Source of the DNA: Flavobacteriales bacterium
GTDB taxonomy: Bacteria; Bacteroidota; Bacteroidia; Flavobacteriales_D; CAJJDF01
Length of the DNA: 64,000 nucleotides
Direction of reading: 5' to 3'
NCBI GenBank assembly: GCA_020630395.1
Contig: JAHDBM010000001.1
Coordinates: 5,511 to 69,510, forward strand
Shown here: piece after piece, positions 1 to 64,000 of the stretch
How positions within the stretch are numbered: the stretch's first letter is position 1
Layout of the letters: the number at the start of each line of letters is the position of its first letter
The notes under the pieces: model-generated
Databases searched by the model: none
Told to the model about the DNA's origin: nothing
Seen by the model: only the letters and a program-made list of their open reading frames with translations
Program-made: the position numbers and the translations under genes

Positions 1-345
1 ATAATAAAGCGTTTTCTCATGAGGCAATAGTTCTTTGCTCGGTTTTCCTTTAGCTTCTGGGATTCGCCCTTTAATTGGGTGTGAAACCCTAATAGTTGAA
101 GGTGTATGAAATCCAAATACATGAGATACTACATCTTCTACTGTAGATATAAAATCTGTATGTGAAATGGTCGGCTCATTATCTTTTGCAAATACTGGAA
201 TGATATGATGGTTTTGTAATTCATCAAATCCAACCAGTTTTGTATTTGCTTTTATAAAATGCTTGTTATTTGGATTCTCTTGTACTGTATCATCAAAGGG
301 AGCTTCACTTTCAAATACACTTTGTTCAATGCTTAAACGTTCCAT
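1..345 (-). CDS. DUF3871 family protein, N-terminal part (truncated by window edge; not in ORF track)
   Basis: Manual translation from ATG at 345: MERLSIEQ...HIIPVFAKDNEPTISHTDFI...IRVSHPIKGRIPEAKGKPSKELLPHEKTLYY. The IPVFxKDNE and RVSHxIKGRIPEA motifs match DUF3871 as I recall it. Start overlaps the end of the ATPase gene. Confidence 0.8.
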   Translation of the reverse strand, partial: MERLSIEQSVFESEAPFDDTVQENPNNKHFIKANTKLVGFDELQNHHIIPVFAKDNEPTISHTDFISTVEDVVSHVFGFHTPSTIRVSHPIKGRIPEAKGKPSKELLPHEKTLYY

Positions 346-1201
346 TTTGACTAAATTTTGTTGGTTCAACTTGTTTAACTTCTTGCTTATCGAGTTCTTC
401 TAGTTTTAGTAAGAAATCATCATGTAATCGCTTCTGTAAACTAGGATGAGATTTGTAAATAGCTTTTAATTCTTCATTGCTTTCTGCTGATTTAATGAGA
501 GCTTTTACTTCATCTGTTTTTACATCCGAAGAACACCAAGCTAATAATCTCTCGCCTGTTTTAGGAGTGATGACAAACTCTGGCTTATTCATAAATAATC
601 CTGTTCTGTCTTTACTCACTTTTACTAAATGATTGTCATTGATAAGCTCAAAGTTTACACTTAATTCATATTCAAATCCTTCACGTGTAATTTCCTTCGT
701 ACCATGTTTTACTACTTTGGATTTACCGTTTTGATCTTGATCAAGTGAATAATCAACTTTTCTTCTTACTGTAGTAATCACATGACACTTGGATTGAAGT
801 ATTTTGTCAATAAAGGCTTGATGCCTTGGTGTTACTTTTGCCCAATCCTGAAATCTTCCTCCAAGTTTCTCTTGGATCTCTAAACACCCTCCTTTTCCAG
901 TCCATTCGTGCGTGATTGAATCAATGATAATAACTTCTATGTCATTTTGTTCACATAATTCAATTGCTTCGATATAACGTTCTGGAGAGTATGGTTTTTC
1001 AAGATTTAAGACTTTGTAATTTCCTAAATCTGCATATAAACATCCACTTCCATTTTCAGTATCAATAATAGCTACTTTACTATAGTCTCCTGTGATCCCA
1101 TAGGCAAGTAATAGAGCTGAATAAGTTTTGCCGAATCCACTTGCTCCGGAGATTCCAATTCGAAGCTTTACAGCTTCTCTTTTTGCTTCTTGTAATTGCA
1201 T
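326..1201 (-). CDS. AAA-family (AAA_24/Sak4-like) phage-type ATPase
   Basis: Walker A GASGFGKT, IIDTENGS, Walker B IIIDSITHEW, REGFEYE. Confidence 0.8.
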   Translation of the reverse strand: MQLQEAKREAVKLRIGISGASGFGKTYSALLLAYGITGDYSKVAIIDTENGSGCLYADLGNYKVLNLEKPYSPERYIEAIELCEQNDIEVIIIDSITHEWTGKGGCLEIQEKLGGRFQDWAKVTPRHQAFIDKILQSKCHVITTVRRKVDYSLDQDQNGKSKVVKHGTKEITREGFEYELSVNFELINDNHLVKVSKDRTGLFMNKPEFVITPKTGERLLAWCSSDVKTDEVKALIKSAESNEELKAIYKSHPSLQKRLHDDFLLKLEELDKQEVKQVEPTKFSQNGTFKH

Positions 1202-1249
1202 AATATTTTAATTTTTGGTTTGTAATTAGTTCTTTGTTTCTTTAATAGC

Positions 1250-1276
1250 AAAAAGGAGGCATTCATTACCTCCTTT
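1250..1276 (-). terminator. Intrinsic terminator or attenuator-like hairpin between the 114-aa gene and the ATPase gene
   Basis: AAAGGAGG(1252-1259)/CCTCCTTT(1269-1276), with a U5 tail on the - strand. Confidence 0.55.
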
Positions 1277-1301
1277 CTATACTATAGATCGTAAACCTCG
1301 C

Positions 1302-1646
1302 CTAAGCAAGGACAACAGGTTCAAGAATTGTTTCTTCAATTGAATCTGCTTCGTTTACATAAGTGTAGGTGAAGTTGAGGGCTATCATCTCCCCAGTTTT
1401 CTTATCTACAATTTCATATTCTTCACAAGGAACTTTGTCAATACGACCTGGTAGTTCTTCTCCAACTAATCCTCTACATATGGATTCTTCAAATGATGCT
1501 GGAATAGAACACTTTTTAATAGTCGCATATTGACGATTTGTATTCTTACTTGTGACAATTTCAACTCCACCACTAATGGTTAGTGTGCAGAATTGTTCTC
1601 CTGTGTCCTGATTTATTCGGACTTTGTAATCAATAATTTTTACCAT
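1302..1646 (-). CDS. Hypothetical protein of Bacteroidota islands, possibly an OB-fold ssDNA-binding protein
   Basis: 114 aa, beta-strand-like pattern, acidic C-terminal tail, AT-rich translation initiation region. The SSB function is inference. Confidence 0.65.
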   Translation of the reverse strand: MVKIIDYKVRINQDTGEQFCTLTISGGVEIVTSKNTNRQYATIKKCSIPASFEESICRGLVGEELPGRIDKVPCEEYEIVDKKTGEMIALNFTYTYVNEADSIEETILEPVVLA

Positions 1647-1682
1647 GATTTTAAATTTTTAATGGTTAGACATACAGTTTAT

Positions 1683-1810
1683 GGCGGGGGAGTTTCCCCA
1701 AACCAAAGTCAAGATGGGGTCTGTGAATGAGGTGGATTGAGTTCTTTTCATCTCTAGTAAAAAGACATGGGGGGTATGAACCAATTTTTATGAAACACGG
1801 GGGGTGTTTA
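1683..1810. other. G-tract and hairpin cis element
   Basis: GGGGA-GTT-TCCCC hairpin (1687-1699), TGGGG (1715-1719), ACAYGGGGGGTRT twice (G6 at 1769-1774 and 1799-1804), AAACAC-G5-GTGTTT hairpin (1793-1809). Confidence 0.55.
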
Positions 1811-1999
1811 TATAGTAGTGAAGTAATGATTTGCTCCTACTATAGAGTTAAGGATTTTGTCATCATGAATATTTATGAAATTTTATAGATCCTCAATGAA
1901 AAATTATGGATTCCCAAAAAAATATTATTGGCATACTTTTATGGAGAAAAAAGCTATAGCGATATAATAAAAAATATGCTGGTTATCAGTACTTAACAC

Positions 2000-2030
2000 T
2001 TGACAAGGAGGGCGTTTTTTCGTATATTTG
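2000..2030 (+). promoter_or_regulatory. Bacteroidota primary-sigma promoter
   Basis: TTGACA at 2000-2005 (-33 TTG) and TATATTTG at 2023-2030 (-7 TAnnTTTG). TTG to TAnnTTTG spacing is 20 nt. No protein gene follows on this strand. Confidence 0.75.
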
Positions 2031-2035
2031 TATAA

Positions 2036-2575
2036 TGAATTTTGTTGATTTTTACTCGCAAATTCAGGACATACATATCTAACGAAGTTGACTTACCCTG
2101 TCGCTTGTAATTTGAGGGGAAACCTTGGTTATAACAAACTCTTCAGGGAACGAAAACATAAACTAGTAAGGAAGAATAAGGTTGACTACCGCCCGATATA
2201 GCAAATGCTTAAACCATAACTTATCAAAGGTTTAAGGGGTGATTAAACTGAAACAGTAGTTCTTCGAGATAAGTAAATACAATTCTAAGGTGTAAACTAT
2301 GAATTTATTTATAACCATTGCCGAATATTCCTTAATCGTGAGAAAGTAATGCTAAAGCCCTTAGCGAAGCTGTTTCTTTTTTTGAAAAAATGACTCGGTT
2401 CTTAACCTTGCTTCGCAAAACATTAAATAAGTTTGGATTTTTAGAAATGGAATGATGGGTTTGAAAAAGGTAATGTGAAAACAGATTATGAGTTAATAAT
2501 TTGCGAGGCACAAGTCATGCAATTTAAGTAAGTCGATTGTTGCTAAAAAATAATTGTAAAATGTTCGATATGTCT
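2036..2575 (+). ncRNA. Candidate large structured non-coding RNA (family not recognised)
   Basis: Follows the promoter. Long-range stems 2073-2079/2567-2573 and 2086-2096/2528-2538. GNRA loops at 2119, 2292, 2338 and 2477. Internal stems 2208-2215/2229-2236 and 2364-2370/2410-2416. No ORF of 60 aa or more. Ends approximate. Confidence 0.65.
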
Positions 2576-2610
2576 ATTAATATTAATCGAATAGAATTGT
2601 AGTAAATTAA

Positions 2611-5163
2611 TTAGTAATATTTATATGTAGAAAAAGATTTTGGTTTTATCTTATAAAGCGTTTCATTCTTTCTTGAAACGGAAATCATATTGCCTTTAAA
2701 GTGCATTCCTAATTTTTTTGTGATCTTTCTTTTCGTTTCCACAGTGAATTTCCCCAAAGCCTTTTTTTCTTTTAAATACTTGATTAAGTTTTTATAATTC
2801 CTATTAATAAAAATAAGGTTTCCATGTTTGTACAAATCATCTGATTTTGATAGATCAATGTTCAAAAGAATTGATTTTTCACATAAAGAATCAGAGATTT
2901 TTTTAGGGTCAATGATTCCGTTAATATCAGTCATACTTTTTAATTCTTTATTGAACTGTTTTTTTACTTCATTAGCTAAGTTGTAGGTTTTCTTTAATCG
3001 GTCTGGTAAGGTTTTTCTATATCTGATACAATTGAGCATATAGGAAGCTTCAAATTCAGTATAGGAGAGATCTACTTTAGCTTTTTTTTGTAGTAACGTT
3101 TTTATAATATAAAATTTTACTGGTTTTGGTATTTGTTTAATACTAGAGTATCTGGTTTTGTTGTATGTTAAATAGACTTTTTTGACTTCTTGTTCTTTGT
3201 CCTTAAGCTTGATGGAAGCTTTTTTTAGAGATTTTTCTACAAATTGATATAACTCATTTACACTTTTTCTTTTGACATATGAGCCTATTTGTATATGGTA
3301 TAAAAACTGCGAGAGTTTTTTTTCATAATTATCAGTAGTTAATTTCAAGAAATAATAGTCTTCTTTATACTTTGTTATGCTAGCAAGATTACAATTGGTA
3401 AATTGATTATGGTAAGCTGCATATAGAACATATGGCATTACATTTTTTCCATAACTCTCATATTTTACAACAAATACTCGATCACTTTCTTTAAAAATAT
3501 ATTCTGGCTGACGAGGAAACGCTTTGTTGATTAAATAGAATTCCTTTCTTAATTCAATTGCTCTTTCTTGGTCAGATAGTTTTCCAATTCGGTTTAATTC
3601 TTTTTCGCTTGATAATCCGCTTGCAATGTATTGATCTACACTGGATGAAGATGATTCAACATCTTTATATTCCGTAGTTATGATATTGTCTTTTGCCTTT
3701 AAGGATTTATATTTCAAGTTGTATAACTCATATCTTTCTTTATCCACTTCACTGTATACTCTTCTATATTCTTCCCCAATTTTTGTTGCTTGTTTAGAAA
3801 GTGATAAAAAAAGTTTTGGTTCTGCATCTGCAATCAAAAAATTGGGTAGGTTAGTCGTATAGTCTTTTTCCTCTTCAATATCCTCATGTTTTCTTAAGTA
3901 GATCTTTTGGGGTGGAGAAATAAAATAAATGTCTCCTTGAACCCTCAAACGCCCTATAGCTTGAATTATAGAGGTTATACCTTGCGAAAAAATCCCAAGT
4001 TTTGCTGATTTGGAATCATCTAAGCTACTAGGAGCAATAATCACTAAAATGGAATTTTCGGTTGTAATGTCAATTCCAGTATAAAATGTCGTTCCAACGT
4101 TTAATTTGTTTTCATCAAAGACTTCTTTGTTATTGCCTACTAACAACTGAATTTCTGTTCCATTTATACTTAGTTTAGCTAGTGTTTCGTCACTGAATAT
4201 TTCTTTATTTTTTACTATAGATTTTGATAGTTCGCTATATGGACTAATAATATGAAGTGGACGACTTTCATTTAAAGATTTTTCTACTAAAACTTTAAGA
4301 GGGTTTTCCAAAGGATCGAATCTTCCAGAAGAATAAAAACTATGGGTATATACCAAATGTAGGTTTGCGTTTTGTCTCTTTTCTCTATCGGTATAGTATA
4401 TTTTGGCTTTGTTATCTGTTAGTTCGGTTATGAACTGAGTCGCTATAATAGAGGCTTCGGAGAAAGTAGCAGATAAAATATAAGCTCTTTCAATAAGTTC
4501 TGACCATCTTGAGAGGTAATGATAGTAATAGTCTTTAAAGTGGTCAGTTATCACGTGAAATTCGTCAAAAACCATTACCACTTTCTTATTTTCTTTCTTT
4601 GCCTTTTGGATTAATTCCGTGGAAAATACCTTTTTCGTGGTAGATAACTCGACACTATCTTCGCCTGGATTATTAAATAAGGTATTAACTGTGGTTATGT
4701 ATACATTTTCTCCTTGTTTAATTTTCTCTTTCATCACCTTTATCCGCTTAGAAACATCTTTTTCTTCATTGGCATCTTCATAGTGAACAACTGATATCCC
4801 TCTTTCCATCAAATTGGATTGATCTTTGTTTGTAAGCTTTTTATATGGGCTAACCATGATAATGATGTATTTGTTTGTTTGATTCAAATATTCGATCATA
4901 TCATATATGGCTGTCGTCTTTCCTTGACCTACTCCAATGTTAACTATTGTTGTTAGATTTTGGTAGGGATAGTTTATTACATCATTTTTGAACTTGTTTA
5001 ATAGGTCTTTAGTGACATAACCATCCTTATTCGACTTGACTTCCTCCTTCTTAATTTCAGTGCCGCAGATTGCAGAAATGATGTCCTCTCGAACTTGTTT
5101 ATAATCAATCTTCTCATTTACCTTGTGATTTTCTTCAATAGTATAAGTCTCACTAAGAATCAT
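2611..5163 (-). CDS. SF2 (DExH) helicase-like protein with a large uncharacterised basic C-terminal half
   Basis: Motifs I GVGQGKTT, Ia VSPYKKL, II FDEFH, III LSAT, V TTFYTGIDI, VI IIQAIGRLR. Confidence 0.8.
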   Translation of the reverse strand: MILSETYTIEENHKVNEKIDYKQVREDIISAICGTEIKKEEVKSNKDGYVTKDLLNKFKNDVINYPYQNLTTIVNIGVGQGKTTAIYDMIEYLNQTNKYIIIMVSPYKKLTNKDQSNLMERGISVVHYEDANEEKDVSKRIKVMKEKIKQGENVYITTVNTLFNNPGEDSVELSTTKKVFSTELIQKAKKENKKVVMVFDEFHVITDHFKDYYYHYLSRWSELIERAYILSATFSEASIIATQFITELTDNKAKIYYTDREKRQNANLHLVYTHSFYSSGRFDPLENPLKVLVEKSLNESRPLHIISPYSELSKSIVKNKEIFSDETLAKLSINGTEIQLLVGNNKEVFDENKLNVGTTFYTGIDITTENSILVIIAPSSLDDSKSAKLGIFSQGITSIIQAIGRLRVQGDIYFISPPQKIYLRKHEDIEEEKDYTTNLPNFLIADAEPKLFLSLSKQATKIGEEYRRVYSEVDKERYELYNLKYKSLKAKDNIITTEYKDVESSSSSVDQYIASGLSSEKELNRIGKLSDQERAIELRKEFYLINKAFPRQPEYIFKESDRVFVVKYESYGKNVMPYVLYAAYHNQFTNCNLASITKYKEDYYFLKLTTDNYEKKLSQFLYHIQIGSYVKRKSVNELYQFVEKSLKKASIKLKDKEQEVKKVYLTYNKTRYSSIKQIPKPVKFYIIKTLLQKKAKVDLSYTEFEASYMLNCIRYRKTLPDRLKKTYNLANEVKKQFNKELKSMTDINGIIDPKKISDSLCEKSILLNIDLSKSDDLYKHGNLIFINRNYKNLIKYLKEKKALGKFTVETKRKITKKLGMHFKGNMISVSRKNETLYKIKPKSFSTYKYY

Positions 5164-5193
5164 AAGAGTTGTTTTTTGTTCTAATTTAAAAGT

Positions 5194-6420
5194 TTAGAGA
5201 GAATTTAGGATTTTTTCATTGGCTTCATCTAGTTTTTCGTTGGTAAAACTGGCAAGATAGGTTTCAGTAATTTTCACATTGGAATGCCCCATAGAGTCTT
5301 TTATAATATTGATAGAAAGTCCTCCATTCTTGGCAAGCATGGCATATGAATGCCTCATGTAATACGAAGTGAAGTTATGATCAATACTTGTTTTTTCTCT
5401 CACTAGTCTTAGTTTTCGATTAAATTTCTTTAGTCTGTCGGTATAGTATTTGATATCAGAATCACTTTTAAATATTGGGAATAAATATTCTTCTGTTTGA
5501 CCTTTGATATTTGCATGTTTTCTGAGAATTAATAGCATTTCTTCAGTTACCTTAATCGAGAACTTCCCTTTGGTTTTGCTTCTAGTATAGTTGATTCTAT
5601 AATGTTGTGAGTTTTCTTTTGCTTCTATTAGAACCAAGTTTTCACATTTTAGTTTGCAGATGTCGATGTAATTCATTCCTCTAGCATAAATTCCAAACAT
5701 GAAAATATCTCTAACGAACTCTATTTTTGGTTTGTCACTTAAGTCAAGGGTTTTAATTTCTATTAGTTGGTCTTTTGTTAGAAATCTCTTTTGGGTAGAT
5801 TCTGATTTGACTGTGTAGTTGATAAAAGGATGTCGTTCTGGAGATACAACTTCTTCCTTTATGGCTTTGTTATATACCGCTCTTATAGCTCTCATATAGA
5901 TACTTATTGTGTTGATTCCACAATTGGTCTTTCGCATATAGGTATCGAAGTCGTTGATCATTTTGTAGCTAAAGTCCTCTATTGGAAAATCCTTAGGTTG
6001 AAATTTCTTCAACTTATTAAATGCTCCTCTACTTACCGAAGAGGTTTTGAATGAACCCTTGTCTATATATTCTTGTAATTTGGATTCATAATACTCATAG
6101 AAGAGGGTAGAGGTAGAATCTCCTCTAACTATTCTTCTAACTTGATAGGCTAAGGTGTCTATGTTTAAGTTTTGTGCTTTTTCAAGTTCAAAAACTGCAT
6201 TCTCACATGTTGTTTGAATATCTAGCAAGTAATGTTTAAGAACTTGGTAGTGCTTGTAATGTTGTTTAGGTAAGTTTCTGTTGAAGTCCCACTTATCTTC
6301 GGGTATGGATTTCCCTGTATGTATTCTTCTTCTCTTTCTTTTATAAATTATTTGAACAATTATTGGTTTTTCATTTTGCTTTTCTTTGTCAGTTCGGAGT
6401 TTAATTTTTACTGTTACCAT
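5194..6420 (-). CDS. Tyrosine recombinase/integrase (Bacteroidota type with arm-binding and SAM-like domains)
   Basis: N-terminal arm-binding-like region (RRRIHTGKSI..KWD), RSKT, YYMRHSYA, MGHSNVKITETYL. Adjacent to att site. Confidence 0.92.
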   Translation of the reverse strand: MVTVKIKLRTDKEKQNEKPIIVQIIYKRKRRRIHTGKSIPEDKWDFNRNLPKQHYKHYQVLKHYLLDIQTTCENAVFELEKAQNLNIDTLAYQVRRIVRGDSTSTLFYEYYESKLQEYIDKGSFKTSSVSRGAFNKLKKFQPKDFPIEDFSYKMINDFDTYMRKTNCGINTISIYMRAIRAVYNKAIKEEVVSPERHPFINYTVKSESTQKRFLTKDQLIEIKTLDLSDKPKIEFVRDIFMFGIYARGMNYIDICKLKCENLVLIEAKENSQHYRINYTRSKTKGKFSIKVTEEMLLILRKHANIKGQTEEYLFPIFKSDSDIKYYTDRLKKFNRKLRLVREKTSIDHNFTSYYMRHSYAMLAKNGGLSINIIKDSMGHSNVKITETYLASFTNEKLDEANEKILNSL

Positions 6421-6447
6421 TTTTCTTGGTTTTTTTAACAGTTAAGA

Positions 6448-6470
6448 GGGACAACATTGGGGACAACATT
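6448..6470. repeat. Tandem 11-bp direct repeat, probable integrase arm-type sites
   Basis: GGGACAACATT at 6448-6458 and 6460-6470, between the int start and the att core. Confidence 0.65.
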
Positions 6471-6583
6471 AAGTGTAATTTTCCCCTACTATAGATGCAC
6501 GAATCTCAACTGTCTTTAGTTTAACAATTGGTTTTCAGTATTGTAGGGCGAAATTATTATACCCGTAAATTAACGCCTAATCT

Positions 6584-6626
6584 CCTTACAAGCAGGGGGT
6601 CACTGGTTCGAATCCAGTATCGCCCA
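6584..6626 (+). pseudogene. 3' half of tRNA-Val(TAC), the att junction of the element
   Basis: C-CTTACAA-GCAGG-GGGTC-ACTGG-TTCGAAT-CCAGT-ATCGCCC-A. Anticodon loop, T arm and acceptor 3' strand are intact, but there is no D arm or 5' anticodon-stem strand upstream. Confidence 0.9.
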
Positions 6627-6637
6627 CATAGTAATAG

Positions 6638-6672
6638 AAAGCCTTTCAAGAAATTGAGAGGCTTTTTTGTTT
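6638..6672 (+). terminator. Intrinsic terminator (original tRNA terminator, probably bidirectional)
   Basis: AAAGCCTTTCAA-GAAA-TTGAGAGGCTTT followed by a T-run. Confidence 0.8.
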
Positions 6673-6707
6673 TGGGTGGGTGAAGCATATATGAAACATT
6701 TTTTGTT

Positions 6708-7916
6708 TTATTTCCTGCTAAATATTGACTCTTTTATCATTTTTCTTAGGATAAACCATCCACTAACCTTAAGGTTAGGTTGTTTTCCATTACCAATTCG
6801 TTTTATTTGATGGGTATGCCAAGTTATATCCAAAAACCCTTTTTTATCAATCATTTTAACACCTGTTTTGATTTTCGGTATGGGATAAGAGGCAATTTTT
6901 CCTTCAATTAATTCCTCTGCAACTATTGGATTCCTAGCAAACGGTCTTCCCATACCTATAATATCTAATTCATTTTCTCGAAGAGAATCAGCCATGGCCT
7001 GTACACTTCTAAAACCACCAGTTAACATTAAAGTAGTCTCGGTAGCTTGCCTTGCTTTTATAATGAAATCTGAAAAATAAGCCTCTCTTTTTTTGGTGCT
7101 TTCTTTTAATTCTTGACCTACCATGGAAGCTTTTTCGTAATTTCCTCCCGATACTTCAATTAAATCTATTCCTTCTTTAGATAATAACTTTATTACTTTA
7201 ATAGATTCTTCTTCAGTAAAACCACCTCTTTGAAAATCAGCCGAATTAATTTTTATTGATACAGGATATTCCTTTCCTACATTTTTTCTTATCTCCCTGT
7301 AAACCTCTAACACAAATCTGGTTCTTTTTTTAAAGCTTCCTCCCCATTCATCTATTCTTTTGTTTGTTAACCCACTTAAAAATTGACTAATCAAATATCC
7401 ATGAGCACCATGAATTTGAACACCTTTAAATCCTGCTTTTTTAGCCACCAATGCAGTCTTACCAAATCGTGTAATAATCTCTAATATTTCATTATGAGTT
7501 AATTCTTTAGGAATACCAAATACTGCCTTTGGCTTTAATGGAACGACAGATGGCGCATACGTCTCTTTATTAATAGATGTTGTCGCTTGTCTACCCGGAT
7601 GATTTATTTGCATCCATAATTGAGCTCCATTTTTTTGAGCAGCATTAGCCATTTTTTTTAATGCTTGAATATCTGATTCGTCCTCAATACACATAGCTCC
7701 TTTACCTCCCATAGCATTCTTATTAACCATCACATTACCTGTAATTAATAATCCTGCTCCACTTTTACCCCAAGCCTCATACAACTGAATTAATTGAGGG
7801 GTTATCTTTCCTTTTTTAGCTAAATCTTCCCCCATAGCTGCTTTGCATAATCTATTATTAATTACTACTCCATTTTGTAGCACAAGCGGTTGATTTAAAA
7901 CGTGTTGATTAGTCAT
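6708..7916 (-). CDS. NADH:flavin oxidoreductase (Old Yellow Enzyme family)
   Basis: NRLCKAAM, QINHPGRQ, GVQIHGAHGYLISQFLS, NKRIDEWGGS. Confidence 0.92.
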   Translation of the reverse strand: MTNQHVLNQPLVLQNGVVINNRLCKAAMGEDLAKKGKITPQLIQLYEAWGKSGAGLLITGNVMVNKNAMGGKGAMCIEDESDIQALKKMANAAQKNGAQLWMQINHPGRQATTSINKETYAPSVVPLKPKAVFGIPKELTHNEILEIITRFGKTALVAKKAGFKGVQIHGAHGYLISQFLSGLTNKRIDEWGGSFKKRTRFVLEVYREIRKNVGKEYPVSIKINSADFQRGGFTEEESIKVIKLLSKEGIDLIEVSGGNYEKASMVGQELKESTKKREAYFSDFIIKARQATETTLMLTGGFRSVQAMADSLRENELDIIGMGRPFARNPIVAEELIEGKIASYPIPKIKTGVKMIDKKGFLDITWHTHQIKRIGNGKQPNLKVSGWFILRKMIKESIFSRK

Positions 7917-8027
7917 TATATATTTTAAACAAATGGGTTGAATTACAATAATACTGTTTTAATCGAAAAAAGTAAGTCCTTTAATTTATTTTATAATGTG
8001 ATTTACTCATGTTTAGTTCACATACAT

Positions 8028-8062
8028 AAAAAAATCCAATCATTTTATGATTGGATTTTTTT
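8028..8062. terminator. Bidirectional-type intrinsic terminator
   Basis: AAAAAAATCCAATCAT-TTT-ATGATTGGATTTTTTT perfect inverted repeat. Confidence 0.8.
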
Positions 8063-8086
8063 GTTTATTTATTATCTCTCAACAAC

Positions 8087-8818
8087 TTATTTAGTAAAAG
8101 CATTAATGAATTGGTAGCCATTGTCTACTTTTTTTACAATGATCAAACCAAAATTAAGATTTGCTTCTTCCCAAGATAAATTTCTATCCACTTCAAAATC
8201 AAGATTCACTTTAAATCCTCTGTCAATTTTTCCTGCAGCTACCTTATATCCAGAAACATTTCTATCATAACCAACAGGCTTAGCAATATCAACTATTCTA
8301 TCTCTATTACAACTAGAAGGATCATCATGGATTAACAATGGTATTAAATAGTAAGTCCCTTCTCCGTAACTAAAAAACTCAGTGGTTGTTTTTAAATTAA
8401 CTTTTGTCCCGCTTATTGTCATATCATAATTTGCATTAGCTACTACCTTAGCATCAACATGATTCATCATAGATTCTTGTCTTAGATCTTCATTTTCTTC
8501 TTTTAAATTTACGATCCAATTTGCATCATCTCCTTCAAGTGGACTGTGTCCAAAACTAGACATAACCTCTGTTTGTAAGGCATCTTGATAAAATGTCGCA
8601 TAAACTGCCTTATCTCCTATATGGTTTTTTAATCTAGCATATTCTCTTTTTTCAGCACTCCATCTCACACACTCATATGATATTGATGAATGCCTAGCTA
8701 CTAAAGACATATTTTGTTCTGATACTTTAAGCGTAGGTGTTTCCTCTAATACTTCTGAAGTTTTTTTGCAAGACCCTAATAATGTTAATGCTGCTATAAA
8801 AATTGTTAACTGCTTCAT
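8087..8818 (-). CDS. Lipoprotein, degenerate Omp28-like
   Basis: Lipobox LGSC followed by KK. C-terminal Ig-like pattern (YYLIPLLIHD ... YQFINA) resembles Omp28-related proteins. No CxxC. Confidence 0.55.
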   Translation of the reverse strand: MKQLTIFIAALTLLGSCKKTSEVLEETPTLKVSEQNMSLVARHSSISYECVRWSAEKREYARLKNHIGDKAVYATFYQDALQTEVMSSFGHSPLEGDDANWIVNLKEENEDLRQESMMNHVDAKVVANANYDMTISGTKVNLKTTTEFFSYGEGTYYLIPLLIHDDPSSCNRDRIVDIAKPVGYDRNVSGYKVAAGKIDRGFKVNLDFEVDRNLSWEEANLNFGLIIVKKVDNGYQFINAFTK

Positions 8819-8862
8819 GACTTTTAGTTTTTTGTAAATATTTGTTGTTTAGTTTCATATAC

Positions 8863-8890
8863 AAAACGCTAAGTACATCATTATGGTTGT
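8863..8890 (-). promoter_or_regulatory. ECF-sigma-type promoter
   Basis: ACAACC-N16-CGTTTT on the - strand, about 45 nt upstream of the ATG. Confidence 0.5.
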
Positions 8891-8907
8891 TAAGTATATT
8901 ACTTGAC

Positions 8908-8959
8908 TTTATGAACCTATATCTTTTTTATATGAAACGAATCATTTTATTCATGAACC
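8908..8959 (-). promoter_or_regulatory. Three direct repeats at 21-bp period (LytTR-type operator)
   Basis: ATGAA cores at 8911, 8932 and 8953 (TTTATGAACC, TATATGAAAC, TTCATGAACC). Confidence 0.55.
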
Positions 8960-9057
8960 ATTCTTGGTTTAATCTAAAACACCTAATTTTATTCATGGCA
9001 GATCGCAAAAATTACAACAGCTTGCTAAAATATTAACCTTTTAAATTTTCCATAAAT

Positions 9058-10119
9058 ATGAATATTGATAAAACTAAACCTGTTATGTTAACTGGCGCTA
9101 CAGGATATGTAGCAGGTAGAATTGCAGAAAAACTATTACAAGAGGGGATAACAATACATGCGCCTATTCGCAATCCTGAGAATAAAGACAAAACAAAGTA
9201 TTTAGATGAATTAGCTAAGAAACTACCAGGCACAATTAACTATTTTAAAGCAGATTTATTGGATCAAGGGTCTTATGATGAAGCTATGAAAAATTGTGAG
9301 TTAGTTATTCATACTGCGTCTCCATTTATTGCAAACACAAAAAATCCTCAGCAGGATCTTGTTGATCCTGCTTTAAAAGGAACTGAAAATGTACTCAGCA
9401 GTGTTAACAACACTGAGTCTGTAAAACGAGTAGTATTAACAAGTAGCTGTGTGGCTATTTATGGTGATGCAAAAGACACCTTAAATTATCCTAATCAAAC
9501 CATGACAGAAGATATTTGGAACACAACATCTTCACTTAAAAGAAGTCCTTATAATTACTCTAAAACGCTTGCCGAAAAAAAAGCATGGGAAATAAATAAA
9601 CAACAACATAAATGGGATTTAGTTGTCGTAAATCCTTCCTTTGTATTGGGTCCCGGAATAAATCCAAATGGAACATCAGAGAGTTTTAATATTATGAAAC
9701 AACTTGGAGATGGGTCAATGAAGATGGGAGCTCCTGCAATTAATATTGGCTGTGTTGATGTTCGTGATCTTGCAGAAGCACATTATAGAGCTGGTTATAC
9801 ACCAAGTGCTAATGGAAGAAACATTGCATCATCAGAAAATGTAAGTTTTTTAGAACTAGCAAATATGCTTAGACCCAAATATGGAGAAAGCTATCCCTTG
9901 CCTAAAAAGACTCTTCCTAAATGGTTTTTAATGCTTGTGGGTCCTTTGGGTGGAATTCCCCGTCAATTCATTAAAGACAATGTTGGGTTTCCTTGGAAAG
10001 CAGACAACAGTAAAATTAAACGAGAACTTGAGATGGAATTTAGACCAGTTAAAGAATCAGTTAATGATTTTTTTGAACAACTTGTAGAAACTGGAGTTTT
10101 TGATAAAAAGAAGAAATAG
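9058..10119 (+). CDS. NAD-dependent epimerase/dehydratase (aldehyde/flavonoid reductase-like extended SDR)
   Basis: TGATGYVA, HTASPF, LTSS, YNYSK. Confidence 0.9.
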   Translation: MNIDKTKPVMLTGATGYVAGRIAEKLLQEGITIHAPIRNPENKDKTKYLDELAKKLPGTINYFKADLLDQGSYDEAMKNCELVIHTASPFIANTKNPQQDLVDPALKGTENVLSSVNNTESVKRVVLTSSCVAIYGDAKDTLNYPNQTMTEDIWNTTSSLKRSPYNYSKTLAEKKAWEINKQQHKWDLVVVNPSFVLGPGINPNGTSESFNIMKQLGDGSMKMGAPAINIGCVDVRDLAEAHYRAGYTPSANGRNIASSENVSFLELANMLRPKYGESYPLPKKTLPKWFLMLVGPLGGIPRQFIKDNVGFPWKADNSKIKRELEMEFRPVKESVNDFFEQLVETGVFDKKKK

Positions 10120-10125
10120 AAGTCT

Positions 10126-10154
10126 AAAAGGGGTTCTTTCGGTCCCTTTTTTTT
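10126..10154 (+). terminator. Intrinsic terminator
   Basis: AAAAGGG...CCCTTTT followed by a T-run. Confidence 0.6.
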
Positions 10155-10233
10155 ATTTAAATCCTTTATAAATTATAATTTTTGAATTTTAATAATTTAA
10201 CAGAATCATACATTTGTTGCTAATATTTTACAC

Positions 10234-11280
10234 ATGCTAAACACCAAAAGAACATTAATAGAGCACATCACTTTACAAAAAGTAGGAAGCAAACAAAAAG
10301 AAGAGTTAAACTTCTTAGCCAAAGCTGAAGAAAACTTAAGCGATAAAGAAGAGAAAGCACTTTTAAAGCTGTTTTTAAGCTCTATTAAATCATCTATAGA
10401 AGTGAATAAATTTGCTCACCACATTAAGATTGAATATAATACCTTATATGATCTAACCAAAACATATTTTGATCAACAGAAAGATTTCATTTCATATTCA
10501 AATGAAGTATTAAGTCATCTTTACGAAAACTCTACACATCCTCAAATAAAAACAGGAGAACTATTTATTGTTGAATTTGAAGATATAGAGTATAACGACA
10601 TTATTACCAATGGTATTGGCATTTTTAAAATTGAAAAAAAACTAGAGTTTCTAAACTTTAATCATAGTGAAGAAGGTATTGATTTTATTATTAGCAAAGG
10701 GGCTAAACTTCAAAAAATAGATAAAGGATGCTTAATTCTTAATACCGAAAAAGATGATGGGTTTAGAATCTTTTCGGTTGATAACAATGCATATAATGCT
10801 TCCTTTTGGAAAAAGGATTTTTTAGGACTTGAAGAGGTTCATAATGACTCTTTCCAAACAAAGCATTATATCAATATGATTTCAGAATTTTCTGCTAATC
10901 TAGCTGATGAAAATGACACACTCGCTCAAAAAGATTTTATTAATCAAACCATGCGGGTATTTAATGAACATGAATTCATTAACAATGATATTCTTAAAGA
11001 AGAATTATTAGACCCTTTTGAAGTAACAGAACAATTTAACGACTACAAGGAAGAATATAAACAGATACATAATGTTGATCTTGAACCTAGTTTTAATATT
11101 GAGCAAAAAACCTTAAAAAAGGAGCGAAAAAAAATAAAGTCAGAGATTTTAATGGATACCAAAATTCAAATTAAAATTGATGCTAACGAAATTGACACGG
11201 TAAAAGACAACATAGAGAGAGGATATGATGAAGACAAAAAAATGTACTTTTATAAAGTATATTTTAATGAAGAGTTATAA
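10234..11280 (+). CDS. Nucleoid-associated protein (NdpA/NA37 family)
   Basis: HPQIKTGELF, GIFKIE, KIDKGCLI, FWKKDFL, ERGYDEDKKMYFYKVYF. Confidence 0.8.
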   Translation: MLNTKRTLIEHITLQKVGSKQKEELNFLAKAEENLSDKEEKALLKLFLSSIKSSIEVNKFAHHIKIEYNTLYDLTKTYFDQQKDFISYSNEVLSHLYENSTHPQIKTGELFIVEFEDIEYNDIITNGIGIFKIEKKLEFLNFNHSEEGIDFIISKGAKLQKIDKGCLILNTEKDDGFRIFSVDNNAYNASFWKKDFLGLEEVHNDSFQTKHYINMISEFSANLADENDTLAQKDFINQTMRVFNEHEFINNDILKEELLDPFEVTEQFNDYKEEYKQIHNVDLEPSFNIEQKTLKKERKKIKSEILMDTKIQIKIDANEIDTVKDNIERGYDEDKKMYFYKVYFNEEL

Positions 11281-11311
11281 GCAAAACTGCATCTAAAACT
11301 AAACCTATTTT

Positions 11312-12064
11312 TTACTTACCAAACTCTAATAAACCAAGATCTTCCCCATCAAAAACAGCATAGGTCTTTGCATTAATCCACTCTCCTAGGTTAATATAGT
11401 GGCTGTTTTCATTTAGTTTAAAATCGATAGGGTAATGTCTATGTCCAAATATGAAATAATTATAATCATCTTCAGTAAGCTTCTTTTTACAATAGGTAAC
11501 TAACCACTCTTTATCTTCTCCTAAAAAATGATCTTTTGCTGTATGTTTTCTACTTTTTTTTGAAAAGAAATTAGCTAATCCAATCCCAAAGTTTGGGTGT
11601 AAACGTGCAAAGCACCATTGGCAAAATTTATTACGAAGTACTTTTTTTAGAAACTTGTATCCATGATCTCCCGGTCCTAATCCATCACCATGGGCAATTA
11701 AAAATTTTTTACCATTATAATCTCGTATAATCTTATCTTTAAAAATAGTAACTCCTAATTCTTTTTTAAGGTAATCAAACATCCACATATCATGATTTCC
11801 TGTAAAAAAACGAACCGGAATTCCACTATCTACTAGTTCTGCTATTTTTCCTAGAAAACGTGTATATCCCTTTGGTATAGCATGTTTATATTCAAACCAA
11901 AAGTCAAAAATGTCACCAACCAAATATATCTCATGAGCATCTTCTTGAATAGAGGATAACCAAGAAACAATCTTTAATTCTCTTTCTAAGCTTTCTTCAT
12001 AAGAAGGAGCTCCTAAATGAAAATCAGAAGCGAAATAGATTTTTTTTCCTTTAGGAATATTCAT
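11312..12064 (-). CDS. lpxH: UDP-2,3-diacylglucosamine diphosphatase
   Basis: SDFHLG, GDIFDFW, GNHD, HGDG, GHRH metallophosphoesterase motifs. Confidence 0.88.
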   Translation of the reverse strand: MNIPKGKKIYFASDFHLGAPSYEESLERELKIVSWLSSIQEDAHEIYLVGDIFDFWFEYKHAIPKGYTRFLGKIAELVDSGIPVRFFTGNHDMWMFDYLKKELGVTIFKDKIIRDYNGKKFLIAHGDGLGPGDHGYKFLKKVLRNKFCQWCFARLHPNFGIGLANFFSKKSRKHTAKDHFLGEDKEWLVTYCKKKLTEDDYNYFIFGHRHYPIDFKLNENSHYINLGEWINAKTYAVFDGEDLGLLEFGK

Positions 12065-13107
12065 TAAAACCCTAGTAATTCTTCTAGTTTAGCTTCTAAT
12101 TGTTTTCCTCTAAGACGAGTAGCTATAATTTTCCCTTCTTTATCTAACAATACAGTATAAGGAATTCCTCTAAATTGATATTTTTGGACAGCTGCACTCC
12201 TCCATTGCTTTAAATCACTTACATGTGATGGCCAAATTAAGCCGTCTTTTTTAATGGCTTGTATCCATCTTTTTTTGTCCTTATCAAGTGATACACTATA
12301 TACGTCAAAACCAGCATCTTTATATTTGTTGTAGGCCTTAACTACATTTGGGTTTTCTCTACGACATGGACCACACCATGATGCCCAAAAATCGATTAAT
12401 ACGTATTTTCCTCTTAACGACTCTAACGTAATAATATCTCCCTCTGGACTTTCAAAATTTAATTCTGGAGCAACTGAACCAATTGCCAATCCGCCTGGCT
12501 GTTGTTTAGCTTTTCTAGGCTGGTTTAATTGTTTAACATATTGTTTTAAAACATTATGATAAACCGTATTAGGATGTGATTTACCTATACCTTTTTCTGC
12601 TATACCAAAATACTTTTTTTGATCGGCTTGCTTAATATCTCCTAGAGCAATAAATAAAGCTAATGACGTATTATTCTTTTCAATAAATTGCTTAGCATAG
12701 TTCGCTAATGAATCTTTTGGTAAATCTTTGTTGTTTTTGACACCAAAATAAGCATGAATTAGTTCACTATCTTTAGAGCCAGTAATAGCATAATTATTAT
12801 ATAATTCTTTACCTGCGTTTATTTTAACTGATTCTTTACCATGCAACACCAATGGAATTCCTTCTTTTTTGGCTTTAGACACTTGATAAAACCCTGACTC
12901 CTCTACTTTAGTCTTTAGTTTAGCAACTCCCCACCAATTTACTTTAGCAGAATCAACCAATATTTGTTTATTTTGTTCAGCTTTTTGGAGGTAAATCATC
13001 TCCCCTTTAGACTTTTTTATCTTAACCTTTATGGATGATTCTCCTTGGGTAAAACCAATTGAGGTCAATAAAATTAAACCTACTACTACTCCTATATTTT
13101 TTCTCAT
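12064..13107 (-). CDS. TlpA-family disulfide reductase (DUF4369-like N-terminus plus redoxin domain)
   Basis: DFWASWCGPCRRENP. Start set at MRKNIG (13107), ahead of a signal peptide. Confidence 0.85.
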   Translation of the reverse strand: MRKNIGVVVGLILLTSIGFTQGESSIKVKIKKSKGEMIYLQKAEQNKQILVDSAKVNWWGVAKLKTKVEESGFYQVSKAKKEGIPLVLHGKESVKINAGKELYNNYAITGSKDSELIHAYFGVKNNKDLPKDSLANYAKQFIEKNNTSLALFIALGDIKQADQKKYFGIAEKGIGKSHPNTVYHNVLKQYVKQLNQPRKAKQQPGGLAIGSVAPELNFESPEGDIITLESLRGKYVLIDFWASWCGPCRRENPNVVKAYNKYKDAGFDVYSVSLDKDKKRWIQAIKKDGLIWPSHVSDLKQWRSAAVQKYQFRGIPYTVLLDKEGKIIATRLRGKQLEAKLEELLGF

Positions 13108-13120
13108 AACGCTTGGTGTT

Positions 13121-14272
13121 CTAGAATATTTCGGCAAGTTTATTTTCTAATGCTTGCCCTCTTAATTTTTTTGCAATAACTTTTCCTTCTCTATCAATTA
13201 AAATAGTAAACGGTATTGAATTAAATCCATAAATTGGAATAGCTGCAGTTTGCCAACCTTTTAGGTCACTAGCATGAGCATTCCAGATTAAGCCATCTTG
13301 CTTAATTGCGTTTAACCACTTATCCTTATTCTGATCTAACGAAAAGCTATATATTTCAAACCCTTGGTTTTTGTATTTATTATATAATCTCACCACATTT
13401 GGGTTTTCTGCTCTACATGGTCTACACCAAGAAGCCCAAAAATCTAACAACACTACTTTACCTCTTAAAGAAGATAACGCAACATTCTTTCCATCTACTC
13501 CTGGAAAATTTAAATCAGGCGCCATAGTACCTGGCTTTAAAAAATTCTTTAACTTTTCTTTTTGAGCAATTTCTGCTTCTAATTGAGTTAAGTAATTTTT
13601 AGTATTAATAAAGTAATTCGAATTTGGCATAGAAACTCCTAAACCATTAATTACAACATCTTTTAATAAGTCCATTTCTTGTAACGGATCTATTTGATCT
13701 AACACAGCTATTAAAGCTGGACTCTTCATGTTTTTTTCAATATAAGCATTTCGCTTTTTCATAAACGCTTCTGATTCTTGTTGAAACTCTTCTCGTATTT
13801 GTCTTTGCTGAAGTGTGTCATTAAAAGAAAGTGCACTTATTCTTCTATTGTAATCGCCTCCCTTAGTAATCATATTATTAACTTCAGTTGTAAACGAAGC
13901 TATTTCATTAGACACATAACTTCCTTCAATCGCATAGCTCTTTGTCCATCTTTTTAACTCATTAATGGTAAGTTCTTGACTTTTATTCAAAGAATCTATG
14001 TATACTGTAATGGCATTATTAGGTGCTAACCCAATTGTGTATATACCTTCTTTAAAAGACGAAACATCAAAAATAAACTTTCCATTTTCTTGTACCATTG
14101 CTGTATCAACTGGAATAAAGGATTGGGGACCTAAATCATATAGATACACTTGTTTTACAAGTGAATTGGGATCATAGTCTTTAATAGCTCCATTAATATT
14201 ACTACCTGATGTTTCATCACTAGAACAAGAAAAGAATGTTAGTAATACAATAAAAATTACAAAATATTTCAT
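13121..14272 (-). CDS. TlpA-family disulfide reductase lipoprotein
   Basis: Lipobox FFSC, DFWASWCRPCRAENP. Confidence 0.88.
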   Translation of the reverse strand: MKYFVIFIVLLTFFSCSSDETSGSNINGAIKDYDPNSLVKQVYLYDLGPQSFIPVDTAMVQENGKFIFDVSSFKEGIYTIGLAPNNAITVYIDSLNKSQELTINELKRWTKSYAIEGSYVSNEIASFTTEVNNMITKGGDYNRRISALSFNDTLQQRQIREEFQQESEAFMKKRNAYIEKNMKSPALIAVLDQIDPLQEMDLLKDVVINGLGVSMPNSNYFINTKNYLTQLEAEIAQKEKLKNFLKPGTMAPDLNFPGVDGKNVALSSLRGKVVLLDFWASWCRPCRAENPNVVRLYNKYKNQGFEIYSFSLDQNKDKWLNAIKQDGLIWNAHASDLKGWQTAAIPIYGFNSIPFTILIDREGKVIAKKLRGQALENKLAEIF

Positions 14273-14285
14273 GGTGATAATTCGC

Positions 14286-15740
14286 TTAATTATTTAATTC
14301 TTTAGCTAAAGCTTTACTAGCTGCTTTAGGATCAGCTTTACCTTGAGACAATTTCATTACTTCTCCCATAAATAATCCCATAAGCCCTTTCTTTCCTGCC
14401 TTATATTCAGCTACTTTTTCGGGATATTTAGCTATAGCTTGTTTAACAAAACCTGCAATAGCATCTTCATTAGAATCTTGAATCCAATTGTTTTCTTCGG
14501 CTATTTGTTTAGCTGTTTTATCTAATTGGTCGATTAATAATGGAAAAACTTTCTGTGAAGCAACAGAATTACTAATTATACCTTCATCAATTAACGAGAT
14601 AACCTCAGCAATTTTAGTAGCAGGAACATTAAAATCTTCTATCTCAATTGCTTTGTCATTTAAATGCGATTTAATATTAACCGTAACCCAGTTACTTGCT
14701 GCTTTATAATGTTTGGTATGTTTTATTACCTCTTCGAAGTATAAGGCTATTTCTTTTGTCTCCGTTAATACTCCAGCATCATAAGCCGATAAAGACAATT
14801 CTTGGGTGTACTTATCAAATAGTTCTTTAGGTAAAGGAGGCATTTGCTCTTTCACTTTATCTACATATTCTTGTGTTACTTGTAAAGGCTGTAAATCAGG
14901 CTCAGGAAAATAACGGTAATCATGTGCTTCCTCTTTACTTCTCATGGAACTAGTTGTGCCTGTAACGGCATCAAAATTCATAGTTTCCATTTTTATTTCT
15001 CCACCAGCTTCTATTACTTCTATTTGTCTTTTTATTTCGTAATCAATTGCTTTTTGGACATTACGAATAGAATTCATGTTTTTAACCTCCGTTCGTTCTC
15101 CAAATACAGTTGAACCTTTAAGCATAACAGAAACGTTTGCGTCACACCTCATACTTCCTTCTTCCATGTTTCCATCACAGATATCTAAATACCTCACTAA
15201 TTTTCTTACTTCTGTGAGGTAATTATAGGCTTCTTGAGAGTTTTTTAGTTCTGGCTCCGATACAATTTCAATTAAAGGAACTCCAGCTCTGTTTAAATCG
15301 ATTAACGTATTGTATGGATCTAAATCATGTATACTTTTTCCCGCATCTTCTTCTAAATGAATTCGCGTAATATTAATGATTTTATCGTTTTCATTAGCAT
15401 CTTTTATTAACACAGATCCTCCTGTACAAATAGGTGTTTTATCTTGCGTAATTTGATATCCTTTTGGTAAATCAGCATAGAAATAGTTTTTTCTAGCAAA
15501 AATCATGTCTTGTGTAATATCGCTACCGCAAGCCACCCCCATTTTAACTGCAAAACGAATAGATTCTTTATTCATCATAGGTAGTGTACCTGGATGACCT
15601 AATGAAACTACACTAACATTTGTATTAGGAGCTGATCCATATTCATTCTTATCAGATGAATATGCTTTAGATTTTGTTTGAAGTTGCGCATGGATTTCTA
15701 ATCCTATTACTGCTTCGTATTTATCGTAAATTGTTGACAC
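14286..15740 (-). CDS. gatB: Asp/Glu-tRNA amidotransferase subunit B
   Basis: YEAVIGLEIHAQL, RKNYFYADLPKGYQITQ, DLNRAGVPLIEIV, DYRYFPEPDL. Likely GTG start at 15740. Confidence 0.96.
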   Translation of the reverse strand: MSTIYDKYEAVIGLEIHAQLQTKSKAYSSDKNEYGSAPNTNVSVVSLGHPGTLPMMNKESIRFAVKMGVACGSDITQDMIFARKNYFYADLPKGYQITQDKTPICTGGSVLIKDANENDKIINITRIHLEEDAGKSIHDLDPYNTLIDLNRAGVPLIEIVSEPELKNSQEAYNYLTEVRKLVRYLDICDGNMEEGSMRCDANVSVMLKGSTVFGERTEVKNMNSIRNVQKAIDYEIKRQIEVIEAGGEIKMETMNFDAVTGTTSSMRSKEEAHDYRYFPEPDLQPLQVTQEYVDKVKEQMPPLPKELFDKYTQELSLSAYDAGVLTETKEIALYFEEVIKHTKHYKAASNWVTVNIKSHLNDKAIEIEDFNVPATKIAEVISLIDEGIISNSVASQKVFPLLIDQLDKTAKQIAEENNWIQDSNEDAIAGFVKQAIAKYPEKVAEYKAGKKGLMGLFMGEVMKLSQGKADPKAASKALAKELNN

Positions 15741-15741
15741 G

Positions 15742-17118
15742 TTAATTCTTGAATATCTTGATTCCTGATACAAAAGTATCATTAAAAATCTTTAAAACAT
15801 AACAGCCCTTATCTAATCCTTCGGGTAGAGGTAGGTTTATGTTATATGAAGCGTTATTTTTTACTTGATTCGTGACCAATACTTTTCCAGAAAGAGTTAT
15901 AACATTAACCGTATATACTTCTTCTTTTGGTAAACCTTCTATGACAATATAATTATCAAAAGGATTAGGATAAATTCTTAGTTCTTCTTTTTGAGGCTCC
16001 TGTAGTATTTTAGTAGCATCTAGTACAAATAGTCCATTTTGCATATCAGATACTAATATTTTATCTAATCCTAAAAATGGGTAAACTCCCCAAGCTCCTT
16101 TATATCGTGTATAATCTGTTTCAGTAGAAGTGTCAAAAAAACCTTCTACATAAGCATTTGATGGGTTTTTGGTATTGTACACAAATAACCCATCATGGTA
16201 ATAGCTTACAAAGGTATAATCTTTGTAAACGATTGGGTTATGTGGTATTGCTAGATCAGATAAAGTACTTCCTATTGTATCAATAAAAGAAACATTAACA
16301 GGATCGGATACATCCATTAATTTTATCTTCTTACCCGAATTTTCATCAGTTGTTATATAGGTATTTCCATCATCTGTTAACCATCCTGAATGATTATTTC
16401 CTTGATCTGGATAATTAGTATTCCCCGATAAAATAATCGGCATTTCATAATCGGTAAAATCCATTATATAAAATCCATCATAGGTATTACCATATACAGT
16501 ATCGTTTCTTACATACATATCATGGAGTCCGCCTGCTCTACTTGGAGCTATTGCTTGGCTCCACCATGAAAAATTTAAAGGCGGTATTACCAAAAGTTCT
16601 GGAGAGATAGGATTGTCCTTTAACGAATATATACTAAACCCATGTTCTCCTCCTGCAACATACAATTTTTCGGTTATGCTATCAATGAAAATATTATGCG
16701 CTCTTGAAAACAACTCATCAGAATCATATACTACTGATACAGAATCTGGTAAATGATGTAAATCTATAATCTGTAAAGTAGAGGCACCTTCATCACATAC
16801 AGCATATAAAAACCCATTGAAATCATGATAATCTCTATGCCTAATTCCTTGACCCTTTTCTGCTGCAGGTATAAAATGAATATAACTTGAAGAGGCAGGC
16901 TCTGTTACATCAAAAATATGAGTTCCTTCGGTAGATCCTAAAATTGCAAAATCTCTATTATTAATGTGTACTCCCCATACTTCACTATATCGATCCCCTT
17001 TATTATTTAATGTAATTTGATCATTAGACCACTCGTATACTTTACTAATATTAAACCCCTCTTGCCCATTTGCAGTGGTAAAACATAGCATTAAACAAAT
17101 GAGGAATATTGGCTTCAT
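15742..17118 (-). CDS. Choice-of-anchor B family protein (LVIVD-repeat propeller) with T9SS type A CTD
   Basis: HRDYHD, HSGWL, GAWGVYPF, C-terminal IYPNPF...YVLKI. Confidence 0.85.
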   Translation of the reverse strand: MKPIFLICLMLCFTTANGQEGFNISKVYEWSNDQITLNNKGDRYSEVWGVHINNRDFAILGSTEGTHIFDVTEPASSSYIHFIPAAEKGQGIRHRDYHDFNGFLYAVCDEGASTLQIIDLHHLPDSVSVVYDSDELFSRAHNIFIDSITEKLYVAGGEHGFSIYSLKDNPISPELLVIPPLNFSWWSQAIAPSRAGGLHDMYVRNDTVYGNTYDGFYIMDFTDYEMPIILSGNTNYPDQGNNHSGWLTDDGNTYITTDENSGKKIKLMDVSDPVNVSFIDTIGSTLSDLAIPHNPIVYKDYTFVSYYHDGLFVYNTKNPSNAYVEGFFDTSTETDYTRYKGAWGVYPFLGLDKILVSDMQNGLFVLDATKILQEPQKEELRIYPNPFDNYIVIEGLPKEEVYTVNVITLSGKVLVTNQVKNNASYNINLPLPEGLDKGCYVLKIFNDTFVSGIKIFKN

Positions 17119-18506
17119 GATTTAATTAAACGAAATCCTTTCTTAAAAGTTTTGTTAGATATTGTTAAAATGTATGTTCCTGAAGTCATTGATGTAGGAA
17201 CTTCAATATTTTGAATAGTTAAAAAATCATTTTTAAATGATCCTCTCGCATGCACTTTACCCGATAAATCTATTAATTCGTAGTTATAATTTTCTCCAAA
17301 ATGTTGTAGTCCCATAACATTAATGTTATCATTTATTGGATTTGGGAACACCTTGAAACTATCTTCTTTGTTTTCTTTTTTAATACTAGTTGCTGCACCT
17401 ACATCTAATACAAAAAGTCCTTCTTGCATATCAGATGCTAATAAAATTCCTGATGGTAAAAATGGATACACCCCCCAGTTTCCTCTATAATTATTAAAAT
17501 TTGGTTCATTTGATGTATCAAAAAATCCAGTAAGAACAGGATTGCTTGGGTTTGTTAAATCCCATATATATACTCCATCAAAATAGTAGCTAACAAATAA
17601 ATAATTATCTCTAAAAATTAAGTTATGTGGTATAGACCTAGCTTCAATATCAGAACCCACTGTATCTAAAAATTGAATGTTACCTATATTAGTTACATCT
17701 AAAATTTTAACTTTTTTGCCGTGGGTTTCATCTGCCTGCGCATATGTTTTACCGTCTTCACTTAACCAGCCAGAATGATTATAGCCCTTGTCTGGGTATG
17801 TTGTTATACTTCCCAATAAAACAGGGTTAGACATATTGGTAAAATCCACTACAAACAACCCATCTCCTGCATTACACCATGCCGTGTCATTTCTAACATA
17901 TACATCATGTACATATCCACCAGCTGATGCTCCAACCGTACTAGCCCACCAAGGAATATCTATATGACACCTTTTTAATAAAACTGGACTTAATGGATTT
18001 GATAAGTCGTATACATCAAATTTGTTTTCTCCACCACAAGAATATAGTTTATCAGTAGCTGTATCGATAAAAATATTATGTGACCTTACGAATAATGAAT
18101 CTTCGTCATACACTAAATGAACTGAATCAGGAAGGTATGACATATCCATTATTTGTAAGGAAGCATCTCCTTCGTCACTAACTGCATATAAATATCCTTT
18201 ATAATCGTGATAATCTCTATGTACAATTTGTCTGCCTGTATCTCTTCCCCAAACAAAATCAACCATTTGAGAGGATGCTGGGTTTGTAACATCAAAAATA
18301 TGTACTCCTCTTGTGCTTCCAATAATGGCATATTCTCTACCTTCTTTTGCATACCCCCAAATCTCATTAAACGCATTTGAGTGTTGTGTTGTTTGTGTTA
18401 TTGTAGAATCTTTCCAGTGATATAGTAAACTAATATTGGAACTTGCTTGACTAAACCCACTAGTGGCTACTACTATTACAACTAATAAAGAGTATATTTT
18501 TTTCAT
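17115..18506 (-). CDS. Choice-of-anchor B family protein with T9SS type A CTD
   Basis: Same motifs as the neighbouring gene, signal peptide, VFPNPI...GTYILTI. Confidence 0.87.
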   Translation of the reverse strand: MKKIYSLLVVIVVATSGFSQASSNISLLYHWKDSTITQTTQHSNAFNEIWGYAKEGREYAIIGSTRGVHIFDVTNPASSQMVDFVWGRDTGRQIVHRDYHDYKGYLYAVSDEGDASLQIMDMSYLPDSVHLVYDEDSLFVRSHNIFIDTATDKLYSCGGENKFDVYDLSNPLSPVLLKRCHIDIPWWASTVGASAGGYVHDVYVRNDTAWCNAGDGLFVVDFTNMSNPVLLGSITTYPDKGYNHSGWLSEDGKTYAQADETHGKKVKILDVTNIGNIQFLDTVGSDIEARSIPHNLIFRDNYLFVSYYFDGVYIWDLTNPSNPVLTGFFDTSNEPNFNNYRGNWGVYPFLPSGILLASDMQEGLFVLDVGAATSIKKENKEDSFKVFPNPINDNINVMGLQHFGENYNYELIDLSGKVHARGSFKNDFLTIQNIEVPTSMTSGTYILTISNKTFKKGFRLIKS

Positions 18507-18533
18507 GTTGGTTTTGCTTAAACTTAAAGATAC

Positions 18534-18561
18534 AAAAAAGGCAGGATGATATCCTGCCCTT
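18534..18561 (-). terminator. Intrinsic terminator
   Basis: GGCAGGAT-GAT-ATCCTGCC with an A-run to the left. Confidence 0.7.
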
Positions 18562-18581
18562 AAATAATTATGTGTTAAACC

Positions 18582-20888
18582 CTATCTCAACAAAGAGAAA
18601 TGACCTATTTCATTATGTCTATTCCCATAAATGTCTCTAGCAACTATTCGGTACACATATACATCTTGCTTTACTTTTAACCCTTTATAAGTACCGTCCC
18701 AACCTTTGTCTTGCTCCTCAGTTGAAAATAATAAATCACCCCATCTATTAAATATATAGAACTTTAACTCTGTAATACCACTATAAGTTGGGATGAAATC
18801 TTCATTTAAACCATCACTATCTGGAGTAAATGCGTTAGGCACATATAATAAAAACTCATCACCAACTGGCACTTCTATGATAGTACTATCTACACAGCCA
18901 AAATTATTATATGCTATAAGTTTAACATTATAGTCATTCATAACACCTATTGGAAATTGGATACATGGGTCAGTACTAACTGATGTTTGATTATCAAAAT
19001 CAAAATCCCATAAATATGAATCTGCCTGAATTGATTTGTTAGTAAAACAAGCATCTGTGTTAAACAATGATAAATTTATTGGTGCATAACTAAAATCAGC
19101 TGTAGGAACTGGATGAACTATTACTGGTTTAGCAACTGTATCTTTACACCCATTATTAGTTGTTACGATTAACCTTACATTATGTGTCCCATCATTATCA
19201 TACAAATGAGTTGGGTTTTGTGAGGTATATACGCTATCGGTTAACCATAACCATGAATTTATTGATCCACTGGTAACAGTACTTAAATCAGTAAAGCTTG
19301 TTAATTCACCATAACAAACTGTATCTGCATCAAAATCAGCAACAGGTATTGGATATACTTCAATTTGTTTAGTAATATCTGCTACACACCCTCCAGGTGA
19401 TGTTGCTACTAACCTTACATTCTTAAATCCATCTGTTGAATAATTGGCGGTTGGATCTTCTTGTATACTTGTTGTTGAATTTCCTAAATACCATAACCAA
19501 AATACACCTGATGTATTGGAAGGGTTACCTAATGTAGTTGTATTAGTAAATTGATAAGGTGTGCCTAAACATTGATTTGTAAATGTAAAATCTGGCACTG
19601 GCATTTCGTCAACTCCAGCAACTGCATTAGCTGTATCTGCACAACCAAATGAATTTTCTACAATTAATTCTACGTTATAGGTTCCAGAAGCTGCATAAGT
19701 ATGAGTAAACAATGGAGTTGTTTGACTTCCTGTATTACCATCACCAAAATCCCAAGACGTATTACTAATTGTACCTGTAGATGAATTTACAATTGTGTTA
19801 TCATTCCCAAAACATACTGTATCAATTGTAAAAGCAGCATTAACATGAGGTGCAACCTCAACAATCCTAATTGCTGTATCTTTACAAACACTATCTAAAT
19901 GAACAATGTGTGTAACCGTGTATGTTCCTGTACTAGCGTATGTGTGCGAAACATTTAATGTGTTTGTTACTAAAGGACTTCCATCTCCAAAATCCCATGA
20001 ACTATATTGTATAGGTGGTTGAGCAGTACTACTAAAATTAGTAACATCTCCCAAACAAATCGTATCACTGTTAGAAAATCCAATTGTAAAGTTTAACGAA
20101 CCTGTTGATGCAGGGTCTATGTTAAGTACAATAGCATTAATTTGAGCAGCTGTAAGTAAAAAATTATTAGAATTGGTGTACTTTCTCGGTAAGACTCCGC
20201 TTCCGTCTGGATCTCCAGGATTTGGATCAATCGCAGTGGCATAAGATCCTCCAACACTAGATATAGCTCCACCTGCAGGAGCTGCAGGAGCGCCAAAGCC
20301 TGGGTCAACATGGTAGACTGTAAAATCTGCCCCATAAGTTGTTTTTAACCAATTATATTCTCCATAATCAGGAAAAGTACTTGCATTAGCTCCAGCTTGA
20401 GCTGCAGGACTATTCTTTAAACAAGATCCTGTGCTTTCTTTCATTGCATCTGTAAATACAAAAAATTTAATTGCACATCCTCCTGTAACTAAATCTAATT
20501 GGCTGCCAGTCCCCCATAGATTTGCTGCTCTCATGGCCTCAAATGAACCTGGAAGATGATCATTACCAAATGTCCATGCTCTACTCCATGTTTGAACTGT
20601 TGCTAAATTACTTGTAAAGGGAACTGTAACTTGGTAGCTATTATTAGTACCTGATGGATATGCATATTGAACAACTGCAATTTCTACATTGCTGTAAGTA
20701 GACAATATATTGGCACTAATTGCATCAATAGATGACTTCATATCAGGAAATTCTGAACCATTAACTGAACCAGAATTATCAACAATATAAATTACTTTGG
20801 CACAACCCAAACATTGTGAAGTTGATTGGGTAAACAATTGACTATATGATAATATAATCAAGGATATAATACAAGCTAGTTTTTTCAT
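18582..20888 (-). CDS. vWA plus PKD-repeat surface protein with T9SS type B (gliding-associated) CTD
   Basis: MIDAS DNSGS, several WDFGDG PKD repeats, VPNAFTPDSDGLNE...WDGTY. Start set at MKKLAC (20888). Confidence 0.88.
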   Translation of the reverse strand: MKKLACIISLIILSYSQLFTQSTSQCLGCAKVIYIVDNSGSVNGSEFPDMKSSIDAISANILSTYSNVEIAVVQYAYPSGTNNSYQVTVPFTSNLATVQTWSRAWTFGNDHLPGSFEAMRAANLWGTGSQLDLVTGGCAIKFFVFTDAMKESTGSCLKNSPAAQAGANASTFPDYGEYNWLKTTYGADFTVYHVDPGFGAPAAPAGGAISSVGGSYATAIDPNPGDPDGSGVLPRKYTNSNNFLLTAAQINAIVLNIDPASTGSLNFTIGFSNSDTICLGDVTNFSSTAQPPIQYSSWDFGDGSPLVTNTLNVSHTYASTGTYTVTHIVHLDSVCKDTAIRIVEVAPHVNAAFTIDTVCFGNDNTIVNSSTGTISNTSWDFGDGNTGSQTTPLFTHTYAASGTYNVELIVENSFGCADTANAVAGVDEMPVPDFTFTNQCLGTPYQFTNTTTLGNPSNTSGVFWLWYLGNSTTSIQEDPTANYSTDGFKNVRLVATSPGGCVADITKQIEVYPIPVADFDADTVCYGELTSFTDLSTVTSGSINSWLWLTDSVYTSQNPTHLYDNDGTHNVRLIVTTNNGCKDTVAKPVIVHPVPTADFSYAPINLSLFNTDACFTNKSIQADSYLWDFDFDNQTSVSTDPCIQFPIGVMNDYNVKLIAYNNFGCVDSTIIEVPVGDEFLLYVPNAFTPDSDGLNEDFIPTYSGITELKFYIFNRWGDLLFSTEEQDKGWDGTYKGLKVKQDVYVYRIVARDIYGNRHNEIGHFSLLR

Positions 20889-20910
20889 TTGTAAATTTAT
20901 TACATACATT

Positions 20911-20937
20911 TTAACGTTTAAAAAAAACTAGAGTTGC
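20911..20937 (-). promoter_or_regulatory. ECF-sigma-type promoter
   Basis: GCAACT-N15-CGTTAA on the - strand. Confidence 0.45.
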
Positions 20938-20992
20938 TTTAAATGACTAAAAATTAATTGTTTTAAATAAAAAACAATATTGTATACCAAAC

Positions 20993-21805
20993 TTATAATG
21001 TTTTAATTAATTCCTTAATGATTAACGTCATCTTTGGTTCAGCTTTTACTGCAACTGATTGAACAATTTCATGTGTCATTTCTATAATTTTACCAGGAAC
21101 ACCTAAATCTGTTACTATTGAGAATCCAAAGCATGGAATTGACATGTGTCTTGCAGCAATTACCTCTGGAACTGTAGACATCCCTACAGCATCAGACCCA
21201 ATAATTCTAACATATTTATATTCTGCTGGTGTTTCTAATGTTGGTCCTGATAAACCTGTATAAACCCCTTCGGCAACCCTAATGTTATTGTCTTTTGCAA
21301 TTTGCTTAGCCTTTTCGATCATTTTCTTATCATAAGGCTCGCTCATATCAGGAAATCTTGGTCCTAACTCATCTAAGTTTGGTCCCATTAATGGATTATC
21401 GCCAAACATATTAATATGATCGTTTATAATCATAATTTCTCCTATTTCAAAATCGGGATTGACACCTCCACTTGCATTAGAAACAAATAAAAATTCCAAT
21501 CCTAAAAATTTCATTACACGTACTGGAAACACTACTTCATTCATGTTGTATCCCTCATAATAATGAAACCTTCCTTGAAGCGCCATTACTTTTTTACCTC
21601 CTAATGTTCCAAAAATTAATCTTCCTGAGTGTCCCTCTACAGTTGAAACTGGAAAGTTAGGAATCTCTTCATATGGAAAACTATGATCAACATCTATTTC
21701 ATTAGCTAAACCTCCTAAACCTGTACCAAGTATTATCCCGATACCGTATTCTCCTCCAATTTTAGCTTTTAAAAATTCTGCCGTTTCTTTAATCTTGTTT
21801 AACAT
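20993..21805 (-). CDS. punA: Purine-nucleoside phosphorylase
   Basis: IILGTGLG, GRFHYYEG, GPTLETPAE, GMSTVPE. Confidence 0.93.
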   Translation of the reverse strand: MLNKIKETAEFLKAKIGGEYGIGIILGTGLGGLANEIDVDHSFPYEEIPNFPVSTVEGHSGRLIFGTLGGKKVMALQGRFHYYEGYNMNEVVFPVRVMKFLGLEFLFVSNASGGVNPDFEIGEIMIINDHINMFGDNPLMGPNLDELGPRFPDMSEPYDKKMIEKAKQIAKDNNIRVAEGVYTGLSGPTLETPAEYKYVRIIGSDAVGMSTVPEVIAARHMSIPCFGFSIVTDLGVPGKIIEMTHEIVQSVAVKAEPKMTLIIKELIKTL

Positions 21806-22838
21806 AGTTTATTATTTGGTTATCAAATTTATCTTTTTCACTTAATAATTCAACCTCTATTCCAATAAAAAACAAAGGAAGTGACATTAATCGTTTTTCT
21901 GTTTGTAATCTTACTGCATCTTTTTCGGTAGTAAGAATCATCTTTTTTTCGTTAGAGATTCCATCAAATATATCAATAATGTTCGAAATATTTTTTGGAG
22001 TAAAATTATGATGGTCTGGAAATTTTAAATGTTTGTAGGCAACATTATCTTTTTCAAGTTTTTTTATTAATGGTTTTGGGTTTGCAATTCCAGTAACTAA
22101 CACTACTTGATAAGATGATAAATCTTTACTATCTACTTTAGAAAAAGAAGGGTTAAATGATTTGATATCGCCATACATTATTTTAGAAAAATAAACTTGT
22201 TGGTAGTCATACGGTTTTATTCTTTGCTTAATATTATGCATTTCATCCTCCGATAATTCATCAGGGCATTTAGTAATAATAACAATATCAGCTCGTTTAT
22301 ATTCGGCTCTTCTTTCTCTTAAATTACCTACTGGTAAAATATAATCTTCATAAAATGGCTTGTTATATTCGGTAAGTAATATAGATTTCCCTGCTTTTAT
22401 AGCTCTATGTTGATAAGCATCATCTAACACAATCACTTCTGTGTCGGGTTCATTGCTCATAATTCTTATTACTCCCATTACCCTATTCGCCTCAACAAAA
22501 ACATTAACTTGAGGTTTAAATTTAGTATAAAACTGTAGTGGTTCGTCTCCAATATTTTTTGCAGTATGTTCATCATTTGCCTGAATAAATCCAGGGGTTT
22601 TTCTTCCATAACCTCTACTTAATGTAGCAACTTGTTTTTGATCCTTTAATAATCTTAATATATATTCTACATGAGGCGTTTTTCCTGTTCCTCCTGTAGA
22701 TAAATTCCCTACTAAAATAATGGGCACATCAAACTCAGTAGACTTCATAATCTTTTTGTTAAACAACACATTACGAATAGCTGTTATGCCATAATATATT
22801 AGTCCAAAGGGAAACAATAAGAATCTAACTATCTTCAC
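21789..22838 (-). CDS. lpxK: Tetraacyldisaccharide 4'-kinase
   Basis: VGNLSTGGTGKTP, LSRGYGR, LDDAYQH, TTEKD. Confidence 0.95.
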   Translation of the reverse strand: MKIVRFLLFPFGLIYYGITAIRNVLFNKKIMKSTEFDVPIILVGNLSTGGTGKTPHVEYILRLLKDQKQVATLSRGYGRKTPGFIQANDEHTAKNIGDEPLQFYTKFKPQVNVFVEANRVMGVIRIMSNEPDTEVIVLDDAYQHRAIKAGKSILLTEYNKPFYEDYILPVGNLRERRAEYKRADIVIITKCPDELSEDEMHNIKQRIKPYDYQQVYFSKIMYGDIKSFNPSFSKVDSKDLSSYQVVLVTGIANPKPLIKKLEKDNVAYKHLKFPDHHNFTPKNISNIIDIFDGISNEKKMILTTEKDAVRLQTEKRLMSLPLFFIGIEVELLSEKDKFDNQIINYVKQD

Positions 22839-22841
22839 TAC

Positions 22842-24050
22842 TTAGCTTTTAGGAAAACATAGGTAATACTTTTCTACTGGTACAGTTAATGCTTGAACGT
22901 TAAAATTATCTGAAGCTTCTGTTATATCTTGAACCCTTCCATCTTTAAATAGAATCTTTATACTATCATCTAATGCATTGTAGGCATTGTTTTTAATAGA
23001 GTTAGTAAACACAAAGTGTTTGGCCTCTTCATTGGTTATTCCCATTGAAAATAAAGTGTCTTTAATTTTTTTATCAAGCAATTCCTGATCAAATTTTTGT
23101 TTACTAATGAGTACTTTAGGTAGCTTTCTATTTATTATAGATTGAGACAAACTTGCTAGTACTTTATCTTCATGATGACACCATGCCTTGATGGAAGTTA
23201 ACACATCAAAATCATCTAATTCGGTAAACGCTAATAATACCTCTTCTTTTAAAAAGTCTTCTTTGTAAAAATCATGATATAAAAATCTATGAAAAGCTGG
23301 ACTCGCAAATAACTCCTCTCCCTTTCTTGCTAATTCTTTTGCTCTTTTTAATACCTCAACCAAAACAGATTCTGCTCCTAATACAGTTTTATGTAAATAA
23401 ACTTGCCAATACATTAATCGTCTTGCTACTATGAACTTTTCTATGCTATAAATCCCTTTTTGGTCGACTACTAGTTCATCATTTTTGACATTTAGCATAT
23501 TAATAATACGCTCACTACTTACAACACCTTCTGAAACTCCACTATAAAAACTATCTCTTTTAAGATAATCTAATCGGTCCATATCTAATTGACTAGAAAC
23601 TAACTGATGTAAGAATTTTTTATGGTATGTATTCTTGAAAATTTCAATTCCAAGGTCTAATTCGCCATTAAACTCATCATTTAATCGATCCATTAGTAAA
23701 ACCGATAAGTCTTCATGATTAACTCCACTTACAATACTATGTTCTAATGCATGTGAAAATGGTCCATGTCCAATATCATGCAATAAAATTGCTATTAACA
23801 CACCAATTTCTTCATCTTCAGTTATCTCAATTCCTTTTTCTCTTATAGATAAAACTGCCTGTTGCATAAGGTGTGTTGCACCCATAGCATGATGAAAACG
23901 AGTATGATGTGCACCAGGATAAACCATATAGGTTAATCCCAATTGTTTTATTCTACTTAGCCTTTGAAAAAAAGGATGATCGACCAATTTTAAAATAATT
24001 GGATGTCTTGTAGAAATAAAACCATATATTGGATCGTTAAATATCTTCAT
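22842..24050 (-). CDS. HD-domain phosphohydrolase (dNTP triphosphohydrolase-like)
   Basis: HTRFHH, LLHDIGHGPFSH, DMDRLDYLKRD. Confidence 0.9.
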   Translation of the reverse strand: MKIFNDPIYGFISTRHPIILKLVDHPFFQRLSRIKQLGLTYMVYPGAHHTRFHHAMGATHLMQQAVLSIREKGIEITEDEEIGVLIAILLHDIGHGPFSHALEHSIVSGVNHEDLSVLLMDRLNDEFNGELDLGIEIFKNTYHKKFLHQLVSSQLDMDRLDYLKRDSFYSGVSEGVVSSERIINMLNVKNDELVVDQKGIYSIEKFIVARRLMYWQVYLHKTVLGAESVLVEVLKRAKELARKGEELFASPAFHRFLYHDFYKEDFLKEEVLLAFTELDDFDVLTSIKAWCHHEDKVLASLSQSIINRKLPKVLISKQKFDQELLDKKIKDTLFSMGITNEEAKHFVFTNSIKNNAYNALDDSIKILFKDGRVQDITEASDNFNVQALTVPVEKYYLCFPKS

Positions 24051-24103
24051 TACGTAATATTAAGTGTTTAAATTAATCATATATCCCTTTTAAAACAAAA
24101 CCT

Positions 24104-25651
24104 ATGGCAGCTAACATCCTTTGGGCAGATGACGAAATCGAATTATTAAAACCTCATATCATGTTTTTACAACAAAAAGGATATGATGTAGACACCATAA
24201 ATAATGGTGACGAAGCCATTGATATGGTTAAGGATAATCAATATGATTTGGTCTTTTTAGATGAAAACATGCCTGGATTAACAGGACTTGAAACCCTTAC
24301 TGAGATTAAAAAAATTCGTCCATCACTTCCGATCATTATGATTACAAAAAGTGAAGAAGAAACCATTATGGAAACTGCGATTGGTCGAAATATTTCTGAT
24401 TATTTAATTAAACCAGTTAATCCAAACCAAATTTTACTTTCTATTAAAAAGAATGTAGACAAAGGAAGGTTAGTAAGTGAAGAAACAACTACTTCTTATC
24501 AACAAGAGTTTCGCCAAATAAGTATGCGATTAATGGATCGTTTAGATAAAGACGATTGGAAAGATTTATATAAAGACTTGGTATACTGGGATCTTAAAAT
24601 GGATGAATCTACAGATAAAAGCATGGGAGAAATCTTTAGCATGCAAAAGAAAGAAGCCAACCAACAGTTTTGTAAATACATTGAAGCTAACTATTTAGAT
24701 TGGTTAAACGATCAATCGGATGATACTCCTGTTTTATCACATACTTTAGTAAGTAAAAAAGTTGCTCCACATGTTGGTGAAGGAAAAACATTTTTCTTGG
24801 TTATTGATAATCTACGATTTGATCAATGGAAAATTATGCAACCTATATTTAGTCAGTATTTTACTGTTGAAGAACAAGATATGTACTATAGTATTTTACC
24901 TACTGCTACTCAATATGCTCGTAATTCTTTGTTTGCTGGTTTAATGCCTAGCGAAATTAAAAGGCGTTTTCCTAATAAATGGGTAGATGAAGATGAAGAA
25001 GGAGGAAAAAACAACTTTGAAGAAGATTTTATAGTTGACCAAATGAAACGTTTAGGAAAAAGTGTTAAAACGTCTTACAACAAAATTACCAACCTTAATA
25101 AAGGGAAAAAATTAGTGGAGAATTTCTCTGATTTATTACAAAATGACTTTAATGTAATTGTATATAATTTCGTAGATATGCTCTCGCACGCTAGAACCGA
25201 CATGGAAGTTATTCGTGAACTTGCAGATGATGAAAAAGCTTACCGTTCGTTAACTATGAGTTGGTTTGAAAACTCTGCTTTATTAGATATAGTTAAAAAA
25301 ATTAGCGAAAGTGGAGCTCAATTAATCGTTACAACCGATCATGGAATGGTTAAAGTAAATAACCCTTCTAAAGTTGTTGGGGATAAAAATGTAAATACCA
25401 ACTTAAGGTATAAACTTGGTAAAAATTTAAGCTACGATAAAAAAGAAGTGTTTGCAATCACTAATCCTGATGATGCATTTTTACCTAAATTAAATGTAAC
25501 TACTAAATATATTTTTGCTAAGGAGGAAGACTTTTTTGCCTACCCTAATAATTACAACTACTATGTAAACTATTACAAAGACACCTTTCAACATGGAGGT
25601 ATTTCTTTAGAGGAGGTCTTGATTCCTATTGTGAGGCTGAAGGCGAAGTAA
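24104..25651 (+). CDS. porX: PorX-type response regulator (receiver plus PglZ domain)
   Basis: ILWADDE, LDENMPG, IDNLRFDQW, TTDHG, FQHGG. Divergent from the HD gene as is usual in Bacteroidota. Confidence 0.9.
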   Translation: MAANILWADDEIELLKPHIMFLQQKGYDVDTINNGDEAIDMVKDNQYDLVFLDENMPGLTGLETLTEIKKIRPSLPIIMITKSEEETIMETAIGRNISDYLIKPVNPNQILLSIKKNVDKGRLVSEETTTSYQQEFRQISMRLMDRLDKDDWKDLYKDLVYWDLKMDESTDKSMGEIFSMQKKEANQQFCKYIEANYLDWLNDQSDDTPVLSHTLVSKKVAPHVGEGKTFFLVIDNLRFDQWKIMQPIFSQYFTVEEQDMYYSILPTATQYARNSLFAGLMPSEIKRRFPNKWVDEDEEGGKNNFEEDFIVDQMKRLGKSVKTSYNKITNLNKGKKLVENFSDLLQNDFNVIVYNFVDMLSHARTDMEVIRELADDEKAYRSLTMSWFENSALLDIVKKISESGAQLIVTTDHGMVKVNNPSKVVGDKNVNTNLRYKLGKNLSYDKKEVFAITNPDDAFLPKLNVTTKYIFAKEEDFFAYPNNYNYYVNYYKDTFQHGGISLEEVLIPIVRLKAK

Positions 25652-25668
25652 TTTTCATCTTCGATTAT

Positions 25669-25833
25669 GTTCTCGATACAAATTTAATTCTCAACCATTA
25701 TTTCAAATTAAATTTACTCCAAGTGGCAACGCAAAAAACTATGTCTTTAATTAGATTCCTGCCTTCGCAGGAATGATAGCTTTATTTAGTTTAATCATAA
25801 AAAGTCCTTTCCTTCGGATAGGGTTGGGAGAGG
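25669..25833. repeat. Cluster of three REP-like palindromic units between convergent genes
   Basis: AAATTTAATT(25680)/AATTAAATTT(25706) flanked by GTTCTCGATAC and ACTCCAAGTG. ATTCCTGC-CTTC-GCAGGAAT (25755-25774). AAAGTCCTTTCCTTCGGATAGGGTTGGGAGAGG (25801-25833). Confidence 0.55.
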
Positions 25834-25840
25834 ATAATTC

Positions 25841-26308
25841 TTACTTTTTTACAATTGTTTTTAACAACTCATACATTTTGCCATCACTAATACTACAACC
25901 ATTTTTAAGCATATCAAAGATTTCTTCTTCTCTTTGCTTGCTATAAGTTTTGCTTGTTGTATATGTTTTAATCCCACTATTAACATCTCCTATGGCACTC
26001 ATAATAGAGGCATGATCGGAGAAGTCTACTTTATCAGCATCTAATCCAACCAAAACCGCTTGTTTGGCTTCGTATTTAAAATATTTAAGCGAGTTTTTAG
26101 AAACATGTTCAAGGTATTGAACTTTCATTAGAACAGAATTGAAAATAACATCAGCAAAAATCTCTACTATTTTCTCTGCTTTTTCTGGTTCTTCTTGCTT
26201 AATCTTTTGCCAACTTTCCGCATCAATGCCATTAACAGCTAAATATTCTTTAAACTCTTGTTCAAAAAGCGGTAATTCTTCTTTGGTTAAGGTTCTAAAT
26301 TTAGTCAT
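25841..26308 (-). CDS. Conserved Bacteroidota protein (DUF6495-like)
   Basis: KFRTLTKEEL...FKEYLAVNGIDAESW...REEEIF. Confidence 0.7.
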   Translation of the reverse strand: MTKFRTLTKEELPLFEQEFKEYLAVNGIDAESWQKIKQEEPEKAEKIVEIFADVIFNSVLMKVQYLEHVSKNSLKYFKYEAKQAVLVGLDADKVDFSDHASIMSAIGDVNSGIKTYTTSKTYSKQREEEIFDMLKNGCSISDGKMYELLKTIVKK

Positions 26309-27458
26309 GGGTAATGGGGTTTAATCGAACTGTTGTATCTCCTTTAAATATAACGGTAAAGTCGCTCCAATCCTTGCTTGTTTTTGCTCTATAATCTGGT
26401 TTATAATAATCAGTAGAGATTATTTGTGCTCCACTTGTCTTAGCCTTATTAAATTTAGTATAATCTCCGGTTTTAGCTTCATGAACTGGAGTATCGGATC
26501 GCGTTCTTACTATAAATCCTTTTTTAACCAACTCTTTAATCTTTTCTTGATTTACTATTGGATCATCTACTTGAATAATAGCAGCTTCTGGATGTTCTTC
26601 ATCCAAATAGAAAAACATCATTCGATTTTTTAATGATGGGACTGGTGAATAGTTCCAACCAGCATTTTTCCCCCTGTGAGATTCCTTATCTAAATACCGT
26701 TCTTTTGTTTTTTCTTTTGCATGACCAATAAACAAAATTTTACCTCTCATTTGGTTTAATGTTGGCCATCCGTCTTTTAATATCGTTTCTTTTAAATATT
26801 CATCTCCTAGACGTAAACTATCAGGTATGTATACTTTATCTAAATCATCTTTAAATACCTCTTTTATTTCTTCATCAATACCTAGTAAAGCTTCTTTATC
26901 AAACTTAAGTGCCTTTTTATGTCCAAATAGGTTTGCAGGAAAAACATTTCCTGGAGCCTTCTCTTTCAATTCAACCATTATAAATAGTGGAAAATGATTA
27001 GGGTTATTATTAGAATACTCCAGTATCTCTTTTAGCACACTTTTAAAGGTATAATTATGTGTTCTATAATCTACGCCAGTCATGTGATGAACTTTTAATC
27101 CTGGCTCTTGAAGTTCTTTGACATAAGATTTCTTTTTTCCTCCAAAAAAGAAATTGGTTTTCCGTTTGTAATACCTACCTCCTTTTGGGTCATGATAAAT
27201 ATCAATTTCTAACCCTTTTAATTGAAAACTATCGAGTTGAGTGGTAAGATCGGCATGGTAATAATCCCATTGATCTAATACTTTAAATGGCCAATGCTGA
27301 GCTTTTTTAACATATTTTGGTAAAGGACCTACACGGCAACTATTATGACTAATAATCCATTGAAATTTATTAATTGGAGTCGTATCTTTTGCTGCTTGGT
27401 TATAACCAACTATACTAAAAACAACACACCCAAATAGTACACATAACAATTTCATCAT
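26301..27458 (-). CDS. Ca2+-dependent phosphoinositide-specific phospholipase C-like protein
   Basis: SHNS, LEIDIYHDPKGG, VRTRSD, GAQIISTDY, signal peptide. Confidence 0.8.
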   Translation of the reverse strand: MMKLLCVLFGCVVFSIVGYNQAAKDTTPINKFQWIISHNSCRVGPLPKYVKKAQHWPFKVLDQWDYYHADLTTQLDSFQLKGLEIDIYHDPKGGRYYKRKTNFFFGGKKKSYVKELQEPGLKVHHMTGVDYRTHNYTFKSVLKEILEYSNNNPNHFPLFIMVELKEKAPGNVFPANLFGHKKALKFDKEALLGIDEEIKEVFKDDLDKVYIPDSLRLGDEYLKETILKDGWPTLNQMRGKILFIGHAKEKTKERYLDKESHRGKNAGWNYSPVPSLKNRMMFFYLDEEHPEAAIIQVDDPIVNQEKIKELVKKGFIVRTRSDTPVHEAKTGDYTKFNKAKTSGAQIISTDYYKPDYRAKTSKDWSDFTVIFKGDTTVRLNPITHD

Positions 27459-28996
27459 GCTCCTGGAATTATGATTCTAAATGTAGTTCCAACATTTACC
27501 TCAGAGGATTTAACATAAATCTTACCCTTAAGCTGTTCTTCTACTATTCTTTTAACCAGACTTAACCCTAAACCCCATCCTCTCTCTTTAGTTGTATAAC
27601 CTGGGTTAAAAATAGATTTTTGCTTATTAATTGGAACGCCTTTACCTGTATCGGTTATATCAATAATAACTTCATTATCTCCTTGAAATACAACATACGT
27701 AATTGAACCTTCTCCTTGTATCGCATCTACTGCATTTTTTGTTAAATTTTCTATCACCCACTCAAATAAAGACTCATTGATTAACCCTTTTGCAGCTTTA
27801 TCTCCTTGCTGAATTAACTTAACCTTCCTGCTCACTCTTTTATCTAAATAAGCAATAGATTTCGATACCATTTCAGCAATGTTTTTTTCTTCTGTTTTTA
27901 CTTGTGAGCCTATTTTAGAAAAACGATCCGTAATGGTGTCTAATCGCTTAATATCTTTATTCATTTCGTTAAGAGACTCTTCATCTACACCTTGAGCTCT
28001 TAACAATTCTATCCATGCCATTAAAGATGATAAAGGCGTACCCAATTGGTGAGCAGTTTCTTTAGCCATTCCCGCCCAAACTTGATTTTGTTCGGCTTTT
28101 CGAAATGTGCTAAATAAGAAGTAGGCGATAACTAAAAACAATCCTATTATTGTTATTTGAACCCAAGGATAATATCGTAACTGTTTTAATGTATTAGATT
28201 CAAAATAATAGATTTCACCTTTTACTCCATCTCCCAGTGACACACTGATTTTCGAATTTTCGCTCTCCATTTGTGAGATTACCTTTTCAATAGAAGCACT
28301 GTCTTTTAATTTTTTCTCTTCTACATTAGATGCTATTATTTCTCGTGTGCTACTATCTATAAAAACTATTGGAAGTAACGCACTGTTTTTAATTAACTCA
28401 TTTGTAAAACTTGAAATTATTGAATCACTTTTTTGTTTTAGCTCATTAAATAGCTTAGAATTATCATAATAAAACGTAGTAGATTGATTATACTTAAATT
28501 TCACGTAAATAGGAGTGTTAATTTCCGCCCATTTTTTTTTTAGTGTTTTAAGTGTATCGTAAAATAATGCTTTAGTTGCAAAATCTCCTTCTCCAAATGT
28601 TAGATTTCGCTCAGAATAAACTGTATCAATTATATTATTTTTTATAGAAGTTGACTCTTGAATAATTGGAATAGAAGTGTTTTTACTTAATACGGATGTT
28701 ATGAAACTATAGTCTAGTTGATCTCTTCCTGTCTCTCTCATTGCCTCCGTCCATATCTCCATTTTCTTTTGTTCCTCAACCCTTAACTGCTCAAACGTTT
28801 CGTTAGTAAGGTTTACTAATTGAGCCTGTTTTTTTACTGTTTCACTCCAAAGTTGAACCCTTTGTCGTTCATCTTTTTGAATTTTTTGTGTAATGTAATT
28901 TGTGTACCATAATGAGACACCTACAATAAGAAGTGCTACAATAGAAAGTACAATCTTCCATTTTTGTTTTTTTGAGTATAGTTCTGTTGATTTCAA
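27455..28996 (-). CDS. Membrane sensor histidine kinase (HisKA plus HATPase)
   Basis: Two TM segments, KETAHQLGTP, ENLTKNAVDA, DTGKG, GWGLGLS. TTG start coupled to the upstream small ORF. Confidence 0.92.
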   Translation of the reverse strand: MKSTELYSKKQKWKIVLSIVALLIVGVSLWYTNYITQKIQKDERQRVQLWSETVKKQAQLVNLTNETFEQLRVEEQKKMEIWTEAMRETGRDQLDYSFITSVLSKNTSIPIIQESTSIKNNIIDTVYSERNLTFGEGDFATKALFYDTLKTLKKKWAEINTPIYVKFKYNQSTTFYYDNSKLFNELKQKSDSIISSFTNELIKNSALLPIVFIDSSTREIIASNVEEKKLKDSASIEKVISQMESENSKISVSLGDGVKGEIYYFESNTLKQLRYYPWVQITIIGLFLVIAYFLFSTFRKAEQNQVWAGMAKETAHQLGTPLSSLMAWIELLRAQGVDEESLNEMNKDIKRLDTITDRFSKIGSQVKTEEKNIAEMVSKSIAYLDKRVSRKVKLIQQGDKAAKGLINESLFEWVIENLTKNAVDAIQGEGSITYVVFQGDNEVIIDITDTGKGVPINKQKSIFNPGYTTKERGWGLGLSLVKRIVEEQLKGKIYVKSSEVNVGTTFRIIIPGA

Positions 28997-29157
28997 ATTT
29001 CTCCGGTAATGGCTTTTTTAATAATAGCAAATATCCCCCAAAGGACTGCATTAGAAACGAGAAAATACCTCCAAAAATTGTATCCTCTTGCTTTTTGAGT
29101 AGCACCCATAAAAAATCCTATTATGGCAATGATTATTCCAGAAATCCAGTACACCAT
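28993..29157 (-). CDS. Small 54-aa two-helix membrane protein (not in ORF track)
   Basis: MVYWISGIIIAIIGFFMGATQKARGYNFWRYFLVSNAVLWGIFAIIKKAITGEI. Starts 2 nt after the rseP stop, and its TGA overlaps the kinase TTG (TTGA). Confidence 0.75.
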   Translation of the reverse strand: MVYWISGIIIAIIGFFMGATQKARGYNFWRYFLVSNAVLWGIFAIIKKAITGEI

Positions 29158-29159
29158 AT

Positions 29160-30518
29160 CTAATCAAACCAACCAAAGGCATCATTACCATTGGCATATA
29201 CTAATAATAGAATTAAAAACAGAAAACCAACAGTGTTGGCTTTTTCCATAAATTGATCACTTGGTCTTATCCCAGTTATCATTTCAAACAATAAGAATAA
29301 TATATACCCTCCATCAAGTGCAGGTATTGGCAAAAAGTTCATAAACGCTAAAATAATAGAGATTAATGCAGTATTCAACCAAAATATTTTCCAATCCCAA
29401 GTAGTTGGAAATAACTTAGCCATTGATCCAAAGCCCCCTACTTTTTTAGCTCCTTCTTTAGTGAACAACAAACGCATAGATTTAACATACTTTGTTAATG
29501 TTCCTATTGCTCTATTATACCCTTCTGGTATAGCTTCGAAAAAACCATACTCTTTTACGGAGTAAGTTAAAAAGTTTTCATCTGAAACAGTATAAAAACC
29601 TAGCGTCCCAGTTTTAGGAAGATTAGCTACAATATTCTTCTTTTCTCCATCTCTGTAATAGGTAATAATGGTTCTTTTTGATTGACAATTCTTCGTTACA
29701 TAAGATCTAAACTGATAATAATTATTAATCTCTTTTAAATCTACCCCTACAATACTATCTCCCTTTAATAATCCTATTTTATGAGCTTCTCCGTTTGGTG
29801 TTACCGAGTCGATTACTGTTGGAAAAGCTTCCATTAGCAATGGTCCTTTATAGTTATTTTTTAATACTGTTTGCTCAATATCTGCTGGAAGTGAAAATGC
29901 TACTTCATGCCCATTTCTTTCCACTACAACATCTCGTTCCCCATCAATAATAATTCTACTAGACGCTTCATGAAGGGTCTCTAAGGGTTCTCCTCCAATT
30001 GTTAATACTTTATCTCCTTCCTGGAATAAACCAGGAGCTTTCATTTCTTCCATCCCTATGGAAACTCCATATTTAGCATCTTCAGCAGCTATATATTCTT
30101 CACCCCATGCCCACAACACACAAGCATAAATAACAAACCCAACAATTAGATTTACTACAATACCTCCAATCATGATAATTAGCCTTTGCCAAGCTGGTTT
30201 TGTTCTGAATTCCCATGGTTGAGGCTCACTAGGTTCTTCTTCAACTTCATTACCATCTTTATCTTTTCGAGTAAGGGTTTCCGTTTCATCTACCATACCA
30301 GAAATCTTAACATAACCTCCTAATGGCAACCATCCAATACCGTACTCTGTTTCTCCTTTTTTAAACTTAAATAAAGAAAATTTAGGGTTAAAGAATAAGT
30401 AAAATTTTTCTACCCTTGTTTTGAATAATTTTGCTGGTATAAAATGACCAAGTTCATGCAACACAATAAGTATTGATAAACTGAGCATAAGCTGCATAGC
30501 GATTACGAAATAATCCAT
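29160..30518 (-). CDS. rseP: RIP metalloprotease RseP
   Basis: HELGH, PLGGYVKI, PDZ regions, NFLPIPALDGG. Follows dxr. Confidence 0.95.
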   Translation of the reverse strand: MDYFVIAMQLMLSLSILIVLHELGHFIPAKLFKTRVEKFYLFFNPKFSLFKFKKGETEYGIGWLPLGGYVKISGMVDETETLTRKDKDGNEVEEEPSEPQPWEFRTKPAWQRLIIMIGGIVVNLIVGFVIYACVLWAWGEEYIAAEDAKYGVSIGMEEMKAPGLFQEGDKVLTIGGEPLETLHEASSRIIIDGERDVVVERNGHEVAFSLPADIEQTVLKNNYKGPLLMEAFPTVIDSVTPNGEAHKIGLLKGDSIVGVDLKEINNYYQFRSYVTKNCQSKRTIITYYRDGEKKNIVANLPKTGTLGFYTVSDENFLTYSVKEYGFFEAIPEGYNRAIGTLTKYVKSMRLLFTKEGAKKVGGFGSMAKLFPTTWDWKIFWLNTALISIILAFMNFLPIPALDGGYILFLLFEMITGIRPSDQFMEKANTVGFLFLILLLVYANGNDAFGWFD

Positions 30519-30592
30519 ATAATAAATGTGCGGTTCTAATTAATTTAAGGCTTAAAGATACATTTTTTAACCGTAGAATCCCTGAAGGATAT

Positions 30593-31759
30593 TTAATTCA
30601 ATTTACTCATCACAATATCTTGAGCAATTTGCCTAGCCTCATCATTTGAGTTAATGTAATCATCTAGCTTAGGTGATTCAATAAATGTTGCTTTATTCAT
30701 GACTTCTTCATTGATATTTGCTATATCTAAAAACGATATCTTGCCATCTAAAAACGCTTGGTTTGTTATTTCATTAGCTGCATTTAATATACACGCCATG
30801 CTACCTCCTTTATCAAGTGCATCAAACGCTAATTGTAAATTTTTAAACGTTTTAGGATCTGGTTTTTCAAAGGTTAAAGATGGGTAATCCATAAAACTAA
30901 ATCGCTTAAAATTAGATTTATATCTACTAGGGTATGTCAATGCATATTGAATGGGTATTTTCATATCTGGCAATCCCATTTGGGCTTTAATACTACCATC
31001 TTCAAATTGAATGGCAGAATGAATAATAGATTGAGGATGAACTATCACTTCAATTTGTTCTGGTTTTAGACCAAACAACCATTTTGCTTCAATTACTTCT
31101 AATCCTTTGTTCATTAGAGAAGCAGAATCGATGGTAATTTTAGCTCCCATTTCCCAATTAGGATGATTTAATGCTTCTTTTACGGTTACTTGTTTTAATT
31201 CGTCTATAGACTTTCCTCTAAATGGTCCTCCTGAAGCCGTTAAGTATATTTTCTCAATTTTATTATTAAAGTCTCCAACCCAAGATTGAAATATTGCTGA
31301 ATGCTCAGAATCTACAGGGTAAATATTTACTCCTTTTTCTTGCGCTAACTTCGTTATTAACTCTCCTGCTACTACTAGAGTTTCTTTGTTGGCAAGTGCT
31401 ATATCTTTTCCTGCTTCAATAGCCTTAATTGTAGGAATTAAACCTGAGTAACCAACTAAAGCAGTTAATACCGTTTTAACCTCTTTCATTTCGGTAACTT
31501 CTGCTAAAGCTTGTTCTCCTGCATACACTTTTATATCATGCTCAAATAGCGCGTCATTAACTTTTTGATATAAACTTTCATCAACAATTACTACTGTATT
31601 TGGTTTATGCTTAATGGATTGTTCAATTAACAAATCAGCATTTTTATGTGCTGTAAGTACAACCAGTTCAAATTTATCGGGATATTGTTCTATTACTTCG
31701 AGTGCTTGAACACCTATTGAACCTGTAGATCCTAAAATTGCTATTCCTTTTTTTGACAT
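30593..31759 (-). CDS. dxr: 1-deoxy-D-xylulose-5-phosphate reductoisomerase
   Basis: LGSTGSIG, LANKE, PVDSEH, NKGLEVIEA. Confidence 0.97.
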   Translation of the reverse strand: MSKKGIAILGSTGSIGVQALEVIEQYPDKFELVVLTAHKNADLLIEQSIKHKPNTVVIVDESLYQKVNDALFEHDIKVYAGEQALAEVTEMKEVKTVLTALVGYSGLIPTIKAIEAGKDIALANKETLVVAGELITKLAQEKGVNIYPVDSEHSAIFQSWVGDFNNKIEKIYLTASGGPFRGKSIDELKQVTVKEALNHPNWEMGAKITIDSASLMNKGLEVIEAKWLFGLKPEQIEVIVHPQSIIHSAIQFEDGSIKAQMGLPDMKIPIQYALTYPSRYKSNFKRFSFMDYPSLTFEKPDPKTFKNLQLAFDALDKGGSMACILNAANEITNQAFLDGKISFLDIANINEEVMNKATFIESPKLDDYINSNDEARQIAQDIVMSKLN

Positions 31760-31900
31760 GGATTAAAGATAATAAGTGTTAATGGTTAAGGTTAGATTTC
31801 TTTAAATTATTTATTCTTTTTTGAATTAAATTCAAGTTCATCTCTTTTTGTTTCGCTTTTTTTATAAATTTAATTGTATAAACAATAAATCATTATTTGA

Positions 31901-33268
<1,368 letters not shown>

Positions 33269-33290
33269 TACTAATAACCACAATCTTTTT

Positions 33291-33324
33291 AAAACTCCAA
33301 GCATTTCATGCTTGGAGTTTTTTT
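33291..33324 (+). terminator. Intrinsic terminator
   Basis: AAAACTCCAAGCAT-TTC-ATGCTTGGAGTTTT followed by more T. Confidence 0.85.
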
Positions 33325-33338
33325 ATAGCTTCATATGG

Positions 33339-33450
33339 TGTGTATTTACACAGAGTGAGTTTTTTTTCCACACTAGCACTTAGTCGCGAAAATTAAAGTT
33401 GTTGATTTTCAGGTGTTTATTAAAAACTAAAAATAAGGTATGCTTTTGGA
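33339..33450 (+). promoter_or_regulatory. Putative sigma54 promoter with upstream activator palindrome
   Basis: TGTGTA-TT-TACACA (33339-33352) and GG-TATGCTTTTG-GA (33437-33450) with -24/-12-like spacing. Confidence 0.45.
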
Positions 33451-33485
33451 AATATACTAAGCGGTATTAATCAAAAACGAAAATT

Positions 33486-34328
33486 ATGAAACTTTTTAAA
33501 ACATTATCGATTGTAGCCATAGGTGCTGCATTAAGTCTTACAAGTTGTAAGAAAGACGAAGCTCCGTCTCCAAATTCTAGTAGTCAAGCTGGAGACCAAT
33601 CATTTAAAGTAAGAATGACAGATAATCCAGGTAATTATTCAGCCCTAGATGTAGAAATCGTTAGTATATCTGCAATGAACTCAAATAATGAGTGGGTAGA
33701 GCTTAACAACAGCACACAAACAGTTAGTGTATTAGAACTTACAAATGGTAAAGAAACTACATTAGCTTTTAAAAACAATGTTGATGCAGGCGTTTACACT
33801 AAATTAAAGATTAAGTTTTCTCAAAATAATAGACTTACTCTAAATTCTTTCTTAAGTGGAGGTAGTTCTTCTTCTATTATTAATGTTGGAGTAAATGTTG
33901 GTTCTACAACTGATATTAACGAAGAAGTGATAATTGAAATTGATGAATCTATTAGTTCTACCACAAATGCTGATGTGTTAATAGACTTTAATGTTGCTGA
34001 GTCAGTAATTGAAAATTCTGGAAATTATATGATTGATCCAGTAATAACAGTTATATCTGATGCTCAGACTGGAGTTAAGGGTGAAATTGAAAATGATACA
34101 AGAGCTGCATTAAAATTTGAAATGTCAACTAACACTGAAATGTCTTATACTGCATATACTGATGATGAAGGTAACTTTATGGTTAGAGGTATGGCAGATG
34201 GTGATTATAATTTAACTGTAATGCCAGATCAAGATGAAGATAATTCTTTAAATAGCAGTTATAGCTTTAGTAATATTACAGTAGTGGACGGTCAAATAAC
34301 TAACTTAGGTGAATTTGATTTACAATAA
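33486..34328 (+). CDS. DUF4382-domain lipoprotein
   Basis: Lipobox LTSC, VRMTDNP, LELTNG, LIDFNVAES, C-terminal carboxypeptidase-regulatory-like domain. Confidence 0.82.
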   Translation: MKLFKTLSIVAIGAALSLTSCKKDEAPSPNSSSQAGDQSFKVRMTDNPGNYSALDVEIVSISAMNSNNEWVELNNSTQTVSVLELTNGKETTLAFKNNVDAGVYTKLKIKFSQNNRLTLNSFLSGGSSSSIINVGVNVGSTTDINEEVIIEIDESISSTTNADVLIDFNVAESVIENSGNYMIDPVITVISDAQTGVKGEIENDTRAALKFEMSTNTEMSYTAYTDDEGNFMVRGMADGDYNLTVMPDQDEDNSLNSSYSFSNITVVDGQITNLGEFDLQ

Positions 34329-34351
34329 TAAAAACACATAAAGATTTCTAT

Positions 34352-34376
34352 AAAGCTCCTCATTGAGGGGCTTTTT
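34352..34376. terminator. Intrinsic terminator between convergent genes
   Basis: AAAGCTCCTC-ATT-GAGGGGCTTT followed by T. Confidence 0.7.
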
Positions 34377-36898
34377 TAATATCCCCAACTATTATCTCGT
34401 ATTCGATAGAAATTAACCGCAAATTTAATTCTTGGTTTAATTGGAGAATAATTTGAGACTGCATCAACTACATAAATTCCCAACCTCAATCTTCTACGGT
34501 CTATTCTAAATGTTCGTTCTAATCCTCCAAACCACTCAAAATAACGGTAATTAGATTCCCTTATATACAATGCACTTGTTCCAGCAACTGCATGAATACC
34601 CAACCGTCTAATTAGTGGCAGGAAATTTACAAGGACTCCATTAAAATGATGTGTAAAATGAGCTTTTAAATAAGCATCAGTAGCATTAAGTGATGTATCT
34701 TGAATTTGCATAGATTGCATTAGAGAAGCAAAAAACCATTGATCTCCCCTAGGAAATATTTTATAATCTACATATCGTAAGTCTTCCGTATTTACAAATT
34801 GTCCTCCTGTTAATTTATAAGAGGATGTACCAAATGTTACTAATTGAAATGTTTGCTTTACTTGAGCTTCAATTAAATCGAAATTAACGTCACTCCCAAA
34901 TACCCCGTTAAGTCCTTTTGTAAATCCCAATGAAAATGTTGGCCATTTACTTCCTAAAATCACCTTGCGATATGGTTCTCTTAAAAACTTTTGAAAAGGT
35001 GTATATGAAAATACAACATCTAAATTAGCTGCTTGATATGTACTGAAAGGTTCTACTTGATTACCTCCAAATAAACTATCGGTTATTGGACTAAAATTAT
35101 ATTTTTCGATTGATCTTCTCTCCGAAAGACTTAAAGATGAATTGATAAAAAAACCGTTTAAATATTCTCTAGAATGTCCAAAAATTAAAAAATCATTCTC
35201 TATCCAATTGTTTCTAACAAACAAGTTAGTTAAAGCATCATTCATAACCACTAGATCAAACTGTCTACCTCCATAAAATGAAACTACTCCTGAGTGTAAT
35301 GGATCATAACGAAACACTGCTGACAAGTATCCTTTAGGATCCCAATTTTGAATACTCCAATTTAATTGAGCTCCTAGATCAACATATTGTTCGTTTTCCC
35401 ATTTTTTAAATATTGAAGCTTCTGGACCAACCCTTACTCCTCCAATTTGAAAAGGATCTAACATTCCAGCTAATGAACTTACGCCCCAATATCGTTTCTT
35501 TTTTCGATTGGTAAAATATACACCATCCCAAACAACATCCAAAAAGGATATTTTATTAAATACGCTATCTATTGAGTCTAGATAAACCTCTGAATGCGTT
35601 AAATCATATATGCTATCTTTTATTCTTTGGTATTCTTGTTCTTCAATCGTTAATGGTTCTGGCCTAATTTTATCCCAATAAGACGAGTCTCTTTTATATG
35701 CTTCTTTAGTTGTAACTCCCATTTCATTTCTGAAATATTTTTTAGGGAATTCTGGGTTTATTTCATAGTTAGAATAACGCACAATGGTTTGACCAGTAAA
35801 ACGACTTCTTCCTGCTTTAGATTTATAATTAAATTCTTGCCTTTTTAATACCATGGTTGTATCACTAAATTCATACTCTTGAATTACTTGAAAGTCATCA
35901 TAAATGAGCAAACCACCTTTGTGAAGTGACAAGTCAACCTTATGTACATTGAATGTACTATCTTGAATCCAAATGTGACCTTTATAAGTAGCGTTTCCTC
36001 TTTTTCTTGGAGACATTTTTATTTTATATAACATTCTTCCGTCTAAGAAAGTAGTTTCAACTAATTCAAACTTGTAAGTGATAGCAGAAATGGTATTTAA
36101 TGGAGAAACCAATGGTACTTCGTTAAGTTTCGGCAATCTCATTAACCCATCATAAAAATTGAATTCATTTTCTATGGTGTTGTTGAAAAACAACCCATAA
36201 CTACTTCCATATTTTTTATAAGCAGTTCGAATTTCTTTTATTTTGTTAGGATATTGATAATGACGATCCATATTAATTTCTAGCATATTAATACTACTGG
36301 CTAGTTTATTAATTTGCTGTTTTTTCTTCTTCTCATTCTCCTCAAAAACATCTGGATTATTATTGGTTATTTTATTTTTCTCCGCTACTTCTTGTTGCTT
36401 TTTTTTCTTTTCTCTCCTTTTTCTTTCCTTCTCACTAATAATTTCCTTTGCCTTTATATATACTTTAGCTTTACTACTTTTTATTTGACTATTCCAATAT
36501 GACCTTTTTTTAACTGCATTTTTTATTATTTCATAAGCAGGATCTCGGTCTTTACTATTTACGACAACATCATTAAGTAATTTAACATCTTGACGGAGCC
36601 AAATGTTTTTTACAACCGTTTTGTTGTTTTCTATTAAAATCTTTACTTGTTGATCTTCAAATCCTACTGATGTTATTACCAGTTCATAATATCCTTGATC
36701 AGTAAATTGATAGAAATACCTCCCTTGTACATCTGATGATGTACCTGTTTGAAGATTTTTGATGTAAACATTAGCAAAGGGTATTGGTGTATTTTCTTCA
36801 TTATAAATAAAACCAGATACTGATTGAGAAGAAAGCTGAAAAGCAATACATATTAAAAAAATTACTTGCGTTATGGTTAAACCATTTTTACTTAACAT
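34376..36898 (-). CDS. DUF5686 plus carboxypeptidase-regulatory-like domain outer membrane protein
   Basis: PIPFANV..GTSSD.QG, DPAYEIIKNA, RDSSYWDKIRPEPLT. Confidence 0.82.
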   Translation of the reverse strand: MLSKNGLTITQVIFLICIAFQLSSQSVSGFIYNEENTPIPFANVYIKNLQTGTSSDVQGRYFYQFTDQGYYELVITSVGFEDQQVKILIENNKTVVKNIWLRQDVKLLNDVVVNSKDRDPAYEIIKNAVKKRSYWNSQIKSSKAKVYIKAKEIISEKERKRREKKKKQQEVAEKNKITNNNPDVFEENEKKKKQQINKLASSINMLEINMDRHYQYPNKIKEIRTAYKKYGSSYGLFFNNTIENEFNFYDGLMRLPKLNEVPLVSPLNTISAITYKFELVETTFLDGRMLYKIKMSPRKRGNATYKGHIWIQDSTFNVHKVDLSLHKGGLLIYDDFQVIQEYEFSDTTMVLKRQEFNYKSKAGRSRFTGQTIVRYSNYEINPEFPKKYFRNEMGVTTKEAYKRDSSYWDKIRPEPLTIEEQEYQRIKDSIYDLTHSEVYLDSIDSVFNKISFLDVVWDGVYFTNRKKKRYWGVSSLAGMLDPFQIGGVRVGPEASIFKKWENEQYVDLGAQLNWSIQNWDPKGYLSAVFRYDPLHSGVVSFYGGRQFDLVVMNDALTNLFVRNNWIENDFLIFGHSREYLNGFFINSSLSLSERRSIEKYNFSPITDSLFGGNQVEPFSTYQAANLDVVFSYTPFQKFLREPYRKVILGSKWPTFSLGFTKGLNGVFGSDVNFDLIEAQVKQTFQLVTFGTSSYKLTGGQFVNTEDLRYVDYKIFPRGDQWFFASLMQSMQIQDTSLNATDAYLKAHFTHHFNGVLVNFLPLIRRLGIHAVAGTSALYIRESNYRYFEWFGGLERTFRIDRRRLRLGIYVVDAVSNYSPIKPRIKFAVNFYRIRDNSWGY

Positions 36899-36975
36899 TC
36901 TTCTTTACCCTTTAATAACAACTTTACTAGTAGATTTTACTGTTTATTATAATGTATTCACAAACAACATTGCTT

Positions 36976-37521
36976 TTATTTAGATACCCAAGGTATTTCT
37001 TTTGCATTAAATTGTTGTGATAATGCTCTTGAAAGAGTAAAAAAATAATCAGATAAACGATTTAAATATTTAGCAATTAAATCATCAATCTCAATACTTT
37101 CCATTAGTCCCACAACCGATCGTTCTGCTCTACGACAAACACACCTACATACATGACTTTGAGACACTGCCATATGGCCTCCTGGTAAAACAAATGATCT
37201 AAGCTCGGGTAGTGTTTCATTCATTTTATCCATTGCCTCCTCTAATTCCACAATGTGTTGTTCTTTAATAGTTGGCAGGTTAAATTTATTATCCTCACTT
37301 TCATCAGCTAGATTAGAACCTATAGTAAAGAGGTTATTTTGAATATGAATTAAACTTTGCTTTTGCTTTTCTGTTAAATCATAATCTCTTAATAAACCAA
37401 CATGAGCATTAAGCTCATCTACCATTCCGTAGCAATTAATTCGTTCATTTGCTTTTGAAACTCTCGTACCTCCCAATAAGGATGTAGATCCTTTATCTCC
37501 AGTTTTAGTATAAATCTTCAT
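36976..37521 (-). CDS. ATP:cob(I)alamin adenosyltransferase (PduO type)
   Basis: KIYTKTGDKG, G.VDELNA, RRAER, YLNRLSD. Confidence 0.93.
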   Translation of the reverse strand: MKIYTKTGDKGSTSLLGGTRVSKANERINCYGMVDELNAHVGLLRDYDLTEKQKQSLIHIQNNLFTIGSNLADESEDNKFNLPTIKEQHIVELEEAMDKMNETLPELRSFVLPGGHMAVSQSHVCRCVCRRAERSVVGLMESIEIDDLIAKYLNRLSDYFFTLSRALSQQFNAKEIPWVSK

Positions 37522-39050
37522 TAATACGCTATTTTATATAGGTAAAAAACTTCTCTATCATCTAATTCCTTTGTATCGTCATTTGCAATATGTTGATATC
37601 CATATAACAAATAATTATCTCTATACCACCCATCTATTTTGCTTATACACATATCTAAATAATCATCTATATTAGGTAGTTCTATTAACTGTTGATTTTC
37701 GGCAGATATTGTTTCTCCTTTCTTATTTAACTTAAAAGATACTATTTTATCCCTATCAGGTAATAATAGATTAATTTCATCTTTAGTATAATTAAGATTA
37801 GATGGTGGTTCTTCGTTTGCTATTCTATAACTAGTCCAGTGGTTAATTTGACGAGCAAAAACAAATTCATGATTTCTATTGAAACACCATAATAACACAT
37901 GGGTATATTGTTTTATTTCTTTTCCTACATGCCCACCAACTAACATTTTACCTGTGTTTTTATCTAACTGATATTGTTCCGGTAATTTTAGGTGATAAAA
38001 GAATTCTGTAGCGAAATAAATCAATGAATCATTAACTATAACATCATGAAGATTTGTTCTTATATTAACGACTGGTTTTGTTTCAGTATTTTTACCTGTA
38101 ATTTTTTTCTGTTTCTTTTCTTCTTCTTTTGGAGGTAAATATGATAAAAATGCTTCTTGTTTTAAGAAGCTTCTTTTAGTTAAGTTTTTTGTTGTTAAGT
38201 TGTAAATAAAAACACCTTCTGAGCCTTTTTGCTTTGGTGTGTGAGAATATGTCCCTGTAAGCACTAATTTAGCTGTATCTGTATCATTCAACTTAAAGTC
38301 CTTGATGGGTAATGATATAAGTGACCCCAAATTAAAATCCTCTACATCTTTTAGTTCATTATCATACTTTCTTAATACAGCCTGTTGAGTTTTAACTCCA
38401 TTTTTTACTGCATACAAGTAACAATAACCACTTATACTTGAAGGCACTAATTTTAAATTACTAAAACCGTTTAATTCAAATTGAAAAGGGATTATTTTTT
38501 TATTAATCGTCCTCCCTGTTTTCAAGTTTAAGGAGTATAAATAATATGACATATCCGTTTGAACCAACATAAACGCATAATCTTCCCTAACAAAAGCTTC
38601 ATGAATTTTACCTTGCTCAGTAAAAACTCCGTGTATATGCCTTTTTTTAAACCCATTTATTTCTATACTAATAACTGTATAACTCCCTTTGGTATCATGA
38701 AAAAAACTATGAATTACATCATCTTCTTTTACAACTTTAAATGGCTTCATCAACTTATGAATTAAATGTTTGATGGTTCCTTGTATAGTTAAATTTGTGT
38801 CATAATGATCTAGTTTTAACACTCTATGATCATCTCTATGCTCTGTACTTAAAGATTGGATTATAAGGCCTTTTTCGGCTATTGGAATTACTTTTTTATT
38901 AGAAAATTGATCCCTAGCATTTAATTCTAATCTAGTGTCAAAAGATACTTGTGATGAAAGATTAAACGAAAAAAACAACACTAAAAAACCACCAAAGAAC
39001 ACTACAGGTGTTTTATGGCTAATGATTCGTATTATTGTTTTTAACTTCAA
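37521..39050 (-). CDS. Hypothetical exported protein (beta-propeller-like), paralogue of the next gene
   Basis: Shares RLE, TGTYS, HD(V/I)I, Y(T/S)H, WY.DN...YG.Q and FY..K..Y with 39058-40563. Start uncertain. Confidence 0.65.
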   Translation of the reverse strand: MKLKTIIRIISHKTPVVFFGGFLVLFFSFNLSSQVSFDTRLELNARDQFSNKKVIPIAEKGLIIQSLSTEHRDDHRVLKLDHYDTNLTIQGTIKHLIHKLMKPFKVVKEDDVIHSFFHDTKGSYTVISIEINGFKKRHIHGVFTEQGKIHEAFVREDYAFMLVQTDMSYYLYSLNLKTGRTINKKIIPFQFELNGFSNLKLVPSSISGYCYLYAVKNGVKTQQAVLRKYDNELKDVEDFNLGSLISLPIKDFKLNDTDTAKLVLTGTYSHTPKQKGSEGVFIYNLTTKNLTKRSFLKQEAFLSYLPPKEEEKKQKKITGKNTETKPVVNIRTNLHDVIVNDSLIYFATEFFYHLKLPEQYQLDKNTGKMLVGGHVGKEIKQYTHVLLWCFNRNHEFVFARQINHWTSYRIANEEPPSNLNYTKDEINLLLPDRDKIVSFKLNKKGETISAENQQLIELPNIDDYLDMCISKIDGWYRDNYLLYGYQHIANDDTKELDDREVFYLYKIAY

Positions 39051-39057
39051 TTTATTG

Positions 39058-40563
39058 TTAATTATACTGTAATTTATTAATATAGAAAATACGTCTTTTT
39101 CGTTTTACTTTGCTGTTTTTAGTATTCTTAATTTTTTGTGTACCATACATAATAAAAAAGTTATCATACCAGTATTCCATACTAGAAGTTGTCCATTTTT
39201 GTTTATCACCCTCTGTATTAGTTTCTACTATTTCTTCTTCGGTATTATTAAGTATTTCTCCTTTTAAATCAATTGATATTGACTTAATATACTTGCCACT
39301 GGCAAAAGCCATATTTATCGACTCATTATTCTCTTCTTGGATTTTAATAAACTTCTTTACATAAAATGGCTTATATGCTACCCACATTTCAATCACTTGA
39401 TCCCATAGCAAATCCCCTTTCTTATTAAAGCCTGCTATAACAGCATGAGAATATTGGTATCCATCAAAAACTTGTCTTGTAGTTGTTGTAACTTGACCAT
39501 TAGCTCCAGTTGTTCTAACAAACTCTGTCCTATAAGTAGGGTAATAAGCCTCTCCTACATATACATATTGATTTTCATAAGGGATAATATCATGGCCAAT
39601 CATTCTATAATTGACTGAAAAAGATTTACCCTTTTTCTCTTTTCTCTTCTTTTTCTTTTCTATTCTCTTTTGCTTTTTTTCTGGTAAATAGTTTAAGAAA
39701 TTCTTAAACGAAAGAAAGTCGTAAGTTTTAAAAAAATCTACCTTATCATTAGTTTTCTTTATGAAAAACAAACCTTGAGACAACCCTTTGTACTTCTCGC
39801 TATAAGTGCCAGTGTAACAGTAACTTTTATCCTTTTTGATATAACTTACTGATGCATTAGAAAGACTAAAGTCTTTATTTTCATTAAGTATAAAACGCTC
39901 TTCTTTTTTACCATACTCATCTAAAACCTGAACAGTATACTTATTCTTTTTTCTTCTTTTTTGCCAATCATTAATAAATAAAAAAGCTTTTTTATTTGCT
40001 ATTGTAATATTAGCAACTGAAGATCTTTTTAAATTATCTGTATCAATTGTTAAAACACTTTGATTTCCAAAACTTGTATTTACAGTAAAGGCAAATAACT
40101 TTCGTTTTAATGAACCCGCAAAAATTAACTCTTCTCCAACAACTTCTAATTCTTGTAAAGAAAATTTCTTTGGAATTTCTATTTCAAGTTCAGTAACCTC
40201 TAGTGTTTGTTTATCAATTTTAACTAAGCGAGAAATTCTACGAAAAGTTGATTTGGAAAAAAGTCCATAAAAATAGTTGTCGTCCCATATAAATTTACTT
40301 AAGTATTTAGCGTCTTTTAACGATACTGTTTTGGTTCTTTCAAGTTTAAGACTAGATGTATATTCATCTATTTTCCAATTAGCTTCGTTTTTAGCATCTA
40401 TATTCTCTCTAGCAATTAAAAAAAAGCCATATTTACTGTTAGGAATAACCTGTTCTTGGGCAAAACCATCTTTTAAATCAAACTCTAATCTTGCTGCTGT
40501 TTTCACTTGGCCATAACCAAATGAAAACATTACAAGTAATAAACATGCTAAAAAACACTTCAT
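39058..40563 (-). CDS. Hypothetical exported protein (beta-propeller-like)
   Basis: Signal peptide, EAYYPTY, FDGYQYSHAV, YWYDNFFIMYGTQ. Confidence 0.7.
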   Translation of the reverse strand: MKCFLACLLLVMFSFGYGQVKTAARLEFDLKDGFAQEQVIPNSKYGFFLIARENIDAKNEANWKIDEYTSSLKLERTKTVSLKDAKYLSKFIWDDNYFYGLFSKSTFRRISRLVKIDKQTLEVTELEIEIPKKFSLQELEVVGEELIFAGSLKRKLFAFTVNTSFGNQSVLTIDTDNLKRSSVANITIANKKAFLFINDWQKRRKKNKYTVQVLDEYGKKEERFILNENKDFSLSNASVSYIKKDKSYCYTGTYSEKYKGLSQGLFFIKKTNDKVDFFKTYDFLSFKNFLNYLPEKKQKRIEKKKKRKEKKGKSFSVNYRMIGHDIIPYENQYVYVGEAYYPTYRTEFVRTTGANGQVTTTTRQVFDGYQYSHAVIAGFNKKGDLLWDQVIEMWVAYKPFYVKKFIKIQEENNESINMAFASGKYIKSISIDLKGEILNNTEEEIVETNTEGDKQKWTTSSMEYWYDNFFIMYGTQKIKNTKNSKVKRKRRIFYINKLQYN

Positions 40564-40567
40564 TATC

Positions 40568-42193
40568 TTAACCTAAAAATGGATAACGATAATCAGTAGC
40601 TGGAACAAAAGTTTCTTTAATTGTTCTTGGAGAAATCCATCTTAATAAATTTAAATGAGATCCTGCTTTATCATTTGTTCCAGATCCTCTAGCTCCTCCA
40701 AATGGTTGTTGACCTACTACAGCTCCTGTTGGTTTATCATTAATGTAAAAGTTACCTGCAGCATTTTCTAATTTTTTACATGCTAATTCAACCGCATATC
40801 TATCTTTAGCAAAAATAGAACCTGTTAATGCATACTCAGATGTTTGGTCTACCATATCCAATACCTCTTCAAAATCAGATGGATTATATTCATATATCGT
40901 GATTACTGGTCCAAAAATTTCTTCACACATAGTTCTAAATTTAGGATTAGTTGTTAAAACAACTGTAGGCTCAATAAAGTAACCTTTCGCTTTATCATAA
41001 TTACCTCCTACTAAAATTTGTGCATCATCTTGCTCTTTTATATAATCAATATATACTGCTATTCGATCAAATGCAGGCTCATCAATTACTGCTGTAATAA
41101 AATTGCCAAAATCTTCGGGAGATCCCTGTTTAAATGATTTAACATCTTCTACCACATAACCCAATACTTCTTTACTGATATTTGTTGGTAAATATGCCCT
41201 AGAGGCAGCTGAACATTTTTGCCCTTGAAATTCAAAAGCTCCTCTAGAAATAGCTGTAGCTACTTCTTTTGCGTTAGATGACTCATGAACCATTATAAAA
41301 TCCTTACCCCCTGTTTCTCCAACTATTCTTGGGTATGTTCTATACTTATCAATATTGTTTCCTATGGTTTTCCATAAATGTTTAAACACTTTGGTAGAAC
41401 CTGTAAAATGTAAACCTGCAAAATCTGGATGATTAAACACAACATCTCCAGCTACAGGACCATCAACTGTAACCATATTTATAACACCATCTGGCAAACC
41501 AGCTTCTTTAAATAACTCCATAATTACATGAGCAGAATAAACTTGACTATCAGCTGGTTTCCAAACCACTACATTTCCTAACATTGCAGGGGCAGCACAA
41601 AGGTTAGCTGCAATAGCCGTAAAATTAAATGGAGTAATAGCAAAAATAAATCCTTCAAGAGGTCTATATTCTAATCTATTCCATATGCCAGAAGCAGAAT
41701 CAGGTTGCTCCATATATATTTGTTGCATGTAAGCAACATTTAATTTTAAGAAATCTATTAATTCACAAGCAGCATCAATTTCAGCTTGAAAACATGTTTT
41801 AGATTGAGCTAACATAGTAGCAGCATTCATTCTAGCTCTGTAAGGACCTGCTAAAAGATCTGCTGCTTTTAAAAAAATTGCAGCTCTTTGATGCCAAGGT
41901 AAATTAGACCAAGCTTCTTTAGCATTTAATGCAGCTTGTATAGCTTGCTTTACATGCGAAGCGTCTCCTTCATAAAAATGACCTATTATATGACCATGAT
42001 CGTGAGGTGGTGATAGTGTTTTCTTCTTATTAGTAGTTAATTCTTTATCTCCAATATACAATGGAACTTCAACTTGTTCATTGTACATTTTTTTATATGT
42101 ACTAATTAACTCTTCTCTCTCTTTACTCCCAGGAGCATAACTGTTAACAGGTTCGTTATCGTTAAACGGTACATTAAAAAATCCTTTAGCCAT
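40568..42193 (-). CDS. pruA: L-glutamate gamma-semialdehyde (P5C) dehydrogenase
   Basis: NEPV, PFNFTAI, FTGS, GETGGK, GQKCSA, EEIFGP. Confidence 0.95.
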   Translation of the reverse strand: MAKGFFNVPFNDNEPVNSYAPGSKEREELISTYKKMYNEQVEVPLYIGDKELTTNKKKTLSPPHDHGHIIGHFYEGDASHVKQAIQAALNAKEAWSNLPWHQRAAIFLKAADLLAGPYRARMNAATMLAQSKTCFQAEIDAACELIDFLKLNVAYMQQIYMEQPDSASGIWNRLEYRPLEGFIFAITPFNFTAIAANLCAAPAMLGNVVVWKPADSQVYSAHVIMELFKEAGLPDGVINMVTVDGPVAGDVVFNHPDFAGLHFTGSTKVFKHLWKTIGNNIDKYRTYPRIVGETGGKDFIMVHESSNAKEVATAISRGAFEFQGQKCSAASRAYLPTNISKEVLGYVVEDVKSFKQGSPEDFGNFITAVIDEPAFDRIAVYIDYIKEQDDAQILVGGNYDKAKGYFIEPTVVLTTNPKFRTMCEEIFGPVITIYEYNPSDFEEVLDMVDQTSEYALTGSIFAKDRYAVELACKKLENAAGNFYINDKPTGAVVGQQPFGGARGSGTNDKAGSHLNLLRWISPRTIKETFVPATDYRYPFLG

Positions 42194-42395
42194 TATAATT
42201 TAATTGTTTATTTATTAGATATCCTTAAAAATACAGAAACATGTACGAGCATAAAAATATTTAACTAAAAAGCTATTCCTAAAACCAACATTCATGTACT
42301 TTAAAGTTAGTTTTATGCATTTCACAAATTTGTTAAATATTATAAACATCATCAATCTTCTTTTTTTGTATGTTTATAAGAATACTAATAAAACT

Positions 42396-42423
42396 ATAAC
42401 CTTTTAGTAGGTAAACTCGTATA
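42396..42423 (+). promoter_or_regulatory. ECF-sigma-type promoter
   Basis: ATAACC-N16-CGTATA, 23 nt upstream of the ATG. Confidence 0.5.
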
Positions 42424-42446
42424 AATGTTCGCTAATCTGGCTCTCT

Positions 42447-45400
42447 ATGAAAACACTTACATTACTTCTATTTCTTAATTTATTTTTACTTCCTAATATT
42501 ATTTCAAGTCAATGTAACACTATTTATGTTGCTCCTGGGATATTAGCTGCAACACCTGGTACCAAAGCTAACCCAGCCAACTTAAACCATGCAATTAATA
42601 CGCTTGCAGCACCTGGAGATCATATTAAAATTGCCACTGGTACATATAATATTATTAGCCCTATTACAGGTATTCCTAATGACATTACATTAGAAGGAGG
42701 GTTTGACTTATCTAATAATTGGGAAAAAACCTCCTTAACTGGAGCTTCTACTATATATAGAACAAATGCTAATATTCAAAGTAGTGGAACTCCTATTGCT
42801 AGGTTATCTGCTTTTGAATTAACAGGAACAAGTGGTTTTAGACTTCAAGACTTAACAATAGAGGTTGAAGATGCTCCTACTTCATCAACTTATGGTATAT
42901 CAACTTACGGCTTACACCTTAACAATTGCTCTAATTATAACATTGTAAGATGTCAAATTATTGCCGGAAATGCATCTGATGGTGCAAATGGAGTTAATGG
43001 AACTACAGGTGCATGGGGTAATACAGGATGGAATGGTTCTACAGGCCAAGATGATTCTAAAACAAAAATTGATGGTGGACGAGGTGGATCTGGTGGTGGT
43101 GGAACTAGTGGTGGAGCAGCTGGACAAGGAAGAACAAATGAAAACCCTGGTTTACCTGGAGGAATAGGAAGCACAGCTTCAACCTACCGTAATGGTGGTG
43201 GAGGTGGTGGAGGTGGCGGAGGTGGCCGAGAAGATCAACATGGTGGAAATGGTGGAAATGGTGGTGGAGTTCCAGGACTAGCAAGTTGCGCTACAATAAA
43301 TACTAGAAGTGCTGTAACATCAGGAGGAGCAAGAGGTCTAGAGGATGGATGTAATTCTGCATCAGCCACTGGATGTGTAGCTGGTTTATCTGGAACTGAT
43401 GGAGGTGACGGTTTAGATGGTGCTGATGGCTGTGATGGTACGAACGGAACCGTAGGTAGTAAGTCTGTTTTTTGGAATGCAGGAACTCAAGGCGCTAGCG
43501 GTACACATGGACAAGGTGGACAAGGTGGAAAAGGTGGCGGAGGTGGTGCCGGAGAAGGTGGTGGTGGATGTAATAATGGAACTGGTGCTGGCGGAGGTGG
43601 CGGAGGTGGCGGAGGCCAAGGTGGAGCTTTAGGAACAGGTGGTTATGGCGCAGGTAGTTCATATCCTGTTTATTTACATGCTAATGGAAGCAATGGTGTT
43701 TTCGATCAATGTTTATTAACCAATGGTACAGCTGGTGATGGTGGTACTGGAGGAACTGGTGGTAATGGTGGATTAGGAAGAAATGGTGGTAATGGAGGAA
43801 GTGTTGTTATTGATTTTGAAGTAGGTTGTGGTGGAGATGGTGGAAGAGGTGGAGATGGCGGAAAAGGTGGAGATGGTGGAGATGGAACTGATGGTGAAAC
43901 ATTACCTATTTACATAAACGGAACTTCGCTTACAACACAAAATACAGGATTTAATTTAGCTGCACAGCCGGTCATTAAAGTATCTGAAGAAATTTGTGCT
44001 GGTCAAACTGTTGCATACACTGCTGCTAGTTCGGCAAGTTGGTCTTTGGGTGCTGGGTCAATACCAGCTTCAATTACATCAGATACTGCTGAAGTAATCT
44101 ATGCTAATACTGGAAGAAAAGATATCACCTATTTTTCTCAAACATATACCGGTTTCGGATATATCTCAACCGAATCTCCTGATCTTGCTAATGCAGGTGT
44201 GGATTCAGTTATATGTGGAACCTCAATTAACTTATACGGAAATACTCCTTCTCAAGGTACAGGAACATGGACAAGATTAACCATTGGATCCCCAATATTA
44301 ACTCCTAATAGCCCTTCTGCCAATGTTTCGTTAATATCAGGCCTAAATCGATTTGTATGGACAATTTCTTATGGAGCTTGCTGTCCAGACACCAAAGATA
44401 CTGTGGATATTATATCTCAAACTCCAAGCACATCCCCAAGTAGCATTAACGCGACAAACGATTCAGTTTGTGTTGGAGATTCAACTGTTTTAACCATAAG
44501 TGGTGGCTCATTAGGGGCAGGAGCAGTTTGGAACTGGTACTCAGGTTCATGTGGTGGTTCTTTAATTGGAACAGGTACTAGTATTACCGTTTTCCCTGTT
44601 TCTTCAGCAACTTATTATGTAAGGGCTGAGGGACCTTGTGATACTTCCTCTTGTGCAAGTACTCTTATATATGTGTACCCTCCTTTATCGGCTCCAACAG
44701 GAATAACATCCTCTGCTGATACTATGTGTGCTGGAGGTAGTCCTATAATGTTAACAGCTCAAGGAACTACTCCTACTCCACCTGCTCAGTGGGTGTGGTA
44801 TGTTGATTCTTGTGGTGGAAGTGCAATTGGTACTGGAACTAGTATTTTTGTTTCTCCAACTCAAGACACCACATATTTTGTTAGAGTAGAAACACCTGGA
44901 ACTGCTTCTTGTGCCGTAACAAATTGTGTTTCTAAATCAATTAAATTTGCCCAACAATCTACTGTTCCAACATCATTAACAGCAAGTGATGATACTGTTT
45001 GTTCAGGAGCACCAACAACTTTAAAGATACAAGGTGGTTCTTTAGGTGCAGGTGCGCAATGGGTTTGGTATAGCGGAAGTTGTGGTGGCACGCTAGTAGC
45101 ACAAGGAATAGCTGATTCGTTAATTGTATATCCTACTAGTAACACGAATTACTACGTTAGAGCTGAAGGTGCATGTAATACAACAAGCTGTGTAAACATC
45201 TCAATAACAGTAACACAATCATCAATTCCTGCTACAGGTATTACTTCTCTAAATGACACAATATGTAATGGTGGCATAGGTACTTCTTTAACTGTTCAAG
45301 GTGGTACGTTAGCTCCAACTGCAAACTGGTATTGGTATACTGATTCTTGTAACGGAACTTCATTTGCTACCGGAACTGGCGTTATTGTTAATCCAACTAT

Positions 45401-46511
45401 TACTACTAATTATTTTGTAAGAGCAGAATCTCCAGGAACAGGTCCTTGTACCAAAACACTTTGTGTAACAAAAACCATAGTTGTTATTAACCCAGACACG
45501 AATGCTACAGCTATTACAGCTACTAAAGATTCGATTTGTCCTGGAGAAACAGTTACACTTAGACCACAAGGTGGAGGATTAGGAAATATGGGTACTTGGG
45601 CATGGTACGAAGGTTCGTGTGGTGGCACACTAGTTGGAAATTTAGACTCTTTAGTGGTTTCTCCAACTGTGACAACTACATATTACTTAAGAACAGAAGG
45701 ATATTGTGGAACTTCTACTTGTTTAATTCAACAAATATATGTTGAGCCTATTTCTACACCAGCTGATTCTATTACAGCTACTGATACTATAATTTGTCGA
45801 AATGATTCAACTACACTTACCATTAATGGAGGTGGGTTAATTACTGGAGATCAGTGGCAATGGTACGAATCATCATGTGGAGGAATACCAGTTGGATCAG
45901 GAACAAGCATTACGGTTGCTCCAACAACAAATACAACTTACTTTGTAAGAGCTGAAGGAGCAAGTTGTATTCCAACTACCTGTGTTAGTATAATTATACA
46001 AGTAGAAGGAGCATTTGTTACTTTACTTCCATTTGATACAATTTGTGGGGTTTTACAACCTATAACTTTAATTCAAGGAATTCCTTCTGGAGGTACTTAT
46101 TCTGGCACAGGTGTCACTAGTCCAGATCAATTTGATCCAGTTGCATCAGGATATGGACTTCACATTATAACATACACCTACACTGATGTAGCGAGTGGTT
46201 GTATCCAAACCGCTAGAGACACTCTGTTAGTTGAATCTAGCTGTGCTAGCATAGACAATGTATTAAAAGTAAATACATTCTCACCAAATGGAGATGGAAC
46301 TAACGATACTTGGAACCTCAACTTAGGTAATGTAACAACATCTACATTAAAGATATTTAATAAATATGGTGCTGTAATATACCTATCACAAGAAAGACTC
46401 ATACAATGGGATGGAACATACCAAGGTAAACCTCTACCTGCTGGATCTTATTTTTATTTATTAGAAGCAGATGATGAAACTTATAAAGGAAACATTACCA
46501 TTATTAGATAA
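42447..46511 (+). CDS. Large surface protein: beta-helix-like head with Gly-rich insert, six Cys-containing Ig-like repeats, T9SS type B CTD
   Basis: GDHIKIATGTY, long GGxGGx tracts, six W.WY..SC.G...Y[YF][VL]R.E repeats, NTFSPNGDGTND...WDGTY. Confidence 0.88.
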   Translation: MKTLTLLLFLNLFLLPNIISSQCNTIYVAPGILAATPGTKANPANLNHAINTLAAPGDHIKIATGTYNIISPITGIPNDITLEGGFDLSNNWEKTSLTGASTIYRTNANIQSSGTPIARLSAFELTGTSGFRLQDLTIEVEDAPTSSTYGISTYGLHLNNCSNYNIVRCQIIAGNASDGANGVNGTTGAWGNTGWNGSTGQDDSKTKIDGGRGGSGGGGTSGGAAGQGRTNENPGLPGGIGSTASTYRNGGGGGGGGGGGREDQHGGNGGNGGGVPGLASCATINTRSAVTSGGARGLEDGCNSASATGCVAGLSGTDGGDGLDGADGCDGTNGTVGSKSVFWNAGTQGASGTHGQGGQGGKGGGGGAGEGGGGCNNGTGAGGGGGGGGGQGGALGTGGYGAGSSYPVYLHANGSNGVFDQCLLTNGTAGDGGTGGTGGNGGLGRNGGNGGSVVIDFEVGCGGDGGRGGDGGKGGDGGDGTDGETLPIYINGTSLTTQNTGFNLAAQPVIKVSEEICAGQTVAYTAASSASWSLGAGSIPASITSDTAEVIYANTGRKDITYFSQTYTGFGYISTESPDLANAGVDSVICGTSINLYGNTPSQGTGTWTRLTIGSPILTPNSPSANVSLISGLNRFVWTISYGACCPDTKDTVDIISQTPSTSPSSINATNDSVCVGDSTVLTISGGSLGAGAVWNWYSGSCGGSLIGTGTSITVFPVSSATYYVRAEGPCDTSSCASTLIYVYPPLSAPTGITSSADTMCAGGSPIMLTAQGTTPTPPAQWVWYVDSCGGSAIGTGTSIFVSPTQDTTYFVRVETPGTASCAVTNCVSKSIKFAQQSTVPTSLTASDDTVCSGAPTTLKIQGGSLGAGAQWVWYSGSCGGTLVAQGIADSLIVYPTSNTNYYVRAEGACNTTSCVNISITVTQSSIPATGITSLNDTICNGGIGTSLTVQGGTLAPTANWYWYTDSCNGTSFATGTGVIVNPTITTNYFVRAESPGTGPCTKTLCVTKTIVVINPDTNATAITATKDSICPGETVTLRPQGGGLGNMGTWAWYEGSCGGTLVGNLDSLVVSPTVTTTYYLRTEGYCGTSTCLIQQIYVEPISTPADSITATDTIICRNDSTTLTINGGGLITGDQWQWYESSCGGIPVGSGTSITVAPTTNTTYFVRAEGASCIPTTCVSIIIQVEGAFVTLLPFDTICGVLQPITLIQGIPSGGTYSGTGVTSPDQFDPVASGYGLHIITYTYTDVASGCIQTARDTLLVESSCASIDNVLKVNTFSPNGDGTNDTWNLNLGNVTTSTLKIFNKYGAVIYLSQERLIQWDGTYQGKPLPAGSYFYLLEADDETYKGNITIIR

Positions 46512-46529
46512 ACAAGAACACACTATATT

Positions 46530-47468
46530 ATGAAAAGAATTATTATCACCACTATATTACTTTCTTGTTTTGAGATCGTAACTGGGCAACAAGTAATTGA
46601 AAGTAGTCAGTACATGAATAATGACTATGCTTTTAATTCGGCTGTTGCAGGATCAAAATCTAATCTTAGAGTAAGCCTAGGCGCTAGAAAGCAATGGGTA
46701 GGTTTTGAATCATCTCCTGCTGTTCAAAACTTAACGTTTCAAGGTCGTGTTGCAAAAAGCATTGGTCTTGGAGCGCAGGTTTATAATGATTCTTGGGGCT
46801 TAAGTAGAAGAACTGGTGTAAATTTAGGTGTAAACTATATATTACCTGTTTCAAATAGTATTGATTTATCTTTTGGGTTATCGGCTACATTAAATCAATT
46901 TAGTATAAATAGAGAAAAAATTGTTACTGAAGTACCTGATGATGCTGCGGTATATGATGGGTTACAAAATCAATTGTTTCCAGATGCTGGTTTTAGCGTA
47001 TATTTAAGTGCTAGTAATTTTTATGCTGGAGCATCTATGCTTAATCTAATTGAAATTAAAAATGATCTAGTGAATAGTATAGCGAGTAATAATTATTTAA
47101 ATAGAAAAATATATGCTATTGCAGGTGCAAATTTTGATGCCGGTAATACTGTTGTATTAGAACCTTCTATTATTTTTGGATATAACTTTAATGGTACTCC
47201 AGAACTACAAGCAGATTTAAAAGCTAATTTTAAAAGCACATTTTGGATTGGTGCAGGATATAGAAATGGTGATGCTGTAATTGCCCAAGCGGGAGTTTAC
47301 TTGCAAAACTTTACTATTGGATATTCATTTGACTACACTATTTCAACTTTAAAAAATGCCTTGGGTGGTGGTTCACACGAACTTTTTGTAGCTTTTGACA
47401 TTGTTAAAAACGATAAAAAATCATCTTGGTTTAAACGTAATAGAATTTACAATCAAAATAGAAGGTAA
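46530..47468 (+). CDS. PorP/SprF family T9SS membrane protein
   Basis: SQYM.N...N.A.AG, RKQWVG...SP, GYSFD, GSHE. Directly after type B CTD cargo. Confidence 0.9.
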   Translation: MKRIIITTILLSCFEIVTGQQVIESSQYMNNDYAFNSAVAGSKSNLRVSLGARKQWVGFESSPAVQNLTFQGRVAKSIGLGAQVYNDSWGLSRRTGVNLGVNYILPVSNSIDLSFGLSATLNQFSINREKIVTEVPDDAAVYDGLQNQLFPDAGFSVYLSASNFYAGASMLNLIEIKNDLVNSIASNNYLNRKIYAIAGANFDAGNTVVLEPSIIFGYNFNGTPELQADLKANFKSTFWIGAGYRNGDAVIAQAGVYLQNFTIGYSFDYTISTLKNALGGGSHELFVAFDIVKNDKKSSWFKRNRIYNQNRR

Positions 47469-47507
47469 TTTATTATTGAACTTAACGTTACATTTATAAA
47501 TCATTAA

Positions 47508-50177
47508 ATGAATAAATTTTTACCTCTAGCCTTTTTAATCGGGCTTATATTATCGAATGTTATTGGAAATAGCCAAACCAATGTAGCCAATGAATTATAT
47601 GATAATTATGAGTTTAGAAATGCTATAAAGTATTACGAAAAAGCTCAGCCTTTAAAAGAAGCTGAATTAAGAAAACTAGCTGAGTGTTATTTCTTTATTC
47701 ACGATTATGATGGTGCTGAAAAAACCTATCGTACCATAATTGACAAAGGAAGGATTGAACCAATTGATTATCTAAAGTTTGGCGAAGCACTTAAAAACAA
47801 TAAGCATTACGCAGAGGCTAATACCTACTTTTTAAAATATCAAGATGAGTTCCCACAAGACGCTTATGTATCAGATTTAATAAAAGGCACAGGATTTCTA
47901 GAACGAAAAAAACTAAATGTAGATCGATATGAAGTGGTTAATTTTAAGAAAATTAATTCAAGAGCGGCTAACTTTTATAGTAAAACATATAAAAGTAAAC
48001 TCATTTACATTACTGAAATTGTATCTGCTAAAGAGGGTGCACAGTTAAAATACGACAGTACTGATGATTTAGACATATTGGATTACGGCACTTCATTACG
48101 TCCTCATGCTCAGCTTTATATGATCGATTTAAAAACGGGCAGAAAAGCTCCTTTTACCACAGAAACTAAGTTCCACATGGGAGCATTTGATATAGATTTT
48201 GATAACGAAGAAATTTACTTCACCAAAATTGATATCACTGAAAAATGGAAAAAAGGAAGTAAAATACCTCAAATTTTTAAAGGAAAAATCGATTTAGAAA
48301 GCTACACAATAACAAGTATTAAAGCTATTGATATACCTGGTTTCTCAAAAAAAGATGCTATTGGTCATCCTGCTTTAAGTATTGATAAAAAACATTTATA
48401 TTTTTCTGCGCAAATGGAAGAAGGGTATGGTGGTTTTGATATATATGTTTCTACTTTAAGCGAAGACAATAAATGGAGTGAACCTATTAATCTAGGATCT
48501 AATGTAAATTCATCTGGCGAAGAGTATTTCCCTACAATAATGGATTCAAATTATCTTTATTTTTCATCAGATGGAAGAATTGGGTACGGTAATCAAGATA
48601 TATATAAAAACAGATTAAAGGACCCTAAAACTCCTACTGAATCACAAATTTTGCAATGGCCCATTAATTCCTTTGCTGATGATTTTGGTTTTGTTTACAA
48701 TAACAAAAATCATACTGGCTTCCTAACCTCTAATCGATACGGAGGAATGGGTGATGATGACCTTTACACCATTAAACTTAAAAAGCTTACCATTAAAGGG
48801 GTAGTTAGAGATATTCATGGAAATCCTGTTGAAGGTGCTATCGTAAAACTATACGATAAAGAAGGAAATTTAGTAGCTGAAACAACAACTGATAAAGATG
48901 GAAGCTACCGTTTTGATGTTGATCCAGGAGAGTACGAAGTATCAGTAGAAACTGAAGATGGTTATGTTGCTAAGCGTAAAGTAACAGTAGATGAAAATTG
49001 GAATAGTGACCAAAATTTAGATTTAAATCTTGAAAACAGTGTAGCGGTAATTCAAGGTGTTATAAAAGATAAAAATGGAAAAATTGCCAATCGTGCATTA
49101 GTTAAACTACTAGATGAATATGGATGTGAAGTAGATCAAATGTATACAGGTAAAGATGGTAAATATAAATTTTATGCTGAACCTAATAAACAATATACAG
49201 TAGTCGCTACTATTAATGGACAAGCAGCATCTAAAGACTTAACCGTAGGTAAAGATTGGGATAACAATAAAACTATTGACCTTAATATGGTATCTACACC
49301 TACCACACAAGGATATGTTTACAATGAAGATGGAAGCGCATCTCCATACACTGAAATTAGTATTTATGATGAAAACGGAAAACTCGTTCAAAAATCTAAA
49401 ACTGATGGAGAAGGTCGCTATCAATTTAATTTAGCCGATAACAAAAATTATCAAATTAATGCTCGAAAAAAAGGATACGAAGGAGTTGAAAACATTTACA
49501 CTGGAGAAAATTGGAACAGCAATAAAGATCTAAACATTACTCTTTTCCCTGTTACTACTAAAGCTTATGGATATATACTGGATAAAGAAACTAAAAGACC
49601 AATAAAAAATGTGAAAGTGTTATTAACTGATAATACTACGAAACGAAAATTCGTCACTAAAACAGATGAAAAAGGACGATTTGAACTTAAAATTTCTAAT
49701 AAAAGAAAATATTTAATGAAGCTTGATAAAGCAAAATACTATCCTAAAACTATTGAGGTTAATCCTGATCAAACATGGGGTGACAGTGTTGATTTATCAG
49801 CATTTATGCAACTTAACATGGATTATGCCGGTTATTTAGTAGTAAACATTTATTTTGAACTTGGCTCGTACAAAATAAAAGCAAAATCTCAAGAACAACT
49901 AAACAAGCTAGCTAAAATTTTAGAAGAAACGCCTGAATTAAAACTGCATGTGCGCTCATATGCCGATTGCAGAGGAAGTAAAGAACTTAACGAGCGATTA
50001 ACCCGAAAAAGATCAAAGGCTGTTAAAGATTATTTAGTAAAACAAGGAATTAATAAAAAGCGAATAACAACCGAATCTATGGGAGAGACTAATTTTGTGA
50101 ACAATTGCGTTCGCCCAAGTGATTGTACAGAGACTGAACATGCCCTTAACCGTAGATCGGAATTTGAATTTAGATAA
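47508..50177 (+). CDS. PorE-like OmpA family protein (TPR, PD40, four carboxypeptidase-regulatory repeats, OmpA_C)
   Basis: GYGGFDIY, YFSSDG, NIYFE, ADCRGS..N..L...R, NRRSEF. Confidence 0.88.
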   Translation: MNKFLPLAFLIGLILSNVIGNSQTNVANELYDNYEFRNAIKYYEKAQPLKEAELRKLAECYFFIHDYDGAEKTYRTIIDKGRIEPIDYLKFGEALKNNKHYAEANTYFLKYQDEFPQDAYVSDLIKGTGFLERKKLNVDRYEVVNFKKINSRAANFYSKTYKSKLIYITEIVSAKEGAQLKYDSTDDLDILDYGTSLRPHAQLYMIDLKTGRKAPFTTETKFHMGAFDIDFDNEEIYFTKIDITEKWKKGSKIPQIFKGKIDLESYTITSIKAIDIPGFSKKDAIGHPALSIDKKHLYFSAQMEEGYGGFDIYVSTLSEDNKWSEPINLGSNVNSSGEEYFPTIMDSNYLYFSSDGRIGYGNQDIYKNRLKDPKTPTESQILQWPINSFADDFGFVYNNKNHTGFLTSNRYGGMGDDDLYTIKLKKLTIKGVVRDIHGNPVEGAIVKLYDKEGNLVAETTTDKDGSYRFDVDPGEYEVSVETEDGYVAKRKVTVDENWNSDQNLDLNLENSVAVIQGVIKDKNGKIANRALVKLLDEYGCEVDQMYTGKDGKYKFYAEPNKQYTVVATINGQAASKDLTVGKDWDNNKTIDLNMVSTPTTQGYVYNEDGSASPYTEISIYDENGKLVQKSKTDGEGRYQFNLADNKNYQINARKKGYEGVENIYTGENWNSNKDLNITLFPVTTKAYGYILDKETKRPIKNVKVLLTDNTTKRKFVTKTDEKGRFELKISNKRKYLMKLDKAKYYPKTIEVNPDQTWGDSVDLSAFMQLNMDYAGYLVVNIYFELGSYKIKAKSQEQLNKLAKILEETPELKLHVRSYADCRGSKELNERLTRKRSKAVKDYLVKQGINKKRITTESMGETNFVNNCVRPSDCTETEHALNRRSEFEFR

Positions 50178-50180
50178 GAT

Positions 50181-50681
50181 TTGAAATCACTTTACCTCAT
50201 ACGTCATGCTAAGTCTAGTTGGAGCGATCCTACCTTACAAGATTATGACAGGCCGTTAAATGAAAGAGGTAAGCGTGATACAAAATCTATGGGGAATAGA
50301 CTTCTTAAAAAAAGTATTCAACCTGATTTAATTATTGCTAGTTCCGCAAAAAGGACTAGACAAACTGCCAAACGAATTACGAAAGTAATAGGTTATGACT
50401 CATCTTCTATTATTACTAAAAAAAAACTATATCATTGCTCGGTAATAGATATGCTTGATGTAACTAATAAAATAGAAGACAAATATCAACATGTTTTTAT
50501 CTTGGGACATAACTATACCATATCAGAATATTGTGATTATTTAAGTGGAGTAGCTCATCCTTTCCCAACTTGCACCATAGCTTGTATTACCTTTGATGTA
50601 GATTCATGGAAAGAAGTATCAGGAGGAACAGGAACGCTTAATTGGATAGACTTTCCTAAAAACACTAACACCATATTATGA
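50181..50681 (+). CDS. sixA: Phosphohistidine phosphatase SixA
   Basis: RHAKS, DRPL..RG, SSA.RT.QT, GHN. Confidence 0.85.
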   Translation: MKSLYLIRHAKSSWSDPTLQDYDRPLNERGKRDTKSMGNRLLKKSIQPDLIIASSAKRTRQTAKRITKVIGYDSSSIITKKKLYHCSVIDMLDVTNKIEDKYQHVFILGHNYTISEYCDYLSGVAHPFPTCTIACITFDVDSWKEVSGGTGTLNWIDFPKNTNTIL

Positions 50682-51148
50682 AGTACATAAGTGGTATATT
50701 ATTCTTTTTTCTGATTATTCATCTTTCTTCTTGTAGTTTATATGAAGATCCAGAATTCAAAAAAATCACGATTCATGGAGTCCCTACTCTATCGAGAAAT
50801 AATATTACCATTAAATCAAACGCTCATTTTTATAATCCAAACCCAATTGGATGCACTTTAAATAGAGTTGTTTTAGAAGTATTTGTTAATGATAAAAAAG
50901 CGGGAGTAATAAATCAAGAATTAAAAAGAGATATTAATGGACATGCTGATTTTACTATTCCAATTAACATTACCTTTAATCCAGCAAAAGTGATTAATTT
51001 AAATTATCTACTTAAGCAAGCTTTATCATCTGTTTTAACCAAAACATTAGAAGTAAGGTATGTTGGTGATTTATGGTTATCTATAGCCGATCATCACATT
51101 GTTTTTCATTTAAATGAAATAGAAAAAGTTCCGTTTAAAAGAAAATAA
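50678..51148 (+). CDS. LEA_2/WHy domain lipoprotein
   Basis: Lipobox LSSC, NPNP motif. Confidence 0.75.
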   Translation: MKYISGILFFFLIIHLSSCSLYEDPEFKKITIHGVPTLSRNNITIKSNAHFYNPNPIGCTLNRVVLEVFVNDKKAGVINQELKRDINGHADFTIPINITFNPAKVINLNYLLKQALSSVLTKTLEVRYVGDLWLSIADHHIVFHLNEIEKVPFKRK

Positions 51149-51428
51149 TAACAACTCTTTATGAGCTGTGGTTAAACCATTTTTATTTGTCATACTACTT
51201 CTTAATTAAATAGAGTCTATACTATTAGATACATGTGCTATTTTATTTTGATTTAGCTATATTTCTAAACTAATACCTAAAAAAGTAAGATTATTAAGGT
51301 TTTATCGTCAAAATATTAGCAAAACGTCTTGTTTTGTTTAATTTTTTTAATACATTGTTTAAACAAATTGTTTTTAGCTTTTTTAAAAGCTAATTTTTAC
51401 TATATTGTCGAACTTAACTTATATAACC

Positions 51429-51821
51429 ATGTTAATGTCAGCTAAAATTAAATATAACCTTGAATTTCCAATTAAGACCTCTATTGGAATTCTATATGAA
51501 ATGATCTCAACACCAAGTGGACTATCCGAATGGTTTTGTGATGATGTAAATGTTAAAGGAAAAAGTTTCATCTTTATTTGGGATGGAAGTGAAGAAGAGG
51601 CAGAAGTTCTACGTCAAAAAAATAACGAATATGTTCGTTACAAATGGGTAGAAGACGAAGATGAGAAATCTTATTTCGAATTAAGAATAAAGATTGATGA
51701 TATTACAAAAGATGTAGCCATTATTGTTACTGATTTTGCAGATGATGAAGAAGAAGTAGAAGAAAATAAAGTTTTATGGGATAGCCAATTAAAAGACTTA
51801 AAACGCGTTTTAGGGTCATAA
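51429..51821 (+). CDS. START-like domain protein
   Basis: STPSGLSEWFCDDV, F.WDG, .TDFA. Start is ATG 51429 or 51435. Confidence 0.8.
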   Translation: MLMSAKIKYNLEFPIKTSIGILYEMISTPSGLSEWFCDDVNVKGKSFIFIWDGSEEEAEVLRQKNNEYVRYKWVEDEDEKSYFELRIKIDDITKDVAIIVTDFADDEEEVEENKVLWDSQLKDLKRVLGS

Positions 51822-51845
51822 CAACCCAAAATTTGCTCGGTAATA

Positions 51846-53291
51846 ATGAAAAAACTCGACTGGTTTATAATTAAATCTTACATTGTTCCTTTCATCATTA
51901 CATTCTTCATTGCCGAGTTTGTACTTGTTGTACAATTTCTTTTTGTTTACTTAGATGATCTAGTTGGTAAAGGGGTAGGTGTAGATGTTATATTAGAACT
52001 TCTTTTCCTTGCCTTTGCCGAAATGGTGCCAATGGCACTACCTCTTGCGATATTGCTATCTTCTATAATGGCAATGGGCAACTTAGGAGAAAAAAGTGAG
52101 CTCACGGCCATGAAATCGGCTGGTGTATCTATTTTAAGAATCATGAGGCCATTAATTATTGTAATGGTTTTTATTGGAGGTGTATCCTTCCTGTTTTCTA
52201 ATTATGTATGGGGGAAAGCCTATATAAAAAAACGAATTCTTGTTACTGATGTTCAAAATAAAAAGTTATCGCTTGTTTTAAAGGACGGAGTTTTTTTTAA
52301 TGAAATAGACAATTACAGCATCAGAGCTGGAAAAGTAAATAAAGAAACTAACGAGTTAACTGATGTGCTCATATATGAGCATAGCCCTACATTTAGATTT
52401 AGAAAAGTAATTCGTGCCGAAAATGGTACCATGGGAAAATCGGCAGATGGTAAATTCATTTTGCTCACTCTTTATAATGGACAAATTACAGAGGTAATGA
52501 ACCCTAGTGACAATTCTTATGAAGAAAAATCAATTCTCCCCCACCAACAAGTAGACTTTTCTGAAACCACCCAAAAAATAGATATATCCTCTTTAGGACT
52601 TAATCGAACCGTAGAAGAAGATTATGCTGCTCAACCTCATGTTTTACCAATGGAAAAACTTGGATACGTTATCGATTCTTTACAAAGAGATTACGATACG
52701 GTCAAGCAGTCTTTAGTTACTTATTACCAAAACAGCCATTTAGTGAGTCGAATTAGCGAACAATTTAATTACGATACAATTGCCTCTGTTCCATTTTATA
52801 TCGATTCTCTACCTCTACAAGAGCAAAAGAATATTGTCTCTAACGCAAAAAACAGAATTACTAACTCACTAAGCTACTTAGAAAACAGAAAAGACGATTT
52901 TAGAAACAGACAAAAATATATTGGTAATGTAGAAATAGAATGGCATAGAAAGCTTACACTTTCTCTGGCTTGTATTATCTTATTCTTTGTTGGAGCTCCA
53001 TTAGGTGCTATCGTAAAAAAAGGTGGGTTTGGAATACCAATAGCCATAGCCATTTTAATGTTTCTCATTTATTATATGATCTCAATCTCTGGTGAACGAT
53101 TAGCAAAGAGTTTAGTACTATCGCCTTTTGCTGGAATGTGGCTAAGCTCTCTTATATTATTGCCCCTTGGGTTTATTTTAACCTACCAAGCGGTAACTGA
53201 AAGTAAAGTTTTAGATTTTGAGGCTTGGGGCAATGGAATTAAACGTTTTTTTAAATTTATTGGTAAACCGTTTAGGAAAAAATTGAATTAA
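51846..53291 (+). CDS. LptF/LptG family permease
   Basis: PMALPLAILLSS, ELTAMKSAG, GAPLGA...KGG. Confidence 0.9.
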   Translation: MKKLDWFIIKSYIVPFIITFFIAEFVLVVQFLFVYLDDLVGKGVGVDVILELLFLAFAEMVPMALPLAILLSSIMAMGNLGEKSELTAMKSAGVSILRIMRPLIIVMVFIGGVSFLFSNYVWGKAYIKKRILVTDVQNKKLSLVLKDGVFFNEIDNYSIRAGKVNKETNELTDVLIYEHSPTFRFRKVIRAENGTMGKSADGKFILLTLYNGQITEVMNPSDNSYEEKSILPHQQVDFSETTQKIDISSLGLNRTVEEDYAAQPHVLPMEKLGYVIDSLQRDYDTVKQSLVTYYQNSHLVSRISEQFNYDTIASVPFYIDSLPLQEQKNIVSNAKNRITNSLSYLENRKDDFRNRQKYIGNVEIEWHRKLTLSLACIILFFVGAPLGAIVKKGGFGIPIAIAILMFLIYYMISISGERLAKSLVLSPFAGMWLSSLILLPLGFILTYQAVTESKVLDFEAWGNGIKRFFKFIGKPFRKKLN

Positions 53292-53812
53292 CTATTCAAA
53301 TATTTAGAACCGTATCCATCAAAACAATTTTTTTGATACTTTAAAAAGTCTTGTTTATTATCTATACTTAACACTGGCATCCACCCTTTAAATTCATATA
53401 TCCATTTAACACCAGAGTTATTTATTATTTCAATAACAGATAAGCTTACTTTTACTCTTTTTCTCTTAATCTTTAGTATTTGAATTGATCCAGAGATTGA
53501 GCTCTTAGGCTTAGTTGGCTTAGTATTAGGGTAACTTCTATTAATAGCTATATTAGAGAGATTAACCTTTACTTTTCTCTTTTTAGATGTTTTAAAATTG
53601 AGGTTACTGCAATTATTACCTTCACACATACAATTATCACTTATTGATAAATGAAAAGACAATTGTCCTTTTTCTTTTATTACTTTACTATAATCAGAGA
53701 ATACTTTTTTTGCGATAGAATCATAGACATTAATTACCCTAACACCTTCTTCTCTTTGAGCTATTGATGTTACAAATAGTAATAGGAACACAATAATAAT
53801 AGTATATCTCAT
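53288..53812 (-). CDS. Hypothetical exported protein
   Basis: Signal peptide, 174-aa ORF co-oriented with the upstream gene, no recognised motif. Confidence 0.55.
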   Translation of the reverse strand: MRYTIIIVFLLLFVTSIAQREEGVRVINVYDSIAKKVFSDYSKVIKEKGQLSFHLSISDNCMCEGNNCSNLNFKTSKKRKVKVNLSNIAINRSYPNTKPTKPKSSISGSIQILKIKRKRVKVSLSVIEIINNSGVKWIYEFKGWMPVLSIDNKQDFLKYQKNCFDGYGSKYLNS

Positions 53813-53821
53813 ATGGTAACT

Positions 53822-56629
53822 TTATAAATCTTCTTCAACTTCAAAACCAACTTTTTCTTTTTCTTTTTTATCTCCAGCTAGTTTTTGAAGCCAGTTTTTC
53901 TTCTTTTTCTTTTCTTCTTTTACGGTTTGGGTATTTGTAGACGTATTACTGTTGCTACTTTGATTATTTGAATTAGAAGATGTTTCCCCTTCATCTTCCT
54001 CCCACTCTACTTGGAATTGTGGTGTGTTATTATTTTGATTCGTATTAGTAGGATTAGTCTTTACCGCAGTGTCTTTTTTAAAGAACCCAAACTCTTTCTT
54101 TAGTATTGATTTTAAATTGTTGCGTTCTTCTACTTTCTTCTTTTGTGCATAACGTCTTTTTGCTGCTTGATCCAATCTAAACACAGGTTCATCTGTGGTT
54201 CCTTCTACCGATATAAACATTCGTGTTCCGGTTCCATCATCTTTTATATATCCAAACTCAGAAGTTTTATCTTTTGTTAATACATCTCTAAGTCTAAAAT
54301 TAACACCATAATTTATCGCTCCAGCAAATGTTTGTCCGCCATACACTCCAATATCCATAGCTGAAGATTTAATAATCATATCTGGTAAAATGATTCGTTC
54401 ATTTTTAACGATTAGTTGGTTAGTCATTTCATCAAACCTAACATGCTTAAGTTTTTCTGATAACATATCTACTTTTACAATAGACTTCGCTATTTTATTC
54501 CCTCTGATATAAGCTGCCATCTCATCAAACATCTCGAAGTTAATAAGCTCACCTTTCGATATAGTAAAATCTGTTGTAACTAATAACGATTTAGTATTAA
54601 GTGTCATGGCACTTGTTAAATCTCCTTTTATGTTGATAATGGCATCTGCTTCACCTTTTAAATGTTTTGCTTGTAATATTTCTTGTCCAAAATTATCGAA
54701 ACGAGTAAAGAAATCGTTAATATCAATATGTCCACAAACAGCATCTGCCGTTAATCCAAATGATTCATCTGCTCGTTTAATTACTCTGCCACTTAATGCA
54801 TAGATTCCTTTATTCGCTATAAATGAAATATTATTGGACGCTATACTTTTAGATGCAATAACTAAATTTCCTTTAAACTGTTTTAACTCATGTTTACCAT
54901 ATTGTATCGTTCCAACACTAGCCGATAGGTTCGTCACTACTTTTTTGGGTAATTGAACAACAGTATCTATTATTTCTTCAGAATTTGTAGAAACATCTTC
55001 AGTAACAAGTTGTGTTAATTCATCAATATTAACTTGATTAGATTGCAAATACATGTTAACTAATAATTGCTTATCACTTATCATATACTCCATCATGTTT
55101 TTAACCTGTGTACTGATAGAAAAATCGGATGAGCCATAGTCTCCTTTAAAAGTCCCTGTAGATGTAAAACGATTAAAATTAAAATCACCTGTTAGATTAG
55201 CTAAACTATATTTCCTCCCTATTAACTTTAACGAAACATTATTAAAATCTGTCTTGCCAGAAAATTCATTTACTGATAGTCCATTTTGGTTAGATGTTCC
55301 TCTAAAGGTATTATCTAATACTATCTTACCCGAGAGGTTTTCTATTTGTTCAAAATTTAAAAATTCGGCTAAGGTTTTAAGATCTAAATCTGCCGAGAAA
55401 GAAGATAAAATTGTCATGTTAGATTTGCCGATAACCTTAGCATTTCCTGCAAAACTTCCTCCTTGTAAATTACCAGATAAACTACTTAACTCTATTTGTT
55501 GAGTCATTGGAGTTAAATTATACGTTCCTTCTATTGCTAACCCTTCTATTTTAGCTCCTGTATTCCCTTCGGTAAGTGTGCCATTAGCAACAGAAAAAGT
55601 AGCGGTTACATTTGGAGTTGTTTCGCCTTTTTCTTGAACAATATCTGCTTCTGAAGTAACAACACCATCCGTATTATAATTACTTAATTTTTCAGCTATT
55701 TCAATTGGGAACAGGGTAAACACATCAGATATTGTGAGGTTACTTGTAACCGTATGTAATTTATAGGTTTCTCCATCAATATTATAATGTCCTTTAACAT
55801 CTAGTTCCATTTCTTCGATTGATATATCCCCCTCATTAATCGTTAAAATATTCGTCTCATTATCTAAATCAAAAGCTAATATTAACGTAGACGCCTTATC
55901 TCCAAAATACATAATGGTATCTTGCCCTATATATGTAATATGCTGTTGAGATGCTAAAGAAAGCTTGGTTTTCTTATCTGTAAACTTACCACTAAGTGAT
56001 GTAGATTCCATTAATAAAGAACTAGAAAATTTACTCTTTTCATCATCATAATTTAACGCTACATTAGTTAAGTTTAATTCTTGTAAATCAAAACTAAACG
56101 CTTCATTTGTCTTTATGGTATCGGTAGATTCTTCCCAAATAACATAATTAGCTTTTCCGTTTTCGTATGTTTTTAAATTAATATTTGCTTGTTCAATGTC
56201 AATTTCATTTACGGTATAATTTCCGCCTAACACACTAAACAATCCAAATTCTAAAGAGATATTATCGGCAAACAAAAGAGTGTCTTGTTTATTTTCTTCG
56301 AGAATAAGTAGATTACTAAAATTTAAACTTGCCTTTGGAAATTTTTTGAAAAACGAAAAACTAACGTCTTTTTCATTAAGTTGAACCTCAGCTGTTAGTT
56401 GTCTGTTGATTTCTTCAATAGCATATTTTTTAATGTCTTTTTCAAAAACATAAGCTAAAATAACACCTGTAATAAATAACCCAATAAATACAATTCCGCA
56501 AATAATAACAATACGTTTTATTCGCTTAAATAATGACTTTTTAGGTTTCTGTTTCTTCTCTATTTCCTCTTGAGAAATATTATTTTCCTGAGGTGTTTCT
56601 TCTATGTGTTCGTTTTCTTGTGGTTCCAA
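53822..56629 (-). CDS. AsmA-like protein
   Basis: N-terminal TM, SFFKKFP, long amphipathic beta strands, C-terminal GTTDEP. Start uncertain (TTG). Confidence 0.8.
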   Translation of the reverse strand: MEPQENEHIEETPQENNISQEEIEKKQKPKKSLFKRIKRIVIICGIVFIGLFITGVILAYVFEKDIKKYAIEEINRQLTAEVQLNEKDVSFSFFKKFPKASLNFSNLLILEENKQDTLLFADNISLEFGLFSVLGGNYTVNEIDIEQANINLKTYENGKANYVIWEESTDTIKTNEAFSFDLQELNLTNVALNYDDEKSKFSSSLLMESTSLSGKFTDKKTKLSLASQQHITYIGQDTIMYFGDKASTLILAFDLDNETNILTINEGDISIEEMELDVKGHYNIDGETYKLHTVTSNLTISDVFTLFPIEIAEKLSNYNTDGVVTSEADIVQEKGETTPNVTATFSVANGTLTEGNTGAKIEGLAIEGTYNLTPMTQQIELSSLSGNLQGGSFAGNAKVIGKSNMTILSSFSADLDLKTLAEFLNFEQIENLSGKIVLDNTFRGTSNQNGLSVNEFSGKTDFNNVSLKLIGRKYSLANLTGDFNFNRFTSTGTFKGDYGSSDFSISTQVKNMMEYMISDKQLLVNMYLQSNQVNIDELTQLVTEDVSTNSEEIIDTVVQLPKKVVTNLSASVGTIQYGKHELKQFKGNLVIASKSIASNNISFIANKGIYALSGRVIKRADESFGLTADAVCGHIDINDFFTRFDNFGQEILQAKHLKGEADAIINIKGDLTSAMTLNTKSLLVTTDFTISKGELINFEMFDEMAAYIRGNKIAKSIVKVDMLSEKLKHVRFDEMTNQLIVKNERIILPDMIIKSSAMDIGVYGGQTFAGAINYGVNFRLRDVLTKDKTSEFGYIKDDGTGTRMFISVEGTTDEPVFRLDQAAKRRYAQKKKVEERNNLKSILKKEFGFFKKDTAVKTNPTNTNQNNNTPQFQVEWEEDEGETSSNSNNQSSNSNTSTNTQTVKEEKKKKKNWLQKLAGDKKEKEKVGFEVEEDL

Positions 56630-56729
56630 GTTGGTTAGGTTTACTATTTCCTACGTAAAATTAACCGTTTCATTGTATGAAATAGTCAGTAAGCTAAAAT
56701 CTTTTGAAGGAACTGATGTTAGTTAATTA

Positions 56730-56757
56730 GCAACCATTATAAAATTACTTCCGTCTA
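56730..56757 (+). promoter_or_regulatory. ECF-sigma-type promoter
   Basis: GCAACC-N16-CGTCTA, 26 nt upstream of the ATG. Confidence 0.6.
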
Positions 56758-56783
56758 ATAGATTAGAAACCAAAAAAAAGACT

Positions 56784-57593
56784 ATGAAAATTAAACACTT
56801 ATTATTAGCTGTATTTGCAGGAGGACTTATTTATTCATGTAAAAAAGATGAAACTATTGATAAAAAAAAGAAAAATGATCCAGTAGAAGTTATTCCTGAT
56901 ACTTTTGTAAAAAGAGTATTAATCGAAAAGTTTACTGGTGAATGGTGCGGAGCTTGTCCTGGAGGAGCAACTCGATTAGAAAACGTTATTAATGATAACC
57001 CTGATAAAGTTATTGGTGTTGGAGTTCATAGAAGTGATCCTTTTCAAACGAATCAAACACTATACCTTAGAACATCATCAATGTATGCGGTATCTAGTTA
57101 TCCTTCTGGTGTTGTTGATAGAATTAAAGAAAGTAGTTACTCTACCTCAGCTATGGCTAGCAAAGTTTCTAATATGTTAACCGAAACTCCAAAATGTGGG
57201 ATAAAAATAAACACATCTGAAAGTGGTGGTTTACTTGATGTTTCGGTTTCGGTTGTAGCTAATGAAGATTTGCCAAATGCACATTTAACTGTTTATTTAG
57301 TTGAAAATAATGTAGCTGAATCTTCTCCTGGAGCTCAATCAGGGGCATCAACTGGTTATATTCACCAACATGTTTTAAGAGCTACGTTATCTAATCAACA
57401 AGGAGATGATTTAGGCATTACCGAAACTAGAAAAAAGTACACTCTTGAGTATTCAGGAATTGATATTTCGAGTTATAAAAAAACTGATTTAAAAGTTGTT
57501 GCTTTTGTTAACGAGAATTCCTCTTCTTCAGCAAATTTTAAATCTTATAACGCTAAAGAAATAAAAGTTGGAGAAAGCACTGATTGGGACTAG
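56784..57593 (+). CDS. Omp28-related outer membrane lipoprotein
   Basis: Lipobox YSC, VLIEKFTGEWCGACP, YIHQHVLR, VVAFV. Confidence 0.88.
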   Translation: MKIKHLLLAVFAGGLIYSCKKDETIDKKKKNDPVEVIPDTFVKRVLIEKFTGEWCGACPGGATRLENVINDNPDKVIGVGVHRSDPFQTNQTLYLRTSSMYAVSSYPSGVVDRIKESSYSTSAMASKVSNMLTETPKCGIKINTSESGGLLDVSVSVVANEDLPNAHLTVYLVENNVAESSPGAQSGASTGYIHQHVLRATLSNQQGDDLGITETRKKYTLEYSGIDISSYKKTDLKVVAFVNENSSSSANFKSYNAKEIKVGESTDWD

Positions 57594-57626
57594 TTCACTA
57601 TATTGTATTAAACAACTTATTATCTT

Positions 57627-57654
57627 AAAAGAGCCTTCATATAGGCTCTTTTTT
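57627..57654. terminator. Intrinsic terminator
   Basis: AAAAGAGCCT-TCATAT-AGGCTCTTTT. Confidence 0.8.
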
Positions 57655-57729
57655 ATTTTTAATAATGTTAGTCGTTTGCTTACTCAATCGTAAACTTTAA
57701 TCCATAATTCTAACTAATATCCGACTTAC

Positions 57730-57769
57730 AGATTACTTCACACTCATTACCATTAATGTTCGTAATGAC
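57730..57769. repeat. Degenerate REP-like palindrome
   Basis: AGATTACTTCAC...GTTCGTAATGAC with a TCATTAC/GTAATGA stem. Confidence 0.4.
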
Positions 57770-57773
57770 GGTT

Positions 57774-58076
57774 TTATTGTTTATTACCACAAGCTGCACA
57801 GTAAGATGCTTTTGGTATTCTATATGGCTTTCCACAATTTTTACATATCGATCCATAATCAGAAATCCTATGATGCATTATTGCATTAGGTTCTGTTTCT
57901 TTAAAACCTGATATCTTTTCATAATACTTAAGGAGTGGTTCAAATGCTAACTCTCTTGTCATACCTGTTTTTCTTCTTCCAAAAGATTCACCATATAATT
58001 TATATGCTATTTTAAACTCTTCTTCGTCTAACATTGGAACCTCCACTTTACATCTCCAACACCATAATTTTTTCAT
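57774..58076 (-). CDS. Small Cys-rich zinc-ribbon-like protein
   Basis: CWRC, HH, CKNC and CAAC in 100 aa, 9 nt after ispG. Confidence 0.7.
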   Translation of the reverse strand: MKKLWCWRCKVEVPMLDEEEFKIAYKLYGESFGRRKTGMTRELAFEPLLKYYEKISGFKETEPNAIMHHRISDYGSICKNCGKPYRIPKASYCAACGNKQ

Positions 58077-58085
58077 GCCAATACT

Positions 58086-60017
58086 TTATTTGCTATCCAC
58101 CCAATCACCATGTTCTTTAATTAATTCTATTAACTCTTGGAGAGCATATTCTTCTGGGATGTTCTTTTTGACTACTTCTTTTTCTTTGTAGAGGGTTATT
58201 TTTCCTTTTCCCGTTCCAACATAGCCATAATCAGCATCTGCCATTTCTCCTGGGCCATTTACTATGCAACCCATTATGCCAATTTTCAATCCTTTAAGAT
58301 GGTTTGTTTTAGATCTAATCTTAGCGGTTGTTTCTTGTAAATCGAATAAGGTTCTCCCGCAAGATGGACATGAAATATATTCGGTTTTAGAAATACGAGT
58401 TCGAGTTGCTTGAAGAATTCCAAAAGCCGTATCATTTATAAATTGATCACTTCCACAATTTTCAGCAGCAATAAACACTCCATCACCTAATCCATCAACT
58501 AATAATCCTCCCATATCAGTAGCTGCATATAACTGCAATTGTTCTTCTGTTAAATCACCATAAGCTCTACCAATAACAGCTGGTGTTTTTACTTTATGTT
58601 CCAACAAATAATTAAACATATACCTCTGCTCCGCTAAACCATGTATATTATAAGTGTCTAGCATAAGGACTACATGCGAATCTTTCTTTAATTGATTTAC
58701 TAATGCTATTGAAAGGTCATTAATGGTTACATACACTATGTTTAACTCCTTATGCAGCTCAACACCCTCCAAGTATTGTTTAGCGTTTAAAAACGGGTAT
58801 ACTCTTTGTTTATGTTTGTGTATTAACCAAGTATCGTATTCATATATAATGCCTAGTGTTCCTGGTATTTCAAATGGCACTTCTGTTTTATAGGCAAAAA
58901 CGTAATCACATGCTTTATCGGTTATATTCCATTTATCTAACGGAACTGAATAATGATATCCTAAAGCAAATAAAGATGCTGGTTTTATTTCCTTTTTTAA
59001 AGCAAAATCAGTTATAACAACTGGCACATTTCCTCCTCCAATGTTTAATACTGGTTTGGTGTCTCTCCTCTTATATTCGAACGGGTTAATGTGATAATTT
59101 TTTATCTCAGAAATAGCATCATGACCTACCCTATCTTTGTAACGGCCTACCAAAGTCTGTGCTACAGGAATTTCAGCTTCGGCACTTTCGGTTAACGAAA
59201 CACGAATGGTGTCACCTAAACCATCTTCTAATAATGCTCCTATCCCTACTGCTGATTTTATTCTACCATCTTCACCATCTCCAGCTTCTGTTACTCCTAA
59301 ATGCAAGGGGTAATTCATCCCTTCTTTTATCATGGTAGCATTAAGTAAACGATAAGCTTGAACCATAACTAACGTATTACTAGCTTTCATAGAAAGTACG
59401 ATATCATGATAATCATTTTCTCGACAAACACGAATAAACTCCATTGCAGATTCGACCATTCCATGTGGTGTATCTCCATATCGACTTAAAATTCTATCGG
59501 ACAAAGAACCATGATTTGTCCCAATTCGCATAGCAACTCCATTTGCTTTACATTTTAACACTAAAGGAGTAAATTTACGTGAGATTCGTTCTAATTCTTC
59601 TTGGTAAGATTCATCAGTATATTCGTAATCTTTAAACTGTTTTTTATCAGCATAATTACCTGGATTAACCCGAACTTTTTCTACAATATGAGCTGCAACC
59701 TCAGCTGCGTTTGGTGTAAAATGAATGTCTGCAACCAAGGGAACCGAATATCCTTTTTCTTTTAATTGAGCTTTTATTACTGCTAGATTTTCGGCATCTT
59801 TTTTACTTGGAGCTGTTAGTCTTACTATTTCACATCCAGCCTTAATTAAGCTAATCGTTTCAGCTACCGATTTATCCGTATCCATTGTATCGGCAGTCGT
59901 CATGGATTGAACCCTTATTGGATTATCTCCTCCAATTCCTACTGTACCAACTTTAACCTCTCGTGTTTTAAAGCGAGTGTAAGCTGTTAACTTATTGTTG
60001 TATTTATATTTAGTCAT
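58086..60017 (-). CDS. ispG: HMBPP synthase, long three-domain form
   Basis: VQSMT, VADIHF, RVNPGN, HLGVTEAG, SCPSCGR, MGCIVNGPGE. Confidence 0.97.
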   Translation of the reverse strand: MTKYKYNNKLTAYTRFKTREVKVGTVGIGGDNPIRVQSMTTADTMDTDKSVAETISLIKAGCEIVRLTAPSKKDAENLAVIKAQLKEKGYSVPLVADIHFTPNAAEVAAHIVEKVRVNPGNYADKKQFKDYEYTDESYQEELERISRKFTPLVLKCKANGVAMRIGTNHGSLSDRILSRYGDTPHGMVESAMEFIRVCRENDYHDIVLSMKASNTLVMVQAYRLLNATMIKEGMNYPLHLGVTEAGDGEDGRIKSAVGIGALLEDGLGDTIRVSLTESAEAEIPVAQTLVGRYKDRVGHDAISEIKNYHINPFEYKRRDTKPVLNIGGGNVPVVITDFALKKEIKPASLFALGYHYSVPLDKWNITDKACDYVFAYKTEVPFEIPGTLGIIYEYDTWLIHKHKQRVYPFLNAKQYLEGVELHKELNIVYVTINDLSIALVNQLKKDSHVVLMLDTYNIHGLAEQRYMFNYLLEHKVKTPAVIGRAYGDLTEEQLQLYAATDMGGLLVDGLGDGVFIAAENCGSDQFINDTAFGILQATRTRISKTEYISCPSCGRTLFDLQETTAKIRSKTNHLKGLKIGIMGCIVNGPGEMADADYGYVGTGKGKITLYKEKEVVKKNIPEEYALQELIELIKEHGDWVDSK

Positions 60018-60020
60018 TGA

Positions 60021-61883
60021 TTAAGCTATTACCGGTATTCTAAATTTCACTAACGTGCCAGGATATTCTTTATTTTCTATTCGTAATGCATCAAAAATAA
60101 TTTCTTCTTTGTGCTTAAACATAGCATTTAATCGTTCTCTTGTAATCTTTAATGCTAAAGATGATTTCTCTGGGTTAATTTTAGTAACTGATGTATCTAT
60201 TCCTTTTCCATCATCAGATATTTTAATGGTAATAGTATCGTTAATTTGCTTTAAAGAAACTTCTATTTCACCTTGTCTATCCATATCTCTAAAAGCGTGA
60301 ACAATAGAATTTTCTACAAAAGGTTGAATCATTAAAGGAGGTATTTTTTTATCCTTTATGCTTTCGTCTACATCAATTGTGTAATTGAAGTTTTTCGTTC
60401 TTAATTGTTCTAGTGCTAAGTAGTTTTCTACTAGTTCTATTTCTTTCTCAATTGGTATTAAGTTTTCTTGTGCATTTTCGAGTGTTAATCGCATTAGCCT
60501 AGAAAATTTAGATAGGTATTGTTGTGCCTCCTTTTTATCGTTTTTTACAATAAAGCTATTAATTGAGTTTAATACATTAAAAAAGAAGTGTGGGTTCATT
60601 TGTAATTGAAGTGCTTTTTTGTTTAATTCATCTATCTTTCTTGCATTTTTTTGTTGTTTCCAATAATAAAACCCTCCTCCTAAAACAATGAGTAATATGG
60701 CTCCAAAAATCGCATATAAAAAGTATGATAAATTACGGGTTGCTATTAGTGCATTTTCAGCTGCTTCTTTTTCTGAAACAAGTAATTGTTCTTTTGCATT
60801 TTGTGTCTCGTATTTTACTTTATAATCTGCAATTAACCTATTTGTTTCTTCATTGTTTTTATTAGAGAAAAAATCTAAATCATTCAAAAATACGTCTGGA
60901 TCTATCCCTTCAATAGGATTTTCTCTCAATACCATTACTAATAAAGATTGATTTGTTTTTGCACGAAGGTGATCGTGTTTAACAGAATCTGAGATTATTT
61001 TGGCTTCTAAAAGTATACGTTTTGCTTCTTTATAGTCTTCTAAACCGTAATGACAATGACTTAATATCCAATTTGCTTCACCATTGTAATATGTGAATTT
61101 TTGACCGTTATCTTCGTAATAATTAACTACTTTATTTAGGCTTGTTATTGCTTCTTTATATTTATTACTCTCAAAAAAATAGATTGATTGAAATAAATAT
61201 GTTTGATTTACAATACTCGAATGTTCTGGGTTATTTAACGCTTGCTCTTTTTCTATAAAATTTATTGCTTTAGTAATATAATAATAGGCAGTATCAGCAT
61301 TAACTTGATTAGCAATATTTATTAAATGATTATATCCTTGAAGCTTATCAGATGCGTTAGCATTATTACCAAGATAACTTATACCCATTTTCATTTCATT
61401 TAGTGCTTCTTGAAAGTTTCCTTGAACAGCAACTATTGAAGAGAATGATCTAGAAACATAAAACAATTTAGTTGAATCATTCATTTTTAATGCCATGTTT
61501 CTAGAGCTATCCAAATACTCTGCTGCTGATGCATAATCACCTTTCTTCATGTTAATGAACTGAATGAACATATAATATTGATAAAAATCTATTGGTTTAA
61601 CAAAGTTGATCTTTAGACGCATTAATTCATTCAAATAAAATGATTTAGTAGCTGAATCAGCTTCTGATCTATTAATTGTTTTATTAGCTCCAATTAGAAT
61701 ATCATAGTCTTTGTTTTTATGGCCATACTCTATGATTTCATTATAAATTATTGACAGAGAGTCATTATTCGAGTTTATATAACTGTTTAATAACCCATTT
61801 ACGCTATCCTTATTTAAACTCACCTGAGATAAGGAAGCAGAAATAATCGAGCAGAAATAAATAAAAATTAGTGTTTTTTTCAT
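60021..61883 (-). CDS. LytS/YehU-type histidine kinase with TPR-like periplasmic sensor
   Basis: LQMNPHFFFNVLNSI, QPFVENSIVH, DDGKG, single TM. Confidence 0.9.
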   Translation of the reverse strand: MKKTLIFIYFCSIISASLSQVSLNKDSVNGLLNSYINSNNDSLSIIYNEIIEYGHKNKDYDILIGANKTINRSEADSATKSFYLNELMRLKINFVKPIDFYQYYMFIQFINMKKGDYASAAEYLDSSRNMALKMNDSTKLFYVSRSFSSIVAVQGNFQEALNEMKMGISYLGNNANASDKLQGYNHLINIANQVNADTAYYYITKAINFIEKEQALNNPEHSSIVNQTYLFQSIYFFESNKYKEAITSLNKVVNYYEDNGQKFTYYNGEANWILSHCHYGLEDYKEAKRILLEAKIISDSVKHDHLRAKTNQSLLVMVLRENPIEGIDPDVFLNDLDFFSNKNNEETNRLIADYKVKYETQNAKEQLLVSEKEAAENALIATRNLSYFLYAIFGAILLIVLGGGFYYWKQQKNARKIDELNKKALQLQMNPHFFFNVLNSINSFIVKNDKKEAQQYLSKFSRLMRLTLENAQENLIPIEKEIELVENYLALEQLRTKNFNYTIDVDESIKDKKIPPLMIQPFVENSIVHAFRDMDRQGEIEVSLKQINDTITIKISDDGKGIDTSVTKINPEKSSLALKITRERLNAMFKHKEEIIFDALRIENKEYPGTLVKFRIPVIA

Positions 61884-62640
61884 TTTTATGAAATAACTGG
61901 GATTCGAAACTTTACTAAGGTACCTGGATAATCTTTATTATCTAATCTAAGCGTATCAAAAATAATTTCTTCTTTGTGTTTAAACATAGCATTTAATCGT
62001 TCTCTTGTAATCTTTAATGCTAGAGATGATTTCTCTGGGTTAATTTTAGTAACTGATGTGTCTATACCTTTTCCATCATCAGATATTTTAATGGTAATGG
62101 TATCGTTAATTTGCTTTAAAGAAACTTCTATTTCGCCTTGTCTATCCATATCTCTAAAAGCGTGAACAATAGAATTTTCTACAAAAGGTTGAATCATTAA
62201 TGGAGGGATTTTTTTATCCTTTATGCTTTCGTCTACATCAATCGTATAATTGAAGTTTTTTGTTCGTAATTGTTCTAGTGCTAAGTAGTTTTCTACTAGT
62301 TCTATTTCTTTCTCTATTGGTATTAAATTTTCTTGTGCATTTTCGAGTGTTAAACGCATTAACCTAGAAAATTTAGATAGGTATTGCTGCGCTTCCTTTT
62401 TATCGTTTTTTACAATAAAGCTATTAATAGAGTTTAAAACATTAAAAAAGAAGTGAGGGTTCATTTGTAATTGAAGTGCTTTCTTGTTTAACTCATCTAT
62501 CTTCTTTGCATTTTTTTGTTGTTTCCAATAATAAAACCCTCCTCCTAAAACAATGAGCAATATGGCTCCAAAAATCGCATATAAAAAGTATGATAAATTA
62601 CGGGTTGCAATTAAGGCGTTTTCAGCTGCTTCTTTTTCTG
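60021..62640. repeat. 755-bp direct repeat pair (60021-60775 and 61886-62640)
   Basis: Colinear without indels, offset 1865 bp, encodes the TM and kinase core of both genes. Confidence 0.9.
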
Positions 62641-63763
62641 TTCTTAAAATTAATTCATCTTTCTCTTTTACATTTAACTTTTCTTGAATGTCGATAATTG
62701 CTTTTGTGTTTTCCTTATTATATCTGGACTTAACCGATTCTAGAAAAACCTTAGCATAATTATTTTTATCTCCAATTTGATTCATTTGATCTTCTAGCAA
62801 AGCCTTTGATGTTACTAATAATTCAGCTTCATATTCGCTATCAGAAGCTAGCTTAAATGCATCTTCCAAGTATAATAAACCTTTTAACCTATCTTTTTCT
62901 ACTTTTAAAAAATACTCTCCTAAACGAGATTTGGCATTTATTTCTAATTGCGCCTCTCCTCTTTCTGTGTATGCTTTTGCAGCTTTTTCTAGAATAGTGA
63001 CTTCTTCATTAGTAAAACTATTTATTCCATTATTTAAAAACCTATCTAACTTAAACTCAAACATTAATAAACGAACATAATAGCTTGAGAACTCATTATC
63101 GGTTTTTTCATAAAAAGCTAAGGCTTTTTGAGAGTAAAAATTAGCAGAGTCAAAATTATTAAGCTCTTTAAATGTAGCGCAAAGTGCCTGATAATTTATA
63201 AGCTTAGCATATTCATCTTCTAATAACCTAATATTATTTTGATAAAGCTCTATGGCTTCTTCATGCTTATTGTATGTTCTAAGAATATTTGCTCTTTTAT
63301 AATTGCTTGTAACATATTTTTTAGGGTATTTATTTGCATTTAGATATTTTAAAGCTAGCTCTATATTCTGCATAGCTTCTTTATTATCTTCCATATTTAT
63401 ATATATGGTAGATTTTAAACTAAAGAATGAAAAGGTGTTTAAAGAATCAACATTAGAAGAACAATTTAAACTATAATTATAATTCTTTAAGGATTTAAAA
63501 CATGAGTCAAAATTATTTTTTTCAATATTAATTAACACATTATAACTAACAAACTTATTTACTAAAACAGTATCAGAACACAAATACTTATACTCATTAG
63601 CCTTAACTATAGCTTTATCTCTTAAACTTGTTTCTCCTTTTTTCCAATGTAAAACTACTTGCTTAAGTAATGTGTCTAATTCGTTACAAGGTGTTTTTTC
63701 TTCAACCTGTCCCCAGCTAAAAGATCCTAATAAAACTATAACAATAATAAATAAGCTTCTCAT
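61886..63763 (-). CDS. LytS/YehU-type histidine kinase with TPR-like sensor, paralogue of the previous gene
   Basis: Same motifs; C-terminal ~250 aa almost identical to its neighbour. Confidence 0.9.
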   Translation of the reverse strand: MRSLFIIVIVLLGSFSWGQVEEKTPCNELDTLLKQVVLHWKKGETSLRDKAIVKANEYKYLCSDTVLVNKFVSYNVLINIEKNNFDSCFKSLKNYNYSLNCSSNVDSLNTFSFFSLKSTIYINMEDNKEAMQNIELALKYLNANKYPKKYVTSNYKRANILRTYNKHEEAIELYQNNIRLLEDEYAKLINYQALCATFKELNNFDSANFYSQKALAFYEKTDNEFSSYYVRLLMFEFKLDRFLNNGINSFTNEEVTILEKAAKAYTERGEAQLEINAKSRLGEYFLKVEKDRLKGLLYLEDAFKLASDSEYEAELLVTSKALLEDQMNQIGDKNNYAKVFLESVKSRYNKENTKAIIDIQEKLNVKEKDELILRTEKEAAENALIATRNLSYFLYAIFGAILLIVLGGGFYYWKQQKNAKKIDELNKKALQLQMNPHFFFNVLNSINSFIVKNDKKEAQQYLSKFSRLMRLTLENAQENLIPIEKEIELVENYLALEQLRTKNFNYTIDVDESIKDKKIPPLMIQPFVENSIVHAFRDMDRQGEIEVSLKQINDTITIKISDDGKGIDTSVTKINPEKSSLALKITRERLNAMFKHKEEIIFDTLRLDNKDYPGTLVKFRIPVIS

Positions 63764-63765
63764 AA

Positions 63766-63999
63766 TTATCTTTTCCTCCTTTTTTTATGAGATATTTTCC
63801 CTTTGGATTCTTTTCTCTTTTCGGCCAACCATTTGGGTGGTTTACTATTTCCTTTGTGTGAAGTGTCTCCTAATAGCCTTTTTATTAAATCTGGACGATC
63901 CGCTTTCGTTAATCGTTCTTCTATCCAAGGTTGATTTTCTTTTTTATACCAAAAGAAAAATTTATGCTGGGCTCTTTTGTCACGCTCATTTTTTGGAGC
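63766..63999 (-). CDS. ygiQ: C-terminus of a YgiQ-family radical SAM protein (truncated by window edge)
   Basis: Manual translation ...KRAQHKFFFWYKKENQPWIEERLTKADRPDLIKRLLG...basic tail, matching the YgiQ C-terminal pattern as I recall it. Confidence 0.7.
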   Translation of the reverse strand, partial: APKNERDKRAQHKFFFWYKKENQPWIEERLTKADRPDLIKRLLGDTSHKGNSKPPKWLAEKRKESKGKISHKKRRKR

Positions 64000-64000
64000 A

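Follow-up and report, generated by a model that had tools for sequence, protein, structure and literature searches.

CopA, RNA I and P22 sar are counter-transcribed RNAs that plasmids and phages encode. There are few large bacterial RNAs with a tertiary fold, and most that carry 11-nt receptors are ribozymes. Passages in PMC12286853 describe ROOL and GOLLD as prophage-borne, pseudoknotted and without known partners. A passage in PMC2275092 calls contacts between GNRA loops and receptors frequent in group I introns, group II introns and RNase P, and one crystal survey, as given in part of PMC3494683, counts 11-nt receptors in 4 of 78 loop-helix contacts, with none in rRNA.

The candidate RNA described here is like ROOL and GOLLD, as far as those passages characterize them, in being large, carried by a mobile element, apparently non-coding, possibly pseudoknotted and without an evident protein partner. 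It differs from them in lying in an integrative element rather than a prophage tRNA island, in a folding energy no better than that of shuffles, in matching no Rfam model and in being known here from sequence alone. Unlike group I introns, group II introns and RNase P, it has no recognizable catalytic core, has its own predicted promoter and interrupts no gene. Like CopA, RNA I and P22 sar, it has a promoter that opposes a replication/recombination operon in a mobile element; unlike them, it is five times longer, has tertiary motifs and no intrinsic terminator that could be found, and lies downstream of a helicase gene rather than over a leader. For the stretch from 2036 to about 2560, we put the probability of a real ncRNA that has a tertiary fold and belongs to no known family at roughly 0.6, and judge from its sequence motifs that a new kind of RNA, borne by the island, is likely. 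If real, it would lend itself directly to probing and cryo-EM.

The element and the predicted promoter

The window, meaning the whole stretch analyzed, is 64,000 nt of Flavobacteriales bacterium GCA_020630395.1, contig JAHDBM010000001.1 (G000:C34:5511-69510), and bare coordinates refer to it. The candidate region lies inside a mobile element about 12 kb long that has tRNA-Val(TAC) as its integration site. The intact tRNA spans the break between contigs C29 and C34, with its 5' part on contig C29. The features of the element are as follows.

G000:C34:11-112: left element end
1..369, minus: DUF3871 gene, 5' part
326..1201, minus: AAA_24 / Sak4-like ATPase
1302..1646, minus: conserved ORF of 114 aa without a Pfam family, diverging from the promoter
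1953..1960, no strand assigned: GCTATAGC, a site resembling an operator, 70 nt ahead of the -7 box
2000..2030, plus: predicted Bacteroidota sigma-A-type promoter (TTG 2000-2002, TATATTTG 2023-2030; TTG-N20-TATATTTG)
2036..2560, plus: candidate ncRNA, both ends estimated
2611..5163, minus: SF2 helicase-domain protein of 850 aa (PF00270, E 1.7e-11), convergent with the promoter
5194..6420, minus: tyrosine integrase (PF00589, PF13102, PF17293)
6584..6684, plus: duplicate of the tRNA-Val(TAC) 3' part and terminator, at the right element end (91% over 102 nt)

The minus-strand order is thus integrase, SF2 helicase, spacer, 114-aa ORF, AAA_24/Sak4-like ATPase and DUF3871, followed by cargo.

The original prediction had a promoter pointing into this region, and its TTG and TATATTTG are both there. 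Part of PMC9723704 gives TAnnTTTG as the -7 box. The pattern TTG-N19-21-TAnnTTTG has 297 sites in the candidate's own genome, 39 of them with TATATTTG, which also recurs in the leader that precedes the host 16S gene. (That rRNA leader, in G000:C61, has four tandem promoter-like repeats.) An upstream site of the kind seen at 1953-1960 accompanies just one of the 297 promoter-like sites, namely this promoter, and GCTATTAGC is found 51-62 nt upstream of the -7 box in 20 of the 47 related gaps treated below. The minus strand has no TAnnTTTG -7 box anywhere in 150-4120.

No sizeable ORF follows the promoter, as predicted; none of at least 60 aa occurs in 1647-2610. Read through stops in six frames, the candidate region has no match to Pfam or PHROG below E 0.1, and the idea of a decayed protein gene, of which this reading gave no trace, was rejected. 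A plus-strand ORF of 15 codons (2036-2083) begins at the predicted transcription start; it may encode a leaderless peptide or be there by chance.

Loops, receptor-like motif and folding energy

The structural elements discussed in this section, all on the plus strand, are these.

2055..2064, plus: 5' arm of a long-range helix, 10 bp Watson-Crick, partner 2498-2507 (pair probability 0.9; duplex -11.6 kcal/mol)
2086..2096, plus: 5' arm of the originally predicted 11-bp helix, partner 2528-2538, crossing the 2055/2507 helix
2208..2236, plus: 8-bp hairpin (pair probability 0.96)
2275..2310, plus: hairpin with an 11-nt GAAA-receptor-like internal loop (UCUAAG 2284-2289 / UAUGA 2298-2302) and a GUAA cap
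2470..2489, plus: hairpin with a GAAA cap, among the candidates for docking with the receptor
2498..2538, plus: 3' arms of both long-range helices

With 3 bp or more required to close a GNRA loop, the plus strand has 7 such hairpins versus 1.54 +/- 1.24 in shuffles (2 of 500 shuffles), a P value that is post hoc because the region was chosen for its GNRA loops; the minus strand has 1 versus 0.62. A repeat of the test gave 0 of 1000 shuffles, with none of eight control loop patterns enriched. Host RNase P scores 5 versus 0.87 in shuffles, and the neighboring spacer 1647-1999 shows no excess. Genome-wide, at least 7 GNRA hairpins occur in 29 of 48,740 windows, some of which are repetitive coding sequence or rRNA leader.

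The receptor-like loop at 2284-2302 is a motif that the original prediction missed, and was compared with the canonical 11-nt receptor string. The stems flanking it in the hairpin 2275-2310 have pair probabilities of 0.82-0.85. Features of the 11-nt receptor given in a passage of PMC2275092 are C2:G10, U3/A8, an AA platform, G6:U7 and U9. UCUAAG/UAUGA retains C2:G10, the UA handle (U3/A8), the AA platform, G6:U7 and a bulged U9, with C1:G11 changed to U:A, so that 2284-2302 has the receptor sequence, set within a helix, apart from its outer pair. Against the GAAA receptor as presented in parts of PMC2275092 and PMC3494683, the loop matches 9 of 11 positions, and several GAAA-capped hairpins are present. 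Docking of a GAAA loop into this receptor-like loop may be proposed from the motifs, with 2470-2489 or one of the further candidate loops at 2119, 2384, 2444 and 2463 as partner. Both strands of the 3.53 Mb genome hold 9 receptor-like sites at this stringency and 85 at the loosest. The motif arises in 81 of 5000 shuffles, a value likewise post hoc because the receptor was spotted by eye after many motifs. Such a motif is meaningless in DNA.

The region had been called highly structured, a description that its folding energy does not bear out. Its minimum free energy (MFE) relative to shuffles gives z of 0.35 on the plus and -0.03 on the minus strand, and trimmed versions give 0.29 and -0.05, versus -3.95, -3.36 and -2.45 for host RNase P, tmRNA and the 16S 5' end. 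Among sub-windows (29 of 100 nt, 28 of 150 nt), only 2460-2559 reached z -2.2, on the plus strand. Shuffles also reproduce the better energy of the plus strand (mean energies -109.5 on the plus versus -92.1 on the minus strand). That asymmetry is thus compositional, and G-U pairing was rejected as evidence for an RNA. The claim that GNRA loops and G-U pairs work on the plus strand only accordingly survives for the loops, whose excess is strand-specific, and fails for the G-U pairs.

All 17 of the 17 sequence stretches quoted in support of the predicted helices sit where they were placed, and every helix listed is present. As a set, however, these helices come to -90.5 kcal/mol versus an MFE of -101.0, which is 10.5 kcal/mol dearer, and the best-supported long-range helix, 2055-2064/2498-2507, is missing from them. 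The predicted 2086/2538 helix, in crossing 2055/2507, would form a possible pseudoknot. A possible second one comes from the loop 2219-2225 of the hairpin 2208-2236, which is complementary to 2268-2274. ViennaRNA cannot score pseudoknots, and this blindness may explain part of the energy shortfall. The helices 2409/2510 and 2364/2416 compete with 2055/2507 and with each other, and several candidate long helices are mutually exclusive. Long helices are in only mild excess over chance (e.g. 10 vs 4.8 +/- 2.2, and 7 vs 5.3 +/- 2.5).

RNA homologues and related helicase loci

That the original prediction could not assign this RNA to a named family agrees with the Rfam results. Rfam 15, which includes ROOL, GOLLD, OLE and raiA, has no matches in the window at the gathering threshold, and chance matches only at E<=10, the best at 18.8 bits versus a cut-off of 40.4. 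Several specific identities were rejected. For a group I intron, RF00028 has no match here and there is no interrupted gene. For a group II intron, there is no Rfam match at E<=10, and the hairpin 2470-2489 has a GAAA loop and a 2-nt bulge and, by eye, no catalytic triad. The host copy of RNase P RNA lies at G000:C12 (275 bits), with no match at the candidate. For HEARO / omegaRNA (IS200/IS605), RF02033 has 0 matches at E<=10 and the scanned element ORFs include no IscB, IsrB or TnpB family. The group II catalytic triad, group I P7 and RNase P conserved regions served as motifs for inspection by eye, by which no group II domain V, P7 or RNase P conserved region was recognized.

Searches for homologues of the RNA found no second copy in its own genome and none in 15 genomes of the same family, in 61 genomes of one sister family, or in the loci of the 114-aa gene (21 metagenome, 4 genome). 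BLAST of 400 genomes of the order and 400 of the class returned only chance matches of 20-54 nt, and a single-sequence covariance model of 2205-2354 found nothing in 79 loci and 150 genomes. The RNA was not found in the phage and plasmid collections searched, nor was the helicase. Four pattern scans of viral contigs (53, 0, 59 and 1 loci) gave nothing similar beyond the pattern itself, as judged by nhmmer, by reading and by a model, and no relative emerged when the viral scans used just the helicase, the alignment of the 114-aa ORF or the integrase. The literature search found no description of the element family or of the RNA; one paper mentions DUF3871. One preprint (bioRxiv 10.64898/2026.10.21.760802), in the part available, reports RNA candidates associated with helicases/nucleases, the named one with PhoH2; its supplements could still list this RNA.

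The helicase family has 342 representatives at E<=0.001. The closest proteins, at 55% (P0002) and 36% identity, are known here as protein only. Related loci were fetched from GTDB (55) and viral (3) sources, with helicases 25-33% identical to that of the window, and the gaps downstream of the helicase were analyzed in 47 of them, leaving aside 11 loci that ran into contig ends or, having ORFs of the same length, appeared to be near-duplicates. The candidate RNA is found in none of the 47 gaps. Twenty-two gaps instead have a -7 box facing the helicase, as in the window (18 with strict TTG spacing), together with a non-coding, conserved unit about 120 nt long; this promoter unit is absent from the other 25. 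A -7-like box occurs on the helicase strand in 13 of the 47. The loci with the unit, and those with the palindrome discussed below, are listed here.

Loci with the ~120-nt unit: L087, L089, L090, L092-L094, L096-L098, L104, L107
Loci with the ~120-nt unit, continued: L110, L111, L113, L115-L117, L119, L123, L125, L128, L134
Loci with the palindrome: most of L081-L134, L004, L006

The unit lies between the helicase stop and the AAA_24 start (e.g. L123:8518-8635, minus). It has no Rfam match, was not found in 150 genomes of the order, and shows covariation not above shuffles; RNAalifold predicts no pairs for an alignment in which the first hairpin is mis-registered. The candidate shares with this Flavobacteriales unit its slot, its orientation, its kind of promoter and an upstream GCTAT(T)AGC site; the unit differs in being shorter and having no GNRA excess. 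Between the unit and window 2150-2252 the resemblance is borderline (15 of 400 shuffles; P 0.047), and homology of the candidate to the unit, borderline by shuffles and negative by HMM and covariance model, was rejected. In a quick tree of the helicases (45 loci and P0001-P0005), the unit has a patchy spread inside a single clade; the window's helicase stands apart on a long branch of its own.

Among the gaps listed, most end in a palindrome with a TATA-rich center beside the helicase stop. The arms, of 20-30 bp and within about 100 nt of the stop, vary from locus to locus yet stay complementary, as seen by inspection. The palindrome is origin-like and possibly the site of the helicase. Window 2558-2592 was rejected as an equivalent, since the palindrome profile misses it. 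The element family (integrase, SF2 helicase, Sak4-like ATPase and DUF3871; 55 GTDB loci) would combine a helicase and an origin-like palindrome with an optional opposed promoter unit.

Competing readings and a proposed counter-transcript model

A plus-strand element RNA driven by its own promoter is the likeliest reading, because of the GNRA excess, the receptor-like motif, the lack of any Rfam match and the lack of any trace of a decayed gene. The alternative that survives best has no functional folded RNA at all, just a cargo-slot promoter firing into an AT-rich spacer with chance helices. It is unlikely, if well worth keeping in mind. In its favor are z values near 0, seen on either strand and in almost every sub-window, and the failure to find a homologue. 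In addition, of four further elements that were read and contain the 114-aa gene, two (L234, L236) have long open frames on the same side, running away from that gene. Against this, the GNRA excess and receptor-like motif are specific to the plus strand and each is unlikely by chance, and the adjacent 1647-1999, spacer of the same neighborhood, lacks the GNRA excess.

An autonomous, ornate RNA of the ROOL and GOLLD type would be an abundant cargo that folds, and perhaps multimerizes, free of protein and has no tie to the operon. Size, mobile-element setting, own promoter and possible pseudoknots would all suit such an RNA. The missing Rfam match and weak folding energy do not, and the tRNA is merely the integration site, 4 kb and 7.5 kb off, which makes this analogy improbable.

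Slightly harder still to credit is an eroding relic of a ribozyme (group I or group II intron, or RNase P-like) behind an element promoter, in which tertiary motifs have outlasted helices. The order of the two crossing helices resembles that of P2 and P4 in RNase P, and z near 0 would be explained by decay. GNRA/receptor contacts are moreover frequent in such RNAs (in the passage of PMC2275092 on them). The relic reading has to contend with the absence of any Rfam match at E<=10, a negative group I model, no catalytic core by eye, and the lack of reverse-transcriptase and endonuclease families in the scanned element ORFs. (The sole reverse-transcriptase match of the genome, G000:C129:902-1669 (L231), has an internal TGA and is unlinked to the element.)

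ColE1 RNA II, similar in length to the candidate, primes plasmid replication. By analogy, a transcript made by host RNA polymerase might prime replication of the element near the end of the helicase gene; no primase family occurs among the scanned element ORFs, and in the related loci the promoter points at the origin-like palindrome beside the helicase stop. Since the palindrome profile misses 2558-2592, the promoter unit is absent in 25 of 47 relatives and there is no long G run, a primer is very unlikely. Least probable of all is the ribonucleoprotein with the adjacent SF2 helicase put forward in the original prediction, to which the adjacent position, weak profile matches (E 0.0007-0.02) that link the helicase family with Dicer-like and Hef-type helicases, and a separate branch that makes a clade-specific RNA partner possible lend something, whereas the RNA's absence from all 47 gaps (helicases 25-33% identical) leaves an obligate partnership unsupported, the two genes are convergent and not co-transcribed, and related helicases travel with a DNA palindrome.

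For the promoter-driven, folded RNA, the role that we favor is that of an accessory counter-transcript. Transcription from the island's own promoter at 2000-2030 would yield an RNA of about 500 nt, which would fold compactly via a GAAA-loop/receptor contact and the crossing long-range helices, and which would dampen the helicase-to-recombination operon on the opposite strand. With no minus-strand TAnnTTTG in 150-4120, the downstream minus-strand genes would need read-through across the spacer, and it is against this read-through that the promoter would fire. The role was chosen because the operon is on the minus strand with no minus -7 box, and because the opposed promoter is shared with relatives when the body of the RNA is not. 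The layout, an opposed promoter facing a minus-strand operon, appears to fit a counter-transcript. The promoter unit's absence from 25 of 47 relatives speaks against this role, the -7-like box on the helicase strand in 13 of 47 gaps weakens the read-through argument, and the fact that a counter-transcript needs no tertiary fold counts against the combination. The whole model, a real folded RNA from its own promoter with an accessory counter-transcript role, is accordingly tentative, and falls short of an even chance. A bolder version, in which the candidate is a new class of about 500 nt, doubly pseudoknotted and with ribozyme-grade tertiary architecture in the form of a GAAA/11-nt receptor clamp and a helix order like that of RNase P, borne by tRNA-integrated Bacteroidota helicase elements of an undescribed family and acting as a catalytic RNA or as partner of the SF2 helicase, is improbable.

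Some further features of the element may be recorded here. The segment 6545-6583, just before the duplicated tRNA half, starts with GGGCGA like the tRNA's own 5' end and looks like a pseudo-tRNA; ARAGORN makes no call there. GGGGACAACA occurs close to both element ends (window 6459; G000:C34:118), and next to the former, at about 6450, is another copy with 3 G; the copies are candidate integrase arm sites. Upstream of the 114-aa gene, a G/C-tract hairpin motif occurs at 1684-1722 and 1765-1805, with two GGGGGGT repeats further up, and a similar motif is seen in L068, L069, L071, L079, L233, L234 and L236. The cargo includes a DUF2971 gene (L136:679-1479, on G000:C34, minus) that matches the PADLOC candidate defense model PDC-S31 (E 3.9e-41), and an 80-aa ORF (L136:276-518, minus) with no Pfam match, which looks to us like the ends of a type I restriction cluster, joined by a deletion. 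ACTATAG is found 7 times on the plus and once on the minus strand of the element, versus 1.6 expected per 12 kb (window 1077, 1279, 1837, 4212 and 6486; G000:C34:3407 and 5395), with an inverted pair at 1811-1818/1837-1844; these copies are possible protein sites.
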